Shown here one piece after another: positions 1-64,000 of a DNA stretch of 64,000 nucleotides. The stretch lies in NCBI GenBank assembly GCA_021404905.1, contig QWHN01000001.1:325275-389274 (forward strand). The letters are read 5' to 3'. The position numbers and the translations under genes were made by a program. Numbering within the stretch: the first letter of the stretch is position 1; every line of letters begins with the position of its first letter. The DNA comes from Candidatus Saccharibacteria bacterium CPR2. GTDB lineage: Bacteria; Patescibacteriota; Saccharimonadia; Saccharimonadales; QWHN01. The notes below the pieces were generated by a model. The model was given only the letters and a program-made list of their open reading frames with translations. It was not told where the DNA came from and searched no databases.

Positions 1-78
1 AGCCGACCGTAAGCGTCGGCTTTGGCTACTCTACAAGGACACTCTTTTACAATTAAAGTATAATTATGTTTCACCCAT

Positions 79-155
79 CGGGGTGTGGCGCAGTTGGCTA
101 GCGCGTACGGCTGGGGGCCGTGAGGTCGCAGGTTCAAGTCCTGTCACCCCGACCA
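79..155 (+). tRNA. tRNA-Pro (anticodon GGG)
   Basis: 77-nt cloverleaf read by eye. Acceptor CGGGGTG/CACCCCG has C1:G72, typical of bacterial tRNA-Pro. Anticodon stem TACGG/CCGTG, loop CTGGGGG, T-arm GCAGG-TTCAAGT-CCTGT, encoded CCA. Confidence 0.85.
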
Positions 156-183
156 CTTATGAGTTATATCTGTTAAAATATTA

Positions 184-1062
184 ATGCAAATGCAGGAATT
201 TAATACTAGTCAACAAGTTATTGTAAAAGGAGTGTTGTTTGACGATAATTCACTACTTTTGGTGCAAAGAAGTAGCGACGAATCGTATTTTCCTGGTTTT
301 TACGAGTTGCCAGGCGGAAAAGTCGAGAAAGACGAAGATGTAAAAGATGCTCTAAAAAGAGAAATAAAAGAAGAAACGGGTTTAATAATAGAAGTCTCAG
401 AGTTATTACACTCATCCAACGATATAGATAAAAACAATGGGAAACAGTATATTTCACTTGTTTTTAAAGTGTATCTTGAGGACAAAGCAAAGAACTCCAT
501 TAATTTGACAGAATCACATGCGGCTTACCTTTGGGCAAATTGCGAGAACGATTTGGAATCGATAGAGCTTACTGATTTAACCAGAAGTATAATGAATAAA
601 TTATGTAAAGTATCAAAAAATATAAATAAACTAACCAATACTGATAATGTGAATTATGACGTAATTGATATTTATACGGACGGTGGCTCTAGAGGCAACC
701 CGGGGCCATCAGCTTCCGGATATGTAATGTTAACTCCAGACGGAGGAGTAATTGAAGAGGGCGGAGAGTACCTGGGTATAACTACTAATAATCAAGCCGA
801 GTACCAAGCTGTAAAGCTTGCTCTTGAAGCAGCAAGAAAGTATAAGCCATCTCAGTTGAGGTTTTTTATAGACAGCCTGTTAGTAGTAAATCAATTAAAG
901 GGTATTTATAAGATTAGAAATAAAGATTTGTGGCCTGTACACCAGTCAATTAAAAGTTTAAGTTCGACCTATAAAAAAGTTACCTTTCAGCATGTCAGAC
1001 GAGAATATAACAAACTGGCTGACAATAAAGTAAACGAGGTATTGGACTCTTATAGATCTTGA
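184..1062 (+). CDS. Nudix hydrolase fused to RNase HI-like domain
   Basis: The N-terminal half carries a Nudix box (GGKVEKDEDVKDALKREIKEETG). The C-terminal half carries an RNase H-like motif (IYTDGGSRGNPGPSASGYV...NNQAEYQAVKLALE...D). Single 292-aa ORF. Confidence 0.8.
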   Translation: MQMQEFNTSQQVIVKGVLFDDNSLLLVQRSSDESYFPGFYELPGGKVEKDEDVKDALKREIKEETGLIIEVSELLHSSNDIDKNNGKQYISLVFKVYLEDKAKNSINLTESHAAYLWANCENDLESIELTDLTRSIMNKLCKVSKNINKLTNTDNVNYDVIDIYTDGGSRGNPGPSASGYVMLTPDGGVIEEGGEYLGITTNNQAEYQAVKLALEAARKYKPSQLRFFIDSLLVVNQLKGIYKIRNKDLWPVHQSIKSLSSTYKKVTFQHVRREYNKLADNKVNEVLDSYRS

Positions 1063-1226
1063 AAAAAACCATAAACGTGGTGTAAAATAATAGATGCTAT
1101 GGTACCTAGGTGGTCACCCTCGATAAATCGGGGGAGGAAAGTCCGGGCAGCATAGAGCAATGGCAGTTGCTAACGGCAACCAGGGGAAATCCTAGGGATA
1201 GTACCACAGAAACAATACCGCTTGGA

Positions 1227-1352
1227 CGTGCTTCGCACGCAGTTAACAATTAACAGTTTTCAATTTTCAAATAATGTAGTATGGAACTATTAGCTAACTG
1301 TAAACTATTTGGAAACTGGAAGTTGAACATTGAAAATTGCGCGCGAAGCGCG
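1227..1352 (+). repeat. Family-1 structured insertion module, copy in the RNase P P12 region
   Basis: Architecture: CGTGC-TTC-GCACG hairpin, long AT-rich imperfect hairpin (TTTTCAA / TGGAAA repeats), then CGCGC-GAA-GCGCG hairpin. Differs from 1535-1661 at 4 positions. Confidence 0.85.
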
Positions 1353-1534
1353 TATGGGTAAGGGTGAAAAGAGTGGGGCAAGAGCCCACAGCTCCGATGG
1401 GTGACTGTCGGAGGGGGTAAACCCTGCCAGCTGCAAGGTAGTGTGCGCAAACAGGTTGCTCGCCTAGCGTATGCAATATAATTCCGCTTGATCCCGATGG
1501 TGACATCGGGGCTAGATAGATGACCACCCATAAG

Positions 1535-1661
1535 CGTGCTTCGCACGCAGTTAACAATTATCAGTTTTCAATTTTCAAATAATGTAAGTATGGAACTATT
1601 ATCTAACTGTAAACTATTTGGAAACTGGAAATTGAACATTGAAAATTGCGCGCGAAGCGCG
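1535..1661 (+). repeat. Family-1 structured insertion module, copy just 5' of the P4 3' strand
   Basis: 127 nt. Identical to 1227-1352 except for 3 substitutions and one 1-nt indel. Flanked by CATAAG / CTTAGG host stem. Confidence 0.85.
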
Positions 1662-1701
1662 CTTAGGACAGAACCCGGCTTACAAGGTATCTAAGGCATA
1701 T

Positions 1702-1731
1702 AAAAAACACTGCAAACAAGCAGTGTTTTTT
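1702..1731. terminator. Bidirectional intrinsic terminator (rnpB / rplT)
   Basis: Hairpin ACACTGC-AAACAA-GCAGTGT, preceded by an A-run and followed by a T-run. Sits between convergent rnpB and rplT. Confidence 0.7.
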
Positions 1732-1754
1732 ATATTTTTCAAGTTCCTTTAAGT

Positions 1755-2099
1755 CTACTTCTTTACTTGATTAACAACTTCTGAAAATGCCTTTGGGTAA
1801 TTAACTGCAAGTTCGGAAAGAATTTTTCGGTCTAAAATAATATTTTTTTCTTTAAGACCTTGAATAAGTTGGCTATAAGATAGTCCATTTTCTCTTGCAG
1901 CTGCATTAATTCGTGTGATCCAAAGTGAACGAAAATCTCTCTTGCGGTTTCGTCTATCCCTGTATGAGTATTGAAGTGCTCTTATTACTGCTTGCTTACC
2001 AAGTCTGTAACTAGAGCGACGTGAACGAATCATACCCTTTGTTGCCAAGCGTATTTTTTTGTGACGTCTGTGTTTAGTTACTCCGCGTTTTATTCTCAT
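1755..2099 (-). CDS. rplT: 50S ribosomal protein L20
   Basis: 114-aa basic protein ([15 protein letters not shown]...) in the conserved infC-rpmI-rplT order. Confidence 0.95.
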
Positions 2100-2102
2100 A
2101 TT

Positions 2103-2300
2103 CTAGGCTCCTAACAACCTTTTTATATTTTTTACAGTTTTATTATTAGAAATGGTAAGATCCTTGCCATAATTTCTTTTTCGACTACTTGTCTTTTTGC
2201 CTAGAAAGTGATTACTAAAAGCATGGCGGCGCTGCAACTTGCCGCTGCCTGATATCTTAATTCGTTTATGTACACCCTTGTGGGTTTTAATTTTTGGCAC
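2103..2300 (-). CDS. rpmI: 50S ribosomal protein L35
   Basis: 65-aa protein MPKIKTHKGVHKRIK..., lying between infC and rplT. Confidence 0.95.
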   Translation of the reverse strand: MPKIKTHKGVHKRIKISGSGKLQRRHAFSNHFLGKKTSSRKRNYGKDLTISNNKTVKNIKRLLGA

Positions 2301-2787
2301 GTGGATTACTCCTTACTACTATGCTTAGATGTTTTCCTGCTAACTGAGGCTCTTGATCAACTATGGCTGTATCTGCGAGCTTTTCCGTTACTCGCTCTAA
2401 TAGTTTATAACCTATATCTTTGTGGGCAAGTTCTCGGCCTCTAAAAAAGGCTGTGATTCTAACTTTGTGACCTTGATCTAGAAACTCACGAATCTTTTTT
2501 AATTTTATATCCAAATCATGGTCACCAATTTTTAACCCCATTCTGATTTGCTTTAGATCAGAGACAGTTTTTTTCTTATTTTTTTGTTGTTGTTTACTTT
2601 TTTGGTAGTTGTATTTTCCCCAGTCGACTATACGCGCTACAGGTGGATTAGCGTTAGGTGAGACTTCAACTAAATCTAACCCTACCTCATATGCTCGAGC
2701 AATTGCTTCTTCTCGACGTAATACTCCTATTTGTGTTCCGTCAGCTCCTATTACCCTGAGCTCAGATGCTCGGATTGCTTCATTCAC
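2287..2787 (-). CDS. infC: Translation initiation factor IF-3
   Basis: N-terminus INEAIRASELRVIGADG..., IF3 N and C domains. Non-ATG (GTG) start as listed; overlaps rpmI by 14 nt. Confidence 0.93.
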   Translation of the reverse strand: MNEAIRASELRVIGADGTQIGVLRREEAIARAYEVGLDLVEVSPNANPPVARIVDWGKYNYQKSKQQQKNKKKTVSDLKQIRMGLKIGDHDLDIKLKKIREFLDQGHKVRITAFFRGRELAHKDIGYKLLERVTEKLADTAIVDQEPQLAGKHLSIVVRSNPRAKN

Positions 2788-3011
2788 TCGAGTATGTTTG
2801 CTAATTCTTGGGTACTCCTTTATTTTTCTATAGTTTTACTTACACTACCTTGGAGTATACTAGCAGAAGAAATATCAGGGGTCAACAGGGGATTGCATAA
2901 TATTTTTATTTATTGCTTTTGCTCATTGCTTATTCTTTATCCAAACCCAGTGGTGATTAAAAAAGATGTATAGTACAATAAAAATGAATAATGTAAATAG
3001 GGTTATGCTTT

Positions 3012-4517
3012 ATGGCTTCAACTGTAGCCTCAGCTGCAAATTTGGGATTTGACAATGTAATTATTAGTGTAGAGTGTGATAAATCTAAGGGTTTACCGTC
3101 TATAACAATTGTTGGGCTAGGTAATAAAGCTATAGACGAATCAAAAGAAAGAATTAGGGCTGCTCTTAGTAATAGCAAACTAGATCTTCCCAGGCAGCGG
3201 ATAACTTTGAATCTTGCTCCGGCTGATATGCAAAAGGATGGATCGTCCTTTGATCTGCCAATGGCATTGGCAATACTACTAGAAAGTGGGCAGATTCCAC
3301 TTACTTCTTTAAATAAAACGCTGGTAATCGGTGAACTGGCTCTTGATGGTTCAATAAGACCCATAAAAGGTGTACTCGGACACGTCCAAGCTGCGAAAAC
3401 CAATGGATTTAACAGAGTTATATTGCCGCCGGATAATTACTCTCAAGCGTCGTTAATTAAGGACATTGATTTGTTATCATTCGAATCGTTAAGGGATATT
3501 TATAACTATTTTTGCGGATTAACTGATAAACCAAAAACAATGGGCTTTAAGTCTGTTGATTTTAGTAAGCAAACAAGTGAATTTTCCCAGATAGTTGGGC
3601 AAGAACACGCCAAAAGAGCTTTAGAGGTTGCAGCAGCTGGGAGCCATAACATTTTATTCACAGGTCCTCCTGGAACAGGGAAAACCATGCTGGCCAAAGC
3701 TCTGCATGCCATCTTACCGGACCCTGTTGAAACTGAAATCGTAGAGATTACTAAATTATCAAGTCTTTCGGGTGAAAATACATCTACTATTGTGCAAAAA
3801 AGACCATTTCGGTCTCCTCACCACACAACCAGTTATATAGCTATGGTTGGGGGAGGTAGTAACCCAAAGCCAGGAGAAATAAGTTTGAGTCATCGCGGAG
3901 TTTTATTTCTGGACGAACTTCCGGAGTTTGGCAGGGCTACACTGGAGGCTCTTAGACAACCTCTGGAAGATAAGCAGGTTAGGATCTCCCGCGCGAATCG
4001 AAGTGTTTCTTACCCTGCTGATTTTATGCTGATAGCGACACAGAATCCCTGCCCATGTGGTTATTATGGTGATGAGTCAAAGGAATGTGTTTGTACGCCA
4101 AATCAAATCATGCAATACAACAAAAAAATATCCGGGCCTCTGCTCGATAGAATTGATATAGTTGTGCCGGTAAACAGAGTTGAGCACAGAGAGTTACTTA
4201 AAAATAATAAAGAATATTCTGATGAGCCAATTCGAAAGAGAGTATTAAGCGCCAGAAATGTTCAAAAGAAACGTTTCGGGAATTTATCAAAAACAAATTC
4301 TAATATGACCAATAGAGACATTAAAAAACATGTAATTATGACTGACAAAGCCAAAGATTTACTGGTGAGGGCGGGTCAATCACTTAACCTGTCACCAAGG
4401 GCTTGCATTCGTACTATTAAGGTTGCTCAAACAATTGTTGATTTAGATAACTGTGAAGTTGTAGACGTTGCACATATCTCAGAAGCCTTGCAGTATAGGC
4501 AGAGACAAGAAACTTAA
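3012..4517 (+). CDS. comM: YifB/ComM family Mg-chelatase-like ATPase
   Basis: Lon-protease-like N-terminal domain, Walker A GPPGTGKT, Walker B VLFLDELPEF. 501 aa. Confidence 0.9.
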   Translation: MASTVASAANLGFDNVIISVECDKSKGLPSITIVGLGNKAIDESKERIRAALSNSKLDLPRQRITLNLAPADMQKDGSSFDLPMALAILLESGQIPLTSLNKTLVIGELALDGSIRPIKGVLGHVQAAKTNGFNRVILPPDNYSQASLIKDIDLLSFESLRDIYNYFCGLTDKPKTMGFKSVDFSKQTSEFSQIVGQEHAKRALEVAAAGSHNILFTGPPGTGKTMLAKALHAILPDPVETEIVEITKLSSLSGENTSTIVQKRPFRSPHHTTSYIAMVGGGSNPKPGEISLSHRGVLFLDELPEFGRATLEALRQPLEDKQVRISRANRSVSYPADFMLIATQNPCPCGYYGDESKECVCTPNQIMQYNKKISGPLLDRIDIVVPVNRVEHRELLKNNKEYSDEPIRKRVLSARNVQKKRFGNLSKTNSNMTNRDIKKHVIMTDKAKDLLVRAGQSLNLSPRACIRTIKVAQTIVDLDNCEVVDVAHISEALQYRQRQET

Positions 4518-4561
4518 GAAAACGTAAAAAACATAAATATTATGGTATAATATCAGCCATT

Positions 4562-4968
4562 GGGGCTGATCAAAGCTTCGACGTAAGTATTAACATGCTA
4601 TATCCGCGAGCCGTTTTGCATATCGACATTGTGCAATTAATAAATGCAAATTCAGCATTTTCGCGATTTGTTGCATCTCTAAAGTCTACCTTTAGCGTTC
4701 CTCAATTCGCACCAGTTGTAGCTTAATTTATCTACAACCATCAGATGCCTGATACCGATTAAGGCAACACTGGTGTCATATTTATCGGAGTAGGTAAGTC
4801 AAGAGACTTCTTTTACCTCAAGACTCACCGAAACTTTTTGTAAAAGACGGTTTGAATCATTTTGTTTGTTTTATAGAAGCAAGCTGTATTTTTACTAAAC
4901 AAACTACGCTCGTAGACGAATAGCGTGTAACTTAACGGACCGGGGTGCGATTCCCCGCAGCTCCACCA
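4562..4968 (+). ncRNA. ssrA: tmRNA
   Basis: 5' GGGGCTGAT pairs with 3' ...GCAGCTCCACCA. tRNA-like T-arm GGGGTGCGATTCCCC. Candidate tag ORF 4646-4726 (ANSAFSRFVASLKSTFSVPQFAPVVA*). smpB lies nearby. Confidence 0.9.
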
Positions 4969-4977
4969 AGATAAGAC

Positions 4978-5000
4978 ACCGACCATTTGGTCGGTTTTTT
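4978..5000 (+). terminator. Intrinsic terminator after ssrA
   Basis: ACCGACC-ATTT-GGTCGGT followed by TTTTTT. Confidence 0.8.
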
Positions 5001-5093
5001 ATCTTGACAGGGATTTTGCGTGGGTAATCGCACCCGAGAGGGTGCAGATGATCAAGGTCGGGTCTTTTTATGGTGATTTGGTATCATGTTGTT

Positions 5094-5618
5094 ATGCCAA
5101 AACAATCAGCCGGGATACTACTCTACAAGATAGAAAACGATAGTCTTAAAGTGTTATTAGTACATCCGGGTGGACCGTTTTGGGCAAAAAAGGATAACGG
5201 TGTTTGGTCAATCCCGAAAGGAGAGTATGAACCCAAGGATAATGCTCTAAAAGCCGCAAAACGCGAGTTTGAGGAAGAAATAGGTAGTCAGTCACCAGAA
5301 AGTCACTATGAAGAGATCGGCGAAGTTCATATGAAAAGCGGTAAAGCCGTGCGGGCATGGGCAGTCGAAGGCGATTTGGATGTGAATAAGATAAAAAGCA
5401 ATACGTTTGAAATGCAGTGGCCACCGCGCTCCGGACAAATCCAAACATTTTCGGAAGTTGATAAAGCAGAGTGGTTTGAATCTCCCGTTGCAAAAGTAAA
5501 AATTAACATGGCACAAATTCCATTCGTTGAACGACTGGAAAAGTTACTAAAAATTAAGCAAACAACAGACGATTTAAACAGCAAAAGCAATATGCAACGC
5601 TCATTGTTTGAAAATTAA
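5094..5618 (+). CDS. NUDIX family hydrolase
   Basis: Motif GVWSIPKGEYEPKDNALKAAKREFEEEIG. I prefer the start at MPKQSAG (ATG 5094) over the ORF-track start at 5070. Confidence 0.8.
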   Translation: MPKQSAGILLYKIENDSLKVLLVHPGGPFWAKKDNGVWSIPKGEYEPKDNALKAAKREFEEEIGSQSPESHYEEIGEVHMKSGKAVRAWAVEGDLDVNKIKSNTFEMQWPPRSGQIQTFSEVDKAEWFESPVAKVKINMAQIPFVERLEKLLKIKQTTDDLNSKSNMQRSLFEN

Positions 5619-5786
5619 AACAACGGCCTGCGAGAAGCCGTTGTTTCACTGGTCATTTTTGTTTTTAATCGTTTGAATACTTTTTTTATTCAAACGATAA
5701 TTACATCTTATAGCAGTAGCATTTTGTCTGTCAATACATTTTATGAAGCCTGTGTATAACTCAATAGCGATATTTTTCTAAAATGC

Positions 5787-6230
5787 TTATGATTTTTGCT
5801 TAAAATGACGATTTATATCACGTATTTCATCACGTTTTTTTATAGTCATGCGTTTGTCGTAAAGTTTCTTCCCTTTGCCAATCCCAATTTCCATTTTTAT
5901 AAATTTTTTGTCTATGCCTACTGAAAGTGGGTACACGCTATAACCATTTTGTTTGCATGAAATTATGTGCTTAAGCTCACGATTTTTTATTAATAATTTT
6001 CGCGGACGTATCGGGTCATAATTTTCAATAGCAGCATTGGCATACTTTGAAATATGAGCATTAGTGAGCCAAGCTTCATGGTTCCTTATACTAACAAACG
6101 ATCCTTTGAGACTTATGTGTCCTGCGCGGATGCTTTTTGCTTCATGTCCTGCAAGTACAATACCAGCAACAATTCTTTCGTTAGTATCATAGTCAAAATT
6201 AGCTCTGCGATTTTTTGCAATAACATTCAT
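5787..6230 (-). CDS. smpB: SsrA-binding protein SmpB
   Basis: Starts NRRANFDY..., contains GHEAKS and KLLIKNRE. 147 aa, close to ssrA. Confidence 0.95.
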   Translation of the reverse strand: MNVIAKNRRANFDYDTNERIVAGIVLAGHEAKSIRAGHISLKGSFVSIRNHEAWLTNAHISKYANAAIENYDPIRPRKLLIKNRELKHIISCKQNGYSVYPLSVGIDKKFIKMEIGIGKGKKLYDKRMTIKKRDEIRDINRHFKQKS

Positions 6231-6767
6231 AACGTTAATTATACTTCATGGACCTATGGATCTTTACTATATTTAATAGGGCACTTAAGAAATGTGTGTA
6301 TGTTATTAGAATACAAAATTAGTGCATAAGTATTTTATTAAATATTTAAAGTATTTTGAGTACAAACTTAGCAAATTAAAACATAAAATAGAACTTGTAG
6401 TTACAAACACAACGTAAATACAAATACCAGCACCACTAGATAGTTGTTAATAATACTACTATATAAACAACATTAAATATTGACAAAACATAAGCCTTAT
6501 GTAAATAATTAAAACGCTATAAGTTCATTAAAAATAAAAATTAGTAAGACCCTTTAGTGCTTTAACAGGACAAATAGAGTATCTAAGCGTCCTACGAATT
6601 TAGGACACCGTTTGGCTATAAAAAGTCAGGCAAGCCCCATGCCTATTATTAAATTAATGGGCAACAAATAGCTTGAGCGGCAAGCGCTACAAAAATATAA
6701 AGTTAGAGCGGATTTGTCGCTCAAGCATAAAAATTAATAACTTGTACATTAATGTTTAATGTGAATC

Positions 6768-7133
6768 ATGGGTTTATCTAGTACAAAAAAATTTGTCGTA
6801 ACTAGCACACTTCTTCTAGTAGTGTGCATTTTTTTACTTTTTACTTATATGACAAATTTCAGCCCAAGAGATACAGCTCCAACAGGATCATTAATAGTAT
6901 TTTTATTAATCTATATGTCAATCGTGCTTTTTATTTCCATTTTCAAGAGTCTAAATCATTCTTATATGGGTAAAAGTATAAGAGTAGGTGACATTTTGTT
7001 GAAAAGCGCTGTGCTTGGTTTGTTGCCAGTAATGTTAATATCTTTATTTAGCATAAAACAGGTAGGAGTTTTTGACATAGTGTTGGTTGTTATTTTATTT
7101 GGCTTGCTAAACTTTTATTTCAGGAGAAATTAA
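6768..7133 (+). CDS. Small multi-pass membrane protein (hypothetical)
   Basis: 121 aa with about four hydrophobic helices. First gene of the cluster that includes the VirD4-like ATPase. Confidence 0.55.
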   Translation: MGLSSTKKFVVTSTLLLVVCIFLLFTYMTNFSPRDTAPTGSLIVFLLIYMSIVLFISIFKSLNHSYMGKSIRVGDILLKSAVLGLLPVMLISLFSIKQVGVFDIVLVVILFGLLNFYFRRN

Positions 7134-7177
7134 TTTGTTAATTAGTTACTAATTAGCTTGTATAATGTAGTTATATT

Positions 7178-7624
7178 ATGGAAAATACTCAAAACAATAG
7201 TCCAGCTCCAGAGGCAGCGCCAAATATTAGCCCTGTATCCAGTAGCGAAAAAAATGGTGGTTTTGAAGCACCATCCTATAAACCCGAAAGGGCTGGAGCT
7301 GCTCCCCAAGAAACTGCTGGCGGGGGAGAGAGTGCCTCCCAAAGTCACACAATACCGCTACCAACAGTTGCTCCTTTGGCTACAGTTCCTGTTGGCGCTC
7401 AGCCCCAGCAAACAGACCAAAGCGGCACCCAGAGTCATAGCGGAGTTGGTCCGACAATCGCCGATGATGTTGATTTGATTGAAAAGGAATGGGTGCAAAA
7501 AGCTAAGAATATTGTGGAAGATACCCGAGATGATCCCCACATGCAGGAAAAAGAAGTCAGCAAATTGCAGGCTGATTATTTGAAAAAAAGATACGGTAAA
7601 GAGGTGAAAATTATTAAAGATTAA
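7178..7624 (+). CDS. Hypothetical protein (P/A/Q-rich N-terminus, charged helical C-terminus)
   Basis: 148-aa ORF with an ATG start, directly upstream of the ATPase gene. TATAAT-like box at about 7160. Confidence 0.55.
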   Translation: MENTQNNSPAPEAAPNISPVSSSEKNGGFEAPSYKPERAGAAPQETAGGGESASQSHTIPLPTVAPLATVPVGAQPQQTDQSGTQSHSGVGPTIADDVDLIEKEWVQKAKNIVEDTRDDPHMQEKEVSKLQADYLKKRYGKEVKIIKD

Positions 7625-7671
7625 TAAAGCGTTAAAAAAAATATACTAACGCTTTATACTAATACTTGTAT

Positions 7672-10600
7672 ATGATTTTTGGGTTTATTGTTTTTATTGC
7701 CTTAGTAGCCGCAGTTGGTGGTGTGGCCTATTGGCATTATTTGAAAATATTTAGAGAAGCAAAGAACTATGAACGCGGACTGAAAATGGTCCCATTATTA
7801 ATCCATTTGCCTCCGTCCAGTGATGACATAGAAGGAGGAAGTCGAGATTCTAGGGATATAGCTGAGGAGTCTATATCAAAAGCTGAAACCTTGTATAACA
7901 TAATTGCAAGCACAAGCAGGAAAGGTATAAAAAGTAAACTCTACGGCCAACGGCATATTGCGTTTGAAATAGTGGCCATAAGAGGGACTATACGTTATTA
8001 CGTAGCTGTTCCAGTAGCATTAGTGTCGGTAGTCGAGCAAGCTATTTTGAGCGCATATCCAACCGCACAATTAGAAGAAGTTGAGGAACATAATATCTTT
8101 AGTCCAGTCGGTAAAATTAGCGGAACAATTGGTGGAGAATTAGCCCTAAAAGACCATTTTGCTAAATCTATAGCTACTTTTCATGATCTAAAAAGGGATT
8201 CAATGCAAGCTATAATCAATGTTTTATCTGCATTGGGTAAAGAAGATGGTGCATCCATCCAGATATTGCTCAGACCTGCACGGGAGGGATGGGAAAAGAA
8301 AGCTCTTTCCGTGTCTTCAAAAATGCGTAAAGATAAGGGGAAGGGCGGGGGCAAATCTGTAGTAACCGGATTTGCTAAAGATCTTGTTTCTGCTCCATTT
8401 AAACCTCCGGAATCAAAAGAGTCTCAACCACAAGAAAAAGAATTAACCCATCTTGAACAATCAAATATTGAAGCTATAGAAGAAAAGACGAAACATATTG
8501 CCTATGAAGTATTAATTAGAGTAGTGGCTTCCTCGAATATTTCATCAAGAGCCCAAACAATACTGAACAATTTGGTAGCTGTGTTCTCACTTTTTGATGC
8601 GGCCGGCAAAAATGGTTTTAAATTTAATCCTGCTCGAGATGTTGAAAATTTTGTAACAGCTTATATTCTTCGCTTTTTCCCTCAACAAATGAATAAGAAT
8701 ATATTAAATAGCGTTGAACTTGCCACTATATTTCATTTACCTGACCAAAGAAGTACGCCAACGAGTCAGTTACAAAGGCAAGCATCAAAACAGGTTGACG
8801 GTCCATCCAATATGCCCGAAGACGGACTTTTATTAGGCTATAACGTATTTAGAGGTGTTAAGAAAGAAATACGTTTAAGCGATGAAGATCGTCGCCGTCA
8901 TATGTACATTGTGGGTCAGACTGGAACGGGTAAGTCAGTTCTTCTGGAAAATCTTGCCTTGCAAGATATGCTAGACGGGAAAGGGTTTGCATTTATTGAT
9001 CCTCATGGAGATGCAGTAGAGCGTTTAATATCTATGGTTCCTAAAGAAAGAACGGAAGATGTTGTGTATTTCTCACCTGCTGATACAGATTACCCGCTAG
9101 GCTTGAATCTCTTTGAATTTAGTTCTCCAGACCAAAAAGATTTTCTTATCCAAGAAGCAATAAACATGCTTTATAAGCTATATGATCCTCAAAGACAAGG
9201 GATTATTGGTCCGCGTTATGAACATTGGTTTAGAAATGCTTCCTTGACTTTAATGAGTGATCCACAAGGGTCAACATTTATTGATATACCAAAAGTATTT
9301 ACAGATAACCAATATGCAAAACAAAAAATACGTTACGTTACTGATCACACGGTTCTTGATTTCTGGAATAAAGAAATGGCTAAAACCAGTGACTACCATA
9401 AGAGTGAAATACTTGGCTGGTTTGTAAGCAAATTTGGGGCCTTCCTATCCAATGAGATGATGAGAAATATAATTGGTCAAACCAAAAGCTCATTTAACTT
9501 AAGAAAGATAATGGATGAGAGAAAAATTCTGCTAGTAAATTTAAGCAAGGGTCGCACCGGTGAGCTAAATTCCAAGTTGCTAGGTATGATTTTTGTTATG
9601 AAGTTCCAGGTAGCTGCTATGAGCCGAGCAGATGTACCCGAGGATCAGCGTCCTGATTTTAGTTTGTATGTAGATGAGTTTCAAAATTTCTCAACGGATT
9701 CATTTGCAACAATTTTGTCTGAGGCGCGTAAATATCATCTAAATCTTGTAGTCGCCAATCAATTTATCGGTCAGTTAACTGAGGAAATTCGTGATGCTGT
9801 ATTCGGTAACGTCGGTTCAATAGTTAGTCTAAGAACAGGCGCGAATGATGCTGATTTTCTGGTTAAGCAATTTGCTCCAATTTTTGATACCGAGGATATG
9901 GTAAAGTTGCCAAATTATCAGGGAGTAGTTCGTCTAATGGTTGGCGGGGTACCTTCGCAGCCTTTTAGTATCAATACATTACCACCACTTGGTACACCCA
10001 ATCCAAGACTCGGCAAAGCATTAAAGTCGCTTTCTGCCGCAAAACATGGGCGGCCAAGATCTGTGGTTGAGAAAGAAATCATTGATCGCATGAAAACAGA
10101 GGCACCTCCAACTCCTGCTTTTAAATCTACTGGCAACCAAGGTTATGCATTTGCCGGCTCTGGTAGTTCTTTAGGAAGTCGACTTAATGGCAGTTCATCT
10201 CCATCTCTTGATAGAAGCTCATTAAGTTCTGGCGGAAGATCGTTTTTAGATGACTGGCTTGATAAGAGGAAGAAACAAATATCCGACTCTACATCACCAT
10301 TTCCACAAAAAGCTTTTTCTGCAAAAAATTCCGCAATGAATAGTACTAGTGGAACAGAAAAAAATATTTTTGGTTCAAAGACAAATCAAAAAATTGTAAG
10401 AGATAACAAGCTATCGCCAGCGCCAGTATCCAACAATCAAGCAGGACAAATTTCTAGAAGCTCTCAGGAGCCCCCAGAACGGAATATTCATGAAATAGGC
10501 TCCAATGTATCAAGTCAAGTTAAAGATAAGCATGATGCAGCTCATATAGCCTCTGAAATAAAGAAAAAAATGGGGAAAGATAAAGAAAAAGCAGAAAACA

Positions 10601-10809
10601 AAACAGTTGTTGCAAATAACCAAGATGCTGCCTCTTTAGACCTGAACAAAGCAACAATGATCCATCCCCCCAGAGTTGTAGAGTATAGGCCAACGTCTCC
10701 TTTTGCAATTTATATCGATAAGGATGGTAACTTGCACTACAATCTTGAGAAAGAATCCTCTCCAAATAACACCCAAAAAACTGATGATAAAACCTCTAAA
10801 CCTGATTAA
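7672..10809 (+). CDS. Membrane-anchored VirD4/TraG/HerA-like P-loop ATPase (T4SS coupling-protein-like)
   Basis: N-terminal TM helix, Walker A GQTGTGKS, Walker B LYVDEFQNF, and a long S/P/N-rich disordered C-terminal tail. ATG at 7672 (the ORF track starts at TTG 7666). Confidence 0.75.
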   Translation: MIFGFIVFIALVAAVGGVAYWHYLKIFREAKNYERGLKMVPLLIHLPPSSDDIEGGSRDSRDIAEESISKAETLYNIIASTSRKGIKSKLYGQRHIAFEIVAIRGTIRYYVAVPVALVSVVEQAILSAYPTAQLEEVEEHNIFSPVGKISGTIGGELALKDHFAKSIATFHDLKRDSMQAIINVLSALGKEDGASIQILLRPAREGWEKKALSVSSKMRKDKGKGGGKSVVTGFAKDLVSAPFKPPESKESQPQEKELTHLEQSNIEAIEEKTKHIAYEVLIRVVASSNISSRAQTILNNLVAVFSLFDAAGKNGFKFNPARDVENFVTAYILRFFPQQMNKNILNSVELATIFHLPDQRSTPTSQLQRQASKQVDGPSNMPEDGLLLGYNVFRGVKKEIRLSDEDRRRHMYIVGQTGTGKSVLLENLALQDMLDGKGFAFIDPHGDAVERLISMVPKERTEDVVYFSPADTDYPLGLNLFEFSSPDQKDFLIQEAINMLYKLYDPQRQGIIGPRYEHWFRNASLTLMSDPQGSTFIDIPKVFTDNQYAKQKIRYVTDHTVLDFWNKEMAKTSDYHKSEILGWFVSKFGAFLSNEMMRNIIGQTKSSFNLRKIMDERKILLVNLSKGRTGELNSKLLGMIFVMKFQVAAMSRADVPEDQRPDFSLYVDEFQNFSTDSFATILSEARKYHLNLVVANQFIGQLTEEIRDAVFGNVGSIVSLRTGANDADFLVKQFAPIFDTEDMVKLPNYQGVVRLMVGGVPSQPFSINTLPPLGTPNPRLGKALKSLSAAKHGRPRSVVEKEIIDRMKTEAPPTPAFKSTGNQGYAFAGSGSSLGSRLNGSSSPSLDRSSLSSGGRSFLDDWLDKRKKQISDSTSPFPQKAFSAKNSAMNSTSGTEKNIFGSKTNQKIVRDNKLSPAPVSNNQAGQISRSSQEPPERNIHEIGSNVSSQVKDKHDAAHIASEIKKKMGKDKEKAENKTVVANNQDAASLDLNKATMIHPPRVVEYRPTSPFAIYIDKDGNLHYNLEKESSPNNTQKTDDKTSKPD

Positions 10810-10815
10810 AACGAG

Positions 10816-11400
10816 CTAATGCTTTGAAGGTTTTATTTTACTCATTGAGCTATAGATAAAATCTATAATTATTCCAATTGCCCAACCTACGGCAAACAGA
10901 ATAATCATCTCACTACCAGATAATACGAACCCTGTTTTTTTAGCAGTGTAAAGGATTATAGACATACCAATCAATGAAACCAGACTGCCTGTGAACAGCG
11001 CAGAAGGGCGAGCTACTGTATTCCCAATGATTTCACTTGATTTGTCTACTATAGGGTTGTGAATGATCTGGCTGAAATATCTTTGCTTTCCAGATAATTG
11101 ACCTTGAGTTCTTTTAATTACCTTGTTAAAGGCATCTCTCTTTATTTCTTTTCCTATAAATCTAGTATTGTGGTCTTTATTAGATTCAACACTTGGAGAT
11201 CCGTACTCTTTGCCAGATATTGCTTCTTGTTTAACTGCGTCTCTGGCTTTTTCTTTGTATGCATCCTGTATTTCTAGCTCAGTGCTAAGTTCTTTTTCTT
11301 TTAGTGAAACTTTTTCAGACTGACTATTAAAGCTTTCAGGTATCTTCTCGTTCTTTGATTCAACCTCGTGGTTGGATGTGTTTAGGATCTCTTTATTCAT
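10816..11400 (-). CDS. Hypothetical membrane protein
   Basis: 194 aa. Acidic/charged N-terminal half and two C-terminal TM helices. Confidence 0.55.
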   Translation of the reverse strand: MNKEILNTSNHEVESKNEKIPESFNSQSEKVSLKEKELSTELEIQDAYKEKARDAVKQEAISGKEYGSPSVESNKDHNTRFIGKEIKRDAFNKVIKRTQGQLSGKQRYFSQIIHNPIVDKSSEIIGNTVARPSALFTGSLVSLIGMSIILYTAKKTGFVLSGSEMIILFAVGWAIGIIIDFIYSSMSKIKPSKH

Positions 11401-11408
11401 ATAAATTA

Positions 11409-12995
11409 TTATATTCCCTGATTATACTCACGTTTAATTATAGATAATTCTTTAGTCATGAGGCGGTTTCTACTGTAAAAATAAGCTACACACATTGAAA
11501 TAATTGTCAAAAAGACAATATTTGCCCCAATTCCCGTATTGGGCAGTTGCTGAGTAGTACGCTCTATTTGTTTTACCGGCGCTGCGGGAAGATTAACTCG
11601 TATGTGGCTAGTACCGTAAACGTTCTCCATGATTAGATCATAGGAAGCAGGGTCTGAAGTTGATACTGGTGTACTGGGGAGGGGATTTTTAACTCTAACA
11701 ATTATTGTTTTTGTAACACTAGAGTTCACATCAATATCAACTTTGCTCCATTTAACAATTCCTGTACCCATATCTATTACGCCATCATCTAGATCCTCTA
11801 TGTCTGCATATTCAAGAACATCGCTCATGTCTTCTGGATCAAGCTCATGATTGTTAGCTTTTTTAGTACCAACATTTGAAGTTATGAGAGTATATTCCAA
11901 TACATCACCCGGTTGAGCCGTAGTTTCATTAGCATCTTCAAGCCCTTGTGTAACATTCTTAACTTTTTTATCAAGAGTAATGATGGGCTGTGTTTCTGGA
12001 GGCGGAGGTGGTGGGGCTACTACGTTTACTGTATGGCACACTTCGTTGCTTGTTTTTGACCCCTCAGATGATGATATGACTGCTGTATTACAAATTTTGT
12101 CTCCATCTTGAGCTTTATCGCTAACCTTAACCTCAAATGTAGCTGAATGATAAAAAGTACTGGGTCCAAGGACGCTTCCTGTATTACCGTGTCTCCAAGT
12201 AATTGTTTTTCCGGATATGGTTACTGGGTCGCCAGGGCTATTTCCTTTCGCAGAACCATCTACTAATTCTGTTTTTTCAGGGGTAATATCTTGAATCTGC
12301 ATATTAGTTGCGGCCCCTTGACCTGCGTTTCTATAAGCCAATTTATATTTAATAGTGTCTCCTGGTTTCACGGTAGTATTTGCATCGGGAATGGATGATT
12401 TTATTATTTGCAGGTCTGGATAAGCAGGGGTATACGGACCATTCATGACAATATTGCCACAGTTTAGTAATATCCAGAATTCACGACCATTCTTATTTAC
12501 ACCCCGAAGAGCGCTATAAGTTGAATAAGCACCGCTATCCCAAGCATGGAGTGGCCTCATATATACAACTGTTGGCCCTGTATCCTGAGCAATGTCAAAA
12601 CTAAACTTATGATGTCGTCCAACTGAGCGAAAATCATTTTCAGCTCGAGATTGTATAGATACAATCTGCGTATTATTTAATACAGTTTCATCAATACCAA
12701 AGTAGTGAAATATTGCTTGAATATCAGTTCTGCCTAAACTATCTCTGTTAGATCTATATACATTTATAATCGATTCTTTTGAACCCCCTCCATAAATAAT
12801 GTCATTTGTGGATGATGCCAAAGAAGCTTCTGGTGGAGAGACCATAGCAAATATTTGCAGGCTAACAGCGAGTGCCATGAATATTAAGCCATATCTTCTA
12901 GTAACTTCTTCGCGCTTTAACCTCTTCATGTAAAAACTAACTTGATCTATAAGACCTGGAGTAAACGGTAAGTTAGATACAAGTTTGTAAAACAT
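11409..12995 (-). CDS. LPXTG-type surface protein with DUF11-like repeat domains
   Basis: N-terminal TM/signal, PPPPPP linker, two Ig-like 'conserved repeat' segments (GDTIKYKLAYRNAG..., GDVLEYTLITSNVG...). C-terminal LPNTG, then a hydrophobic helix and basic residues. Confidence 0.75.
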   Translation of the reverse strand: MFYKLVSNLPFTPGLIDQVSFYMKRLKREEVTRRYGLIFMALAVSLQIFAMVSPPEASLASSTNDIIYGGGSKESIINVYRSNRDSLGRTDIQAIFHYFGIDETVLNNTQIVSIQSRAENDFRSVGRHHKFSFDIAQDTGPTVVYMRPLHAWDSGAYSTYSALRGVNKNGREFWILLNCGNIVMNGPYTPAYPDLQIIKSSIPDANTTVKPGDTIKYKLAYRNAGQGAATNMQIQDITPEKTELVDGSAKGNSPGDPVTISGKTITWRHGNTGSVLGPSTFYHSATFEVKVSDKAQDGDKICNTAVISSSEGSKTSNEVCHTVNVVAPPPPPPETQPIITLDKKVKNVTQGLEDANETTAQPGDVLEYTLITSNVGTKKANNHELDPEDMSDVLEYADIEDLDDGVIDMGTGIVKWSKVDIDVNSSVTKTIIVRVKNPLPSTPVSTSDPASYDLIMENVYGTSHIRVNLPAAPVKQIERTTQQLPNTGIGANIVFLTIISMCVAYFYSRNRLMTKELSIIKREYNQGI

Positions 12996-13160
12996 GAAAA
13001 CCTTTTTGTTTTTTAGCTAATTTGCACTTTTATTTAACCACAAGCGTCACTGATATAGCAATAGTTGTGTTAAGTGGTCAAAATCGATATAATTGATTTA
13101 TCAGAAAGCGTGAGCGCTAGTTGGGGGCGACTTATAACTGGCTTTATGGTGTTGTTTTAA

Positions 13161-15179
<2,019 letters not shown>

Positions 15180-15191
15180 AGGACTTAGTAT

Positions 15192-17747
15192 ATGACAGAA
15201 ACTAATGAAAATTCACCCATGGAAAACACTGACGAATCTGTTTTGAAAGTGGAAGAAAAAGCTAAAACTGTTGTTGCTCGAACTATTGAAGATGAAATGG
15301 AGCAGAGCTATCTGCAATATGCAATGTCTGTTATCGTTGCGCGCGCATTACCTGATGTTAGAGACGGGTTAAAACCAGTACAGAGAAGAATATTATATGT
15401 AATGGGTGAGAGTGGTTTACGCGCAAATGCCAAATTTCGTAAGTCTGCAACTGTGGTGGGTGATGTTATGGGTAGCTATCACCCCCATGGCGACAGCGCC
15501 ATATACGACACGATGGTAAGAATGGCTCAAGACTTTTCGATGCGTTACACCCTTGTTGACGGCCAAGGTAACTTTGGGTCAATGGATGGCGACCCTCCTG
15601 CAGCTTACAGATACACCGAAGCAAGAATGACAAAATTGTCTGAAGAAATGCTCTCAGATATAGACAAAGAGACAGTCGATTGGCGGCCAAACTTTGACGA
15701 TTCCAAACAAGAGCCAACCGTATTGCCGGCTCGTTTACCAAATCTTTTGTTAAATGGCCAAATAGGCATCGCAGTGGGAATGGCCACAAACATACCACCC
15801 CATAATTTATCTGAAGTAATCGATGCAACTATTGAATTGATCGACAACCCCAGCGCCGAGCTTGCTGACTTACTCAAATATGTTAAAGGGCCTGATTTTC
15901 CAACAGGGGCTATCGTATATGGGAAGGAATCACTCAGGCAGGCTTATGCTAGTGGTAGAGGAAGTGTTGTGGTGCGCGCTGTCGCTGAAATTGTTGAGAA
16001 GGCCGGAAAGAAAAACAATTATCAAATAATTGTAAGTGAAATACCCTACGCCCAAAACAAGGCAGCCCTCGTAGAGAAAATAGCCGAGTTAGTCAAAGAT
16101 AAAAAAATAAAGGGAATATCAGATTTAAGAGATGAGAGCTCCAGAGGATCGGTAAAGATCGTGATAGATCTTAAAAAAGACGCTTTTCCTAAAAAAATAC
16201 TCAACCAACTTTATAAACTTACCCCTTTACAGAGCTCATTCCATTTCAATATGCTTGCTTTAATAGATGGTATTCAGCCAAGAATACTTGGGCTTGAAGC
16301 TATTCTCAAAGAGTATGTTAAGCATAGGCAGCTTGTTGTACGTCGTAGAACCGAATTTGAGCTTAAGAAAGCCCAGGCAAGAGCGCACATACTGGAAGGC
16401 TTGAGCAAAGCTCTAGACCATATAGATGAGGTCATAGAAACGATTAGAAACAGTGACACGACTGAAACTGCCAGAACCAACTTAATGAAAAGATTCAGCT
16501 TCTCGGAAATTCAAGCAAATGCAATTCTTGCAATGCAACTTCGCACACTTGCGGGACTTGAGAGGAAAAAGATCGAAGATGAATTTGCCGAACTGAAAAA
16601 ACTAATAGCAAAATTGAAGGATATTCTTGCTGATGAGAAGAAAGTATTAACCATTGTAAGAAATGAATTGATAGAAGTAAAAGAAAAGTATGGAGACCCA
16701 AGGAAGACAAAAATCATTCCTCAAGAACTAGGAAAATTTTCAGAAGAAGAGTTAATACCAGACGAACAAGTTATTGTTACCATGACGGCCGCGAATTATA
16801 TAAAAAGAAATAATGTCGGGGAATATAAAAGACAGGGTCGTGGTGGCAAGGGGCGAAGAAGCATAGTCACAAAAGAGGAAGATGTAATTGAACATCTGAT
16901 ATACGCGAGCACACATGATTATTTGTTATTCTTTACCAATAAAGGTCGCGTTTTTAGAATAAAAACATACGAGATACCACACGCTAGCCTTCAGGCGAAA
17001 GGCACCCCAGTGGTAAACATATTACAACTGCAACCGGAAGAAGAGGTGACGTCAGTAATCAATATGGATAAAACTCAGTCTGGGGAAGTAAAATTCTTAT
17101 GCATGGCAACCAAACAAGGGGTTGTAAAGAAAACATCGTTAGATCAATATCAAAATGTTCGCAGCTCCGGTCTCATAGCAATAAGTCTTGATGATAAAGA
17201 TGAATTAAGGTGGGTTAGACTAACGAATGGTGATAATGATGTAATAATTTCTACGACTAAAGGTCAGGCTATCAGATTTCATGAAAATGATGTGAGACCA
17301 ATGGGAAGGAGTGCCAGGGGTGTGCGCGGTATAAGATTGCGTCCAGATGATAAGGTGATAGACATGACGGTTGCGGATAAGGATGCCAGTCTGTTTGTCA
17401 TTAGTGAGCAGGGTTATGGAAAAAGAACTAAAATTGAGCATTTTGCCGTGCATAGGCGCGGTGGAGTTGGGATTAGAGCAGCTGTCGTGAATAACAAAAC
17501 TGGTAATTTGATAGGGGTACAATCCCTGAAGGAAGAATCTGATGAAATAATTATTATTTCATGCCAAGGTCAGACGATTAGGTTGCACTTAAAAGATATT
17601 CCTTCCATGGGTAGAACTACCCAAGGAGTGCGCATTATGAGAATGAATAGTGGAGACAAAGTTGCATCCTTGGCATTAATGAGAAAAGTAGAGGGTGATG
17701 AAGATGAGGTTGTTGATCAACCCGATGACATTGTTTCTAAGGCGTAG
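15192..17747 (+). CDS. gyrA: DNA gyrase subunit A
   Basis: Motifs [32 protein letters not shown], and C-terminal beta-pinwheel repeats. 851 aa. Confidence 0.97.
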
Positions 17748-17802
17748 TTCCTGATAAATTTTATTTGTAGGAATCATAACAACATTAATTTCAATATACT
17801 TA

Positions 17803-17832
17803 TTGACAGAAGGTGGAACATAGCGTTACCAT
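17803..17832 (+). promoter_or_regulatory. Candidate sigma70-type promoter for 16S rRNA
   Basis: TTGACA - 18 nt - TACCAT, about 390 nt upstream of 16S. Confidence 0.4.
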
Positions 17833-17890
17833 ATCAGCTGATTTAGATTTTCCTTATTAAATTTTGGGAACTAGAAGCAAATTAAAAATT

Positions 17891-17909
17891 TGTGTAGTGC
17901 AGCGTTGAC
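17891..17909 (+). other. 5' strand of 16S precursor processing stem
   Basis: TGTGTAGTGCAGCGTTGAC pairs with 20140-20158 (GTTGACGCTGTACTACACA). 19 bp, three of them G-U. Confidence 0.7.
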
Positions 17910-18071
17910 GTCATATGATTGTTTTACAATCATATAGATACTAGAGTCTAGCTTCTAGAAGCTAGTATCGTGACTTTGAATTTAAACTAAGTCGATCAAA
18001 CTAGGGTTGCTATGAATTATTCTAAGTTCTAGCATCTAACCACTAGATTCTGAATTCGTCTAAGCGAATTC

Positions 18072-18106
18072 TTTTTTGGAGAGTTTGATCCTGGCTCAGG
18101 ATGAAC
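18072..18106 (+). repeat. Upstream duplicate of the 16S 5' end
   Basis: TTTTTTGGAGAGTTTGATCCTGGCTCAGGATGAAC is repeated exactly at 18197-18231 (125-nt period). Confidence 0.9.
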
Positions 18107-18201
18107 CTTGTGTCGAAGACGCAGCTTATATAATGACGGCGATTACGCCGCCAGAATATTAAGTGTAGGTTTATCTTTGGCTGGACGCTTTCTAAATTTT
18201 T

Positions 18202-18248
<47 letters not shown>

Positions 18249-18266
18249 TACATGCAAGTCGAACGG

Positions 18267-18410
18267 CAGCATACGTTCCACTTTGCGCGGAACGCAGAAA
18301 ATAGACGATAGACCTTGGAATTTAGAATAAAAGAGATCCTTTTATTTCTAATTTCTATAGTCAAACTTCTAACTTCTAAGAGCGTAACGCGTGGCGTGGA
18401 GCGTGATGGC
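18267..18410 (+). repeat. Family-2 structured insertion in the 16S helix-6 (V1) region
   Basis: Lies between GTCGAACGG and GAGTGGCGGACGGGTGAG, where about 35-40 nt is usual. Shares TAGACC-TGGA, TTAGAATAAAAG, TTCTAATTTCTA and TCTAAGAG blocks with 23S 22548-22682. Confidence 0.8.
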
Positions 18411-18496
18411 GAGTGGCGGACGGGTGAGTAACGCGTAGGAACCTACCCCAAACTGAGGGATAAGCACCGGAAACGGTGTCTAATACCGCATACGGT

Positions 18497-18650
18497 GCTT
18501 CTCATCAAGATTCGAAGCATTTAACATTTTACATTTGGCATTTAACAATAAATTGGCATTTTTCAGATAGCATCTATCTGTTAAATGGTAATTGCTAAAT
18601 TAATGCAAAATGAGAATTGATAAATGATAATTCGAGGTTTGATGAGAAAC
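18497..18650 (+). other. AT-rich insertion of about 154 nt in the 16S ~position-200 region
   Basis: Closed by stem CTTCTCATCAA / TTGATGAGAAA, between CTAATACCGCATACGGT and CATCAAAGCC. Internal (T)TTAACATTT / GGCATTT repeats. Confidence 0.75.
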
Positions 18651-18743
18651 ATCAAAGCCTTCTGGGCGGTTTGGGAAGGGCCTGCGTAAGATTAGCTAGT
18701 TGGCGGGGTAATGGCCCACCAAGGCGACGATCTTTAGCTGGTT

Positions 18744-18787
<44 letters not shown>

Positions 18788-19196
18788 TCCTACGGGAGGC
18801 AGCAGTAGGGAATTTTCCACAATGGGCGAAAGCCTGATGGAGCAACGCCGCGTGCAGGATGAAGGCCTTCGGGTTGTAAACTGCTTTTGTCTGCGAAGAA
18901 TATGACGGTAGCAGACGAATAAGGATCGGCTAACTCCGTGCCAGCAGCCGCGGTCAGACGGAGGATCCGAGCGTTATCCGGAATGACTGGGCGTAAAGAG
19001 TTGCGTAGGCGTCCTGCCAAGTTTCTACTTAAAGGCCAAGGCTCAACCTTGGAAATGGTAGAAAAACTGACAGGATAGAGCATGGTAGAGGTGGCTGGAA
19101 TTCCCGGTGTAGGAGTGAAATCCGTAGATATCGGGAGGAACACCAATGGCGTAGGCAGGCCACTGGACCATTGCTGACGCTCAGGCACGAAAGCGT

Positions 19197-19230
<34 letters not shown>

Positions 19231-19331
19231 ACGCCGTAAACGATGGATGCTAGCTGTTTGAGGTATCGACCCCTTGAGTAGCAAAGCTAACGCGTTAAGC
19301 ATCCCGCCTGGGGAGTACGGTCGCAAGATTA

Positions 19332-19373
<42 letters not shown>

Positions 19374-19467
19374 GTGTTGTTTAATTGGATGATAAGCCTA
19401 GAACCTTACCAAGGTTTGACATCCTCCGAAATTCTGGGAAACCAGAGTGTGCCTTTTGGAACGGAGT

Positions 19468-19523
<56 letters not shown>

Positions 19524-19779
19524 TCAACGAGCGCAACCCTTATGGTTAGTTGGATTTTTCTAATCAGACTGCCTCGGTAACGGGGAGGAAGGAGGGGATG
19601 ATGTCAGGTCAGTATTGCCCTTACACCTTGGGCTACAAACGCGCTACAATGGCCGGTACAGAGGGTAGCTAACCCGCGAGGGGGAGCAAATCTCATCAAA
19701 GCCGGTCTCAGTTCGGATTGGAGGCTGAAACTCGCCTCCATGAAGCCGGAATCGCTAGTAACCGTAGGTCAGAACACTA

Positions 19780-19819
<40 letters not shown>

Positions 19820-19957
19820 TACCACGAAAGTCGGGGGCGCCCGAAGCTCCGCTTCGAGCGGATCTAAGGTGAATCCGATGATTGGGGTAAAGTCGTAACA
19901 AGGTATCCGTACGGGAACGTGCGGATGGATTACCTCCTTTCTAGGGAGATATACTAA

Positions 19958-20060
19958 CCAGCGCTTCGCGCTGGAAATTTCAAAAATCAATTTTCAAATC
20001 TCAAACGTTAATGTTTGTAATTTGGTACTTGGAAATTGGAATTTCTAACGCGAAGCGTTA
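19958..20060 (+). repeat. Family-1-type module in the spacer just 3' of 16S
   Basis: CCAGCGC-TTC-GCGCTGG hairpin, AT-rich hairpin (CAATTTTCAAA ... TTGGAAATTGGAA), then TAACGC-GAA-GCGTTA hairpin. Confidence 0.75.
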
Positions 20061-20139
20061 GGTAGGTCGGTCTTGTTTGTTGGCGTGAACCGCAACAAAC
20101 TTAGTTCGCTGTATAGCGAAAAGATGGTTCAATACTTAT

Positions 20140-20158
20140 GTTGACGCTGTACTACACA
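20140..20158 (+). other. 3' strand of 16S precursor processing stem
   Basis: Complementary to 17891-17909 (see that entry). Confidence 0.7.
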
Positions 20159-20169
20159 GGTTTTTAGTT

Positions 20170-20201
20170 ATAAACCCCGCTATATTTATAGCGGGGTTTA
20201 T
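20170..20201 (+). terminator. Strong hairpin after the 16S unit (likely terminator)
   Basis: ATAAACCCCGCTAT-ATTT-ATAGCGGGGTTTAT followed by a U-rich CTTTCC. Lies immediately after the 16S processing stem. Confidence 0.55.
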
Positions 20202-20482
20202 CTTTCCATAACGTTTGTTATGGGAGATAACAAAAAACCAATTATATTATCGTGAAGTCCCAGAATCAAAAAAACTCCATAAAGTGATACCAAGATGCCC
20301 AGTAGTTGGAATGCAATGTAAGTTGCCCCTGAACCAAAATTGCGCTCAAACCAGTTATTGTGACTAAACATATTTGAAATTTGATAGTTGAACTTCAACA
20401 TCGCGATTCCAGCAACAACTAAAATCAAACCGAAGAATATATTAACAATCATTGTGATTATGATTGTAACAATAAATAACAC
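20198..20482 (-). CDS. Possible small membrane protein encoded antisense between 16S and tRNA-Ala
   Basis: 94-aa ORF with about three hydrophobic helices, a GTG start and no obvious SD. The T-rich strand composition could mimic hydrophobic coding. Confidence 0.35.
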   Translation of the reverse strand: MLFIVTIIITMIVNIFFGLILVVAGIAMLKFNYQISNMFSHNNWFERNFGSGATYIAFQLLGILVSLYGVFLILGLHDNIIGFLLSPITNVMER

Positions 20483-20511
20483 TTGTTTTAAGAGGATTTA
20501 TTAATTAGAAT
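20483..20511 (+). promoter_or_regulatory. Candidate promoter for tRNA-Ala
   Basis: TTGTTT - 17 nt - TAGAAT, ending 13 nt before the tRNA 5' end. Confidence 0.45.
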
Positions 20512-20524
20512 GGGCCAGAGTTTA

Positions 20525-20601
20525 GGGGCATTAGCTCAGTTGGCTAGAGCGCCTGCTTTGCAAGCAGGAGGTCCAGGGTTCGAATCCCTGATGCTCCACC
20601 A
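20525..20601 (+). tRNA. tRNA-Ala (anticodon UGC)
   Basis: Acceptor GGGGCAT/ATGCTCC with the G3-U70 identity pair, anticodon loop TTTGCAA, T-loop TTCGAAT, encoded CCA. Confidence 0.93.
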
Positions 20602-20773
20602 CCACGTCGGAGCAAGCTATCAACTTGCGATAACGCAATAACATCTTTGATTTTATTGCGTGTCTCCGGCTTTTTGCTCCTCCCTTCAAATTTACAAATA
20701 GTTTTGCTTGGTTTGTAAATTTGGATTGTTCTCTCTACAAATGCACATTAATAATCTGTCGAATCCAATTGGA

Positions 20774-20808
20774 GGGTGATTAGCTCAGCAGTTAGAGCGC
20801 GTCACTGG
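20774..20808 (+). pseudogene. tRNA 5'-half-like fragment (acceptor, D-arm, start of anticodon stem)
   Basis: GGGTGAT TA GCTC AGCAGTTA GAGC G CGTCA CTGG, with no matching 3' half adjacent. The acceptor strand can pair with GTCGCCC at 21089-21095. Confidence 0.5.
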
Positions 20809-20843
20809 AAATGCAGTTTAACAACGCGTTAAATATTTTTGAA

Positions 20844-20920
20844 GGGCCTGTAGCTCAGTGGCCTAGAGCGCTTCACTGATAATGAAGAGGTCCCTGGTTC
20901 AAATCCAGGCAGGCCCACCA
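20844..20920 (+). tRNA. tRNA-Ile (anticodon GAU)
   Basis: Perfect cloverleaf: GGGCCTG/CAGGCCC, anticodon stem CTTCA/TGAAG, loop CTGATAA, T-arm CCTGG-TTCAAAT-CCAGG, encoded CCA. Confidence 0.93.
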
Positions 20921-20963
20921 AAAATATTTAACCTCCTTGATTTCAAGTGAACGGAGTGGACGT

Positions 20964-21005
20964 CTAATGAAGAGGTCCCTGGTTCAAGTCCTGGCAAGCC
21001 CACCA
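20964..21005 (+). pseudogene. tRNA-Ile 3'-half-like fragment
   Basis: CTAATGAAGAGGTCCCTGGTTCAAGTCCTGGCAAGCCCACCA is nearly identical to the 3' half of tRNA-Ile. The T stem has a U-U mismatch and there is no 5' half. Confidence 0.6.
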
Positions 21006-21023
21006 ACTGAGCTTGATTCAATA

Positions 21024-21099
21024 CATAAGAGGTCCGTGGTTCATCCCGTTAGAAAACAAATTCGTTTCTAACGGGATTCAAATCCTGGGTCGCCCACCA
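21024..21099 (+). pseudogene. Second tRNA 3'-half-like fragment with a 33-nt hairpin inserted in the T-loop
   Basis: CATAAGAGGTCCGTGGTTCA [TCCCGTTAGAAAACAAATTCGTTTCTAACGGGA] TTCAAATCCTGGGTCGCCCACCA. TTCA is duplicated on both sides of the hairpin (21040-21043 and 21077-21080). Confidence 0.55.
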
Positions 21100-21185
21100 A
21101 ACAAGTACAAACTTTGAGTTTATAGTGATAACTATTAAGTTTCTGTCCATCTTCATTGTAATAAATACATTAGCTCAAATAACAC

Positions 21186-21215
21186 TTTACAAACAGTTAA
21201 AGTATTTGCTACAAT
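21186..21215 (+). promoter_or_regulatory. Candidate promoter upstream of 23S rRNA
   Basis: TTTACA - 18 nt - TACAAT, about 270 nt upstream of 23S. Confidence 0.45.
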
Positions 21216-21773
21216 CTGTTTGGTCTTAAATAGGAGACTCAGATAAATGAGTACCAGATTCAACACTAAGGAGGCGACAAGCTAAGTCTTCAAGTTTGTA
21301 AGTACTTATTTGCCAAGTCGCCGCTAGAGGCGATTTTTTATTCTCTATTTAGGAAGATACGTTAACAATTTAGGTCTTTTTAGCAGCTTTTTAATAAAAG
21401 CTGCATGTGTGCATACGGCAAGTGTTTTGGTAATTACCAATCACTAGTCAAACCATCCCGATGCAAATCGGGACAATGCATAAAAAGTTACTCAAGGGCA
21501 CGTGAGGGATGCCTTGACGTAAGATACCGATGAAGGACGTAGCAGTCTGCGATAAGCCTCGGCGAGCTGACAAGCAAGCTTTGAGCCGGGGATTTCCGAA
21601 TGGGGAAACCTAAGACGAGTCATGTCGTCTTGCAGTTACCTGAATATATAGGGTAATTAGTGGGAACTGCCCGAATTGAAACATCTTAGTAGGGCAAGGA
21701 AAAGAAAGTAATAACGATTCTCGGAGTAGTGGCGAACGAAACGGGAATAGCCCAAACCTAGTTTTGCTTTCAA

Positions 21774-21893
21774 GATGGCGCTTCGCATAAGAACTTTCAA
21801 GCAAAACAGTTATCAAATATCATTTTTCAGTTTTCATTGATTAAAAACTGATAACTCATTGAAATTTGGTAATTGAAAATTGAAAATTCTTGT
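21774..21893 (+). repeat. Family-1-like AT-rich hairpin insertion in 23S domain I
   Basis: GCG-CTT-CGC clamp, then a long hairpin AAGAACTTTCAAG...TTTTCAGTTTTCA / TTGAAAATTGAAAATTCTT. Part of about 330 nt of extra sequence between 21760 and 22185. Confidence 0.65.
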
Positions 21894-22265
21894 GTGAGGT
21901 GCCGCTTGGATAAGGCGGCAGCCGAATGCAAGCTGGGGGTTGTGAGTTACCAAATGACCAATCCCGACTGGCCATATAATGGCACGTCGGGATTGCGAAA
22001 GAGATCTGCCAAATCTCTTCTAAGGTAAGAAAATTGCTATGCTAGCAGAAGTATTTGGAAAGATACGCCAAAGAAAGTGATAGCCTTGTACGCGAAAGCT
22101 TAGCAAACCTTATATTTGGTAGAAACCAACTTGTTGGTTTCGATAAATATCCAAGCCAAAACTTGGATATTTATTTACTCGAGTAGGTCGGGACACGGGA
22201 AACCCTGACTGAATCTGGGAGGACCACCTTCCAAGGCTAAATATATCTTACGATCGATAGTGAAT

Positions 22266-22297
<32 letters not shown>

Positions 22298-22348
22298 GGG
22301 AGGGGAGTGAAATAGAACCTGAAATCACGTGCCTACAAGGAGTCGGAG

Positions 22349-22446
22349 CTTGTGCGAAGCACAAGAATTTTCAAAGACCAATTTTCAATTTTCAAACAAA
22401 TGAAAACTGAGAACTGGAAACTGGAAATTCTCGCGCTTTGCGCGAG
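22349..22446 (+). repeat. Family-1 module replacing the tip of 23S helix 25
   Basis: 98 nt: CTTGTGC-GAA-GCACAAG, AATTTTCAAAGACCAATTTTCAATTTTCAAAC...GAAAACTGAGAACTGGAAACTGGAAATT, then CTCGCGC-TTT-GCGCGAG. Lies between GGAGTCGGAG and TGACGGCGTGC. Confidence 0.85.
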
Positions 22447-22547
22447 TGACGGCGTGCTTTTTGTAGAACGATCCAGCGAGTTAATTTATATGGCAAGGTT
22501 AAGCTATTTAGCGGAGCCGTAGTGAAAGCGAGCCTTAATAGGGCGTA

Positions 22548-22682
22548 GTGCGTCTCACTGGCGCGAGACTTTAGAATCTAGACCATGGAAGATTGAAGTT
22601 AGAATAAAAGGAAATTTATTTAATTCTAATTTCTACGGTCCAATTTCTGAATTCTAGAGCGACTCGCGTGAGTGAGGCGCAT
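22548..22682 (+). repeat. Family-2 module in 23S domain II (about E. coli position 636)
   Basis: GC clamps GTGCGTCTCACTGGCGCGAGAC / CGACTCGCGTGAGTGAGGCGCA enclose an AT-rich arm homologous to 16S 18267-18410. Confidence 0.8.
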
Positions 22683-23194
22683 ACAGTCATATGGATTAGA
22701 CCCGAAACCGAGTGACCTAACCATGGGCAGGTTGAAGTGCCGGTAACACGGCATGGAGGACCGCACCAGGGAGTGTTGCAAAACTCTTGGATGACCTGTG
22801 GTTAGCGGTGAAATGCCAATCGAACTCGGCAATAGCTGGTTCTCCTCGAAATAGCTTTAGGGCTAGCGTTGTGTTTGCAGCATGTGGAGGTAGAGCTCTG
22901 TTTAGGACTGGGGCCCGCAAGGGTACCCACCCTTGACAAACTACGAATACCATATGTGAAGTCACAGCAGTTAGAATCTCGGCGCTAAGGTCGGGACTCA
23001 AAAGGGAAACAGCCCAGACCATCATCTAAGGTCCCAAAATTTACGCTAAGTGGGAAACGAGGTGAGATCACTTAGACAGCGAGGATGTTGGCTTAGAAGC
23101 AGCCATTCATTTAAAGAGTGCGTAACAGCTCACTCGTCAAGCGATCTTGCGCGGAAAATGTAACGGGGCTCAAGCGTAATACCGAAGATATGGA

Positions 23195-23292
23195 CTTGCG
23201 CACTGCGCAAGAATTTTCAAAGACCAATTTTCAATTTTCAAACGTTTGGAAACTGAGAACTGGAAACTGGAAATTCTCGCGCACTGCGCGAG
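23195..23292 (+). repeat. Family-1 module replacing the tip of 23S helix 45
   Basis: 98 nt. The central 64 nt is identical to 22366-22429 at 60 of 64 positions. The GC clamps show a compensatory change (CTTGCGC/GCGCAAG versus CTTGTGC/GCACAAG). Confidence 0.85.
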
Positions 23293-23588
23293 TGGTAGAG
23301 GAGCGTTCCTCGCAGCACTGAAGTCGAATTGTGAGATTCGGTGGAGCGCGGGGAAGTGAGAATGCTGGAATGAGTAACTTCAACTCCGATGAGAATTCGG
23401 AGCGCCGAAAGAGCAAGGTTTCCTGGGCTATGGTAATCATCCCAGGGTTAGTCGGTCCTAAGTCGAGGCGGAATAGCGTAGACGATGGACAACGGGTTAA
23501 TATTCCCGTACTAGTTATATTTTGTTACTAGGGTGCGCGGCATGGTAGCCGGAGCGGTCTTATGGCTATGACCGTCTAAGTGTTTAGT

Positions 23589-23705
23589 GTACCTCACTCG
23601 CGTGAGGATGCAGAGGCTGGATTCTTGATTCTAGATTCTGGAGAAAAAACTCCTAACATCTAGCATCTAACTTCTAGAATCTGCACGTCGTGTGAGTGAG
23701 GTGCA
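23589..23705 (+). repeat. Family-2-like module in 23S domain III
   Basis: Clamps GTACCTCACTCGCGTGAGG / CGTCGTGTGAGTGAGGTGC enclose TCTAGA/TTCTAA-type repeats. CTAGCATCTAAC is also present in the 16S leader (about 18031). Confidence 0.65.
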
Positions 23706-24080
23706 TGATGCACGAATGAAACTGCCTTTTCAGGCGGAATTCTGGTAACCCAAGCTGACCAGAAAAGCCCTGTAGCTTATGAATATAACTATCCGTACCG
23801 CAAACCAACACAGGTGCTCAGGTCGAGTAGACCAAGGCGTACGAGAGAACCTTCGTTAAGGAACTCGGCAACAAAAGCGGCCGTAACTTAGGGATAAGGC
23901 CTTCCCGATTTGATCGGGACGCAGTGAAAGAGCCCAAGCGACTGTTTAGCAAAAACACAGGTCTCTGCTAACACGAAAGTGGATGTATAGGGACTGACAC
24001 CTGCCCGGTGCCGGAAGGTTAAGGGGAGTGGTTCACGCCACGAACTGAAGCCCCGGTGAACGGCGGCGGTAACTATAACC

Positions 24081-24129
<49 letters not shown>

Positions 24130-24626
24130 TGGTGTAACGATTTGGGCACTGTCTCAACGAAGGACTCGGTGAAAGTGCATTGGCGGTAAAGATGCCGTCT
24201 GTCCGCACCAGGACGAAAAGACCCCGTGGAGCTTTACTACAGCTTGACATTGTGTCGAGTTGTAACATGTGTAGGATAGGTGGGAGACTTTGAAGTCCCG
24301 ACGCTAGTCGGGATGGAGTCACCGGTGAAATACCACCCTTGTTGCAACTTTACTCTAATCCCGACCGCAATGAGTTGATAATTATATATTGTCGATTTAT
24401 TCCGGTCGGGAGACCGTGTCTGGCGGGTAGTTTAACTGGGGCGGTTGCCTCCTAAAGAGTAGCGGAGGCGTTCAAAGGTTGGCTAGCTACGGATGGAAAT
24501 CGTAGTGATAGTATAAACGCATAAGCCAGCTTGACTGCGAGGCCTACAAGCCAAGCAGGCACGAAAGTGGGAGTTAGTGATCCGTCGTTAGTACTTTTAG
24601 TACATGAAAGTGGGATTGACGACGCA

Positions 24627-24659
<33 letters not shown>

Positions 24660-24691
24660 TATAGCGCCCAATAGTTCACATAGACGGCGCT

Positions 24692-24726
<35 letters not shown>

Positions 24727-24740
24727 AGGGGGAGCACCTT

Positions 24741-24807
<67 letters not shown>

Positions 24808-25019
24808 TTATATCCGGTGTGGACGTTAGGAAACTTGAGGAGAGCTATCCTTAGTACGAGAGGACCAGGATGGACGAACCTCTGGTGTATCAGTTGTCGC
24901 GCCAGCGGCATTGCTGAGTAGCTATGTTCGGAAACGATAAGCGCTGAAAGCATCTCAAGCGCGAAGCGTACTCCAAGATTAGGTTTCCCTACGAGACCCC
25001 TGAAAGACGATCAGGTTGA

Positions 25020-25125
25020 CCCATGCGATAAACTCAGGGTCACTCCTTAGTGATTCGCAACATGGTCAGCTCTTCGGTCAGCTTAGGTTTGATTTTGGTC
25101 AACCCTGAGCGAAGTCGAAGGGTGA
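25020..25125 (+). other. Insertion of about 106 nt near the 23S 3' end
   Basis: Splits the conserved GTTGA|TAGGC. Flanked by GTTGA (25015-25019) and GGTGA (25121-25125). Internal stem ACTCAGGGT / ACCCTGAG. Confidence 0.7.
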
Positions 25126-25645
25126 TAGGCGCACGGTGTAAGCACGGTAACGTGTTGAGCTTAAGCGTACTAATAGGTCCATTGACTTTTTATGCACCTA
25201 AACAAGCACACCGCATCAACTGTTTGCAAACACAGTTTGCAATACCTTGATGCTTCTGACGCGCTACTACGTCAGCAAGTCCAGTACTTGGTTCGCTGTA
25301 TTCTTGATACAGCTTCACCAATTGCTTCCTTGCTTTCTTGTATTGCATCCAGATGTGATTGTTTAGGACTACAATGGTTTTTGACTAGTGATTGGTGCAT
25401 ACCAGGCGTCGCTTATGCGGCGCAGTAACTAGGAACTACAAGATAGGAACTAGTATAGGTTAGCACCCGAGAAGCACACAATAAAAATGAATCTAGTTCA
25501 TTTAGAAGCTCGAAGCTAGAAGTTAGAATCTGGCGAATAGCACATTAAAACAAACGAGCACCGTAAATGGGCATCGACCAGCCGCTTTAGTTTGAAAATT
25601 GATTCGCTACAAAGCGAATGAAAATTGAAAACTGGAGCGAAGCGA

Positions 25646-25756
25646 CCTCGGTGCCCATAGCGTAGGGGAAACACCTGTTACCATGCCGAACACAGAAGTT
25701 AAGCCCTACAGCGGCGATGATACTGCCCTGCGGGAAAGTAGCACGGCGCCGAATTT
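25646..25756 (+). rRNA. rrf: 5S rRNA
   Basis: CCATGCCGAACACAGAAGTTAAGC core. Terminal helix TCGGTGCC / GGCGCCGA. Lies about 455 nt after 23S. Confidence 0.9.
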
Positions 25757-25764
25757 TACAGAAG

Positions 25765-25790
25765 CCCTCTGAAAGGAGGGTTTTTGTTTT
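25765..25790 (+). terminator. Intrinsic terminator after 5S
   Basis: CCCTCT-GAAA-GGAGGG followed by TTTTTGTTTT. Confidence 0.8.
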
Positions 25791-26065
25791 CTTCGAAAAG
25801 AGTTTCGCGGTCGCCCCAGAGCGACCTATGCGCCATACTTTTGTCTACAGCAACAAAAGGGGCCTCCACAAAGAAAGGATTCTTTGTGGGGTGTTAGTGT
25901 ATGCAAAAATGCCGCCCCAGCTCGAAAAACTGCTTTTATCTTAGCTTCACTAAAAACTTACTAAACTTGCGGAACTCTCCGCTGCATAGCGGATCAAACA
26001 GTCCTCAGTTTAATCAGTTTTAGCTTGCTTCAATAAAAGTGTCTTCGAGAGGGGAAAATAGCAAT

Positions 26066-26422
26066 TTATGTTGTAGTAGTGCGATGTTTAGTGATTTTGG
26101 ATATCAAATCGTAGGGGATTGGCTGGTCAAGCGGGAAGCGGACAGTGCCTTTGGATGTTGCGTAAGACATCAGATCATTTTTAAAAGTGCTTATGGCTTC
26201 TGAACCGGGATAAAAGCCAATATGCGCCTTATAGGCGCTAAAATGAACCAGGTTTTTACCATTCAATGTAAAAGTCGGAATACCGTAACTGATTTTTTCT
26301 TTGGCGTTTGGGGCAACTTTCAATATAGTTTGCCTGATTTTTTGTAAAATAGCTTGAACCTCTTCTGGGTAAAGAGATATGAATTCATCTATTGTGTTTG
26401 GTTTAAAATCTTCTTGTTTCAT
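26066..26422 (-). CDS. DUF1801 (YdhG-like) domain protein
   Basis: MKQEDFKPNTIDEFISLYPEEVQ...ISYGIPTFTLNGKNLVHFSAYKAHIGFYP. I prefer the start at M36 of the listed ORF. Confidence 0.75.
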   Translation of the reverse strand: MKQEDFKPNTIDEFISLYPEEVQAILQKIRQTILKVAPNAKEKISYGIPTFTLNGKNLVHFSAYKAHIGFYPGSEAISTFKNDLMSYATSKGTVRFPLDQPIPYDLISKITKHRTTTT

Positions 26423-26558
26423 TGCGAAAATTATACATGCAAAAGGGAAGTAACAACGATAATTTATGGGGGACAATATTATAATGAATATGTAAACATT
26501 GACATAAACGGTATGACGTGATAGCATATAAACATTAACGAAAAGGGTGGAGAAAGGG

Positions 26559-26762
26559 ATGGAACATATGGCTGGTACTAAAGCTGGTGGTCAGCGTGCA
26601 GCTGATACAAACCGAAAGCGCCATGGTGCTGACTTCTACGCCCGAATTGGCGCAGTTGGCGGCAAAAAAGGCCGAACAGGTGGCTTCTATGCTAACCGTG
26701 AATTGGCTCGCGAAGCTGGTGCTAAAGGCGGCCGCATAAGCCGACGCCGAAAAAGCGCCTAA
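26559..26762 (+). CDS. KGG-repeat general stress protein-like
   Basis: GGKKGRTGGF...AREAGAKGG motifs. GGAG Shine-Dalgarno sits 8 nt before ATG 26559. Locally GC-rich. Confidence 0.7.
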   Translation: MEHMAGTKAGGQRAADTNRKRHGADFYARIGAVGGKKGRTGGFYANRELAREAGAKGGRISRRRKSA

Positions 26763-26935
26763 TAAGTAAGAAATGGACCTTATTTATTTCGAGAGTTAAC
26801 GAAGAGAGCAAACAGAGTTCAAGCTGGAATGTGTTTGTTCTCTTTTTTGTTTCCTAATTTTAGACACAGTGATACGTTACGCCACGCAGTAGTATAGGGT
26901 GGTTATAAATTAAAAAAGCAGTGGTCTTAGATGAT

Positions 26936-27391
26936 TCATCCTTTGATCTTTTGTTTTTTACAGAGCTGGGAGCTTGAAACTTCCCACGCGCAATTACAAT
27001 TTAAGCAAGAATATGTAAATCTGGCGGAACAGGGGTTGGTAAAGCCGCACTCCGGGCATGTGCTGCGCCGTTTTAACCAATCTCTATAGCTGTCCAAGCA
27101 CGACTGAATATGATCATCATCTATTTCAACATTGAGCTCTTTGCCAATTTTTCTTGCTTTTTGCCATGCTTCCATCTCAAGCTTTAATAGCTCAATGTCC
27201 CTGTTAAAATCCGAGTGATTTAAAGTAGCGTGTCCAATCTCATGCAAAAGTGACCAGGCTCCGCTAGAAGAATTAAGAGCAGTCTTTGAATAGTAAACCG
27301 TTCTTTCAGAGGGCGACCACATGAATGATTTACCACTTTTAAAACCTATCGAAGAATATTTTTTCTCTAGTTTGCTGAGCAAAGCGTTCAT
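26936..27391 (-). CDS. HEXXH metallopeptidase-like protein with C-terminal zinc ribbon
   Basis: LLHEIGHATLNH motif. Cysteine pairs CPECG...CLNCNC near the C-terminus. Confidence 0.6.
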   Translation of the reverse strand: MNALLSKLEKKYSSIGFKSGKSFMWSPSERTVYYSKTALNSSSGAWSLLHEIGHATLNHSDFNRDIELLKLEMEAWQKARKIGKELNVEIDDDHIQSCLDSYRDWLKRRSTCPECGFTNPCSARFTYSCLNCNCAWEVSSSQLCKKQKIKG

Positions 27392-28228
27392 TTACTTGCC
27401 TAAATGTTGGTCTATCGCTATCTTGCAGCCATATAAAACTGCTTGTTCGGGATGTTTAGCCTGATACAGTTTTGGTATGGAGCGTCCCAAAAACTCTACC
27501 GCTGAGTGCTTGGCTAGATACTTTTTCAAATAAGGTTCAAATTTAGCTAGATGCGTGCCTATTCCTCCACCTATCACGATAGCATCTGGCACAAGCAGCG
27601 CCATTATATTGCCAATCCCTAGACTGAGGTTGTGGGCAATTTCGTCCCAAGCAGGATCTCCTTCAGGGATTTCATAACCAAATTTACTGTAATGCTCCTT
27701 AATGGCTTTGCCGGAAGCAAAACTTTCCCAAGTTTGCAGCTTTCCATCATGTAGAAACATCATGTGGCCGCCTTCACTTTTGGCGAAGTGCTTGTCTATC
27801 ATTCCATCTAAGACAATAGCCGTGCCTATCCCTGTACTTATTGTTATATAAACAACAGCATAAGGAGCGGGACTGATTGATTTTCTGAGTTCGCTAGCTT
27901 CAGCCAAACCTGCCATGTTTGCGTCGTTATCTATTAATACCGGAAGATTAATAGATTTTTTTATAGTTTTGACAAGAGGTACATCTCTCCAAGGCAAGTT
28001 GCCAAAAACTTCACCTGTACCTTTTTGATAATTCACAATTCCCGGCACACCCACACCAACGGCTTTTAGATTACTATCTCTAAGCTTGTTTACGCTTGTG
28101 ATTAAATTCCTAGAGAAAACATCGTAATTTTTGTCGGTCGGGAACTTATCAGAGCTGATGATAGACCCGGATTCGTCCAACATAGCAACGAGTGTTTTTG
28201 TGCCCCCAATATCAATCGCCAAATACAT
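27392..28228 (-). CDS. ROK family sugar kinase (glucokinase-like)
   Basis: N-terminal AIDIGGTKT, DNDANMAGLAE, and an overall ROK pattern. 278 aa. Confidence 0.85.
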   Translation of the reverse strand: MYLAIDIGGTKTLVAMLDESGSIISSDKFPTDKNYDVFSRNLITSVNKLRDSNLKAVGVGVPGIVNYQKGTGEVFGNLPWRDVPLVKTIKKSINLPVLIDNDANMAGLAEASELRKSISPAPYAVVYITISTGIGTAIVLDGMIDKHFAKSEGGHMMFLHDGKLQTWESFASGKAIKEHYSKFGYEIPEGDPAWDEIAHNLSLGIGNIMALLVPDAIVIGGGIGTHLAKFEPYLKKYLAKHSAVEFLGRSIPKLYQAKHPEQAVLYGCKIAIDQHLGK

Positions 28229-28366
28229 ATTAACTAAATATTACCATAGATATTGCTTGGTATATTGATAAAAAGTAAGTAAGCATAAGCGTTGTTATAA
28301 CAGAGCCTTTGTTTTATGCAAAATTTCTTGTATTATAAAAATTAGATTGAATAAACGAGATAATGT

Positions 28367-28846
28367 ATGTACGGAGATAAAAAATCACTAATAATATATG
28401 TTATTCGAGCAATGATTATATTTATAGTTTTAGCTGGAATTGTTGTTTTAATAGTTGCAACAGTAAGAATCGCTACAAAAGACAATAATTCAGGCAGTCC
28501 TGAGCAAACAACGAGCGAACAAGTTCAGCAAGACCAGAGCGGTGAATCAGTAAATGAGCAACAACCTGCCACTCCAGCACCAAGTGAAACCACTCAAGTT
28601 GAACAAACTCCTCAAAATGAAATTACGTCACAACCTCAACAACCTCAGCAAGCTGAAGAGCAAGTTGCGCAAACCGAAACCACTCAATCACAACCCGTTA
28701 CTGGTGGAGGTGAAGATTTACCCGAAACTGGAAATAACACTTTTGCATTATTGTTTATGATACTTGCCTCAATCGCTAGCCTATATTACCTTAGATCAAA
28801 GAAAAATCTTCTTGAAACTCTAGGCTCCACTCGAATTAATAAATAA
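28367..28846 (+). CDS. LPXTG-anchored Q/T/P-rich surface protein
   Basis: N-terminal TM, low-complexity QPQQPQQ region, LPETG, then a hydrophobic helix and RSKKN tail. Confidence 0.7.
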   Translation: MYGDKKSLIIYVIRAMIIFIVLAGIVVLIVATVRIATKDNNSGSPEQTTSEQVQQDQSGESVNEQQPATPAPSETTQVEQTPQNEITSQPQQPQQAEEQVAQTETTQSQPVTGGGEDLPETGNNTFALLFMILASIASLYYLRSKKNLLETLGSTRINK

Positions 28847-28958
28847 CGTTAATCCACCTCTTTACTTTTACTTGGATATCAGGTTAAATAAACAGTAACC
28901 AAAAACGCACTTTATGAAGTGTGCAGGCGGAAAATTTTGAAAGGAGCAATTGCTTTAT

Positions 28959-30029
28959 ATGGCAAAAAAAACTGACACTGGTAGTGTAACTATGGAGAAA
29001 TTGTTAAACGACCATCCTGTTAAGCAGCTTGTTACAGGTGATCTTGTTGAGGGTGTAGTTACCAAAGAGGAAAAACACGAAGTTTGGGTAGATCTAGGAC
29101 CCTATGGTATGGGTTTGGTCATACGGAGAGAAATTGGATTTTCGCATGAGTTGAAAGTGGGTGATTCGGTTACGGCTTGTGTGTTAGATCCAGAGATAGA
29201 AGGCGGGTATGTGCTGCTTAGTTTAAGAAAGGCTGTCAAAGATCGTGGCTGGGACGAATTAAAAAGTATTCATGAATCTGGAGACACGATAGAGATTAAA
29301 CCTTATGATGCTAATCGTGGGGGCTTGCTGGTGGAGTTGGAAGGCATAAGAGGATTCTTGCCTGTATCACAACTTTCCGCAGAGCACTACCCAAGAGTTG
29401 TTGGCGCCGATAAAGACGAAATCCTGCAAAGGCTTAATCAGCTGATAAAACAGCCTATAAGAGCACGAATTTTAGATATAGACAGAAAACAAAATAAACT
29501 TATATTTTCCGAGAAAGAAGCTGTCAGGGAAGACATGCAAAAGAAATTCAAGGAAATGGCTATCGGTGATACTGTTAAGGGAACAGTTACTGGCGTAGTA
29601 GATTTTGGCGCCTTCGTTAATGTTGATGGCATAGAAGGGTTGATTCATATTTCAGAGATATCGTGGGATCGCGTAGAGAATCCGAGCGATTACATTAAGG
29701 CTGGTCAAGACGTTGAAGCAAAAATAATCGCTATCGATAAAGACAGATTGTCGCTATCCCTCAAACAAACCCAAGAAGATCCTTGGATGAAAGAAGTAAA
29801 GCCTTATAAAAAGGGAGATACTGTAGAGGGAACAGTCACGCGCATAACTCCTTTTGGTGCGTTTATACAAATATCACCAGCAGTCGAGGCATTGGTACAT
29901 GTATCGGAACTTGGCGGCGATGAAAGTAATGACCCAGAGAAAATATTTAAATTAAATGAGAAGAAGAAATTCAAGATTCTTGATATCGACAAAGAAGCGC
30001 GAAAAATATCCTTAAGCCTAAAAACATAG
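28959..30029 (+). CDS. rpsA: 30S ribosomal protein S1 (four S1 domains)
   Basis: Repeated S1 motifs (GDLVEGVV, GIRGFLPVSQ, GDTVKGTVTGVVDFGAFV, GDTVEGTVTRITPFGAFI). AAGGAG lies before ATG 28959. Confidence 0.85.
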   Translation: MAKKTDTGSVTMEKLLNDHPVKQLVTGDLVEGVVTKEEKHEVWVDLGPYGMGLVIRREIGFSHELKVGDSVTACVLDPEIEGGYVLLSLRKAVKDRGWDELKSIHESGDTIEIKPYDANRGGLLVELEGIRGFLPVSQLSAEHYPRVVGADKDEILQRLNQLIKQPIRARILDIDRKQNKLIFSEKEAVREDMQKKFKEMAIGDTVKGTVTGVVDFGAFVNVDGIEGLIHISEISWDRVENPSDYIKAGQDVEAKIIAIDKDRLSLSLKQTQEDPWMKEVKPYKKGDTVEGTVTRITPFGAFIQISPAVEALVHVSELGGDESNDPEKIFKLNEKKKFKILDIDKEARKISLSLKT

Positions 30030-30070
30030 ATTAACAAGTTCCAGATAGCTGGAATTAGGGAGGTTGTCCG

Positions 30071-31846
30071 ATGGCAGCAAAGACAATAAAAATGCCGGAT
30101 ACAATTACCGTCGGGGAGCTCGCCGAAAAATTAGAAATACCTGTTACTAAATTAATATCTGAATTGATGAAAATGGGTATATTTGCGACGCTCAATGAGC
30201 GCGTAGACACAGATACTGTAGAAATAATCATTCATGAGCTCAACCTCGATTTTATAATTGAAAAAGAACAAGAAGAAAAATTAGATAAGACAGACAAGAA
30301 ATTAAAAAAGGTTAGCCAAAACGCAACACTCAGACCTCCTATAATTGCTGTTATGGGGCATGTAGATCATGGCAAGACAACTTTACTTGATGCTATTAGG
30401 ACGTCGAAAGTTGCCGAAAAAGAAGCCGGTGGCATAACTCAGCACCTCTCAGCTTATCAGGTCATTCATAATGGGCGTTCGGTGACGTTCTTGGATACAC
30501 CAGGCCATGAAGCGTTTTCGGCCCTTAGAGCGCACGGAGCGCAGCTCACCGATATAGCTATATTAGTAGTCGCAGCCGATGATGGTGTTAAGCCTCAAAC
30601 AAAAGAAGCAGCTGAATTTATAAAAAAAGCTGGGGTAAAAATAATTACAGCGATAAATAAAATCGATGCGCCAGGTGCAAACCCAAACCTTGTTAAGCAA
30701 CAACTGTCTGAAATCGGCTTGATGCCCGAAGAGTGGGGCGGTGAAGTTGTTACTGTAGAGGTATCTGCGAAAACAAAAGACGGAATAGATAAGTTGCTTG
30801 ACATGGTATTGTTAACTGCTGATATTGAGGAATTGAAAGCTGATATCAATGTACCTTCTGATGGTGTTGTTATTGAGTCTCATATAGAGAAGGGTAAAGG
30901 GCCAGTTGTTACCGTGTTAGTCCAAAGCGGCAAGTTAAGGCAGGGTGATTACGTAGTTGCCGGGGAGACATACGGCAAAATACGGACCCTGACAGATTAT
31001 AAAAACGAGACAATTAAAGAAGCTCTTCCATCAACCCCAGCTGTTATTACTGGTTTTAAAACAATACCTCATTTTGGAGAGGAATTCATTCAGACAGAGA
31101 ACGAAAAAGAAGCTCGGCGAATTTCAAGTAAGAACACAGGGGTAAAGCATGACGCCACAGTATCTAGTATGTCTAGTAGTGACTTACTTGGTTTAATTAC
31201 CAAAAAAAGAGAACTCAAAGAATTTCCTGTTGTTGTTAAGGCTGATGTTCAGGGTTCGGTTAAATCAGTTATAGATTCCCTTGAATCATTATCAAATGAC
31301 GAAGTTGCAATTCGGGTTATTGCTTCTGGTGTGGGTAATATAAAAGAGAGCGACATTAGGATCGCCTCAGCTAGCGGAGCAAAGATTTATGGTTTTAATG
31401 TCATAGTACCGGCTCCAATACGCAAAACGGCAGAGAGGGAAAACGTTAGCGCGAAAGTTTTTAATATAATTTATGAACTTATAGATGATGCAAAAAAAAG
31501 CCTTACCGACCTACTAGAGCCAGAGGTGGTTGAAACTAAAGTAGGAAGGCTCAAGATAAAGGGAGTATTTAGGACCTCGAAAGATATGATCATATGCGGC
31601 GGTGAGGTTATTGAAGGTAAAATAACCAAAGGAATACGAGCCAGGATATTTCGCAAAAAAGACATACTCGGTGAAGTAGAAGTCGATTCCGTACAAAAAC
31701 AAACCCAAGAGGTCAAGGAAGTAGTAGAGGGCGAAATGTGCGGGCTCAAACTTGCAACGCAATCAAAAATTATTCTAGAAGAAAATGATGAACTTGAATT
31801 TTTTACAAGAGAAATAAAACAGCGTAAGCTTGAAAGTGTAAAATAG
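30071..31846 (+). CDS. infB: Translation initiation factor IF-2
   Basis: [25 protein letters not shown]-domain motifs. GGGAGG Shine-Dalgarno. Confidence 0.97.
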
Positions 31847-31876
31847 TTTTTAACTTGCGAAAGGATAGTTAAGGTA

Positions 31877-32206
31877 ATGCTAAGGATTGATGAAAATTTG
31901 CTAGACGAACTCGGTTTGGTTAGTTTGCCAAAAGAGGATAAAAGAGAGTTGCTGGGGCAACTTTATGAAACCCTGCAACTTAGAGTTGGCATGAAACTAG
32001 CTGAACAAATGAGTGATACGCAGCTTGAAGAATTTGATAATATCACTAAGAACCAACGAGATGAAAAAGTTGCCTTGCAGTGGCTGGAGACAAATCTGCC
32101 AAACTATAAACAAGTAGTTTATCAGGAACTTGAACGGCTTAAAGAAGAAATAAAAAAAGATGCCGATAAAATAGTTCAAGCCGTTAAAGAACAACGAGAA
32201 CAATAG
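31877..32206 (+). CDS. Hypothetical helical acidic protein
   Basis: 109-aa ORF immediately after infB. No motif recognised. Confidence 0.5.
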   Translation: MLRIDENLLDELGLVSLPKEDKRELLGQLYETLQLRVGMKLAEQMSDTQLEEFDNITKNQRDEKVALQWLETNLPNYKQVVYQELERLKEEIKKDADKIVQAVKEQREQ

Positions 32207-32208
32207 TT

Positions 32209-33135
32209 TTACTTTAAATAACCTCTAATAAATTCGGCTGAAGTCATTTCATTACGCCCAAATGGCTTGATGCGTTGCACCCAAACTGATCCGTCTGATG
32301 TACTTATAGACAATGCATTTATCTGTGGAACAATAGTGATCTCACCTGCTTTTACCCCAGGCTCTTTGCTCGGTACCGCGTATGCTTTTGTAATAATTAC
32401 ATCAACATTATTAATCTTTGTGTAACTTCCTGGCCAGCCAAGATATGCTCTGATTTGGCGTTCTATGTCTATACACGATCTATTCCAATTAATTTTTCCG
32501 TCGCGCTTATGTATTAAGGTAGTGTAGGTAGCTTTATCATGATTTTGTTCTTTAGGCTTGATCTGACCATTATTGATTAAAGGTAGAGATTTTAACAACA
32601 ATTCTGTTCCTTTTTTCGCTAGAATCTCATATAAAGCAGGTTTAGTTTCGTCTTTCTTTAGTTCGATAGTTTCTTGAGCATATATTGGCCCGGCATCCAT
32701 TTTGTTTGTAATTTTCATTATGCTAACCCCAGTTTTTTTGTCTCCGTTTAATATAACTGACTCAATGGGCGAAGGTCCGCGGTACTTCGGCAACAATGAT
32801 GGGTGTATGTTAATAATACCCTTGCTAAATTTATTGATTGTATTCTCTGAAATGATTTTTCCAAATGAAGACAAAACGGCAAGATTTGAATGTAAATTAG
32901 CTATTTCATTTTCAAATTTTTCGGTATCTGTAAATTCAATCACAGGTATTTTGTATTTCTGAGCCATTTGTTTAACCGGATTTTCGCGAATTTTTTTGCC
33001 ACGACCAGCTTGTTTATCTGGTTTAGTTACTACGCACTCAATATCCCACTTTGCTTTGATCAACCCGCTAAGCGCGAATGTGCTAAAGTTCTCAGTTCCA
33101 AAGAATATCAGACTTGATGATCTCATTATGATCAA
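32209..33135 (-). CDS. fmt: Methionyl-tRNA formyltransferase
   Basis: IFFGTENFS..., INIHPSLLPKYRGPSPI. Conserved def-fmt pairing. Confidence 0.93.
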   Translation of the reverse strand: MIIMRSSSLIFFGTENFSTFALSGLIKAKWDIECVVTKPDKQAGRGKKIRENPVKQMAQKYKIPVIEFTDTEKFENEIANLHSNLAVLSSFGKIISENTINKFSKGIINIHPSLLPKYRGPSPIESVILNGDKKTGVSIMKITNKMDAGPIYAQETIELKKDETKPALYEILAKKGTELLLKSLPLINNGQIKPKEQNHDKATYTTLIHKRDGKINWNRSCIDIERQIRAYLGWPGSYTKINNVDVIITKAYAVPSKEPGVKAGEITIVPQINALSISTSDGSVWVQRIKPFGRNEMTSAEFIRGYLK

Positions 33136-33661
33136 CCTTTATTAGTTCGCCTTCTGGTGAGAGTTGGTAAAAAGCATCGCGATCTTTGATGTGGTCAATG
33201 AATACGATACCGTTTAGGTGGTCTATCTCGTGCTGAAAAATTCTGGCTAAAAATCCTTCAGCTGTTAGTCTTACTTTCTTACCGTCCAAAGTACTTGCCT
33301 CGACTTTTACCTTTGGATAGCGGGGTACTTTGCCGTATAAATCACACACGCTTAAACACCCTTCAAAATCCTCTACTGGTTCTCCTAACTTTTTTACAAT
33401 AGAAGGATTTATTAAAGCTGTGAAACCCTTATCGTCTTTATTCTCTAAGTTATCTCTTACGATTATTGCTCTTTCTAAAACATCAATCTGGGGTGCTGCT
33501 AAAGCTACACCTATCTCGTGGTTTCTATGGTCTTCCCAGTCTATGGTGGCGCTCTTCATGTTTTCTATTAATTTATGAAGATGATTATTAAACTCAAAAA
33601 CCTTCTTAGAGCGCTGCCTTAAATGTTTATTTGGTAGCGTTATAATGTTATCTCTGTTCAT
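33092..33661 (-). CDS. def: Peptide deformylase
   Basis: GVALAAPQI, EGCLS and HEIDHLNG motifs. Confidence 0.95.
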   Translation of the reverse strand: MNRDNIITLPNKHLRQRSKKVFEFNNHLHKLIENMKSATIDWEDHRNHEIGVALAAPQIDVLERAIIVRDNLENKDDKGFTALINPSIVKKLGEPVEDFEGCLSVCDLYGKVPRYPKVKVEASTLDGKKVRLTAEGFLARIFQHEIDHLNGIVFIDHIKDRDAFYQLSPEGELIKVDHNEIIKSDILWN

Positions 33662-33694
33662 TTATCATCCAGTATATATCAATTTGAGCTAACT

Positions 33695-35638
33695 TTATAA
33701 GAGATTTATGGGGTCTAAGTCCACTATCCATTTAGGGTTTATTTTAGCGATGATGTCAACCAAAGCTTTTCTTTGACTAGATTTAAATACCAATTGCCAT
33801 CTGTATTGGTTATTAATGCGTTCATGGAATGCCGGAACAGGGCCCAATATCTCAATATCTTTAACGTTAACGAGTTGGCTTTTTAGTTTTTCTAGTTCTG
33901 ATTTGGCTTTGTCGGGAGATGCGTATGAGCACGTCACCTTCATTAAATGTTTAAATGGCGGAAAGCGTGAGAACATACGTTGATTGATTTCGTGCTTATA
34001 GAAAGCGTCGTAATCACGTCTGAGAGCGAATTTTATGGCAGGGTTGTCTGGTTGGTATGTTTGCACAATCACTTTATCACTATGCTTATGCCGGCCAACC
34101 CTTCCGATCACCTGATAAAGTAATTGGAATGTTCTTTCTGAAGAAGTAAAGTCTGGCAGATTCATACTTATATCAGGCAGCACTACGCCTACAAGACCAA
34201 GATTGGGAAGATCCAAGCCTTTAGTTATCATCTGTGTTCCAATAATAATCTGGATTTTTCCATTAACTATATCTTTAAACCTCGCATCGACTGTTTCGTG
34301 TTTCTTCGCATCTGAATCAAAGCGAGCAATGGTAACGCCACGAAATAAAGATTTAATGTCCTGCTCAATTTGCTTCGTACCGACACCTTTGAATACAACA
34401 TAAGTTGATTTGCAATTTGAGCATTGGAGAGGTATGGACTCACGATTGCCGCATATGTGGCACAAGGCTTTATTGAAGTCAGAATGTAGCGTATAGGGTA
34501 AGTGGCACCTTGAGCATTTATGTACCCAGCCGCATTCTTGGCATATAGATAAAGTTGCGTTGCCGCGCCTGTTGTAATAGAGAAGTATCTGTTCATTTTT
34601 TTCTAAGGATGCTTCTATTGCCTTCTTTAAGTCTAGTGACAGCCAAAATTTAGAGTTAACCTTTGGTGCCAAGCGCATGTCCACTACTACTGATTTGGGT
34701 AACACAGCGTCCTTCAAGGCAGGTTTTGTAAGTTTTATTATTGGCACATCCTTATCTTGTGCGAATTTAAGTTCTGAAACAGGAGGCGTTGCACTGCCCA
34801 GGATAAGCCTAGCCTTATTAGCTTTAGCAAGTTTAGCTGCTAGTCGAGTTGCATGAAATTTAGGTGTTTGTTCCTGTTTGTAGGCTTGATCATGAAATTC
34901 ATCGACTACAATCAAGCCAATTCTACTTATTGGTGCAAATAAAGCTGATCTGGGCCCAATTAATACTAAAGGGGTTTTGGTGTGAATAACTTTGTGCCAA
35001 ATTTCATCGCGCTCTAACTTGCTCATATTAGAGTGAGTTGTATATACATCGCTAAATTCCTTTAAAAACTCATTTTGTATTTGTGGCGTTAGAGATATCT
35101 CTGGCACTAATATCAATGCGGATTTATTATCTTGAATTGTTCGTTTTGCTAACTCTAAATATATTCGAGTTTTGCCTGATCCTGTAATGCCTCTTAGCAA
35201 GAATGTGCCATGTTTAGATTTTAAAATTGACTTTAGCGCATGAATTTGTTCATCAGTAAGGGGCTGATTTTGAATATTAGTAGCATTGTTTTTCATTTCA
35301 GGAATTGACTTGACCGGTTCAGCTTTTGCTTTAGACGAACCAGGCAGAGCATGGCTGATTAACAGTGGCAGGGGGCAAGCATAATATTCTGCTGCCCAGC
35401 TCAAGGTGCCTAGTAATGCTTTTGGAATAACCAGACCATTTTCAATAGACACAATACTCTTTGTAAAAAAAGCTGGCTTGGTAGTTTCTTCTAGAACTAC
35501 TCCACAAAAGTCACGATTTCCAATCTTGATAGTTGTTAATTGACCAATTTCTAGTCTGGCGTTGCTTTCATATGTAAATATGTGTGGCGGTGGCCCCGCG
35601 ATTTTATTTGGGACAATGTTGTAATAATATTTTTTCAT
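33695..35638 (-). CDS. priA: Primosomal protein N' (replication restart helicase)
   Basis: GITGSGKT, DEFHD, cysteine-rich zinc insert (CQECG...CSRCH...CHICG...CSNC). 647 aa. Confidence 0.93.
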   Translation of the reverse strand: MKKYYYNIVPNKIAGPPPHIFTYESNARLEIGQLTTIKIGNRDFCGVVLEETTKPAFFTKSIVSIENGLVIPKALLGTLSWAAEYYACPLPLLISHALPGSSKAKAEPVKSIPEMKNNATNIQNQPLTDEQIHALKSILKSKHGTFLLRGITGSGKTRIYLELAKRTIQDNKSALILVPEISLTPQIQNEFLKEFSDVYTTHSNMSKLERDEIWHKVIHTKTPLVLIGPRSALFAPISRIGLIVVDEFHDQAYKQEQTPKFHATRLAAKLAKANKARLILGSATPPVSELKFAQDKDVPIIKLTKPALKDAVLPKSVVVDMRLAPKVNSKFWLSLDLKKAIEASLEKNEQILLYYNRRGNATLSICQECGWVHKCSRCHLPYTLHSDFNKALCHICGNRESIPLQCSNCKSTYVVFKGVGTKQIEQDIKSLFRGVTIARFDSDAKKHETVDARFKDIVNGKIQIIIGTQMITKGLDLPNLGLVGVVLPDISMNLPDFTSSERTFQLLYQVIGRVGRHKHSDKVIVQTYQPDNPAIKFALRRDYDAFYKHEINQRMFSRFPPFKHLMKVTCSYASPDKAKSELEKLKSQLVNVKDIEILGPVPAFHERINNQYRWQLVFKSSQRKALVDIIAKINPKWIVDLDPINLL

Positions 35639-35683
35639 AAACTACTTTAATTATAATTGATCGCATTTTGCTAAACTAAACTT

Positions 35684-36340
35684 ATGCGTTATTTCTCTTC
35701 TAGAAAGGAAGCCGGCCAGCTTTTAGCTGAAAGACTGCATGATTATCAGTATGAGAAAACAATTGTCTTGGCTCTATCAGTTGGCGGAGTTTTGGTCGGC
35801 GCTCAAATTGCAAAAAGGCTGCACTGTTTATTAACCATGCTGCTTACCGAAGAAATTGTCATTCCAGGGGAAAATTCTATAGTAGGGACTGTTGATCAAA
35901 GCGGGGGTTTTACATATAACCGCATGTTGAGTGCGGGCGAGCTGGAATACTACACCTCCGAATACCATAGTGTTATAGAAGATGAAAAAAGAGAAAAGTT
36001 TCATGAACTTAACCACATACTGGGGGAGGGCGGTTTGTTGCCCCGTGAAGCTTTGCGGGGACATAACGTGATTTTGGTAGAGGATGCTTCAAAAAATGGA
36101 ATCGCATTTGATACAGCTGCAGACTTTTTAAAATTTATTAAAGTTCAAAAAATAATCTCAGCAGTCCCAGTGGCTTCTATAGGGGCAGTAGATAGGCTGC
36201 ATATAATATCAGACGAAATTCATTGCCTTAGCGTTACGGAGAACTTTTTTGACCCAAATCACTACTATGAAGATAATAACTTGCCAAAAAGAGAAGAAGT
36301 TATAGCAATAATTAATAATATTGTTCAAAATTGGCAATAA
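35684..36340 (+). CDS. Phosphoribosyltransferase family protein
   Basis: MRYFSSRKEAGQLLAERL...VLALSVGGVLVGAQIA and VILVEDASKNG PRPP-loop-like motif. Confidence 0.7.
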   Translation: MRYFSSRKEAGQLLAERLHDYQYEKTIVLALSVGGVLVGAQIAKRLHCLLTMLLTEEIVIPGENSIVGTVDQSGGFTYNRMLSAGELEYYTSEYHSVIEDEKREKFHELNHILGEGGLLPREALRGHNVILVEDASKNGIAFDTAADFLKFIKVQKIISAVPVASIGAVDRLHIISDEIHCLSVTENFFDPNHYYEDNNLPKREEVIAIINNIVQNWQ

Positions 36341-36424
36341 AATAATGTTGTGTATTTTGTATAGTTGGTTGTAAAATTTAATTGAACTGGCAATTTGTTG
36401 TGAATAAAACTATGGGGGTTAAAT

Positions 36425-36709
36425 ATGTTGGATGTGTTTATTACATCTAGAGTCAGAAGAAAAATAATAGTGGTCTATGCTAAATATCCTGACTTCAAAA
36501 CACATGTTAGAGGTTTGGCAAAATTAATTCGTGAAGATCCTGGCAACATTCAACGCGAGCTTCGCAAGCTAGAGAAAGTTGGTTTTTTAGTTTCTGAACG
36601 CAAAGGTAATACAAAAATATATTACACAAATAAACACTTTCCTATTTTTAAAGAACTTCAGAGTATAGTTTTAAAATCTCAAAGAGTACAAAAACAGAAA
36701 AACTCTTAG
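36425..36709 (+). CDS. Winged-helix transcriptional regulator
   Basis: 94 aa; LAKLIREDPGNIQRELRKLEKVGFLVSERKGNTKIY resembles an ArsR/PadR-type wHTH. Confidence 0.6.
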   Translation: MLDVFITSRVRRKIIVVYAKYPDFKTHVRGLAKLIREDPGNIQRELRKLEKVGFLVSERKGNTKIYYTNKHFPIFKELQSIVLKSQRVQKQKNS

Positions 36710-36719
36710 CGAAAAAATT

Positions 36720-38345
36720 GTGAGCTACATGGAACAAGAGATATTTTTGCAAATACTCTCAAAAAGAGGGTATAAAACTAAAAACCAACAGAATCGGTTT
36801 TTAAATCCAGATTATGATAGAGATTGCCATGACCCCTATCTGTTAAGTGGCATGAATCAAGCTGTATCTAGAATTCAAACTGCCTTAAAGAAAAATGAAC
36901 CAATAGTGATCTATGGTGACTATGACGTAGATGGATTATGCGCAAGTTCAATTTTATATGAAGGATTAAGAACTCTTGGGGCAAAAAATATCGAGGTGTA
37001 TATCCCAGATCGTTTTAAAGAAGGATATGGTATAAACAAAAATGCATTAAAAAATCTTGCTCAAAAGAAGTGTGGTTTATTAATAACTGTTGATTGTGGC
37101 ACTAATGCGTTTGAAGAGATTGATTATGCGAACAAGATCGGAATAGACGTTATTATTACCGATCATCATAGCCCCAACAAACCGACACCAAATGCGGTGG
37201 CAGTGATTAACCCTAAGCTAGGCAACAGCAAATATCCCTTTAACGATTTAGCTGGGTGCGGTGTAGCATTTAAACTTATCCAGGCGCTTTTTGAGAAATT
37301 TAAAATTCCTGCAGGATATGAAAAATGGTTGCTTGATCTGGTAGCGATTGGAACTATTTGCGACATTGTTGAACTAAAAGGTGAAAATAGATGTTTAGTC
37401 TACTGGGGAATAGAAGTTTTAAAAAAGGGCATGCGACCTGGCCTTAGAGAGTTAGTGAAGTGCGCAGGTCTTTCCTTGGATGACGTAAATTCCAAATCTA
37501 TTGGGTTCGGCATTGGCCCAAGACTTAATGCGGCTGGAAGAATTGATAGCGCAAATTTAAGTTTTAAATTGTTAACAACAAAAGATCTTGATGAAGCAAA
37601 GCAACTGGCACTTAAACTTGATGAACTAAATTCAAAAAGAAGTAAACTGCAATCTGAGGTATACAGCGACGCTTTGGCTCAATACAAAACTAGATCGGCA
37701 GATCCCTTGGTATTTTTGCATTCCCCCGATTGGCATCAGGGAGTAATTGGAATAGTCGCTTCAAAACTAATGGAGCACTCAAAAAAACCTGTGTTTATAT
37801 TTCAAACTTTTGATAGTGATCAAATAGCCAAGGGTTCTATACGCAGCTATGGTGATTTTAATGTAGCTGAAGCTATAAAATTTGTTGAGAGTTTACTTAT
37901 ATCGGGTGGCGGTCATAAGCATGCCGGTGGCTGTTCCTTGAACGTGCAAAATCTTGATAAAACTAAGAAAGAACTAGAGAAATTTTACTGTTCATTGTCT
38001 TTAAAACAACAAAGTAGATATTTAAATCCGGAAATCGACGTGAAAATAAAAGATTTTAAAGGATTATCAAGTGAGATGTTAAAATTACTACAAAAATTAG
38101 AACCATTTGGCTGTGGGAATAGCGAACCGGTTTTTTACATTAAAAATTATCGAATTTTGAATCAAAAAATGATAGGCTCAAGCAACCAACACCTAAAAGC
38201 TGTGATAGCGGATAATAATAACAACACTTATAGCGCTATAGGGTTTAACAAGAATGAAAACTATTTTAACAATTTCGAACTATGCTTTAAATTTGAAAAC
38301 AATAAATTTAACGGTATGAATATTCCTCAACTAAGGTTAGTCTGA
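36720..38345 (+). CDS. recJ: Single-stranded-DNA-specific exonuclease RecJ
   Basis: DHH motifs (YGDYDVDG, ITVDCG, ITDHH) and DHHA1 GGGHKHAGG. GTG 36720 or ATG 36729 start. Confidence 0.9.
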   Translation: MSYMEQEIFLQILSKRGYKTKNQQNRFLNPDYDRDCHDPYLLSGMNQAVSRIQTALKKNEPIVIYGDYDVDGLCASSILYEGLRTLGAKNIEVYIPDRFKEGYGINKNALKNLAQKKCGLLITVDCGTNAFEEIDYANKIGIDVIITDHHSPNKPTPNAVAVINPKLGNSKYPFNDLAGCGVAFKLIQALFEKFKIPAGYEKWLLDLVAIGTICDIVELKGENRCLVYWGIEVLKKGMRPGLRELVKCAGLSLDDVNSKSIGFGIGPRLNAAGRIDSANLSFKLLTTKDLDEAKQLALKLDELNSKRSKLQSEVYSDALAQYKTRSADPLVFLHSPDWHQGVIGIVASKLMEHSKKPVFIFQTFDSDQIAKGSIRSYGDFNVAEAIKFVESLLISGGGHKHAGGCSLNVQNLDKTKKELEKFYCSLSLKQQSRYLNPEIDVKIKDFKGLSSEMLKLLQKLEPFGCGNSEPVFYIKNYRILNQKMIGSSNQHLKAVIADNNNNTYSAIGFNKNENYFNNFELCFKFENNKFNGMNIPQLRLV

Positions 38346-38407
38346 ATCTATAATTAATTGAGGTATTGCAACTTAGCAACAGATGATGTAAACTCTAGCC
38401 CGTTATT

Positions 38408-38623
38408 ATGTTACAAGTCACAAGAAAAGATCCAAAAGAAGGTTTAGAAAATCTAATTCGTAGATTTAACCGTAAAGTTCAACAATCCGGAGTTTTAGCA
38501 CAAGCTCGGAAAGTTCAGTATTTTGAGAAGCCGATCAGTAAAACTGAGAGAAGACAAAAAGCAATAATCAGGAAAGAACGAAAGATTGAGAAGCTGAAAA
38601 AGATTCGCATGGGCCAAAAATAA
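38408..38623 (+). CDS. rpsU: 30S ribosomal protein S21
   Basis: 71-aa basic protein; ...LIRRFNRKVQQSGVL...YFEKPISKTERRQKA. Confidence 0.9.
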   Translation: MLQVTRKDPKEGLENLIRRFNRKVQQSGVLAQARKVQYFEKPISKTERRQKAIIRKERKIEKLKKIRMGQK

Positions 38624-38625
38624 AT

Positions 38626-39063
38626 ATGCTCAAAGAACGTATTGAATCTGATCTGAAAAAAGCTCTATTGGAACGTAATTTACTCGAGGTGGATGTTTTA
38701 AAAGGTGTAAAAAATACAATTCAGAATGCACAAATTGATAGTAAGAGTAATTTATCTGAAGACGAAATAGTAAAAATATTAAAAAAAGAAGTAAAAAAGA
38801 GGCAGGAAGCTTTTGAAATTTATCTGGGGGCAGGTGAAAAAGATAGAGCAAATAGAGAAAAGGAAGAGATAAAGATAATAAAGAAATATTTACCTCAAGA
38901 AATGTCTGACAAGGCTATTGAGGTAATTGTAGATAAGGTCATTGCAAACAATCAGGAAGTGCCTAACGTTGGGCAGCTAATTGGACTAGCTATGAAAGAA
39001 ATTGGCCAAGGGGCAGATGGCAAAAAAGTAGCCGACTTAGTAAGAGAAAAATTCAAAGGTTAG
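38626..39063 (+). CDS. GatB/YqeY domain protein
   Basis: MLKERIESDLKKALLERN...EIKIIKKYLPQ...; a typical YqeY layout after rpsU. Confidence 0.85.
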   Translation: MLKERIESDLKKALLERNLLEVDVLKGVKNTIQNAQIDSKSNLSEDEIVKILKKEVKKRQEAFEIYLGAGEKDRANREKEEIKIIKKYLPQEMSDKAIEVIVDKVIANNQEVPNVGQLIGLAMKEIGQGADGKKVADLVREKFKG

Positions 39064-39064
39064 C

Positions 39065-39604
39065 ATGATCATACTAATGGGTCCAGCCGGTGCAGGAAAA
39101 AGTGTGCAGGGTAGGTTAATAGCAAAGAAATACGGACTGTATTGGCTATCTGTCGGGAATATCTTGCGATCATGCGGGAATGAGTCTGTTATGAGCATTA
39201 TGGAAAAAGGAATGTTGGTTAACGATGAACTTGTGGAGAAATACCTGGAAGAGGAATTAAATAAACATAAAAATCCAGAGAAACTTATTCTTGATGGTTT
39301 TCCTCGAAATCTGCATCAAGTAAAGTGGTTAACTGACTACATATTTAAACGAGAAATTAAGTCGCTGAGGATTGTTCAAATCAATATAGATGCAAAAACG
39401 AAGAATGAGCGTTTGATAAAAAGAGGCAGACTAGATGATACCGTCAGCGCTATCTCTAAAAGGCAAAAGGAATATGAAGAATTAACAATTCCTCTTATAG
39501 AGAACTTCAAAAATAATAGATTTAGTATTTTTGAAGTTGATGGCGTTGGCACAATTGAGGAAGTTAACAATAGAATTACAAAAGCTCTGGGATTATCGAG
39601 CTAA
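39065..39604 (+). CDS. adk: Adenylate kinase family protein (short-lid)
   Basis: P-loop GPAGAGKS, LILDGFPRN motif. Lies directly upstream of map. Confidence 0.75.
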   Translation: MIILMGPAGAGKSVQGRLIAKKYGLYWLSVGNILRSCGNESVMSIMEKGMLVNDELVEKYLEEELNKHKNPEKLILDGFPRNLHQVKWLTDYIFKREIKSLRIVQINIDAKTKNERLIKRGRLDDTVSAISKRQKEYEELTIPLIENFKNNRFSIFEVDGVGTIEEVNNRITKALGLSS

Positions 39605-39606
39605 AT

Positions 39607-40359
39607 ATGTATACGAAAATTAAAACTGAAGAAGAAATACAAAAAATGAGAATTAGCGGCAAGATGCTGGCTAATGTATTGAAGGTAATCTCAAATGCAG
39701 TAGAGCCTGGAATATCTGAGCTAGATATCTCAGAATTGGCTAAAAAAGAATTACGTTCTTTAGGCGGAAAGCCGGCATTTTTAGGCTATATGGGGTTCCC
39801 TGATGTAATTTGTATATCTGTGAACGAAGAAGTCGTGCATGGCATTCCTAAAAATCGCGAGCTAAACGACGGAGATATTGTAGGGTTGGACTTCGGCGTT
39901 AATTATGAGGGAATGATAACAGATAGCGCCAAAACAATTATAGTTGGCAAACAAGAAGACAAGATCAAAGAAAAATTAATCCTAGGGACGAATGAAGCGC
40001 TATTTTCAGGGATTGATGTGTTACATCATGGGGTGCGTGTTGGGGATATAAGTGCGGCGATAGAGCAAAAACTAAAATCGTATGGTTTTGGGATAGTTAG
40101 AAATTTAGTCGGACATGGTGTAGGTCACAATGTGCATGAAGAACCGAATATACCCAACTACGGTATTAAGGGTACAGGTGATGTTTTAAAGGCGGGTATG
40201 ACTATAGCTATAGAACCAATGACAACTCTAGGCAAGGAAGATGTTTTAGTTAAGGAAGACGGTTGGACTGTTGTCACTAAAGACGGTTCATTATCGGCTC
40301 ACTTCGAGCATACTGTACTGATAACTAATAACGGATTTGAAATATTAACAGAGGAATAG
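39607..40359 (+). CDS. map: Type I methionine aminopeptidase
   Basis: VVHGIP, GDIVGLDFG, GHGVGHNVHEEP and EHTVLIT motifs. Confidence 0.94.
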   Translation: MYTKIKTEEEIQKMRISGKMLANVLKVISNAVEPGISELDISELAKKELRSLGGKPAFLGYMGFPDVICISVNEEVVHGIPKNRELNDGDIVGLDFGVNYEGMITDSAKTIIVGKQEDKIKEKLILGTNEALFSGIDVLHHGVRVGDISAAIEQKLKSYGFGIVRNLVGHGVGHNVHEEPNIPNYGIKGTGDVLKAGMTIAIEPMTTLGKEDVLVKEDGWTVVTKDGSLSAHFEHTVLITNNGFEILTEE

Positions 40360-40410
40360 TCTGAAAACAATTCTTGCTCATTTTAGAGAATAAGCGTTAT
40401 ACTTTGTTAC

Positions 40411-41658
40411 ATGCACAGACAAGCACAGTACTTTGTTGGAATAGATGTTGGTTCAAATAACACAAGATGTGTTATTGGATTTTCTGATAATGACGACATG
40501 ATTCCATCTATAGTAGGAGTTGGTGAATCTCCTAGTGTGGGAATGAGAAAGGGCAATATCGTAGAAGTCAATGAAGTCGTTCAATCTATTGATAGCGCAA
40601 TTGCTGAAGCTGAGAGATCTTCTGGGTTAAAGTTGCCTGGTACAACTATAGGAGTTAACGGTACTCATATTTTGAGCATGAGCTCTAAAGGAGTAATTGC
40701 TGTCAGCAGTGGCAGCAGGGAAATTACCGCTGATGAAATTGCTAGAGCTGAAGAAGCAGCTACAGTAGTGCAACTACCTGCTAATAGGGAAATAATTCAG
40801 GTTTTCCCTAAAAAATATCGTCTTGATGGTCAGGACAACATAAAAGACCCAACTGGTATGAGTGGCGTAAGGCTGGAGATTGACGCTCAAGTAGTAACAG
40901 CATCCATACCAGCACTGAGAAATCTTGATAAAGTTTTTAATAATCTTCAACTTCAAATCCATCAACATGTTTTAAATGGTGTGGCAGCTGCTGAAGCGGT
41001 ACTAAGTCGTCCCCAAAAGGAGAATGGAGTTGCGTTGATCGATATAGGGGGTGGAACTACTAATGTTGCTGTATTTGAAGAAGGTGATTTGCAGCACGCA
41101 GCTGTATTGCCTGTTGGTGGTAATAATATTACCAATGATTTAGCCATTGGATTAAGAACAGATCTTGATATCGCAGAAAAAGTTAAAATTAAACATGGTA
41201 CAGCAAAGTATGACGATACAAAAAGGGACAGAGAAATACATTTTGGCCAGGGTAAGAGCCAACATATTTTTGACGGTGAAGAAATTGAGATGATAATCCA
41301 AGCACGACTAGATGAGATTTTTGAATTGGTTGAGGAAGAATTAGATAAAGTTGACAGAAAGGGAAAACTACCTGGCGGTGTTGTTCTTGTCGGCGGGGGA
41401 GCAAAACTTACTAATATAGATGAATATGCAAAAGAAAAACTGAGATTACCAGCTAGAGTCCAAAAACCAAAAGGCTTTTCAGGTTTATCTGATAGAGTTG
41501 ATGATCCCAGCTTTTCAACAGTTATAGGGTTAATGCTTTATGATGCTCATTCTATCGGTGGGGGAAGACAAAAGGGCTGGATGATAAACGCTGGTAAGAG
41601 TGGTATATCCGGTGCCAGCAAAGTACTCAAACAAATTTTTCATAGACTAAAACCTTAA
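40411..41658 (+). CDS. ftsA: Cell division protein FtsA
   Basis: Actin-fold motifs GIDVGSNNTRCVI and LIDIGGGTTNVAVF. Lies directly upstream of ftsZ. Confidence 0.9.
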   Translation: MHRQAQYFVGIDVGSNNTRCVIGFSDNDDMIPSIVGVGESPSVGMRKGNIVEVNEVVQSIDSAIAEAERSSGLKLPGTTIGVNGTHILSMSSKGVIAVSSGSREITADEIARAEEAATVVQLPANREIIQVFPKKYRLDGQDNIKDPTGMSGVRLEIDAQVVTASIPALRNLDKVFNNLQLQIHQHVLNGVAAAEAVLSRPQKENGVALIDIGGGTTNVAVFEEGDLQHAAVLPVGGNNITNDLAIGLRTDLDIAEKVKIKHGTAKYDDTKRDREIHFGQGKSQHIFDGEEIEMIIQARLDEIFELVEEELDKVDRKGKLPGGVVLVGGGAKLTNIDEYAKEKLRLPARVQKPKGFSGLSDRVDDPSFSTVIGLMLYDAHSIGGGRQKGWMINAGKSGISGASKVLKQIFHRLKP

Positions 41659-41783
41659 GGTTTAATCTGTTCAAGCATTATCGTATATATTATTTGCACA
41701 GAAAAATAATTGACGAATAAAATGTTTGAACCAAATAAAATCAGGCTGTATACTTTATTTATAATTTATGTTTGAGGGAGAAA

Positions 41784-43061
41784 ATGGCAGAAGTTGCACC
41801 AGCAATTGAAACATTTGCGCGAATTAAGGTAGTGGGCGTAGGTGGCGGAGGTGGAGCAGCAATTAATCGCATGGTAGATGCTGGAGTTCACGGTGTTGAA
41901 TTCGTGGCAATTAATACAGACGCCCAGGCACTACATCATTCAAAGGCTCAAACGAAAATTCATATCGGTAAAAATGCTACGAAAGGTTTAGGGGCTGGGG
42001 CTGATCCTTCGGCTGGTAAAGAAGCTGCCCTGGAATCCAAAGAAGAAATTTCCAAAGTGCTTCAGGGTTCTGATATGATTTTTATAACTTTTGGAGCCGG
42101 AGGAGGCACCGGAAGTGGCGCGGGTCCTGTAATTGCTGAAATTGCACAAGAACTGGAAACTTTAGTTGTAGGAATTGCAACAAAACCTTTTGCATTTGAA
42201 GGAGATAAACGTCGAAGAAATGCTGAGGTAGCAGTTGAAGAATTGGGTAAGCATGTCGATACTCTCATAACTATTCCAAACGACAGGCTACTACAGACTA
42301 TCGACAGAAGAACTCCACTCCTTGAGGCATTTAAAGTTGCTGATGATGTTTTAAGGCAAGGTGTTCAAGGAATTTCAGACCTTATTACTATACATGGGCT
42401 AATAAATCTTGATTTCGCAGATGTTAAGAGCGTTATGACCAAGGCTGGCTCGGCTCTTATGGGTATTGGTTCGGCCAGTGGTGATAACAGAGCCGTTGAT
42501 GCGGCACATAAGGCCATAGAGTCACCGCTACTGGAAGTTTCCATTGATGGGGCTAGAGGGGTCCTGTTTAACGTAACTGGTGGGCCCGATATGTCCATGC
42601 ATGAAGTTAATGAGGCTGCTGAAGTAATTACAGGAGCGGTTGATCCAGAAGCTAACATAATCTTTGGTGCCACGATTGATCCAGAGAAACAGGATGAAAT
42701 TACTATAACGGTAATTGCAGCTGGGTTTGACGCATCTTATTTTGTGGCAAGAAATAATAAACAAGAAACTGGCCTATCATATTTTGGCCAGGGAGGATCA
42801 GCAGGCGAGCAGGCGGACTTGGATAGTGACTCTACAAAAGCTACTACTACCGAACCAGACGTTGAAGATGTTAAAGATATAGACATGGAACTTGAATCTG
42901 AGGAAGAGAAGCAACCAGAGTTTGACAAGGAAGATAAGTCGGCTCCAAACATATGGACATATAACGATGAAGACGACGATGCTTATGAAAGCCCTGCTTT
43001 TGTACGACGAAAAAAAGAGAAAAACCACAAAAAAGACGAAAAAAATGAAGAAAAGGCTTGA
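41784..43061 (+). CDS. ftsZ: Cell division protein FtsZ
   Basis: [35 protein letters not shown]. Acidic/basic C-terminal tail. GAGGGAG Shine-Dalgarno before ATG 41784. Confidence 0.97.
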
Positions 43062-43158
43062 AAGGCACTACAAATAGCGCTAATATATCAAGTAGGTACG
43101 CTATATATGGAAAACAAAAAGGTATAGCAAACAGTACATTAGGAGGGATTACTGCTTT

Positions 43159-43623
43159 ATGAAATGTCCACATTGCCAAGAAGTTGATTCGAAAGTCATT
43201 GAATCTCGTGACGTAGCTGATGGTGAAGCTATAAGACGGCGTCGACAGTGCCAAAATTGCAATCAAAGATATACTACTTATGAAAGGCTTGAGTACCCGC
43301 ATTTGGTTGTAGTCAAAAAAGATGGCACCAGAGAGCTGTTTAATAGAAATAAGCTGATAGCAGGTTTACAAAGAGCTTGCGAAAAGACTCCGGTTACGAG
43401 CATGCAGATAGAAGATCTTGTAGCTGAGGTTGAGCGCGATTTGTATGCTAGAGGTGAGAATGAGCTCTCTTCTCGTGATGTGGGTGAATTAGTAATGCAG
43501 AAACTCGCAGATTTGAATGAAGTCGCCTATGTTCGATTCGCCAGTGTTTATCGTAGTTTTAAGGATATTCAAAGTTTTGAGAAAGCGCTGCAGATGATAA
43601 AAAATAAAGACCAGGGCGGTTAG
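43159..43623 (+). CDS. nrdR: Transcriptional repressor NrdR
   Basis: Zinc ribbon MKCPHC...CQNC plus an ATP-cone. Lies upstream of nrdJ. Confidence 0.95.
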   Translation: MKCPHCQEVDSKVIESRDVADGEAIRRRRQCQNCNQRYTTYERLEYPHLVVVKKDGTRELFNRNKLIAGLQRACEKTPVTSMQIEDLVAEVERDLYARGENELSSRDVGELVMQKLADLNEVAYVRFASVYRSFKDIQSFEKALQMIKNKDQGG

Positions 43624-43745
43624 TTAATATAAACGGCAACTGTGTTTTCGTTTTCAACAATGAAAAAGAGAACAGGGTGGCTGTTTGGGAGATCAGCACC
43701 TCTAATAAATAAAAACTAAAACAATAAAGGAGTGAGGGTAGAGTT

Positions 43746-46437
43746 ATGGCACAAGCAACAGCACTTGGAATAAGGCGCTTTTTTACAAAGGCCGGTAAAC
43801 ATCCATATGATGAGTTTACTTGGATGAAACGTGATTCATCCATAGTAAATCCGATTACCAATAAGCCTGTATTCGAGCAAAAACAAGTTGAATTTCCGGA
43901 TACTTGGTCTCAAAATGCAATTAATATCGTTGCGCAAAAGTATTTTTTTGGCACATTAAATTCTAAAGAAAGAGAAAAATCTTTAAAACAACTTATTGAT
44001 CGAGTTGTCGATACGATTACAAAGCATGGTATTAAAGAACGTTATTTTGTTGATGAAACAGAGGCAGAAACTTTCAGCGATGAACTAAAGTTTATTTTAA
44101 CGTCACAAAGAGCAGCTTTTAATTCTCCTGTTTGGTTTAATATTGGTGCGGCTGGGAGAGAACAACAAGCCAGCGCATGTTTTATTTTAAAAGTTGAAGA
44201 TGAAATGCCTTCAATTTTAAATTGGTACAAAGAAGAGGGCATGATATTTAAGGGTGGATCTGGTTCTGGAATTAACCTGAGCACTCTGCGTTCTTCGTAT
44301 GAAGCTTTAAGAAAGAGCGCCGGTACAGCCTCGGGCCCTTTGAGTTTTATGCGCGGCGCCGATGCTTCAGCTGGGGCAATCAAAAGCGGCGGTAAAACCA
44401 GACGGGCAGCCAAAATGGTCATTTTAAATATCGATCATCCTGACATAGAAGACTTTATTTGGTGTAAATCAATAGAGGAAAGAAAAGCGCGAGTATTGCA
44501 AGAGGCTGGATATGATATGGATCTAGACGGCAAAGATTCCTTCTCGGTTCAATATCAGAATGCTAATAATTCGGTCAGAGTAACAGATGAATTTATGGAA
44601 GCTGTAGAAAATAATGACGATTGGCAACTAAAAGCTATTACTACCGGTAGGGTTATAAAAACTGTTAAGGCCAGAGATATTATGCGCCAGATCTCTGAAG
44701 CTGCATGGGAATGCGCCGATCCGGGGATGCAGTTTGATACGGTAATTAATAAATGGCATACAACTCCTAATGCAGGCCGGATCAATGCATCAAATCCGTG
44801 TAGTGAGTATATGCATTTAGATAATTCTGCGTGTAACTTAGCCTCAATAAACCTCCTGAAATATTTAAATGAAGATGGGACCTTCGACATTGAGGCTTAT
44901 AAGCATACAATCGAGGTTGTATTTACTGCACAGGAAATATTAGTTGGATATTCTACATACCCAACTGAATCTATCGGGTACGGCTTATGCAACCAGCGCT
45001 AAATTGGCAAGACGTGTTGGTTCATTTGCAGGGTTTGATAAAGATCGCGAAGGGGTGCTTAGGGTTCTGAGACAACATAGACAGGCCATCGCAGAAATAA
45101 ACCCCACCTTGGTGCCTGAAGATTTGCTAAGTGCTGCTGCAAGCGCTTGGGACGAAGCAATAGAACAGGGAACAATACACGGGATTCGCAATAGTCAGGC
45201 GACGGTACTCGCACCTACAGGAACAATTGGTTTTATGATGGACTGTGATACTACAGGTATTGAACCAGATTTAGGTTTAGTGAAAATCAAAAAGCTTGTT
45301 GGTGGCGGAACCATGAATATAGTCAACCAAACTGTTCCTAGAGCCCTAAAACAACTTGGATACTCTAAAGATCAAATTCAGGACATAGTTAGTTATATAG
45401 ATAAAGAAAAAACTATACTCGGAGCTCCTCATTTAATGGATGACCATGTGGATGTGTTTGCTTGTTCCATGGGTGACAATGCAATCCATTACGGCGGCCA
45501 TGTAACCATGATGGCGGCGGTTCAACCATTTATATCCGGTGCTATATCAAAAACTGTTAACATGCCGGAGAATGTTACTGTTGAAGATGTAGAGCAACTA
45601 CATATAGATGCATGGAAATTAGGCCTCAAAGCAGTTGCCATTTATAGAGACAATTGTAAGGTTGCTCAGCCTCTGGCAATGGCCAAGAAAGAGTCTAAAT
45701 CTGAAAAACCAGTATCGATCGAAACAGCGAAAGTGCAAGAAGACACAGAAAAATTTGTATACAAAGGCGCGGTACGAAGAAAGTTGCCTCGCCAGAGAAA
45801 GAGTAAAACTTATGAGTTCCATGTCGCAGATTGCAAAGGCTTCTTTACTGTCGGTGAATTTGAAGATGGCACACCCGGGGAGTTGTTCATTAGGGTGGCC
45901 AAACAAGGTTCTACCCTCGCTGGAGTGATGGATTCTTTCGCGATTTCAGTAAGTCACGGGTTGCAATTCGGGGTTCCATTAAAGAATTTTGCTAAGACAT
46001 TTCTTAATTGGACTTATGCGCCTTCTGGTTTAACTGACGATCCGGAAATACGTACCGCTTCGTCGCTTACGGACTATATTTTTAGAAGACTTGCTAAAGA
46101 TTATTTACCATTTGAAGATCAGCTTGAGCTTGGCATGGTAAACATAAACGACCAGCAAAACCAAATTCAAACAAGTCTGATCAAGGACGAAAAAATTGAA
46201 TCCAGTGAAGAGGCAGTAAAAACCGACAGTGTTGATAAGCAGGCAATGCAGGAAACTACAAAACCAGAACCAAAAATTTCTAGTGAATCTCTAATAAAAG
46301 ATGAAGCGGCGACAAAGAAATCAAATACGAATATAGATACATCCGCGCCTCTGTGCTACAACTGTGGCAATAAGACGGTTCGAGCCGGTGCCTGCTATGT
46401 TTGCACGGCCTGCGGAACCAGTACAGGCTGCGGTTAA
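43746..46437 (+). pseudogene. nrdJ: Class II (B12-dependent) ribonucleotide reductase, interrupted
   Basis: SNPCSEYMHLDNSACNLASINL active-site loop, LAPTGTIGFMMDCDTTGIEPD, AISKTVNMP, C-terminal CxxC...CxxC tail. The reading frame switches (+1) at about 44976, and the block normally carrying R-LG(L/I)GY-NLG appears to be absent. Confidence 0.8.
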
Positions 46438-46520
46438 AGAATGACCATGGCTGGCTCTTGAAGTTTGCTCACATTTTGCCTTGATACCAAATACAAAATG
46501 CTTAATACTTAATACTGTTT

Positions 46521-46787
46521 ATGAAAGCGGTTATTCTTTATCGGTCTCAGTCAGATCACGAGCGATCTGTTAATGATTACATGCACGATTTTGAACATCA
46601 AACGGGTAAAACCATTGAAGCTCTAGATGTTGAACAGCAGGAAGGACAGGAGTTAGCTCAGTTGTATGACATAATGCAGTATCCCGCTGTAATTGCCAGG
46701 GCAGAAGATGGGTCGCTAATCAAAGTTTGGTCAGACGGGCAGCTGCCACTCATGAATGAACTATCTTATTTTATAAAGGGCGATTAG
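46521..46787 (+). CDS. Hypothetical small protein (thioredoxin-fold-like, no CxxC)
   Basis: 88-aa ORF downstream of nrdJ. No catalytic motif seen. Confidence 0.5.
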   Translation: MKAVILYRSQSDHERSVNDYMHDFEHQTGKTIEALDVEQQEGQELAQLYDIMQYPAVIARAEDGSLIKVWSDGQLPLMNELSYFIKGD

Positions 46788-46923
46788 GACTTAACCTACT
46801 ATACTGACTAATACAGTTAAAACTGGTATATTTAATTTATTCAAAACATCAAGAGGATGGTATTAATTTATTGAAGTTTAGTAGCTTTATTTTTAAGTTA
46901 GGGCAGAGGAGTTAAGAAAATAC

Positions 46924-49902
46924 ATGGCTGATTTTGACAGTTCAAAGAAGGATAAATCAAGATTTGCTTTAATAGAGGAAGAGATTCTGGACGTTTGGGA
47001 GAAAGAAAAAACTTTTGAACAATCGATAAAGCAGAGACAAGGCAGAGAGTATTATAGTTTTTTTGATGGCCCGCCGTTTGCTAATGGCTTGCCTCATTTC
47101 GGCCACTCTTTAGTAACCGCTATCAAAGATTCAATGTTGAGATATAAGACCATGAGGGGATATTATGTGCCAAGGAGAAACGGATGGGATTGCCATGGTT
47201 TGCCTGTTGAATTTGCGATTGAAAAAGAATTTGGTATCAGCGGTAAAAAGCAGATATTAGATTTGGGCCTGGAAAAATTTAACAATGCTTGCCGCGATTC
47301 AATTTTTAAGTATAAAGCTGATTGGGAAGCATTTTTAAAGCGTATTGGACGATGGAGCGAATACGAAAACTATTATGCCACCGTAGATAGAGACTACACG
47401 GAAAGTGTGTGGTGGGTGATGAAACAGATTCACGACAGGGGCCTCCTCAAAAGAGGGTTTAAGTCAATGCCTTATTGTCCAAGATGTGAAACACCACTAT
47501 CAAACTTTGAGCTCAATGAAGGTTATCAAGACAACGTTACTGACCCAAGTTTATACGTTAAGTTTAAACTTAAAGATGAAGACGCATATTTACTGGCATG
47601 GACAACAACCCCGTGGAGTTTGCCTGGAAACGCGGCTATTGCGGTGGATGCGACTGCAAAATATGTATACGTTGAATTAATGCCAGAAAATAACAGCAAA
47701 GAAATATTAATACTGGCTAAAGATAGACTATCCCTCCTGGAATCTCAAAAATACAAAGTTCTAAAAGAGTTAAAAGGCAGTGAGCTAACGGGTAAAAAAT
47801 ACCAGCCCTTATTTAATTATAAAAAATTTAAAAATAACAAGCTGTCTGAAAATATGTATAAAATTTGGTCAGCGGACTTCGTAAGCACTGAAGATGGTAC
47901 AGGTGTTTTACATGTTGCGCCAGCGTTCGGAGAGGATGATTTAAATCTTGGCGAAGAACATGGTTTAGAGGTTATTAAAACAGTTGACTCCAGCGGGCGC
48001 ATAACAGATGACTTTAGCCCGAACAATTTTGCCGGTAAATTCTTTCGTAAAGCAAATGAAGACATTATTGCGCATCTAAGTAAGGCTGGTAATGTATTTT
48101 TGGCAGAAAATATTCAACACACATATCCATTTTGCTATCGCTGCGACAGCCCTTTGCTTTACTATGCTGTTACTACGTGGTTCGTAGCAGTCTCAACTAT
48201 CAGAGATAAATTAATTAAAACAGCCGAATCTATAAATTGGGTGCCAGCAAATATCAAAGAAGGTAGATTTGGCAAGTGGCTTGAGGGGGCAAAAGACTGG
48301 GCGATTAGCCGCAACCGTTACTGGGGCGCGCCGATGCCTGTTTGGGTAAATGAAAATGATGATAACGACTATATTGTTGTTGAGGGCATCAAGGATCTGA
48401 AAAAGCTTGCCGGCAACGACATAGACGTGGAAGATTTACACAGGCCTTATATAGATAATATTCAGTTTACTAAGGACGGAAAGACCTACAAAAGGGTAGA
48501 AGAAGTTATAGATTGTTGGTTTGAGAGTGGCAGCATGAGTGTTGCCCAGCATCATTATCCATTTGAGAATAAAGAAGAATTTAATAGATCTTTTCCGGCA
48601 GATTTTATTATTGAAGGATTAGACCAGACTCGATTATGGTTCTATGTTCAGCATGTAATCGCAACGATTCTATTTGATAAGCCGGCATATAAGAATGTTG
48701 TCGTTAACGGTATGATAATGGCAGCTGACGGGCAAAAATTAAGCAAGAGATTAAAAAATTACCCGCCCACAGAAGATGTATTTCACAATGAAGGTGCAGA
48801 CGCGTGGCGTTTGTATTTGTTATCTAGTAGCCAAGCCACAGAAACAGCAGATTATATGAGATTTGATAGAGATGGCATGAAAGACGTTCAACGCAACGTG
48901 CTAATGAGATTATTAAATTCTTATAATTTCTTTGAAATGTATGCTCAAATTGATGAATGGAAACCAAATAATGTATTCAATGAACCAACCAGCAGTAATA
49001 TTTTAGATAAATGGATTCTCTCGAGAGTGAATGAAGTTATAAGAATTACAACGAAATCAGCTGATGATTATAAAATTGCTCATGCAATTGACCCTGTAAT
49101 TAGCTTAATAGACGATCTTTCTAATTGGTACATCAGGAGATCCCGAAGGCGTTTTTGGCGCGAGTCTGCTGTGGCTAATAGGAAAGATGGTGAAAAGTCT
49201 GAGCAAGATGAAGATAAGAACAACGCCTATGCAACGCTTTGGTATTCTCTAGTGACTATCTGTAAATTGTTGGCACCATGGGCTCCATTTTTCAGTGATT
49301 ATCTATATAGAAAATTGGTAAAAAATAATAAAAATTTGCCGTCGTCGGTTCATTTATGTGATTGGCCGGAGGCTGGCAACGTAGATAAAAAGATTCTCGA
49401 GAGCATGAAGACAGCTCGGGGAATCATTAATGAAGGATTGGCTCAAAGGGCTGAGGCTGGAATAAAAGTAAGGCAGCCACTAGAGTCAGTAAATGTAGAG
49501 ATAGATACAACAATGCCGAATGATCTACTAGTGATAATTATGGAAGAACTGAATTTAAAAAAATTGCCTAAAATCGTAAAAGGTAAAGGTAATAAAGTAG
49601 AATTAAATACAACAATAACTCAATCATTAAAACTTGAGGGCATAAGCAGAGATCTGATCCGACATATACAAAACTTAAGAAAAGAGTCTAAATTAAATGT
49701 TGATGATAGGATACTGCTCGCAGTATCAGGAAAGGATAAATTAATAGACCAGATCATTAAGGAATTTGGTGAAGTTATACAAAGGGAAACACTAGCTTTG
49801 GGTCTTAGCAAAGGCTCGAATTACGAATACAGTAAAAAAATCTTTATAGATAAAGAAGATATATCTATATCTTTGGAAATTGCTAAAGAACGAAATGGTT
49901 AG
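46924..49902 (+). CDS. ileS: Isoleucyl-tRNA synthetase
   Basis: PPFANGLPHFGH (HIGH-type), WDCHGLP, KLSKRLKNY (KMSKS-type). 992 aa. Confidence 0.94.
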   Translation: MADFDSSKKDKSRFALIEEEILDVWEKEKTFEQSIKQRQGREYYSFFDGPPFANGLPHFGHSLVTAIKDSMLRYKTMRGYYVPRRNGWDCHGLPVEFAIEKEFGISGKKQILDLGLEKFNNACRDSIFKYKADWEAFLKRIGRWSEYENYYATVDRDYTESVWWVMKQIHDRGLLKRGFKSMPYCPRCETPLSNFELNEGYQDNVTDPSLYVKFKLKDEDAYLLAWTTTPWSLPGNAAIAVDATAKYVYVELMPENNSKEILILAKDRLSLLESQKYKVLKELKGSELTGKKYQPLFNYKKFKNNKLSENMYKIWSADFVSTEDGTGVLHVAPAFGEDDLNLGEEHGLEVIKTVDSSGRITDDFSPNNFAGKFFRKANEDIIAHLSKAGNVFLAENIQHTYPFCYRCDSPLLYYAVTTWFVAVSTIRDKLIKTAESINWVPANIKEGRFGKWLEGAKDWAISRNRYWGAPMPVWVNENDDNDYIVVEGIKDLKKLAGNDIDVEDLHRPYIDNIQFTKDGKTYKRVEEVIDCWFESGSMSVAQHHYPFENKEEFNRSFPADFIIEGLDQTRLWFYVQHVIATILFDKPAYKNVVVNGMIMAADGQKLSKRLKNYPPTEDVFHNEGADAWRLYLLSSSQATETADYMRFDRDGMKDVQRNVLMRLLNSYNFFEMYAQIDEWKPNNVFNEPTSSNILDKWILSRVNEVIRITTKSADDYKIAHAIDPVISLIDDLSNWYIRRSRRRFWRESAVANRKDGEKSEQDEDKNNAYATLWYSLVTICKLLAPWAPFFSDYLYRKLVKNNKNLPSSVHLCDWPEAGNVDKKILESMKTARGIINEGLAQRAEAGIKVRQPLESVNVEIDTTMPNDLLVIIMEELNLKKLPKIVKGKGNKVELNTTITQSLKLEGISRDLIRHIQNLRKESKLNVDDRILLAVSGKDKLIDQIIKEFGEVIQRETLALGLSKGSNYEYSKKIFIDKEDISISLEIAKERNG

Positions 49903-50992
49903 GAGAGCTACAAAAAGTATTTTCCTTGTTGACTGGGCCCTGATATTACCAGTCTTGTATTTAACAGGTATTGGTTTGGTAATCTTAGAGTCAATCGACC
50001 AAAGTTTGGCTACTGTGGAATTTAGTATGACGACACAATATATCGCCCTTGCAATAGGGTTTGTATTGTTCATTATGCTTTCGCGCACTGATGTGTCTAC
50101 ATGGAAACGATTAGCTCCATGGGTTTATTTACTCTCAATTATATTGCTCTTAGTAACTCCTATTGTTGGAGAAACGGCCTTTGGGTCTCAAAGGTGGATA
50201 CAACTTGGTAGTTTTCAGATACAACCATCTGAAATAGCAAAATTAGGCTTAATAGCAATATTAGCATTGCTTTTTACTAAGAGAAAAAAGGAGGTTAATA
50301 AGCCGTGGACAATACTTTTATCCATAATTTACGTAGTAATTCCTACAATATTAGTTGCTTCCCAACCAGATTTAGGAACTGCGGTGATATATCTTATGCT
50401 TTGGTTTGCCTTAGTGAGCGCAAGTTATCTTAGAAAAAGCACGGTATTTTTGATTGCAATTGTAGTATTACTTACAATACCAATTACTCTTCCTTTTCTT
50501 GCCGAATATCAAAAAGACAGAATAAATATATTTCTTAACCCAGATGAAGATCCTAGAGGAAGGGGCTATAACACTATACAATCAAGCATTGCTGTAGGAA
50601 GTGGGGGCTTAACGGGTAAGGGCCTTGATGCTGGCAGTCAAAGCCAATTGAATTTTCTACCTTCCCAACACACGGATTTTATATTTGCGGTCATGTCAGA
50701 AAAACTTGGGTTTATAGGGGCCATATCAGTTATTATCGCGTTTTGTGTTTTAGCGGTTAGATTGTTTGCCATTGCTTGGTCGTCTCAATTTCAGTTTGGA
50801 GGGTACGTAGCCCTTGGGGTGGGCATTCTTTTGTCAACTCAGGCGATAGTCAATATCGGGATGAATCTGGGCGTAATTCCAATTACCGGTCTACCCTTAC
50901 CATTTATAAGTTTTGGAGGATCTCATATAATTACTGAGCTTGCTCTAATTGGCATAGTTTTTAGCTCTAACAGGCCAGCCTCTTATAGATAA
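49895..50992 (+). CDS. SEDS family protein (FtsW/RodA)
   Basis: About 10 TM helices; QPSEIAKL, QPDLGTA and LPSQHTDFIFA motifs. ATG 49895 overlaps the ileS stop. Confidence 0.85.
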   Translation: MVRRATKSIFLVDWALILPVLYLTGIGLVILESIDQSLATVEFSMTTQYIALAIGFVLFIMLSRTDVSTWKRLAPWVYLLSIILLLVTPIVGETAFGSQRWIQLGSFQIQPSEIAKLGLIAILALLFTKRKKEVNKPWTILLSIIYVVIPTILVASQPDLGTAVIYLMLWFALVSASYLRKSTVFLIAIVVLLTIPITLPFLAEYQKDRINIFLNPDEDPRGRGYNTIQSSIAVGSGGLTGKGLDAGSQSQLNFLPSQHTDFIFAVMSEKLGFIGAISVIIAFCVLAVRLFAIAWSSQFQFGGYVALGVGILLSTQAIVNIGMNLGVIPITGLPLPFISFGGSHIITELALIGIVFSSNRPASYR

Positions 50993-51066
50993 ATTTTTTT
51001 TAATGTTGCCATTGGGCATATAATCTGTTAGAGTAATTTGGTTATTATTTCAAACATTAAGAGATT

Positions 51067-51369
51067 ATGAAAAAAGCAGTAATTAGCGCAGGTGGTAAGC
51101 AGTATATGGTCGCCAGTGGTGATGTTATTGAAATTGAGCTTCAAAAGAGTGATAAAAAACTGGAATTCTTCCCATTGTTGGTTGTAGATGAGGAAGAAAC
51201 TAGTGTTGGCAAGCCTTTTGTCGAAAAATCAACTGTTAAAGCCGAAGTCATAGGTGAGAGCAAGGGCGAAAAAGTTACCAGTATCAGGTTCAAGTCGAAA
51301 AAACGCGTTCATAAAACCAGAGGGCATAGGCAGAACTACAGCAAGATTAGAATTACGGCTATAGAGTAA
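51067..51369 (+). CDS. rplU: 50S ribosomal protein L21
   Basis: MKKAVISAGGKQYMVASGDVIEIE...; 100 aa. Confidence 0.93.
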   Translation: MKKAVISAGGKQYMVASGDVIEIELQKSDKKLEFFPLLVVDEEETSVGKPFVEKSTVKAEVIGESKGEKVTSIRFKSKKRVHKTRGHRQNYSKIRITAIE

Positions 51370-51371
51370 AG

Positions 51372-51401
51372 TTTTCCACACCAACTCTGTAATTATCCAC
51401 A
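51372..51401 (+). promoter_or_regulatory. DnaA-box-like motifs
   Basis: TTTTCCACA (51372-51380, 1 mismatch) and TTATCCACA (51393-51401, perfect match to the DnaA-box consensus). Confidence 0.3.
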
Positions 51402-51684
51402 GAAAACTTGGCTGAACAAAAAGTTTATGCTAACATCAAAGCGTATCCTCCAACGAAAATAAAAAATCGTTAGATCCACCACGAGAGATACAAACAAAAA
51501 ATAATCCGCTTTGCGACGAAATGTCGTGCGGGTTGAGGTTAAAAACAAAACATGGTTAGACTGACAGGGTTAATTGCCCTGTTGTCCACTGTCTTAGGTA
51601 TTGCTCTAAGAGCTATATCCATTATTTGGGTTACCTTAAAGCAAGTAGAGAATCGAGCAAAAAACGCTTGTAGGTTTTTTATTT

Positions 51685-51716
51685 CGCGTATGCGCACGCA
51701 TACGCGTGTTTTTTAT
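51685..51716 (+). terminator. Strong intrinsic terminator inside the listed ORF 51552
   Basis: CGCGTATGCG-CA-CGCATACGCG followed by TGTTTTTTATTT. Confidence 0.7.
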
Positions 51717-51820
51717 TTCGCACGCGTACGCGTGGGGTCAAACAGAGGAAAAATCAGGCAATTTCCAATTATCATCCACTGGCCAGCGGACCAATTTTCA
51801 AACAAAACGCAAATCCTAAA

Positions 51821-51850
51821 TTCCCAATTCCCAATTCCCAATTCCCAATT
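51821..51850 (+). repeat. (TTCCCAA)x4 heptamer tandem repeat
   Basis: Four exact heptamers plus TT. Preceded by GACCAATTTTCAAACAAA, which also occurs (with one extra TTTTCAA unit) in the 23S helix-25 module. Confidence 0.9.
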
Positions 51851-51968
51851 GCTAGTTTCTAACTCATGGGATAAATGCCGGCAAATCGCCAGCACAATTG
51901 CCGCGTCTGCTGGCGAATTGCGGGCATTTATCCGAGCTAACCTAATTTACCGCTTGGGCGCACCAAAA

Positions 51969-53135
51969 GTGCGCCAGTTTGGCGTTCGCGGGGTCCACCA
52001 GAGGCAGGCCCGTCTCCACCTGTCTACTCCCGCTAAACTTATAGGGGTGCTCACCGTATTCTTGGTGAGCACCCTTGCAGGATTTATTATTCAGTTTACG
52101 GATCAAACGCCAAAACCGGCATATGCTGCCATCAACGAACAGCTCAACTTTCAAGCACGCCTCTACAATGCCAGTGGGGGGATAGCGAGCGATGGCAACT
52201 ATAACCTGCAATTTCACATTTATAGCGGCGGTGATGGGGACCCGGATACGGCGGATGAAACGCTGGAGTGGACAGGGAGTTATCTCAAAGGTAACACTGA
52301 CGGAGTAGATGTAGCTAACGGCTACTTTAATGTACAGCTTGGCGATTCTGTTTCTCAGGTGAATACTATGGCTGACGTTGACTGGGATAATAGCACTTTG
52401 TGGCTCTCGATAAATATTGGCGATACATCATCGACTGGCACGACAACATGTGATACTGAGTCGGAGTTTGATTCAAACTGTGGTGGAGACGGGGAAATGG
52501 ATCCATTCCTGCGTCTTACATCTGTACCATATGCGTTCAACTCCAAATATCTTGGCGGAAGAAGCTCAAGCCAGTTCGCGCAGCTTGACCCAAGTTCTCA
52601 GCAAACAGGCAGTATAGATATATCTGGCACGGTAAACGCTGCGGCGCTAAACCGTACCGGAGGAAATCTTACTCTTCAAACCACTACGTCAGGAAATATA
52701 GTAATCAATGGCGCTGGAACTTTAGATGTTCAGGACGCGGCGACTTTTGCAAGCACGATTGGAGTTACAGGTACAGCAACATTCAACGGGGATGTCGATC
52801 TAGTATTGGCCGACACTGAAAACTTATCTGTTTCAAACACTGTCACCGGAACCAATGGTGTTGATCTCGTCTCGACGGTATTAACCAACAACACCACTTC
52901 TGGAACTCAGAGGATAGCAGTATTGCAAAACGCAGCAGGTAGCGGTACGACGGAAGCATTATTGGTTTTGGATAATGCGGATGCAGATACAGCAGTAACC
53001 ACTGGTTTGCAGGTAACAAGTGCTGCTGGGACGATAGGTACAGCAATAGATATATCTGATACTGAAATTGGAACAGGAATAAGCCTGGTCAAGTCCAAAC
53101 ACCGTTACTTGATACTGCCTCAGCCGTTGCTCTGA
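51969..53135 (+). CDS. Secreted/surface beta-helix-like protein, N-terminal part (frame 0)
   Basis: Basic n-region, hydrophobic LIGVLTVFLVSTLAGFII and AYA|A (signal-peptide-like), then T/S/G/N/D-rich repeats. The start is uncertain (GTG 51969 or GTG 52047). The first ~139 codons of the listed ORF cross a terminator and repeats, so they are probably non-coding. Confidence 0.6.
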   Translation: MRQFGVRGVHQRQARLHLSTPAKLIGVLTVFLVSTLAGFIIQFTDQTPKPAYAAINEQLNFQARLYNASGGIASDGNYNLQFHIYSGGDGDPDTADETLEWTGSYLKGNTDGVDVANGYFNVQLGDSVSQVNTMADVDWDNSTLWLSINIGDTSSTGTTTCDTESEFDSNCGGDGEMDPFLRLTSVPYAFNSKYLGGRSSSQFAQLDPSSQQTGSIDISGTVNAAALNRTGGNLTLQTTTSGNIVINGAGTLDVQDAATFASTIGVTGTATFNGDVDLVLADTENLSVSNTVTGTNGVDLVSTVLTNNTTSGTQRIAVLQNAAGSGTTEALLVLDNADADTAVTTGLQVTSAAGTIGTAIDISDTEIGTGISLVKSKHRYLILPQPLL

Positions 53136-54829
53136 ACATTGGTACCACTAATGCAACCTCCATCAACCTAAATGAAAACACTACCATTGCTGCTGACAAA
53201 ACATTGTCGCTAAGTAGTAGCTCAGGAAATGCAAGTCTTCTCAATGTCGGCGGGCTGAATTCGACGTCGTTCAATATCGATACAAGTTCAGGAACTGGAG
53301 CTCTACGTGTCTCGATTGGTGGAAATGGGAGCTGTACGATTGGTCGTTTGTGTGTGCAGCAGGGGCTTACAGGTACTGGTGCCGGGCCATTCACAAACGT
53401 ATACAACCTGAGCACAATTAGCAAAACAGAGGCAGCCACGATATATGGCCAGCAAATACGGGTGAACGACACAAGTTCATCAATTGCGCACACAATTTAT
53501 GGCTTGTATGTAGATAATTCAACAGGCACAACCAATGCGTCGGCGACCATTAACAGCATTTTTGCAAACGTAGATAGTGCAAATGCGGGCAATCTGCTAC
53601 AACTTCAAAGCGACTCAGCAAATGTATTTACGGTGTCTAATACAGGAGCGACAACAATACAAAATGGGTCATTGACTGTTGGCGACAGCGACTCAGCAGG
53701 CACGATCGTCCTATCAGACGGAAGTTCAAATACGGGCACAATTCAGTTAGCTGCCCTCGGATCAAATGAAGTTTATATATTCCCAGACTCAGATGGAAGC
53801 GATACAGTCTGTCTGTTAGATCTCAACAACTGTGCAACGGGCGGAACAGTCACTCTGCAAAACGCATATGGCAATGGAAATAACATTACTACCACAGAGG
53901 CAGACGGGGACATTGAATTTGACCTTGCCGACACTACTACGGATCAAGATTTTGTTGTGGACATTCAAGGTACGGGGAACACAATACAGTTTCAAGATGG
54001 CGGAACCGCGTTTGCAACGTTTAGTGATGGCGGCAAAGCACTATTTAAACCAACATCAGATGCCACGGATGTATTTAGAATCCAGAACACAGCTGGTACA
54101 AGTACGGTATTTAATGTCGATACAACAAATACGCGCATAACAGTGAACGGTGCATCAGGAGATCTTGCTAACAGAGATTTGGAAGTGGTTGATGCTCAAG
54201 TAACAACTAGGCTAAGAGTTGGGACAGGTAGTAATTATGTTGATTTTCAAGCCAACGGTGGCCAAATATATTACGGCACGGCAAGGCCAACACAAACAGT
54301 TACACTAATACCGGAATTTCCCGGAGCATCGCTTTGGGGTGATGGCACATACAACTCTGGAACTATGACCTCAGACTTTTGTTCGAACGAAACTGGGTTG
54401 TCCGTAAACACAAGTATATGTGGCTCTGGTCATGAACATAATTACTATGCATGGACAGCTACAGATTCAGGCCAGGCACAAGACTACGATATCTATGTAA
54501 GATACCAATTGCCAAAAGACTTTGGTGGATTCTCTGCAAGCGACACGATTAAATTGTTTGGATGGGTTACAAGTACAACGTCCAACTATGACAAAGTGGA
54601 GTTATCACTTTACGATGATGGGGGCAACCAATGTGGCAGCACTACCACAATAAATAGCTCTAACACTATCTGGGAAAATACAGCGATGACCGGTGATGAA
54701 ACTGCATGTACAGGTATAGATGCTGACGATGCTGGCGATACAATCACGTTTAAGATAAAGGTTTACGCAAGGAACGGTGGTTATGCTAGGGTCGGCGAGT
54801 TGTCATTTAGTTACTACGCGAAGTTCTAG
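53066..54829 (+). CDS. Continuation of the surface protein in another frame (C-terminal part)
   Basis: The frame is open from 53066, and the sequence style (..TPLLDTASAVALNIGTTNATSINL..) continues that of the upstream ORF. C-terminal domain with conserved Cys/aromatics, ending ...GELSFSYYAKF. Confidence 0.6.
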   Translation, partial: NWNRNKPGQVQTPLLDTASAVALNIGTTNATSINLNENTTIAADKTLSLSSSSGNASLLNVGGLNSTSFNIDTSSGTGALRVSIGGNGSCTIGRLCVQQGLTGTGAGPFTNVYNLSTISKTEAATIYGQQIRVNDTSSSIAHTIYGLYVDNSTGTTNASATINSIFANVDSANAGNLLQLQSDSANVFTVSNTGATTIQNGSLTVGDSDSAGTIVLSDGSSNTGTIQLAALGSNEVYIFPDSDGSDTVCLLDLNNCATGGTVTLQNAYGNGNNITTTEADGDIEFDLADTTTDQDFVVDIQGTGNTIQFQDGGTAFATFSDGGKALFKPTSDATDVFRIQNTAGTSTVFNVDTTNTRITVNGASGDLANRDLEVVDAQVTTRLRVGTGSNYVDFQANGGQIYYGTARPTQTVTLIPEFPGASLWGDGTYNSGTMTSDFCSNETGLSVNTSICGSGHEHNYYAWTATDSGQAQDYDIYVRYQLPKDFGGFSASDTIKLFGWVTSTTSNYDKVELSLYDDGGNQCGSTTTINSSNTIWENTAMTGDETACTGIDADDAGDTITFKIKVYARNGGYARVGELSFSYYAKF

Positions 54830-54837
54830 GGGATGAT

Positions 54838-57800
54838 ATGAAATACACGATAAGACTAAAAAAATACAGAGCAAACAGAAAAATTAGAACTGGATTTATC
54901 TGGAGATACTTAAGATTAGCCTTGAAATATTACAAGCTAGCTATCTTAGGTATTGTCGTCCTTGTCATATCAATATTGGGTGGAAAATACTTATACCAAC
55001 AAAAAGTCGAAAACAGGTATATCTTTAAAAATAACGCAGGCAATTTGCTTGAAGAATCTAACGAAAAACTTGCTAAAGCTATTACATATAATGGTCAAAC
55101 CAATTCTTACACTTTGGGTGAAAATAAAAAGCCAGACACCAGCAACTTGCCGGAAGATGTCCCACAAAGCGTGAAAGACGAATTAACGAAGACAGATAGC
55201 AAACTTCCATTCCAAATAGACATATCCAGAGACTTCAAGAACGGGTTTAGCGTTACAGACAAGGACATGAATTTAAGCGTAAAAATGTTGCCATTATTTG
55301 ATGCTTACAAAGCCAGAAAGGATGACGTAGGCTACATAACCTTTCCGCTTAAAAAGATGGATGGGGCCCAGCTGGTACATACCGTAACCAGCACTGGGCT
55401 TAAAGAAGACATTGTTCTGTATAAACCTGCCCAAAAAGCTGAATTTAAATACAAACTGGAGTTGCCGGATTATTTGGAAGCCAGAGTTGAAGAAAACGGC
55501 TCTATCGGCATATATTCCGCGGATCCGGCTTTGTTTGGAGATATAAGCTATGGTCAAGATGCCGATAGAGAGAAAATACAAAAAGCCCGCGAAAACAATA
55601 AAAAAACGAATTTAGTATTTACTATCCCGGCGCCGGTAATTTATGAGCAAAACGGACGCGGCGGACGGCAAGTCGTGGAAGTTTCTGATGTGCAATATGC
55701 ATTGGCTGGGGATGAATTGACAATTGTGGGCAATGGTATGGACAAACTACATTTTCCGATCTCTATCGACCCAACTATAGTAGTTACTTCAACAAATGAT
55801 TTTTACAAATTGAATAATGAATATGCTGCCAATACAGCAACAAATGGAGAAATAAAACGATCATCTATGAACGGAGCTGAACTATGGGATACACAGTATG
55901 AAGTAACGAGTGATTTAGCTCAAAATAGGCAAAATTCTTGCGGTTTAGTGTATAACAATTATTTTTATGTTCTTGGGGGGGATAATCGAATAGACATTGA
56001 ATATATTGAAATTGCGAGTGACGGCAGTCTTACTGGTAATTGGACAACAAATGCCAATGATCTGCCCTACACAACTGAAGCATTAGATATTGCATGTGCT
56101 GAATATAATGGTTATTTATATGTAATAGGAGGTTATGACAACGGCAGCTCGAAATTTAAAGAAACTTATAACGCAAAAGTTAACAGTGATGGCAGTTTAT
56201 CCTCCTGGACAGATACAGGGTACAATTTAACCTACGACAGGCAAAGCGCAACAGCACGTACATACAAAGGATATTTATATATTGTAGCTGGCCGATCTAC
56301 GTGTATAGGCAGCAAAACGGTTGAATATGCAAAACTCAATAGCGACGGGACAACGGGAGCCTGGCAAACCACAACGACTATGGTTTATCAAAGACTTAAC
56401 TCTGGTGTAGTTATATACGATGGATACATTTTTGCAACTGGAGGGTGGTATTACGCTTCTGCATGTACCGGTGCAACTATGAGCGGCACAAGCGAATCAG
56501 CAAAGATAAAAAGTGATGGGTCGCTGGAAAGCTGGAACACAATAAACTCAATGAACAATACTAGAAGAGGGCATGGTGCAGTAGCAATGGATGGTTATTT
56601 ATACTCAATACTAGGCGATAGAAATGTAGGGCTATTAGATGATTATGAATACGCACCAATTTTACCCGGAGGAAAAATTGGAACTTGGACTACTGTGGAC
56701 AATAATTGGTCTGGCCACTCCATATCAGCACAAGCTTATAGAAACGGATATGTATATATGGCAGGCGCGTGGACCAGCGCGACAAGATATAAAGAAGAAA
56801 GTTACTTCAAACTAAAATCTCACGGCGCGGTTGGTGCATACTCTAACACAACTCTGTCCAGCGCAAGAAAAGATTCCGCTACAGTTACGTACAAAGATTG
56901 TGTTTACATAATTGGCGGCATTAATTCTTCGGGAAGCAGAACCCAGAATATTTATTACGCTACGCTAAACGACAACGGCTCATTTGGAACTTGGACAGAT
57001 TCTTCCACCAACTTGAGCAACATGACAAGCGCACCCACAAACGGCCTTTCTGGTATGGCGGTGGCTGTATTTAACGACAGGCTGTACATAGTTGGTGGGA
57101 CACATAATGATGGTTCCCCGGCGGCAAGGACGGTAGTAGAGTCTATCAGGGTGCAGGATGAGCAGTGTGGTTTCACGGGAAGTTGGTCTAGCAACACGGC
57201 ACTGCCGTCTGCGCGGACGGAACATGGTGCCGTGGTTCATGGAGACAGAATTATAGTAGTAGGAGGGAGTGACGGAACCAATCCCCAGAGCACGGTGTAC
57301 TATAGCGATGCCTTGAGTAAAGACGAGACCAGTGGAACGTTTACAAATTGGAACACCGCTACAAACGTGGCTTTAAACACCGCTAGAGACAATCACACGG
57401 TGGTATATGGTAACGGATATGTATATGCGATTGGGGGTCATGATGGTACTAACAGGTTGGCGTCCGTTGAAGTGGCAAGTGCCAGCAACATAATAACTAA
57501 TAATGCATCAGGAGATTGGGCCTCAACCACGGCGTTGCCGGTATCTAGATCTCACCATGGTAGCGTTATAGAAGATGGAGTTATATATGCTTCGGGAGGT
57601 AAAAAAGATTCCGGTGGCACGCGCAGCACGGATTTGCTGTTTGCTCAAATAAAAAGCGACGGCACAATTGGCGATTGGGTTACAGATACCAATGGAGGAG
57701 CTGTGTCCTTTACTACCGCGAGAGACGCACATGCGATGGCATCACATAATAGCAGGATATATATAATGGGCGGAGATGATGGCACATCGGCTATAAATGA

Positions 57801-59334
57801 CATAAGGTATAGTGCTTTACTTAATTCTACACAAGGTACTAATAACGCATGGAGTTCGACTACGAGCTTAGGCGCGGGAAACGAGTTGGTACGTTATTGC
57901 TCCGTAACATACACCGGAACTTCATCTACATATTTATATGTAATAGGTGGGAGGCGGACAGATACCGGTAGCAGATTGACTGAGGTTAGAAAAAATACCT
58001 TCAACTCTGATGGCACAATAGGTACTTGGGTTACATCTCCGGATTCGGGGAATCTGGATGTTTTGTCTACCGCGCTAAGTGACCATTCCTGTGCTGTATA
58101 TGGCAACTACGTTTATGTTTTAGGAGGGAATGATGCTACTTCAAGAGTATCTTCCGTTAGTTATGCAACACTGACAGCGTCTAATGGTAATCTGGATAAC
58201 TGGACTAGCGCGGACGGGATAGATACGAACGATGATGGAGATGCCACCGACAATGATGATAAGCGCGATAAGTTGGGAGTCGTGGCATACAACGGATACA
58301 TGTATGTAATTGGGGGCGAAACCGAAACGTCGGGCAGTTCAATAGCAACTGTCAACTATATCGATATAAACACTGATGGTACACTGGGCGATACAGGTAA
58401 TAATGATTGGGCAGCAACTTCGAGCCTTGGCACAGCTCGGCGCGACCACGCGGTTGCATTTGGCAACGGATATCTGTATGCTCTGGGCGGCTATTCCAAC
58501 ACATACAGCCTAAAGATTAGAACAGTAGAATACGCTCAGTTTAATAGCAATGGAACTTTGTCCAGCTGGGCATTTACCAATGATATCCCAGAGCAGATAT
58601 CTAATGCAGAGGCTGTGTTTAATAATGGATACTTGTATCTGGTAGGTGGATCATATCAGGGAGGAACCACTTTAATCAACGAAGTAATATCGGCCCCGAT
58701 TTATCAAAACGGCATGATTGGCAAGTGGAACATGGAAGATACAAACGTAATTAGTAATGCAAGAGAAAACCATACGGTAGTAACTAACAATAGCTATCTT
58801 TACATAATAGGCGGCTGGGATACCTCAACAAACTATTATTCAGACGTGCAATATGCACAGCTAGTAACGTCGCCAAGGACAGCGGCGTTTAGTAAAACAG
58901 TTTATTATACTGAATCAGACGCGACAGACGATAACCAGTACGTGAAATTCGTAGATGAGATGTATAACGGTACGGATTTGGCAAACGAAACGCTCACAAT
59001 TTCATACGACACGTCATGTAATGCGACACTTGATTATGGCAGTTTGACAAATTTTAGCACCCCAAGTGCGGGCACAGCCAACTCGATAAATACCACCGGC
59101 AAGTCTTTGTATTTATTCTATAGCTTAGACTATTCAAATGGTGCAGCCTTTCCTCTTAGCAGTACGGTTTTTACGGATATTAGCATCAACTATTACTTAA
59201 AGACAGAAACAGCCGTGTTCATGCGTCATGGTAAATGGTTTGCGGGTGATAAAACTAAAAGGTTGATTCCAGACAACGCCGAACAGCCGTTTGACACCAG
59301 CCCGGATAATTCGGCGTATACATGTACAACATAG
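54838..59334 (+). CDS. Membrane-anchored giant Kelch-repeat protein (about 18 blades)
   Basis: N-terminal TM (LAILGIVVLVISILGG). About 18 recurrences of the pattern x-Y-(L/V/I)-Y-(V/I)-(I/L)-GG, each preceded by (N/K)SDG(S/T)xxxW. 1498 aa. Confidence 0.85.
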   Translation: MKYTIRLKKYRANRKIRTGFIWRYLRLALKYYKLAILGIVVLVISILGGKYLYQQKVENRYIFKNNAGNLLEESNEKLAKAITYNGQTNSYTLGENKKPDTSNLPEDVPQSVKDELTKTDSKLPFQIDISRDFKNGFSVTDKDMNLSVKMLPLFDAYKARKDDVGYITFPLKKMDGAQLVHTVTSTGLKEDIVLYKPAQKAEFKYKLELPDYLEARVEENGSIGIYSADPALFGDISYGQDADREKIQKARENNKKTNLVFTIPAPVIYEQNGRGGRQVVEVSDVQYALAGDELTIVGNGMDKLHFPISIDPTIVVTSTNDFYKLNNEYAANTATNGEIKRSSMNGAELWDTQYEVTSDLAQNRQNSCGLVYNNYFYVLGGDNRIDIEYIEIASDGSLTGNWTTNANDLPYTTEALDIACAEYNGYLYVIGGYDNGSSKFKETYNAKVNSDGSLSSWTDTGYNLTYDRQSATARTYKGYLYIVAGRSTCIGSKTVEYAKLNSDGTTGAWQTTTTMVYQRLNSGVVIYDGYIFATGGWYYASACTGATMSGTSESAKIKSDGSLESWNTINSMNNTRRGHGAVAMDGYLYSILGDRNVGLLDDYEYAPILPGGKIGTWTTVDNNWSGHSISAQAYRNGYVYMAGAWTSATRYKEESYFKLKSHGAVGAYSNTTLSSARKDSATVTYKDCVYIIGGINSSGSRTQNIYYATLNDNGSFGTWTDSSTNLSNMTSAPTNGLSGMAVAVFNDRLYIVGGTHNDGSPAARTVVESIRVQDEQCGFTGSWSSNTALPSARTEHGAVVHGDRIIVVGGSDGTNPQSTVYYSDALSKDETSGTFTNWNTATNVALNTARDNHTVVYGNGYVYAIGGHDGTNRLASVEVASASNIITNNASGDWASTTALPVSRSHHGSVIEDGVIYASGGKKDSGGTRSTDLLFAQIKSDGTIGDWVTDTNGGAVSFTTARDAHAMASHNSRIYIMGGDDGTSAINDIRYSALLNSTQGTNNAWSSTTSLGAGNELVRYCSVTYTGTSSTYLYVIGGRRTDTGSRLTEVRKNTFNSDGTIGTWVTSPDSGNLDVLSTALSDHSCAVYGNYVYVLGGNDATSRVSSVSYATLTASNGNLDNWTSADGIDTNDDGDATDNDDKRDKLGVVAYNGYMYVIGGETETSGSSIATVNYIDINTDGTLGDTGNNDWAATSSLGTARRDHAVAFGNGYLYALGGYSNTYSLKIRTVEYAQFNSNGTLSSWAFTNDIPEQISNAEAVFNNGYLYLVGGSYQGGTTLINEVISAPIYQNGMIGKWNMEDTNVISNARENHTVVTNNSYLYIIGGWDTSTNYYSDVQYAQLVTSPRTAAFSKTVYYTESDATDDNQYVKFVDEMYNGTDLANETLTISYDTSCNATLDYGSLTNFSTPSAGTANSINTTGKSLYLFYSLDYSNGAAFPLSSTVFTDISINYYLKTETAVFMRHGKWFAGDKTKRLIPDNAEQPFDTSPDNSAYTCTT

Positions 59335-59348
59335 GACGTAAAATAAAG

Positions 59349-60203
59349 ATGAAAAATTCGCAAAACAGACACTGGCAAAAAAGAAAAGCGACAAAACTGA
59401 GCGGTTTCACGGTGGTAACAGGACTGTGCTTACTAGTTGCTATATTTACAATACAAATAGTCAGTGCTGTGGGAATTTCCACTGGCTATAAGACGAATGA
59501 AGAAATTGAACAGGGGATGATCGTAAGTTTATCGAGCGATTTGGAAAATAGCGTTGTAAAAAGCACATTGGCAAATGAGTCTAGAATAGCAGGAGTAGCA
59601 GTTAGTTCAACCAGCGGTGCGATTTCGTTGTCATCTCCAACATCCGACATACAAGTCTCTTCGGACGGGAGCGTAAAAGTGTATGTTTCTGATTTAGGAG
59701 GGGAGATAAAAAAAGGTGACTATATAGGGCTGTCGAACCTAAGGGGTATTGGCGTAAAAGCAAGTTCATCGAACCAGTATGTGCTAGGCACGGCGCTGGA
59801 AGATGTAGATTTCAGTTCCAATTATCTGGGTTCCACAAATGTTGTTGGTGCAAGTGAGGAAAATATTGAAAGTAAAATTGCTCTAACGAGTGTGATGCTT
59901 GAGATCAAAGACAACCCTGTTGGCAACGAGAAGGCGAAGCCATTTTTGGTTGTTGCCGGGGAGAGCATAGCAGGCAAGCCGGTTTCGTTTCCTCAAGTCA
60001 TAGTCTCTGCCTTGATAATAGTAGTTGTGTTTGTGATTGCCGGCGCGTTACTTTTTGCGGCTATTAAAGGTTCGTTTATATCTATCGGGCGTAACCCTCT
60101 AGCAGTAAAATCAATACACGGGAGTTTACTAAGAGTTTCTGTAACATCTGGTTTGATTATATTAATTGGCATCGGTATTGCCTACGCCATACTCCTTGTC
60201 TAA
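59349..60203 (+). CDS. Membrane protein (N-terminal TM anchor, C-terminal multi-TM)
   Basis: The ORF follows the Kelch gene. TM at FTVVTGLCLLVAIFTIQIV and three C-terminal helices. ATG 59349 preferred. Confidence 0.6.
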   Translation: MKNSQNRHWQKRKATKLSGFTVVTGLCLLVAIFTIQIVSAVGISTGYKTNEEIEQGMIVSLSSDLENSVVKSTLANESRIAGVAVSSTSGAISLSSPTSDIQVSSDGSVKVYVSDLGGEIKKGDYIGLSNLRGIGVKASSSNQYVLGTALEDVDFSSNYLGSTNVVGASEENIESKIALTSVMLEIKDNPVGNEKAKPFLVVAGESIAGKPVSFPQVIVSALIIVVVFVIAGALLFAAIKGSFISIGRNPLAVKSIHGSLLRVSVTSGLIILIGIGIAYAILLV

Positions 60204-60240
60204 GTTTACCTAACTCATAAAATAAACTTTTTAAGTAGAG

Positions 60241-61040
60241 CTGCAAGGAGCCTCCTTGCAGAAACAGGGTTGCCTATCTGTTCTTGCAAGGAGCCTCCTT
60301 GCAATTTGAGATTTTATGTTATAGTAGCTTTATGCCAGCAAGAAACATAGAAAAAATATACGCTAGCGAAGTTTATTATCATTTGTATAACAGGGGTGTA
60401 GAAAAACGTGATATTTTTATGGATGATGAAGACTATAGAGTCTTTCTGAATTTGCTCAAAAGATATTTGGGGGTTGAAAAATTCATAGATAAATTCGGCA
60501 GAGAGTATCCAAATTATCACGAGAGAATAGATTTAATATCATATTCTCTGATGCCTAATCACTACCATCTTCTTTTGTGGGTAAATGACGATATGGCGAT
60601 GACAGACTTGTTAAGATCACTGGCAACTGCTTATAGCATGTATTTTAACAAAAAATATAAAAGGGTAGGTAAATTGTTTCAGGATAGATTTAAAGCATCG
60701 ATGATAAGAAGCGAAGAATATTTATGGCATATCACAAGATATATACATCTTAATTCGGAAGATATTGGCAAGAAATTTAATGAATATAAATACTCTAGTT
60801 ACAAATACTATGAAGGCAAGGCGCAGGCAGAGTGGGTGAAGCCAGGTGTAATTATCGATATGTTTAAGGAAGCGAACCAAGATTATAAAAAATTCCATGA
60901 AGATTACATAGATTATAGGAATTCGCTAAAATTTATTGATCTGACAGAATAGGGTAAAACTTTCATCCAACTTAAGCTAGCGAATATCTCATAAGGAAAA
61001 GCTTTAACATTTTGCAAGGAGGCTCCTTGCAAAATGTTAA
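60241..61040. mobile_element. REPtron-like unit: RAYT transposase gene flanked by REP-like palindromes
   Basis: CTGCAAGGAGCCTCCTTGCAG (60241-60261) and TTGCAAGGAGCCTCCTTGCAA (60284-60304) lie upstream. Inverted-orientation TTGCAAGGAGGCTCCTTGCAA (61012-61032) lies downstream, within a 37-nt perfect palindrome (61004-61040). Confidence 0.7.
60332..60952 (+). CDS. IS200/IS605-like Y1 transposase, RAYT type
   Basis: YHLYNRGVEKRDIF, MPNHYHLLL (HUH motif) and a tyrosine-containing YIHLN region. ATG 60332 preferred, because the upstream part of the listed ORF covers the palindrome. Confidence 0.8.
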   Translation: MPARNIEKIYASEVYYHLYNRGVEKRDIFMDDEDYRVFLNLLKRYLGVEKFIDKFGREYPNYHERIDLISYSLMPNHYHLLLWVNDDMAMTDLLRSLATAYSMYFNKKYKRVGKLFQDRFKASMIRSEEYLWHITRYIHLNSEDIGKKFNEYKYSSYKYYEGKAQAEWVKPGVIIDMFKEANQDYKKFHEDYIDYRNSLKFIDLTE

Positions 61041-61107
61041 TGTTTAAGGATAGTAAAGTATAGATCTATTGTTGCTGTTTAGTTGGTGGTTGCAGTCACT
61101 GGGTTAC

Positions 61108-61127
61108 TGTGGATAAAGTGTGAATAA
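61108..61127 (-). promoter_or_regulatory. Tandem DnaA-box-like motifs
   Basis: TGTGGATAA (reverse complement of TTATCCACA, perfect) and TGTGAATAA (1 mismatch), separated by 2 nt. About 100 nt upstream of the giant gene. Confidence 0.3.
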
Positions 61128-61223
61128 TCTGGGGGCGAATTGTGATAAAACCCTTGTGTTTATAGATAGGCTACCTCTATAATGTAACCAGTCCATTCAA
61201 AAGACGAAAACAAAAAACAAAAA

Positions 61224-63998
61224 ATGGACAGTCAAAACACAAATCCACCAGAGGGAGGGTTAGAATCCTCCCAGTTTGAAAATGAGGAAACCCAACCCCA
61301 AGTTGGTGATGTTTTTAATTCCCAAAGTGGTGAAAGCCTGGAAACTCCCGACGAATCGACATCTTTAGTAAACAAAGCAAAAGAAACAAAATTTGCTGAA
61401 TACGTCATTCCTGACAAAATGAGCCGTTTAAAGTTCGCGTTATACAGTTTGCCAATGGTTCTGGTAGCAATAGGCTTAATAATTTTCATCATAGTAAAAA
61501 TAAATTCACCGCAAGAAATTCAAAGCAATAAACTTATCGAAACCAAAGAGCAAGATATCAATATACAACAATTCCAGGAAGCAACTTCGGATAGTTTCGT
61601 AAGCGCGAAGGACCAAAAAGTAACGATAAACGGCGAATTGTTGGTAAATGGAGCATTAGTTATCCCAAGTGCTCAAGAGCCCGCAAATCCTATAACGGGG
61701 CAAATATATTTTGATCAATCTTCAAGTGAATTGAGATATTACGACGGAAGAACGTTTATAAGTTTAGCTAACAATTCAGCACAGATTTGCTATATCGGGG
61801 CAGATTGCGGATTTTTGAAAACCGAAGACATAAATGTTGGTAGCTTAACATTGCCGCAAGACCTAGCCGTTTCAGCTTCTCCCACATTCGCTGCATTAAA
61901 CCTTACTAGCGGGCTAGCCGTAAACAGCGGAGGAACCGGTCAATCTAGCTTCACAAACAATGCAGTTTTATTGGGAAATGGATCTAGCGCGATTAAAGTT
62001 TCAAATACTCCATCTGCCGGACAAGTTTTTGTTGGTAACGCAAGCGGCGTACCTACTTTTGTTTCAATATCCGGCGATTTAACACTTAACGCATCGGGAA
62101 TTGCCAACTTGTCTACAAATAGCGTAGGTTCAAACGAACTACAATCCAGTGGGGTCTCTAGCGGATCTTACGGAGACGCTAATAATATACCAGTTGTTAC
62201 GGTAGACGTTGATGGAAGAATTACGTCAATTTCTACGGTGGCGGCCGTAGGTGGTGGTGGAGCACCAACCGACTCGCAATACTTGACTCTCGCGAACGAC
62301 GCCAGTCTATCTGATGAAAGAGTGCTAGTGGCCGGTAATGGTTTAGCGGTTACGGATGGCGGAGCTAATGGCAATGCTACGTTATATGTAAATGTAGATG
62401 GATCTACCATTGCGATTACCGCGGACACACTTGGGGTGCCAACCGGCGGGATTACATCTACTCAGATATTTGATGGTACAATTACTGGCACAGATATTTC
62501 GGATGGCTCGGTAGCAAACACCGACCTTGCCAACAGCTCTCTTACAGTTTCTGCTGGCACAGGCTTAACCGGAGGCGGGAGTGTTTCGCTAGGCGGAAGC
62601 GTGTCATTGCAAGCTTCTCTTGGTACGGACATAGACACGTTGGAAATTACAAACGGCACCATCCTATTTGCTGATCTTAGTCAAAACGGCTGTAACAATA
62701 ACGAGATCATCAAATGGAATGGTAGCGCTTGGGCTTGCAACACGGACGAACTTGGTACTGGTGATGGCGGTATAACCACGTTAAACGGTCAGACAGGTTT
62801 AACCCAAACATTTGCTAATGACACAAATGTGACAGTCTCCTCCTCTGGAGACGTACACACTCTAGGCTGGAGCGGACAACTATCCGTTGCTAGAGGTGGT
62901 ACCAGTGCCAGTACCGCTCAAGGTGCCATCAATGCTATATCTGGTTTAACTACCAATGGTGATTTGCTCTACCATAATGGCACCAACTCAACCAGATTAG
63001 CTAGGGGATCTAATGGAGACTGCTTAACCTCCAATGCCACTACAATTCTATGGGGTAGTTGTGCTGGTAGTGGAACAACCTTTTTCTCACTTGCTGGTAC
63101 AAGTGGCACACCACAATCCATCAATGGCGGAGATACCGTTACTATTGCCGCTGGCAGCAACATTTCAACCACTGCTGGAGCGACTGACACAGTAACCATA
63201 GATGTTGTTAGCAATCCCACTTTTTCTGGACTAGTCACCGCAAGCAATGGTCTCACGGTTTCAAGCTCTGGCGCGTCAATAACCGGTGGTCTAAATAATA
63301 ACTCGGGAGGAATCACTAATGCTGGAGCAGTAAGTGGCGCAACCACCATAACGGCATCCGGCAACATCAACACTACCGCTGGTGTATTTCAGCTTAATGG
63401 ATCGGATATAAATACGGCTGGAACGCTTACAAATGTCGCGTATGAAAATCAGGCGAATGTATTTACCCAATCTAATTCTTTTCAAGCGAATCTGATAAAT
63501 ACGGAAGGCGGGTATTTTGCCACTCAGAGAATTTCTACGGACATTTCTGCTACCGGGACATTGAATAATTTAGATTTTGGTACGGGCTCGCTGGTTAGGT
63601 TTAGCGGTGCCAGCACGCAAACCGTAACTGGCTTAGCCAATGGAGCCGATGGAAGAATACTGACGATTATCAATGCTGCGTCTCAAGCCATGAATATCAA
63701 TAACGAAGACAGCGGATCTACAGCAGGGAATCGAATTATAACCGGCACAGGAGGAAATATCTCGGTAGCTAGCGGGTCTTCGCTAACATTAATATATGAC
63801 TCATCGGCATCAAGGTGGCGCGTAATAGGAGATGTTGCCGGTGGAGCGGGCTCTGGGGCGAATCAATCTTTGTCTAATTTAAGTGGAGTTAATCTAAATA
63901 CCGCACTGAATGTGACCTCAGGCAACTTGGAACTGAAAACCACAACGTCTGGAGACATTTCATTAACTCCAGCGTCATCTACTGGTTTGGTTAATGTA
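61224..63998 (+). CDS. Giant surface / tail-fibre-like repeat protein (3' end off-window)
   Basis: My own translation from ATG 61224 stays open to the window edge (more than 925 codons). It is absent from the ORF track, presumably because it has no stop. TM helix (FALYSLPMVLVAIGLIIFIIV), then G/T/S/N-rich repeats with recurring GGTG / ARGGTSAST motifs. Confidence 0.8.
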   Translation, partial: MDSQNTNPPEGGLESSQFENEETQPQVGDVFNSQSGESLETPDESTSLVNKAKETKFAEYVIPDKMSRLKFALYSLPMVLVAIGLIIFIIVKINSPQEIQSNKLIETKEQDINIQQFQEATSDSFVSAKDQKVTINGELLVNGALVIPSAQEPANPITGQIYFDQSSSELRYYDGRTFISLANNSAQICYIGADCGFLKTEDINVGSLTLPQDLAVSASPTFAALNLTSGLAVNSGGTGQSSFTNNAVLLGNGSSAIKVSNTPSAGQVFVGNASGVPTFVSISGDLTLNASGIANLSTNSVGSNELQSSGVSSGSYGDANNIPVVTVDVDGRITSISTVAAVGGGGAPTDSQYLTLANDASLSDERVLVAGNGLAVTDGGANGNATLYVNVDGSTIAITADTLGVPTGGITSTQIFDGTITGTDISDGSVANTDLANSSLTVSAGTGLTGGGSVSLGGSVSLQASLGTDIDTLEITNGTILFADLSQNGCNNNEIIKWNGSAWACNTDELGTGDGGITTLNGQTGLTQTFANDTNVTVSSSGDVHTLGWSGQLSVARGGTSASTAQGAINAISGLTTNGDLLYHNGTNSTRLARGSNGDCLTSNATTILWGSCAGSGTTFFSLAGTSGTPQSINGGDTVTIAAGSNISTTAGATDTVTIDVVSNPTFSGLVTASNGLTVSSSGASITGGLNNNSGGITNAGAVSGATTITASGNINTTAGVFQLNGSDINTAGTLTNVAYENQANVFTQSNSFQANLINTEGGYFATQRISTDISATGTLNNLDFGTGSLVRFSGASTQTVTGLANGADGRILTIINAASQAMNINNEDSGSTAGNRIITGTGGNISVASGSSLTLIYDSSASRWRVIGDVAGGAGSGANQSLSNLSGVNLNTALNVTSGNLELKTTTSGDISLTPASSTGLVNV

Positions 63999-64000
63999 TT

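Follow-up and report, generated by a model that had tools for sequence, protein, structure and literature searches.

How has a bacterial RNase P RNA gene come to hold two near-identical segments that make it far longer than those of its relatives, and what becomes of these segments in the RNA? The gene, rnpB, lies on the forward strand of the window (the whole 64-kb stretch of DNA that we analysed), which belongs to a Saccharibacteria (TM7) genome, that of Candidatus Saccharibacteria bacterium CPR2 or of a strain nearly identical to it. A first-pass annotation had recognised it through its P4 strands and put its length at about 605 nt. Rfam cmscan (RF00010) places a bacterial type-A RNase P RNA at 1098-1698, at 200.6 bits (gathering score, 100) and over model positions 1-367, with the 5′ strand of P4 (GAGGAAAGUCCGGGC) at 1134-1148 and the 3′ strand (ACAGAACCCGGCUUA) at 1668-1682. 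The identification through P4 is upheld, as is the unusual length, which comes to exactly 601 nt. The P4 5′ strand is kept in 82/82 relatives of our survey. Upstream, a consensus scan found a promoter-like site at 1059-1088 (+) matching at 10/12 positions (TTGAAA, an 18-nt spacer and TAAAAT); from this consensus match only, transcription would be predicted to start near the Rfam 5′ end at 1098. Downstream, a hairpin at 1706-1739 (AACACTGC-AAACAA-GCAGTGTT), preceded by an A-run and followed by a T-run, is probably a two-way terminator common to rnpB (+) and rplT (-); it was read directly from the sequence and is not in our pattern-scan list. The gene order Nudix-RNase H gene, rnpB, rplT-rpmI-infC is the same in a sister species and many relatives, and within the DNA examined the locus reads as the orthologous, syntenic rnpB and not as a decayed extra copy. 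Subtracting both repeated segments leaves 348 nt, a normal size next to the 304-404 nt of relatives. Two ~126-nt elements have been grafted onto what is otherwise an intact type-A RNase P RNA of the ordinary kind, ~348 nt long.

Both elements fall in stretches that cmscan leaves unaligned within the 1098-1698 gene. Copy A (1227-1352, +; 126 nt) forms the apex of P12 as a rod of ~49 bp that is rich in AU and GU pairs and has a GC base. Copy B (1535-1661, +; 127 nt) sits in J2/4, at the P19 position, between the 3′ strand of P2 and the 3′ strand of P4. These placements agree with the earlier assignment of one copy to P12 and the other to a point just 5′ of the P4 3′ strand. Alignment of the copies gives 3 substitutions and 1 single-base indel, matching the four differing positions originally counted, over 127 columns (about 97-98% identity; BLAST E=7e-58, far beyond chance). 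The shared sequence runs precisely from the first base of CGTGC-TTC-GCACG to the last base of CGCGC-GAA-GCGCG. Each of these terminal GC palindromes is a perfect local 5-bp hairpin; in copy A they occupy 1227-1239 and 1340-1352 (+), which pair with each other in the rod, and identical sequences stand at 1535-1547 and 1649-1661 (+) in copy B. The arms between them consist of short units of ~7 nt (TTTTCAA, TGGAAA). The module is flanked by TTGGA and TATGG at P12 and by ATAAG and CTTAG at J2/4.

Comparison across the phylum indicates how unusual this arrangement is. Contig scans with L20 and Nudix-RNase H supplied a survey of 82 Saccharibacteria rnpB cores, measured from P4 to P4, with P12 lengths taken from 78. 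The median core is 300 nt and that of the window, at 549 nt, is the largest of the 82. Median lengths are 25 nt for the P12 region and 10 nt for J2/4, values that, with the failure of both segments to align to Rfam, bear out the proposal that the two segments are insertions and not ordinary RNase P helices. P12 reaches at least 90 nt in 3/78 cores and J2/4 at least 90 nt in 4/82; expansion at both sites occurs, among the 82, only here. Unrelated rods lie elsewhere in the clade, in P12 (L169), in J2/4 (L006, L095 and L168) and, with ~170 nt, in the P15-17 arm (L172). The covariance-model score is 200 bits here, whereas most relatives that lack large inserts reach about 250-267. The scan of genome contigs with L20 (best match 71%) and that of metagenome contigs with Nudix-RNase H (best match 47%) returned no close relative.

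The sister species, L167, is 90% identical in GyrA and 71% in Nudix-RNase H, both from one sample (ERR4450749); its contigs, traced through GyrA, stop at or just before 16S. Its P12 carries an insert whose termini are homologous to those of copy A (TGTGCTTCGCAC...GGCGCGGGGCGCA) and whose interior has diverged beyond alignment. Its J2/4 is 31 nt long and holds a 17-nt mini-hairpin in place of a module. Since L167 shares the termini of the P12 insert and has no module in J2/4, the sequence comparison shows the P12 copy to be the older and the J2/4 copy to be a recent DNA-level copy of it. The suggestion of recent copying that the near-identity had first prompted is upheld.

The first-pass annotation had also seen similar hairpins in 23S rRNA and downstream of 16S, and profile searches bear this out. 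One family member (19957-20062, +; nhmmer E=1.7e-23 with the family profile) begins 17 nt past the 16S 3′ end, in the 3′ trailer, and consists of CCAGCGC-TTC-GCGCTGG, an AT-rich hairpin and CTAACGC-GAA-GCGTTAG. Another (22349-22446, +; E=1.6e-21) stands in place of the tip of 23S helix 25, at ~positions 540-550 of E. coli 23S by alignment. A third (23195-23292, +) replaces helix 45, aligning to E. coli 23S ~positions 1164-1185, and is 89% identical to the helix 25 member. Helix 25 and helix 45 are both classical sites of intervening sequences (IVSs). A more distant member (21778-21902, +) lies in a 23S insert near E. coli position 275, with E=1.5e-7, or 3.8e-7 under a profile built only from the helix 25, helix 45 and 16S 3′ trailer modules of the window. 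This rRNA-only profile also finds the rnpB module, at full length, with E=6e-6; the module scores 28.1 bits and the best of 500 composition-preserving shuffles 6.3 bits. The rRNA operon and rnpB thus carry one module family, as had been proposed.

Across 1.1 Mb searched, the family profile matches only the two rnpB sites, the 16S trailer, the three 23S sites and the P12 of L167. Members separate cleanly from background under nhmmer, and rods of other species are not alignable. All six window copies are in sense orientation; BLAST and nhmmer find no module copies in the 64-kb window apart from rnpB and the rRNA operon, and the module signature has 0 matches in a viral contig collection. The terminal stems vary among copies (CGTGC, CCAGCGC, CTTGTGC, CTCGCGC); for the family as a whole two terminal types are distinguished, GYGC-UUC-GCRC and GUCUCACU...AGUGAGGC. 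Similarity is highest within a gene (98% in rnpB, 89% in 23S), lower between genes of the genome (65-71%) and lowest at the same site of the sister species (55%). Rods in the style of the family also border mature rRNA ends: one lies 17 nt past the 3′ end of 16S and another 5 nt ahead of the 5′ end of 5S. Such positions would fit a role in processing. Judging by these matches, this is an element family specific to this genome, placed in rnpB, 23S helix 25, helix 45 and ~275, and the 16S trailer, and its members would be bacterial IVSs in kind.

Folding predictions point to the RNA as the level at which the modules matter. Copy A folds at -44.6 kcal/mol (z=-5.9) and copy B at -51.1 kcal/mol (z=-8.8). 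The first-pass annotation had drawn three hairpins; the terminal two are indeed conserved perfect palindromes, but the minimum-energy fold is one continuous rod of ~50 bp that is ~14 kcal/mol more stable than the three-hairpin drawing. Because those terminal GC hairpins are conserved as perfect palindromes, both folds are possible under the model. In the rod, 1227-1239 pairs with 1340-1352 through 11 Watson-Crick pairs, 1 G.U pair and 1 A.C mismatch out of 13, and each of the four module types in the window pays for its local palindromes with such a mismatch. The palindromes are left unexplained by a simple rod for RNase III and may point to a four-way junction, to a protein-binding site or to a hairpin formed at the DNA level. 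Owing to G.U pairs, the sense strand folds better than the antisense strand by at least 7 kcal/mol in 11/13 rods (for example, -43.5 versus -25.0 in L167 and -74.7 versus -43.3 in L168). The greater stability of the predicted folds in the sense strand shows selection on the RNA, at the level of its structure.

Several other identities for the module were set aside. Folds give 1-nt bulges only at the rod base, and an archaeal-type bulge-helix-bulge splicing motif there was rejected. The modules are not sense-strand terminators, as they have no T-run; a weak antisense match at 1662-1648 is the only terminator-like signal that the pattern scan gave for them. Group I and group II introns were rejected because 126 nt with no open reading frame is too small and because Rfam covariance models return no intron family with E as high as 10. 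The sole resemblance that Rfam reports is to pre-miRNA hairpins, a class of generic long double-stranded RNA; that match is full-length but sub-threshold. Folding in sliding windows along both strands of the 64 kb proved a blunt instrument, with GC-rich coding regions scoring well too, and a gapless inverted-repeat search recovered only some of the rods and flagged palindromes at 51869-51933 and 60242-60303.

We consider the best explanation to be that the modules are IVS-type double-stranded RNA rods, grafted onto an intact rnpB and cut by RNase III, and give this a probability of about 0.5. In Salmonella, Leptospira, Campylobacter and Coxiella, RNase III excises IVSs from helices 25 and 45 of 23S and from helix 6 or 10 of 16S, and the cut ends are not re-ligated. 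The rnpB modules share the traits of such elements: they are extended stem-loops on outer parts of a stable RNA (the P12 apex and J2/4), they are sporadic among close relatives, with the J2/4 copy absent from L167, and they are related to the helix 25 and helix 45 elements of the same genome. Each module, transcribed within the RNA, would form a double-stranded rod of ~50 bp, rich in A-U and G.U pairs and clamped by GC pairs at its base; the clamp could refold into two small GC hairpins. By analogy with the classical IVSs of helices 25 and 45, the rods are probably RNase III substrates that the enzyme would recognise and cut. Cutting would leave the mature ribozyme in two or three pieces, kept in contact through P1, P2 and P4, the remainder of the core and the P12 and P19 stubs. 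A search for the ERLEFLGD signature of rnc gave no match within the 64-kb window, the part of the genome that it covered; as a rule, CPR genomes retain rnc (PMC12641178). In Saccharibacteria rRNA, short inserts that are not introns have been described, and short CPR inserts at known IVS sites have been read as probable RNase III IVSs (PMC11270868); our literature search found no experimental work on rRNA fragmentation in Saccharibacteria. An extended form of the reading, which we advance tentatively and think rather unlikely, is that a genome-specific family of double-stranded RNA rods spreads among stable-RNA genes of this Saccharibacteria lineage (23S, the 16S trailer and RNase P RNA), preferring sites in the same gene, and that excision by RNase III yields a three-piece RNase P RNA of ~130, 190-200 and 40 nt joined by base pairing only.

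This reading has to be set against several others, two of which concern how the copies arose. Near-identical 126-nt repeats can be mishandled by short-read assemblers, and contigs of several relatives break near rnpB, so that a repeat misplaced or duplicated within the gene by assembly deserves consideration. Yet the 601-nt gene is 100% identical in four Logan assemblies from different sequencing runs (L001-L004), down to the four differences that separate the copies, and the spacing from L20 to Nudix is equal in all four; a fifth contig (L005) breaks off within the J2/4 module. With a P12 insert independently present in the sister species as well, an artefact is scarcely credible. The first-pass annotation had held that near-identity argues for copying and against slow helix expansion, and the results side with it. 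Ordinary site-specific growth, converging on AT-rich simple repeats, might account for arms built of ~7-nt units and suits the variable length of P12 and J2/4 across the phylum, but it does not sit with 97% identity over 126 nt between exact shared ends, with a sister species that lacks the J2/4 module or with shuffled sequences that stay at or below 6.3 bits when the real module reaches 28.1. On the sequence evidence these three observations effectively refute slow growth, which we rate as very improbable.

Two further alternatives concern what the modules are. They might be small non-autonomous DNA transposons, MITE- or REPIN-like, moved in trans by an enzyme that recognises hairpins, for instance a Y1 (HUH) tyrosine transposase, and surviving only at harmless tips of stable-RNA helices. 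The copied unit does have exact ends at two inverted palindromic GC elements, whose 5′ and 3′ versions match at 11/13 positions as terminal inverted repeats would, and whole units have reached sites with no homology to each other (from P12 to J2/4; in 23S, helix 25 and helix 45). In addition, 60284-60952 of the window encodes a RAYT-like Y1 transposase (Pfam PF01797, 39.8 bits against a cutoff of 23, with an HUH motif), flanked by three copies of a perfect palindrome, TGCAAGGAG-S-CTCCTTGCA. That palindrome, however, is unrelated to the module ends and occurs nowhere in the window except beside its own gene. The P12 and J2/4 flanks contain neither a target-site duplication or direct repeat nor a common target sequence, and the searches described above found no scattered copies in both orientations, indeed none outside stable-RNA genes and their spacers in the 64 kb and none in the viral collection. 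The uniform sense orientation and G.U asymmetry indicate selection on RNA, and a sequence-specific transposase would not tolerate terminal stems that differ between copies. We therefore regard a transposon as improbable. A stronger alternative, which we treat as a real possibility at somewhat short of even odds, is that the rods are retained as inert or mildly useful expansion segments of a single 601-nt ribozyme, a fate paralleled by the expansion segments of eukaryotic rRNA. [quoted passage not shown] The maintenance of local GC palindromes would be in keeping with a stable four-way junction or with a platform for protein binding. P19 exists in some bacterial type-A and type-B RNAs (PMC2858038), and a report of large helix extensions among CPR RNase P RNAs makes no claim of processing (PMC8172020). 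Against retention, the same family occupies 23S helix 25 and helix 45, textbook sites of RNase III-cut IVSs, and flanks mature rRNA ends; near-perfect 50-bp double-stranded rods are expected substrates of RNase III in a group that keeps rnc. Rod interiors, moreover, evolve almost freely between sister species, and therefore would have no sequence-specific function.

Bacterial RNase P RNA is the textbook single-chain ribozyme, engineered split versions of which work in vitro, and we know of no natural bacterial split RNase P RNA. The rnpB of this window is a natural candidate for a fragmented RNase P ribozyme and, if the three-piece model is true, its product would be the first bacterial RNase P RNA found to be fragmented in nature. 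The gene also shows elements of IVS type outside rRNA: a single family inhabits several stable RNAs of this genome and is copied between helix tips, and the descending similarity from within a gene, to between genes, to the same site in the sister species offers a clue to how IVSs spread. Such inserts also lower covariance-model scores and break short-read assemblies near rnpB, which affects completeness checks of CPR genomes.

Known systems place the modules in context. [quoted passage not shown] Those long extensions resemble what we see, including the P15-17 rod of L172, but no repeated module, link to rRNA inserts or pairing of P12 with J2/4 was reported among them.

MITEs and REPINs resemble the modules in length (~100-150 nt), in inverted ends, in long RNA hairpins and in the company of a RAYT-like gene within the window. 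Correia elements of Neisseria form hairpins that RNase III cuts in transcripts, and REP doublets are moved by RAYT transposases. The window modules differ in having no target-site duplication and no ordinary intergenic copies in the window, in being sense only with G.U-rich pairing and unconserved terminal stems, and in their lack of relation to the RAYT palindrome. STRRs are tandem heptamers that are widespread in intergenic DNA; an account by Vioque (1997, Nucleic Acids Res 25:3471), cited in PMC2858038, reportedly describes them in P12 of rnpB from heterocyst-forming cyanobacteria. There too a repeat family that is present elsewhere in the genome lengthens P12 of a type-A RNase P RNA, and units of ~7 nt recur in the arms of our modules; in contrast, the unit here is a discrete 126-nt rod with defined ends, found only in stable-RNA transcripts and also at J2/4. 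The IVSs of rRNA are likewise extended stem-loops of ~100-200 nt that replace the outer helix tips of a stable RNA, occur sporadically among related species and form sequence families common to several sites, and members of the window's own family lie exactly at helix 25 and helix 45. They differ in that the terminal elements of the window modules are perfect palindromes, that excision here is one we infer, and that the host is an RNase P RNA, with two near-identical copies in one small gene.

The window's rnpB gene (1098-1698, forward strand) encodes a bacterial type-A RNase P RNA whose core matches the full Rfam model RF00010 at 200.6 bits (gathering score 100). Upstream lies a Nudix-RNase H fusion gene (184-1062), and on the other side, on the opposite strand, rplT-rpmI-infC; rnpB itself is preceded by a promoter-like site (1059-1088) and followed, by eye from the sequence, by a hairpin and T-run (~1706-1739). 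Two blocks remain unaligned to the model: the P12 apex, and J2/4 between the P2 3' strand and the P4 3' strand. J2/4 is where helix P19, listed for bacterial RNase P RNA types A and B, is found when present (PMC2858038). Within these blocks sit copy A (1227-1352, 126 nt; P12) and copy B (1535-1661, 127 nt; J2/4), with three substitutions and a 1-nt indel between them (BLAST E=7e-58; about 97-98% identity, 98% of aligned columns in the family matrix). The shared sequence has sharp limits: its first base is that of CGTGC-TTC-GCACG and its last base that of CGCGC-GAA-GCGCG. Minus both copies, rnpB measures 348 nt, a usual size among relatives (304-404 nt). Four Logan assemblies from separate sequencing runs (L001-L004) carry a 100% identical rnpB, including all four differences between the copies, and a fifth contig breaks off partway through the J2/4 copy. 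The double insert described in the first-pass annotation is real and not an assembly artefact.

Our survey covered 82 distinct rnpB cores from Saccharibacteria, with length taken from the 5' to the 3' strand of P4. Median length was 300 nt (quartiles 290-316), and the window's 549 nt was the largest. The P12 region (median 25 nt) reached at least 90 nt in 3 of 78 cores and the J2/4 region (median 10 nt) did so in 4 of 82; no rnpB but the window's was expanded at both. Long rods also occur in other members of the clade, each at a single site and with unrelated sequences: in P12 of L169 (region of 197 nt), in J2/4 of L006 (173 nt), L168 (169 nt) and L095 (126 nt), and in the P15-17 arm of L172, whose rnpB (1634-2096) holds an insert of ~170 nt with the base CCGAGACU...AGUCUCGG. 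These single-site rods indicate that the outer helix tips of rnpB gain rods recurrently but sporadically in the phylum, consistent with the large helix extensions of CPR RNase P RNAs (Lui et al., PMC8172020). Two further contigs, L014 (~3598-3936, reverse strand) and L107, have rnpB genes with ~50 extra nt after P12. Contigs L170, L171 and L173 stop 130-300 nt from the upstream gene, L173 at the exact start of the L172 insert.

Both large rRNAs of the window, 16S at 1743 nt and 23S at 3714 nt, are also enlarged, at the usual variable helices. In 23S, modules replace helix 25 (22349-22446) and helix 45 (23195-23292), the classical sites of RNase III-excised intervening sequences (IVSs), and are 89% identical to each other; another module, in the 16S 3' trailer (19957-20062), begins 17 nt past the 16S 3' end. 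All three have their design and arm sequences in common with the rnpB module. An nhmmer family profile matched the two rnpB copies, the 16S trailer, 23S helices 25 and 45, the P12 insert of a sister species (L167) and, more weakly, 21778-21902, with no further members in the 1.1 Mb searched; every match scored higher in sense orientation. A profile built from the rRNA copies only recovered the rnpB P12 module at full length (E=6e-6; 28.1 bits, against at most 6.3 bits in 500 composition-preserving shuffles), bearing out the earlier claim that the architecture recurs in 23S rRNA and the spacer downstream of 16S. The rnpB modules are 65-68% identical to the window's rRNA modules, and the window's P12 module is 55% identical to the L167 P12 insert. 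Likeness in the identity matrix thus follows the genome, and the gene above all, rather than the insertion site, a sequence pattern indicative of repeated copying or gene conversion inside the genome. The window's 23S insert near position 653 shares another style of ends, GUCUCACU...AGUGAGGC, with the rods in J2/4 of L168 and L095.

The window's GyrA (15192-17747) matches an NCBI protein assigned to Candidatus Saccharibacteria bacterium CPR2 (taxid 2293640) at 100% identity across 99% of its length. The sister species (L167, sample ERR4450749) has the same gene order as the window, with proteins 71% (Nudix-RNase H) and 90% (GyrA) identical. Its P12 insert, ~96 nt, has ends clearly homologous to those of the window (TGTGCTTCGCAC...GGCGCGGGGCGCA) around an unalignable interior, so the P12 module is older than the divergence of the two species. 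Its J2/4 measures just 31 nt, contains a 17-nt mini-hairpin and lacks the module. Given its 97% identity, the window's J2/4 copy is a much more recent copy of the P12 module, in line with the first-pass annotation's preference for recent copying over slow growth.

Each rnpB module folds at minimum energy into one continuous rod of ~49 bp (-44.6 kcal/mol with z=-5.9 for copy A, -51.1 kcal/mol with z=-8.8 for copy B). The three-hairpin design proposed earlier, when forced, costs ~14 kcal/mol (-36.6 vs -51.1), but its terminal GC hairpins are real: in all four window module types both terminal elements are perfect Watson-Crick palindromes (52/52 pairs). Paired as a rod, the same bases always include one mirrored G.U plus A.C. 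This combination implies compensation within each small hairpin, at the expense of the rod. Zero linker nucleotides separate the terminal elements, so the module base could adopt either the rod or a perfect four-way junction. Two of the four differences between the copies are in the apical region; of the remaining two, one puts U-A in copy B in place of an A.A mismatch and the other puts A-U there in place of a G.U pair. Because of G.U pairs, the sense fold beats the antisense fold by at least 7 kcal/mol in 11 of 13 rods examined, an advantage that marks selection on the transcribed RNA rather than on a DNA palindrome.

We infer that RNase III may cleave the rods in the RNA. This enzyme acts on long, near-perfect double-stranded RNA, members of the family occupy both textbook IVS sites in 23S, and rods adjoin the mature ends of 16S (3') and 5S (5'). 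The sole Rfam resemblance of the module is to pre-miRNA hairpins, full-length and sub-threshold (36 bits, gathering score 101), and rnc is generally kept in CPR genomes (PMC12641178); the lack of an rnc signature in the 64-kb window, only part of the genome, says little. With the rods cut, the ribozyme would survive in two or three pieces, joined, on the Rfam consensus structure, by P1, P2, P4, the remaining core and the stubs of P12 and P19. Equally compatible is retention of the rods in a functional RNase P RNA, since both insertion sites are outer and naturally variable. A ~25-bp rod at 25583-25642 (arms GAAAATTGA and TTTGAAAA) ends 5 nt before the 5S rRNA 5' end. The 5S-adjoining and 16S-trailing rods suggest that local hairpins, not long-range leader-trailer pairing, act as rRNA processing sites in this organism.

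The modules might instead have originated from a DNA transposon; the genome does encode an enzyme class acting on DNA hairpins. A Pfam scan of unassigned ORFs revealed a RAYT-like Y1 (HUH) tyrosine transposase (60284-60952, probable ATG 60332) with the motifs NHYHLLLW and YIHLN, scoring 39.8 bits against PF01797 (cutoff 23) and 39.8 bits against the NCBIfam REP-associated tyrosine transposase (REP_Tyr_transpos), under its cutoff of 80. A perfect palindrome, TGCAAGGAG-S-CTCCTTGCA, has only three copies in the window (60242-60260, 60285-60303 and 61013-61031), all flanking this gene, with GTAG a few nt upstream of the first; gene and palindromes together resemble a REP/RAYT system, here carried by a CPR genome. 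However, this palindrome is unrelated to the module ends, which keep their shape and not their sequence. Flank comparison of copies A and B found unrelated flanks and no target-site duplication, and the module copies in the window are confined to stable-RNA transcripts and all sense-oriented. We therefore rate a transposon origin as a minor possibility.

Other repeats populate the rRNA operon (16S, tRNA-Ala, tRNA-Ile, 23S, 5S), whose spacers are unusually long. A second AT-rich rod family (units TCTAGA, TTAGAA and TTCTAA; 76-84% identical in pairs) occupies 16S helix 6 (18272-18403), 23S near positions 653 (22549-22684) and 1500 (23593-23700), the 16S leader (18022-18052) and the 23S-5S spacer (25500-25529); the end variant CCUCACU...AGUGAGG of the position-1500 rod resembles GUCUCACU...AGUGAGGC of the position-653 rod. 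The 16S helix 10 insert (18497-18641) has a third repeat style, with units CATTTAAC, GGCATTT and AAATG. Helices 6 and 10 are short and ordinary in L176, a relative with GyrA 76% identical, so the 16S inserts are likewise lineage-specific. The first 35 nt of 16S rRNA (TTTTTTGGAGAGTTTGATCCTGGCTCAGGATGAAC; 18197-18231) recur without change in the leader, 125 nt upstream (18072-18106), and this copy pairs with 18165-18197 in the predicted fold, forming a long leader helix just 5' of the true 16S start; a sister-species contig, L175, has one copy only within 272 nt upstream of 16S.

Fragments of tRNA genes flank tRNA-Ile (20844-20920) on both sides (20771-21100): a 5'-half-like piece at ~20771-20812, a repeat of its 3' half at 20965-21006 (93% identical), and a third 3'-half-like piece at ~21029-21100 with a hairpin interrupting the T-arm. 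These could be relics of integration events or tRNA gene turnover. The 585-nt 16S/tRNA-Ala spacer contains a 94-aa ORF (20198-20482, reverse strand) that looks hydrophobic from its sequence and has no Pfam match. The tmRNA gene (4562-4968, 407 nt) lacks a module insert and has a long predicted tag peptide of 26 aa, ANSAFSRFVASLKSTFSVPQFAPVVA. The ORF at 51552-53135 contains, internally or at its start, a cluster of perfect or nearly perfect GC-rich palindromes with no relation to the module family: CGCGTATGCGCACGCATACGCG (51685-51706), a pair of 26-nt arms 92% complementary (51869-51933) and GGCGCACCAAAAGTGCGCC (51957-51975).

Together, the main inferences of the first-pass annotation are supported, and the modules belong to the class of IVS-type or expansion-type rods. 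In vivo fragmentation of the ribozyme, if true, would make the finding important. Across CPR, many short non-intron inserts at helices 25 and 45 have been termed probable IVSs, and 64 of 66 rRNA inserts in Saccharibacteria are short, are not introns and carry no endonuclease; RNase P is mentioned nowhere in that study (Tsurumaki et al., PMC11270868). Such rods are already known for rRNA, as are helix extensions for CPR RNase P RNA; what is new is one rod family common to rRNA and RNase P RNA, a single ribozyme gene with two near-identical copies at two sites, and dated, recent helix-tip-to-helix-tip copying within one gene.
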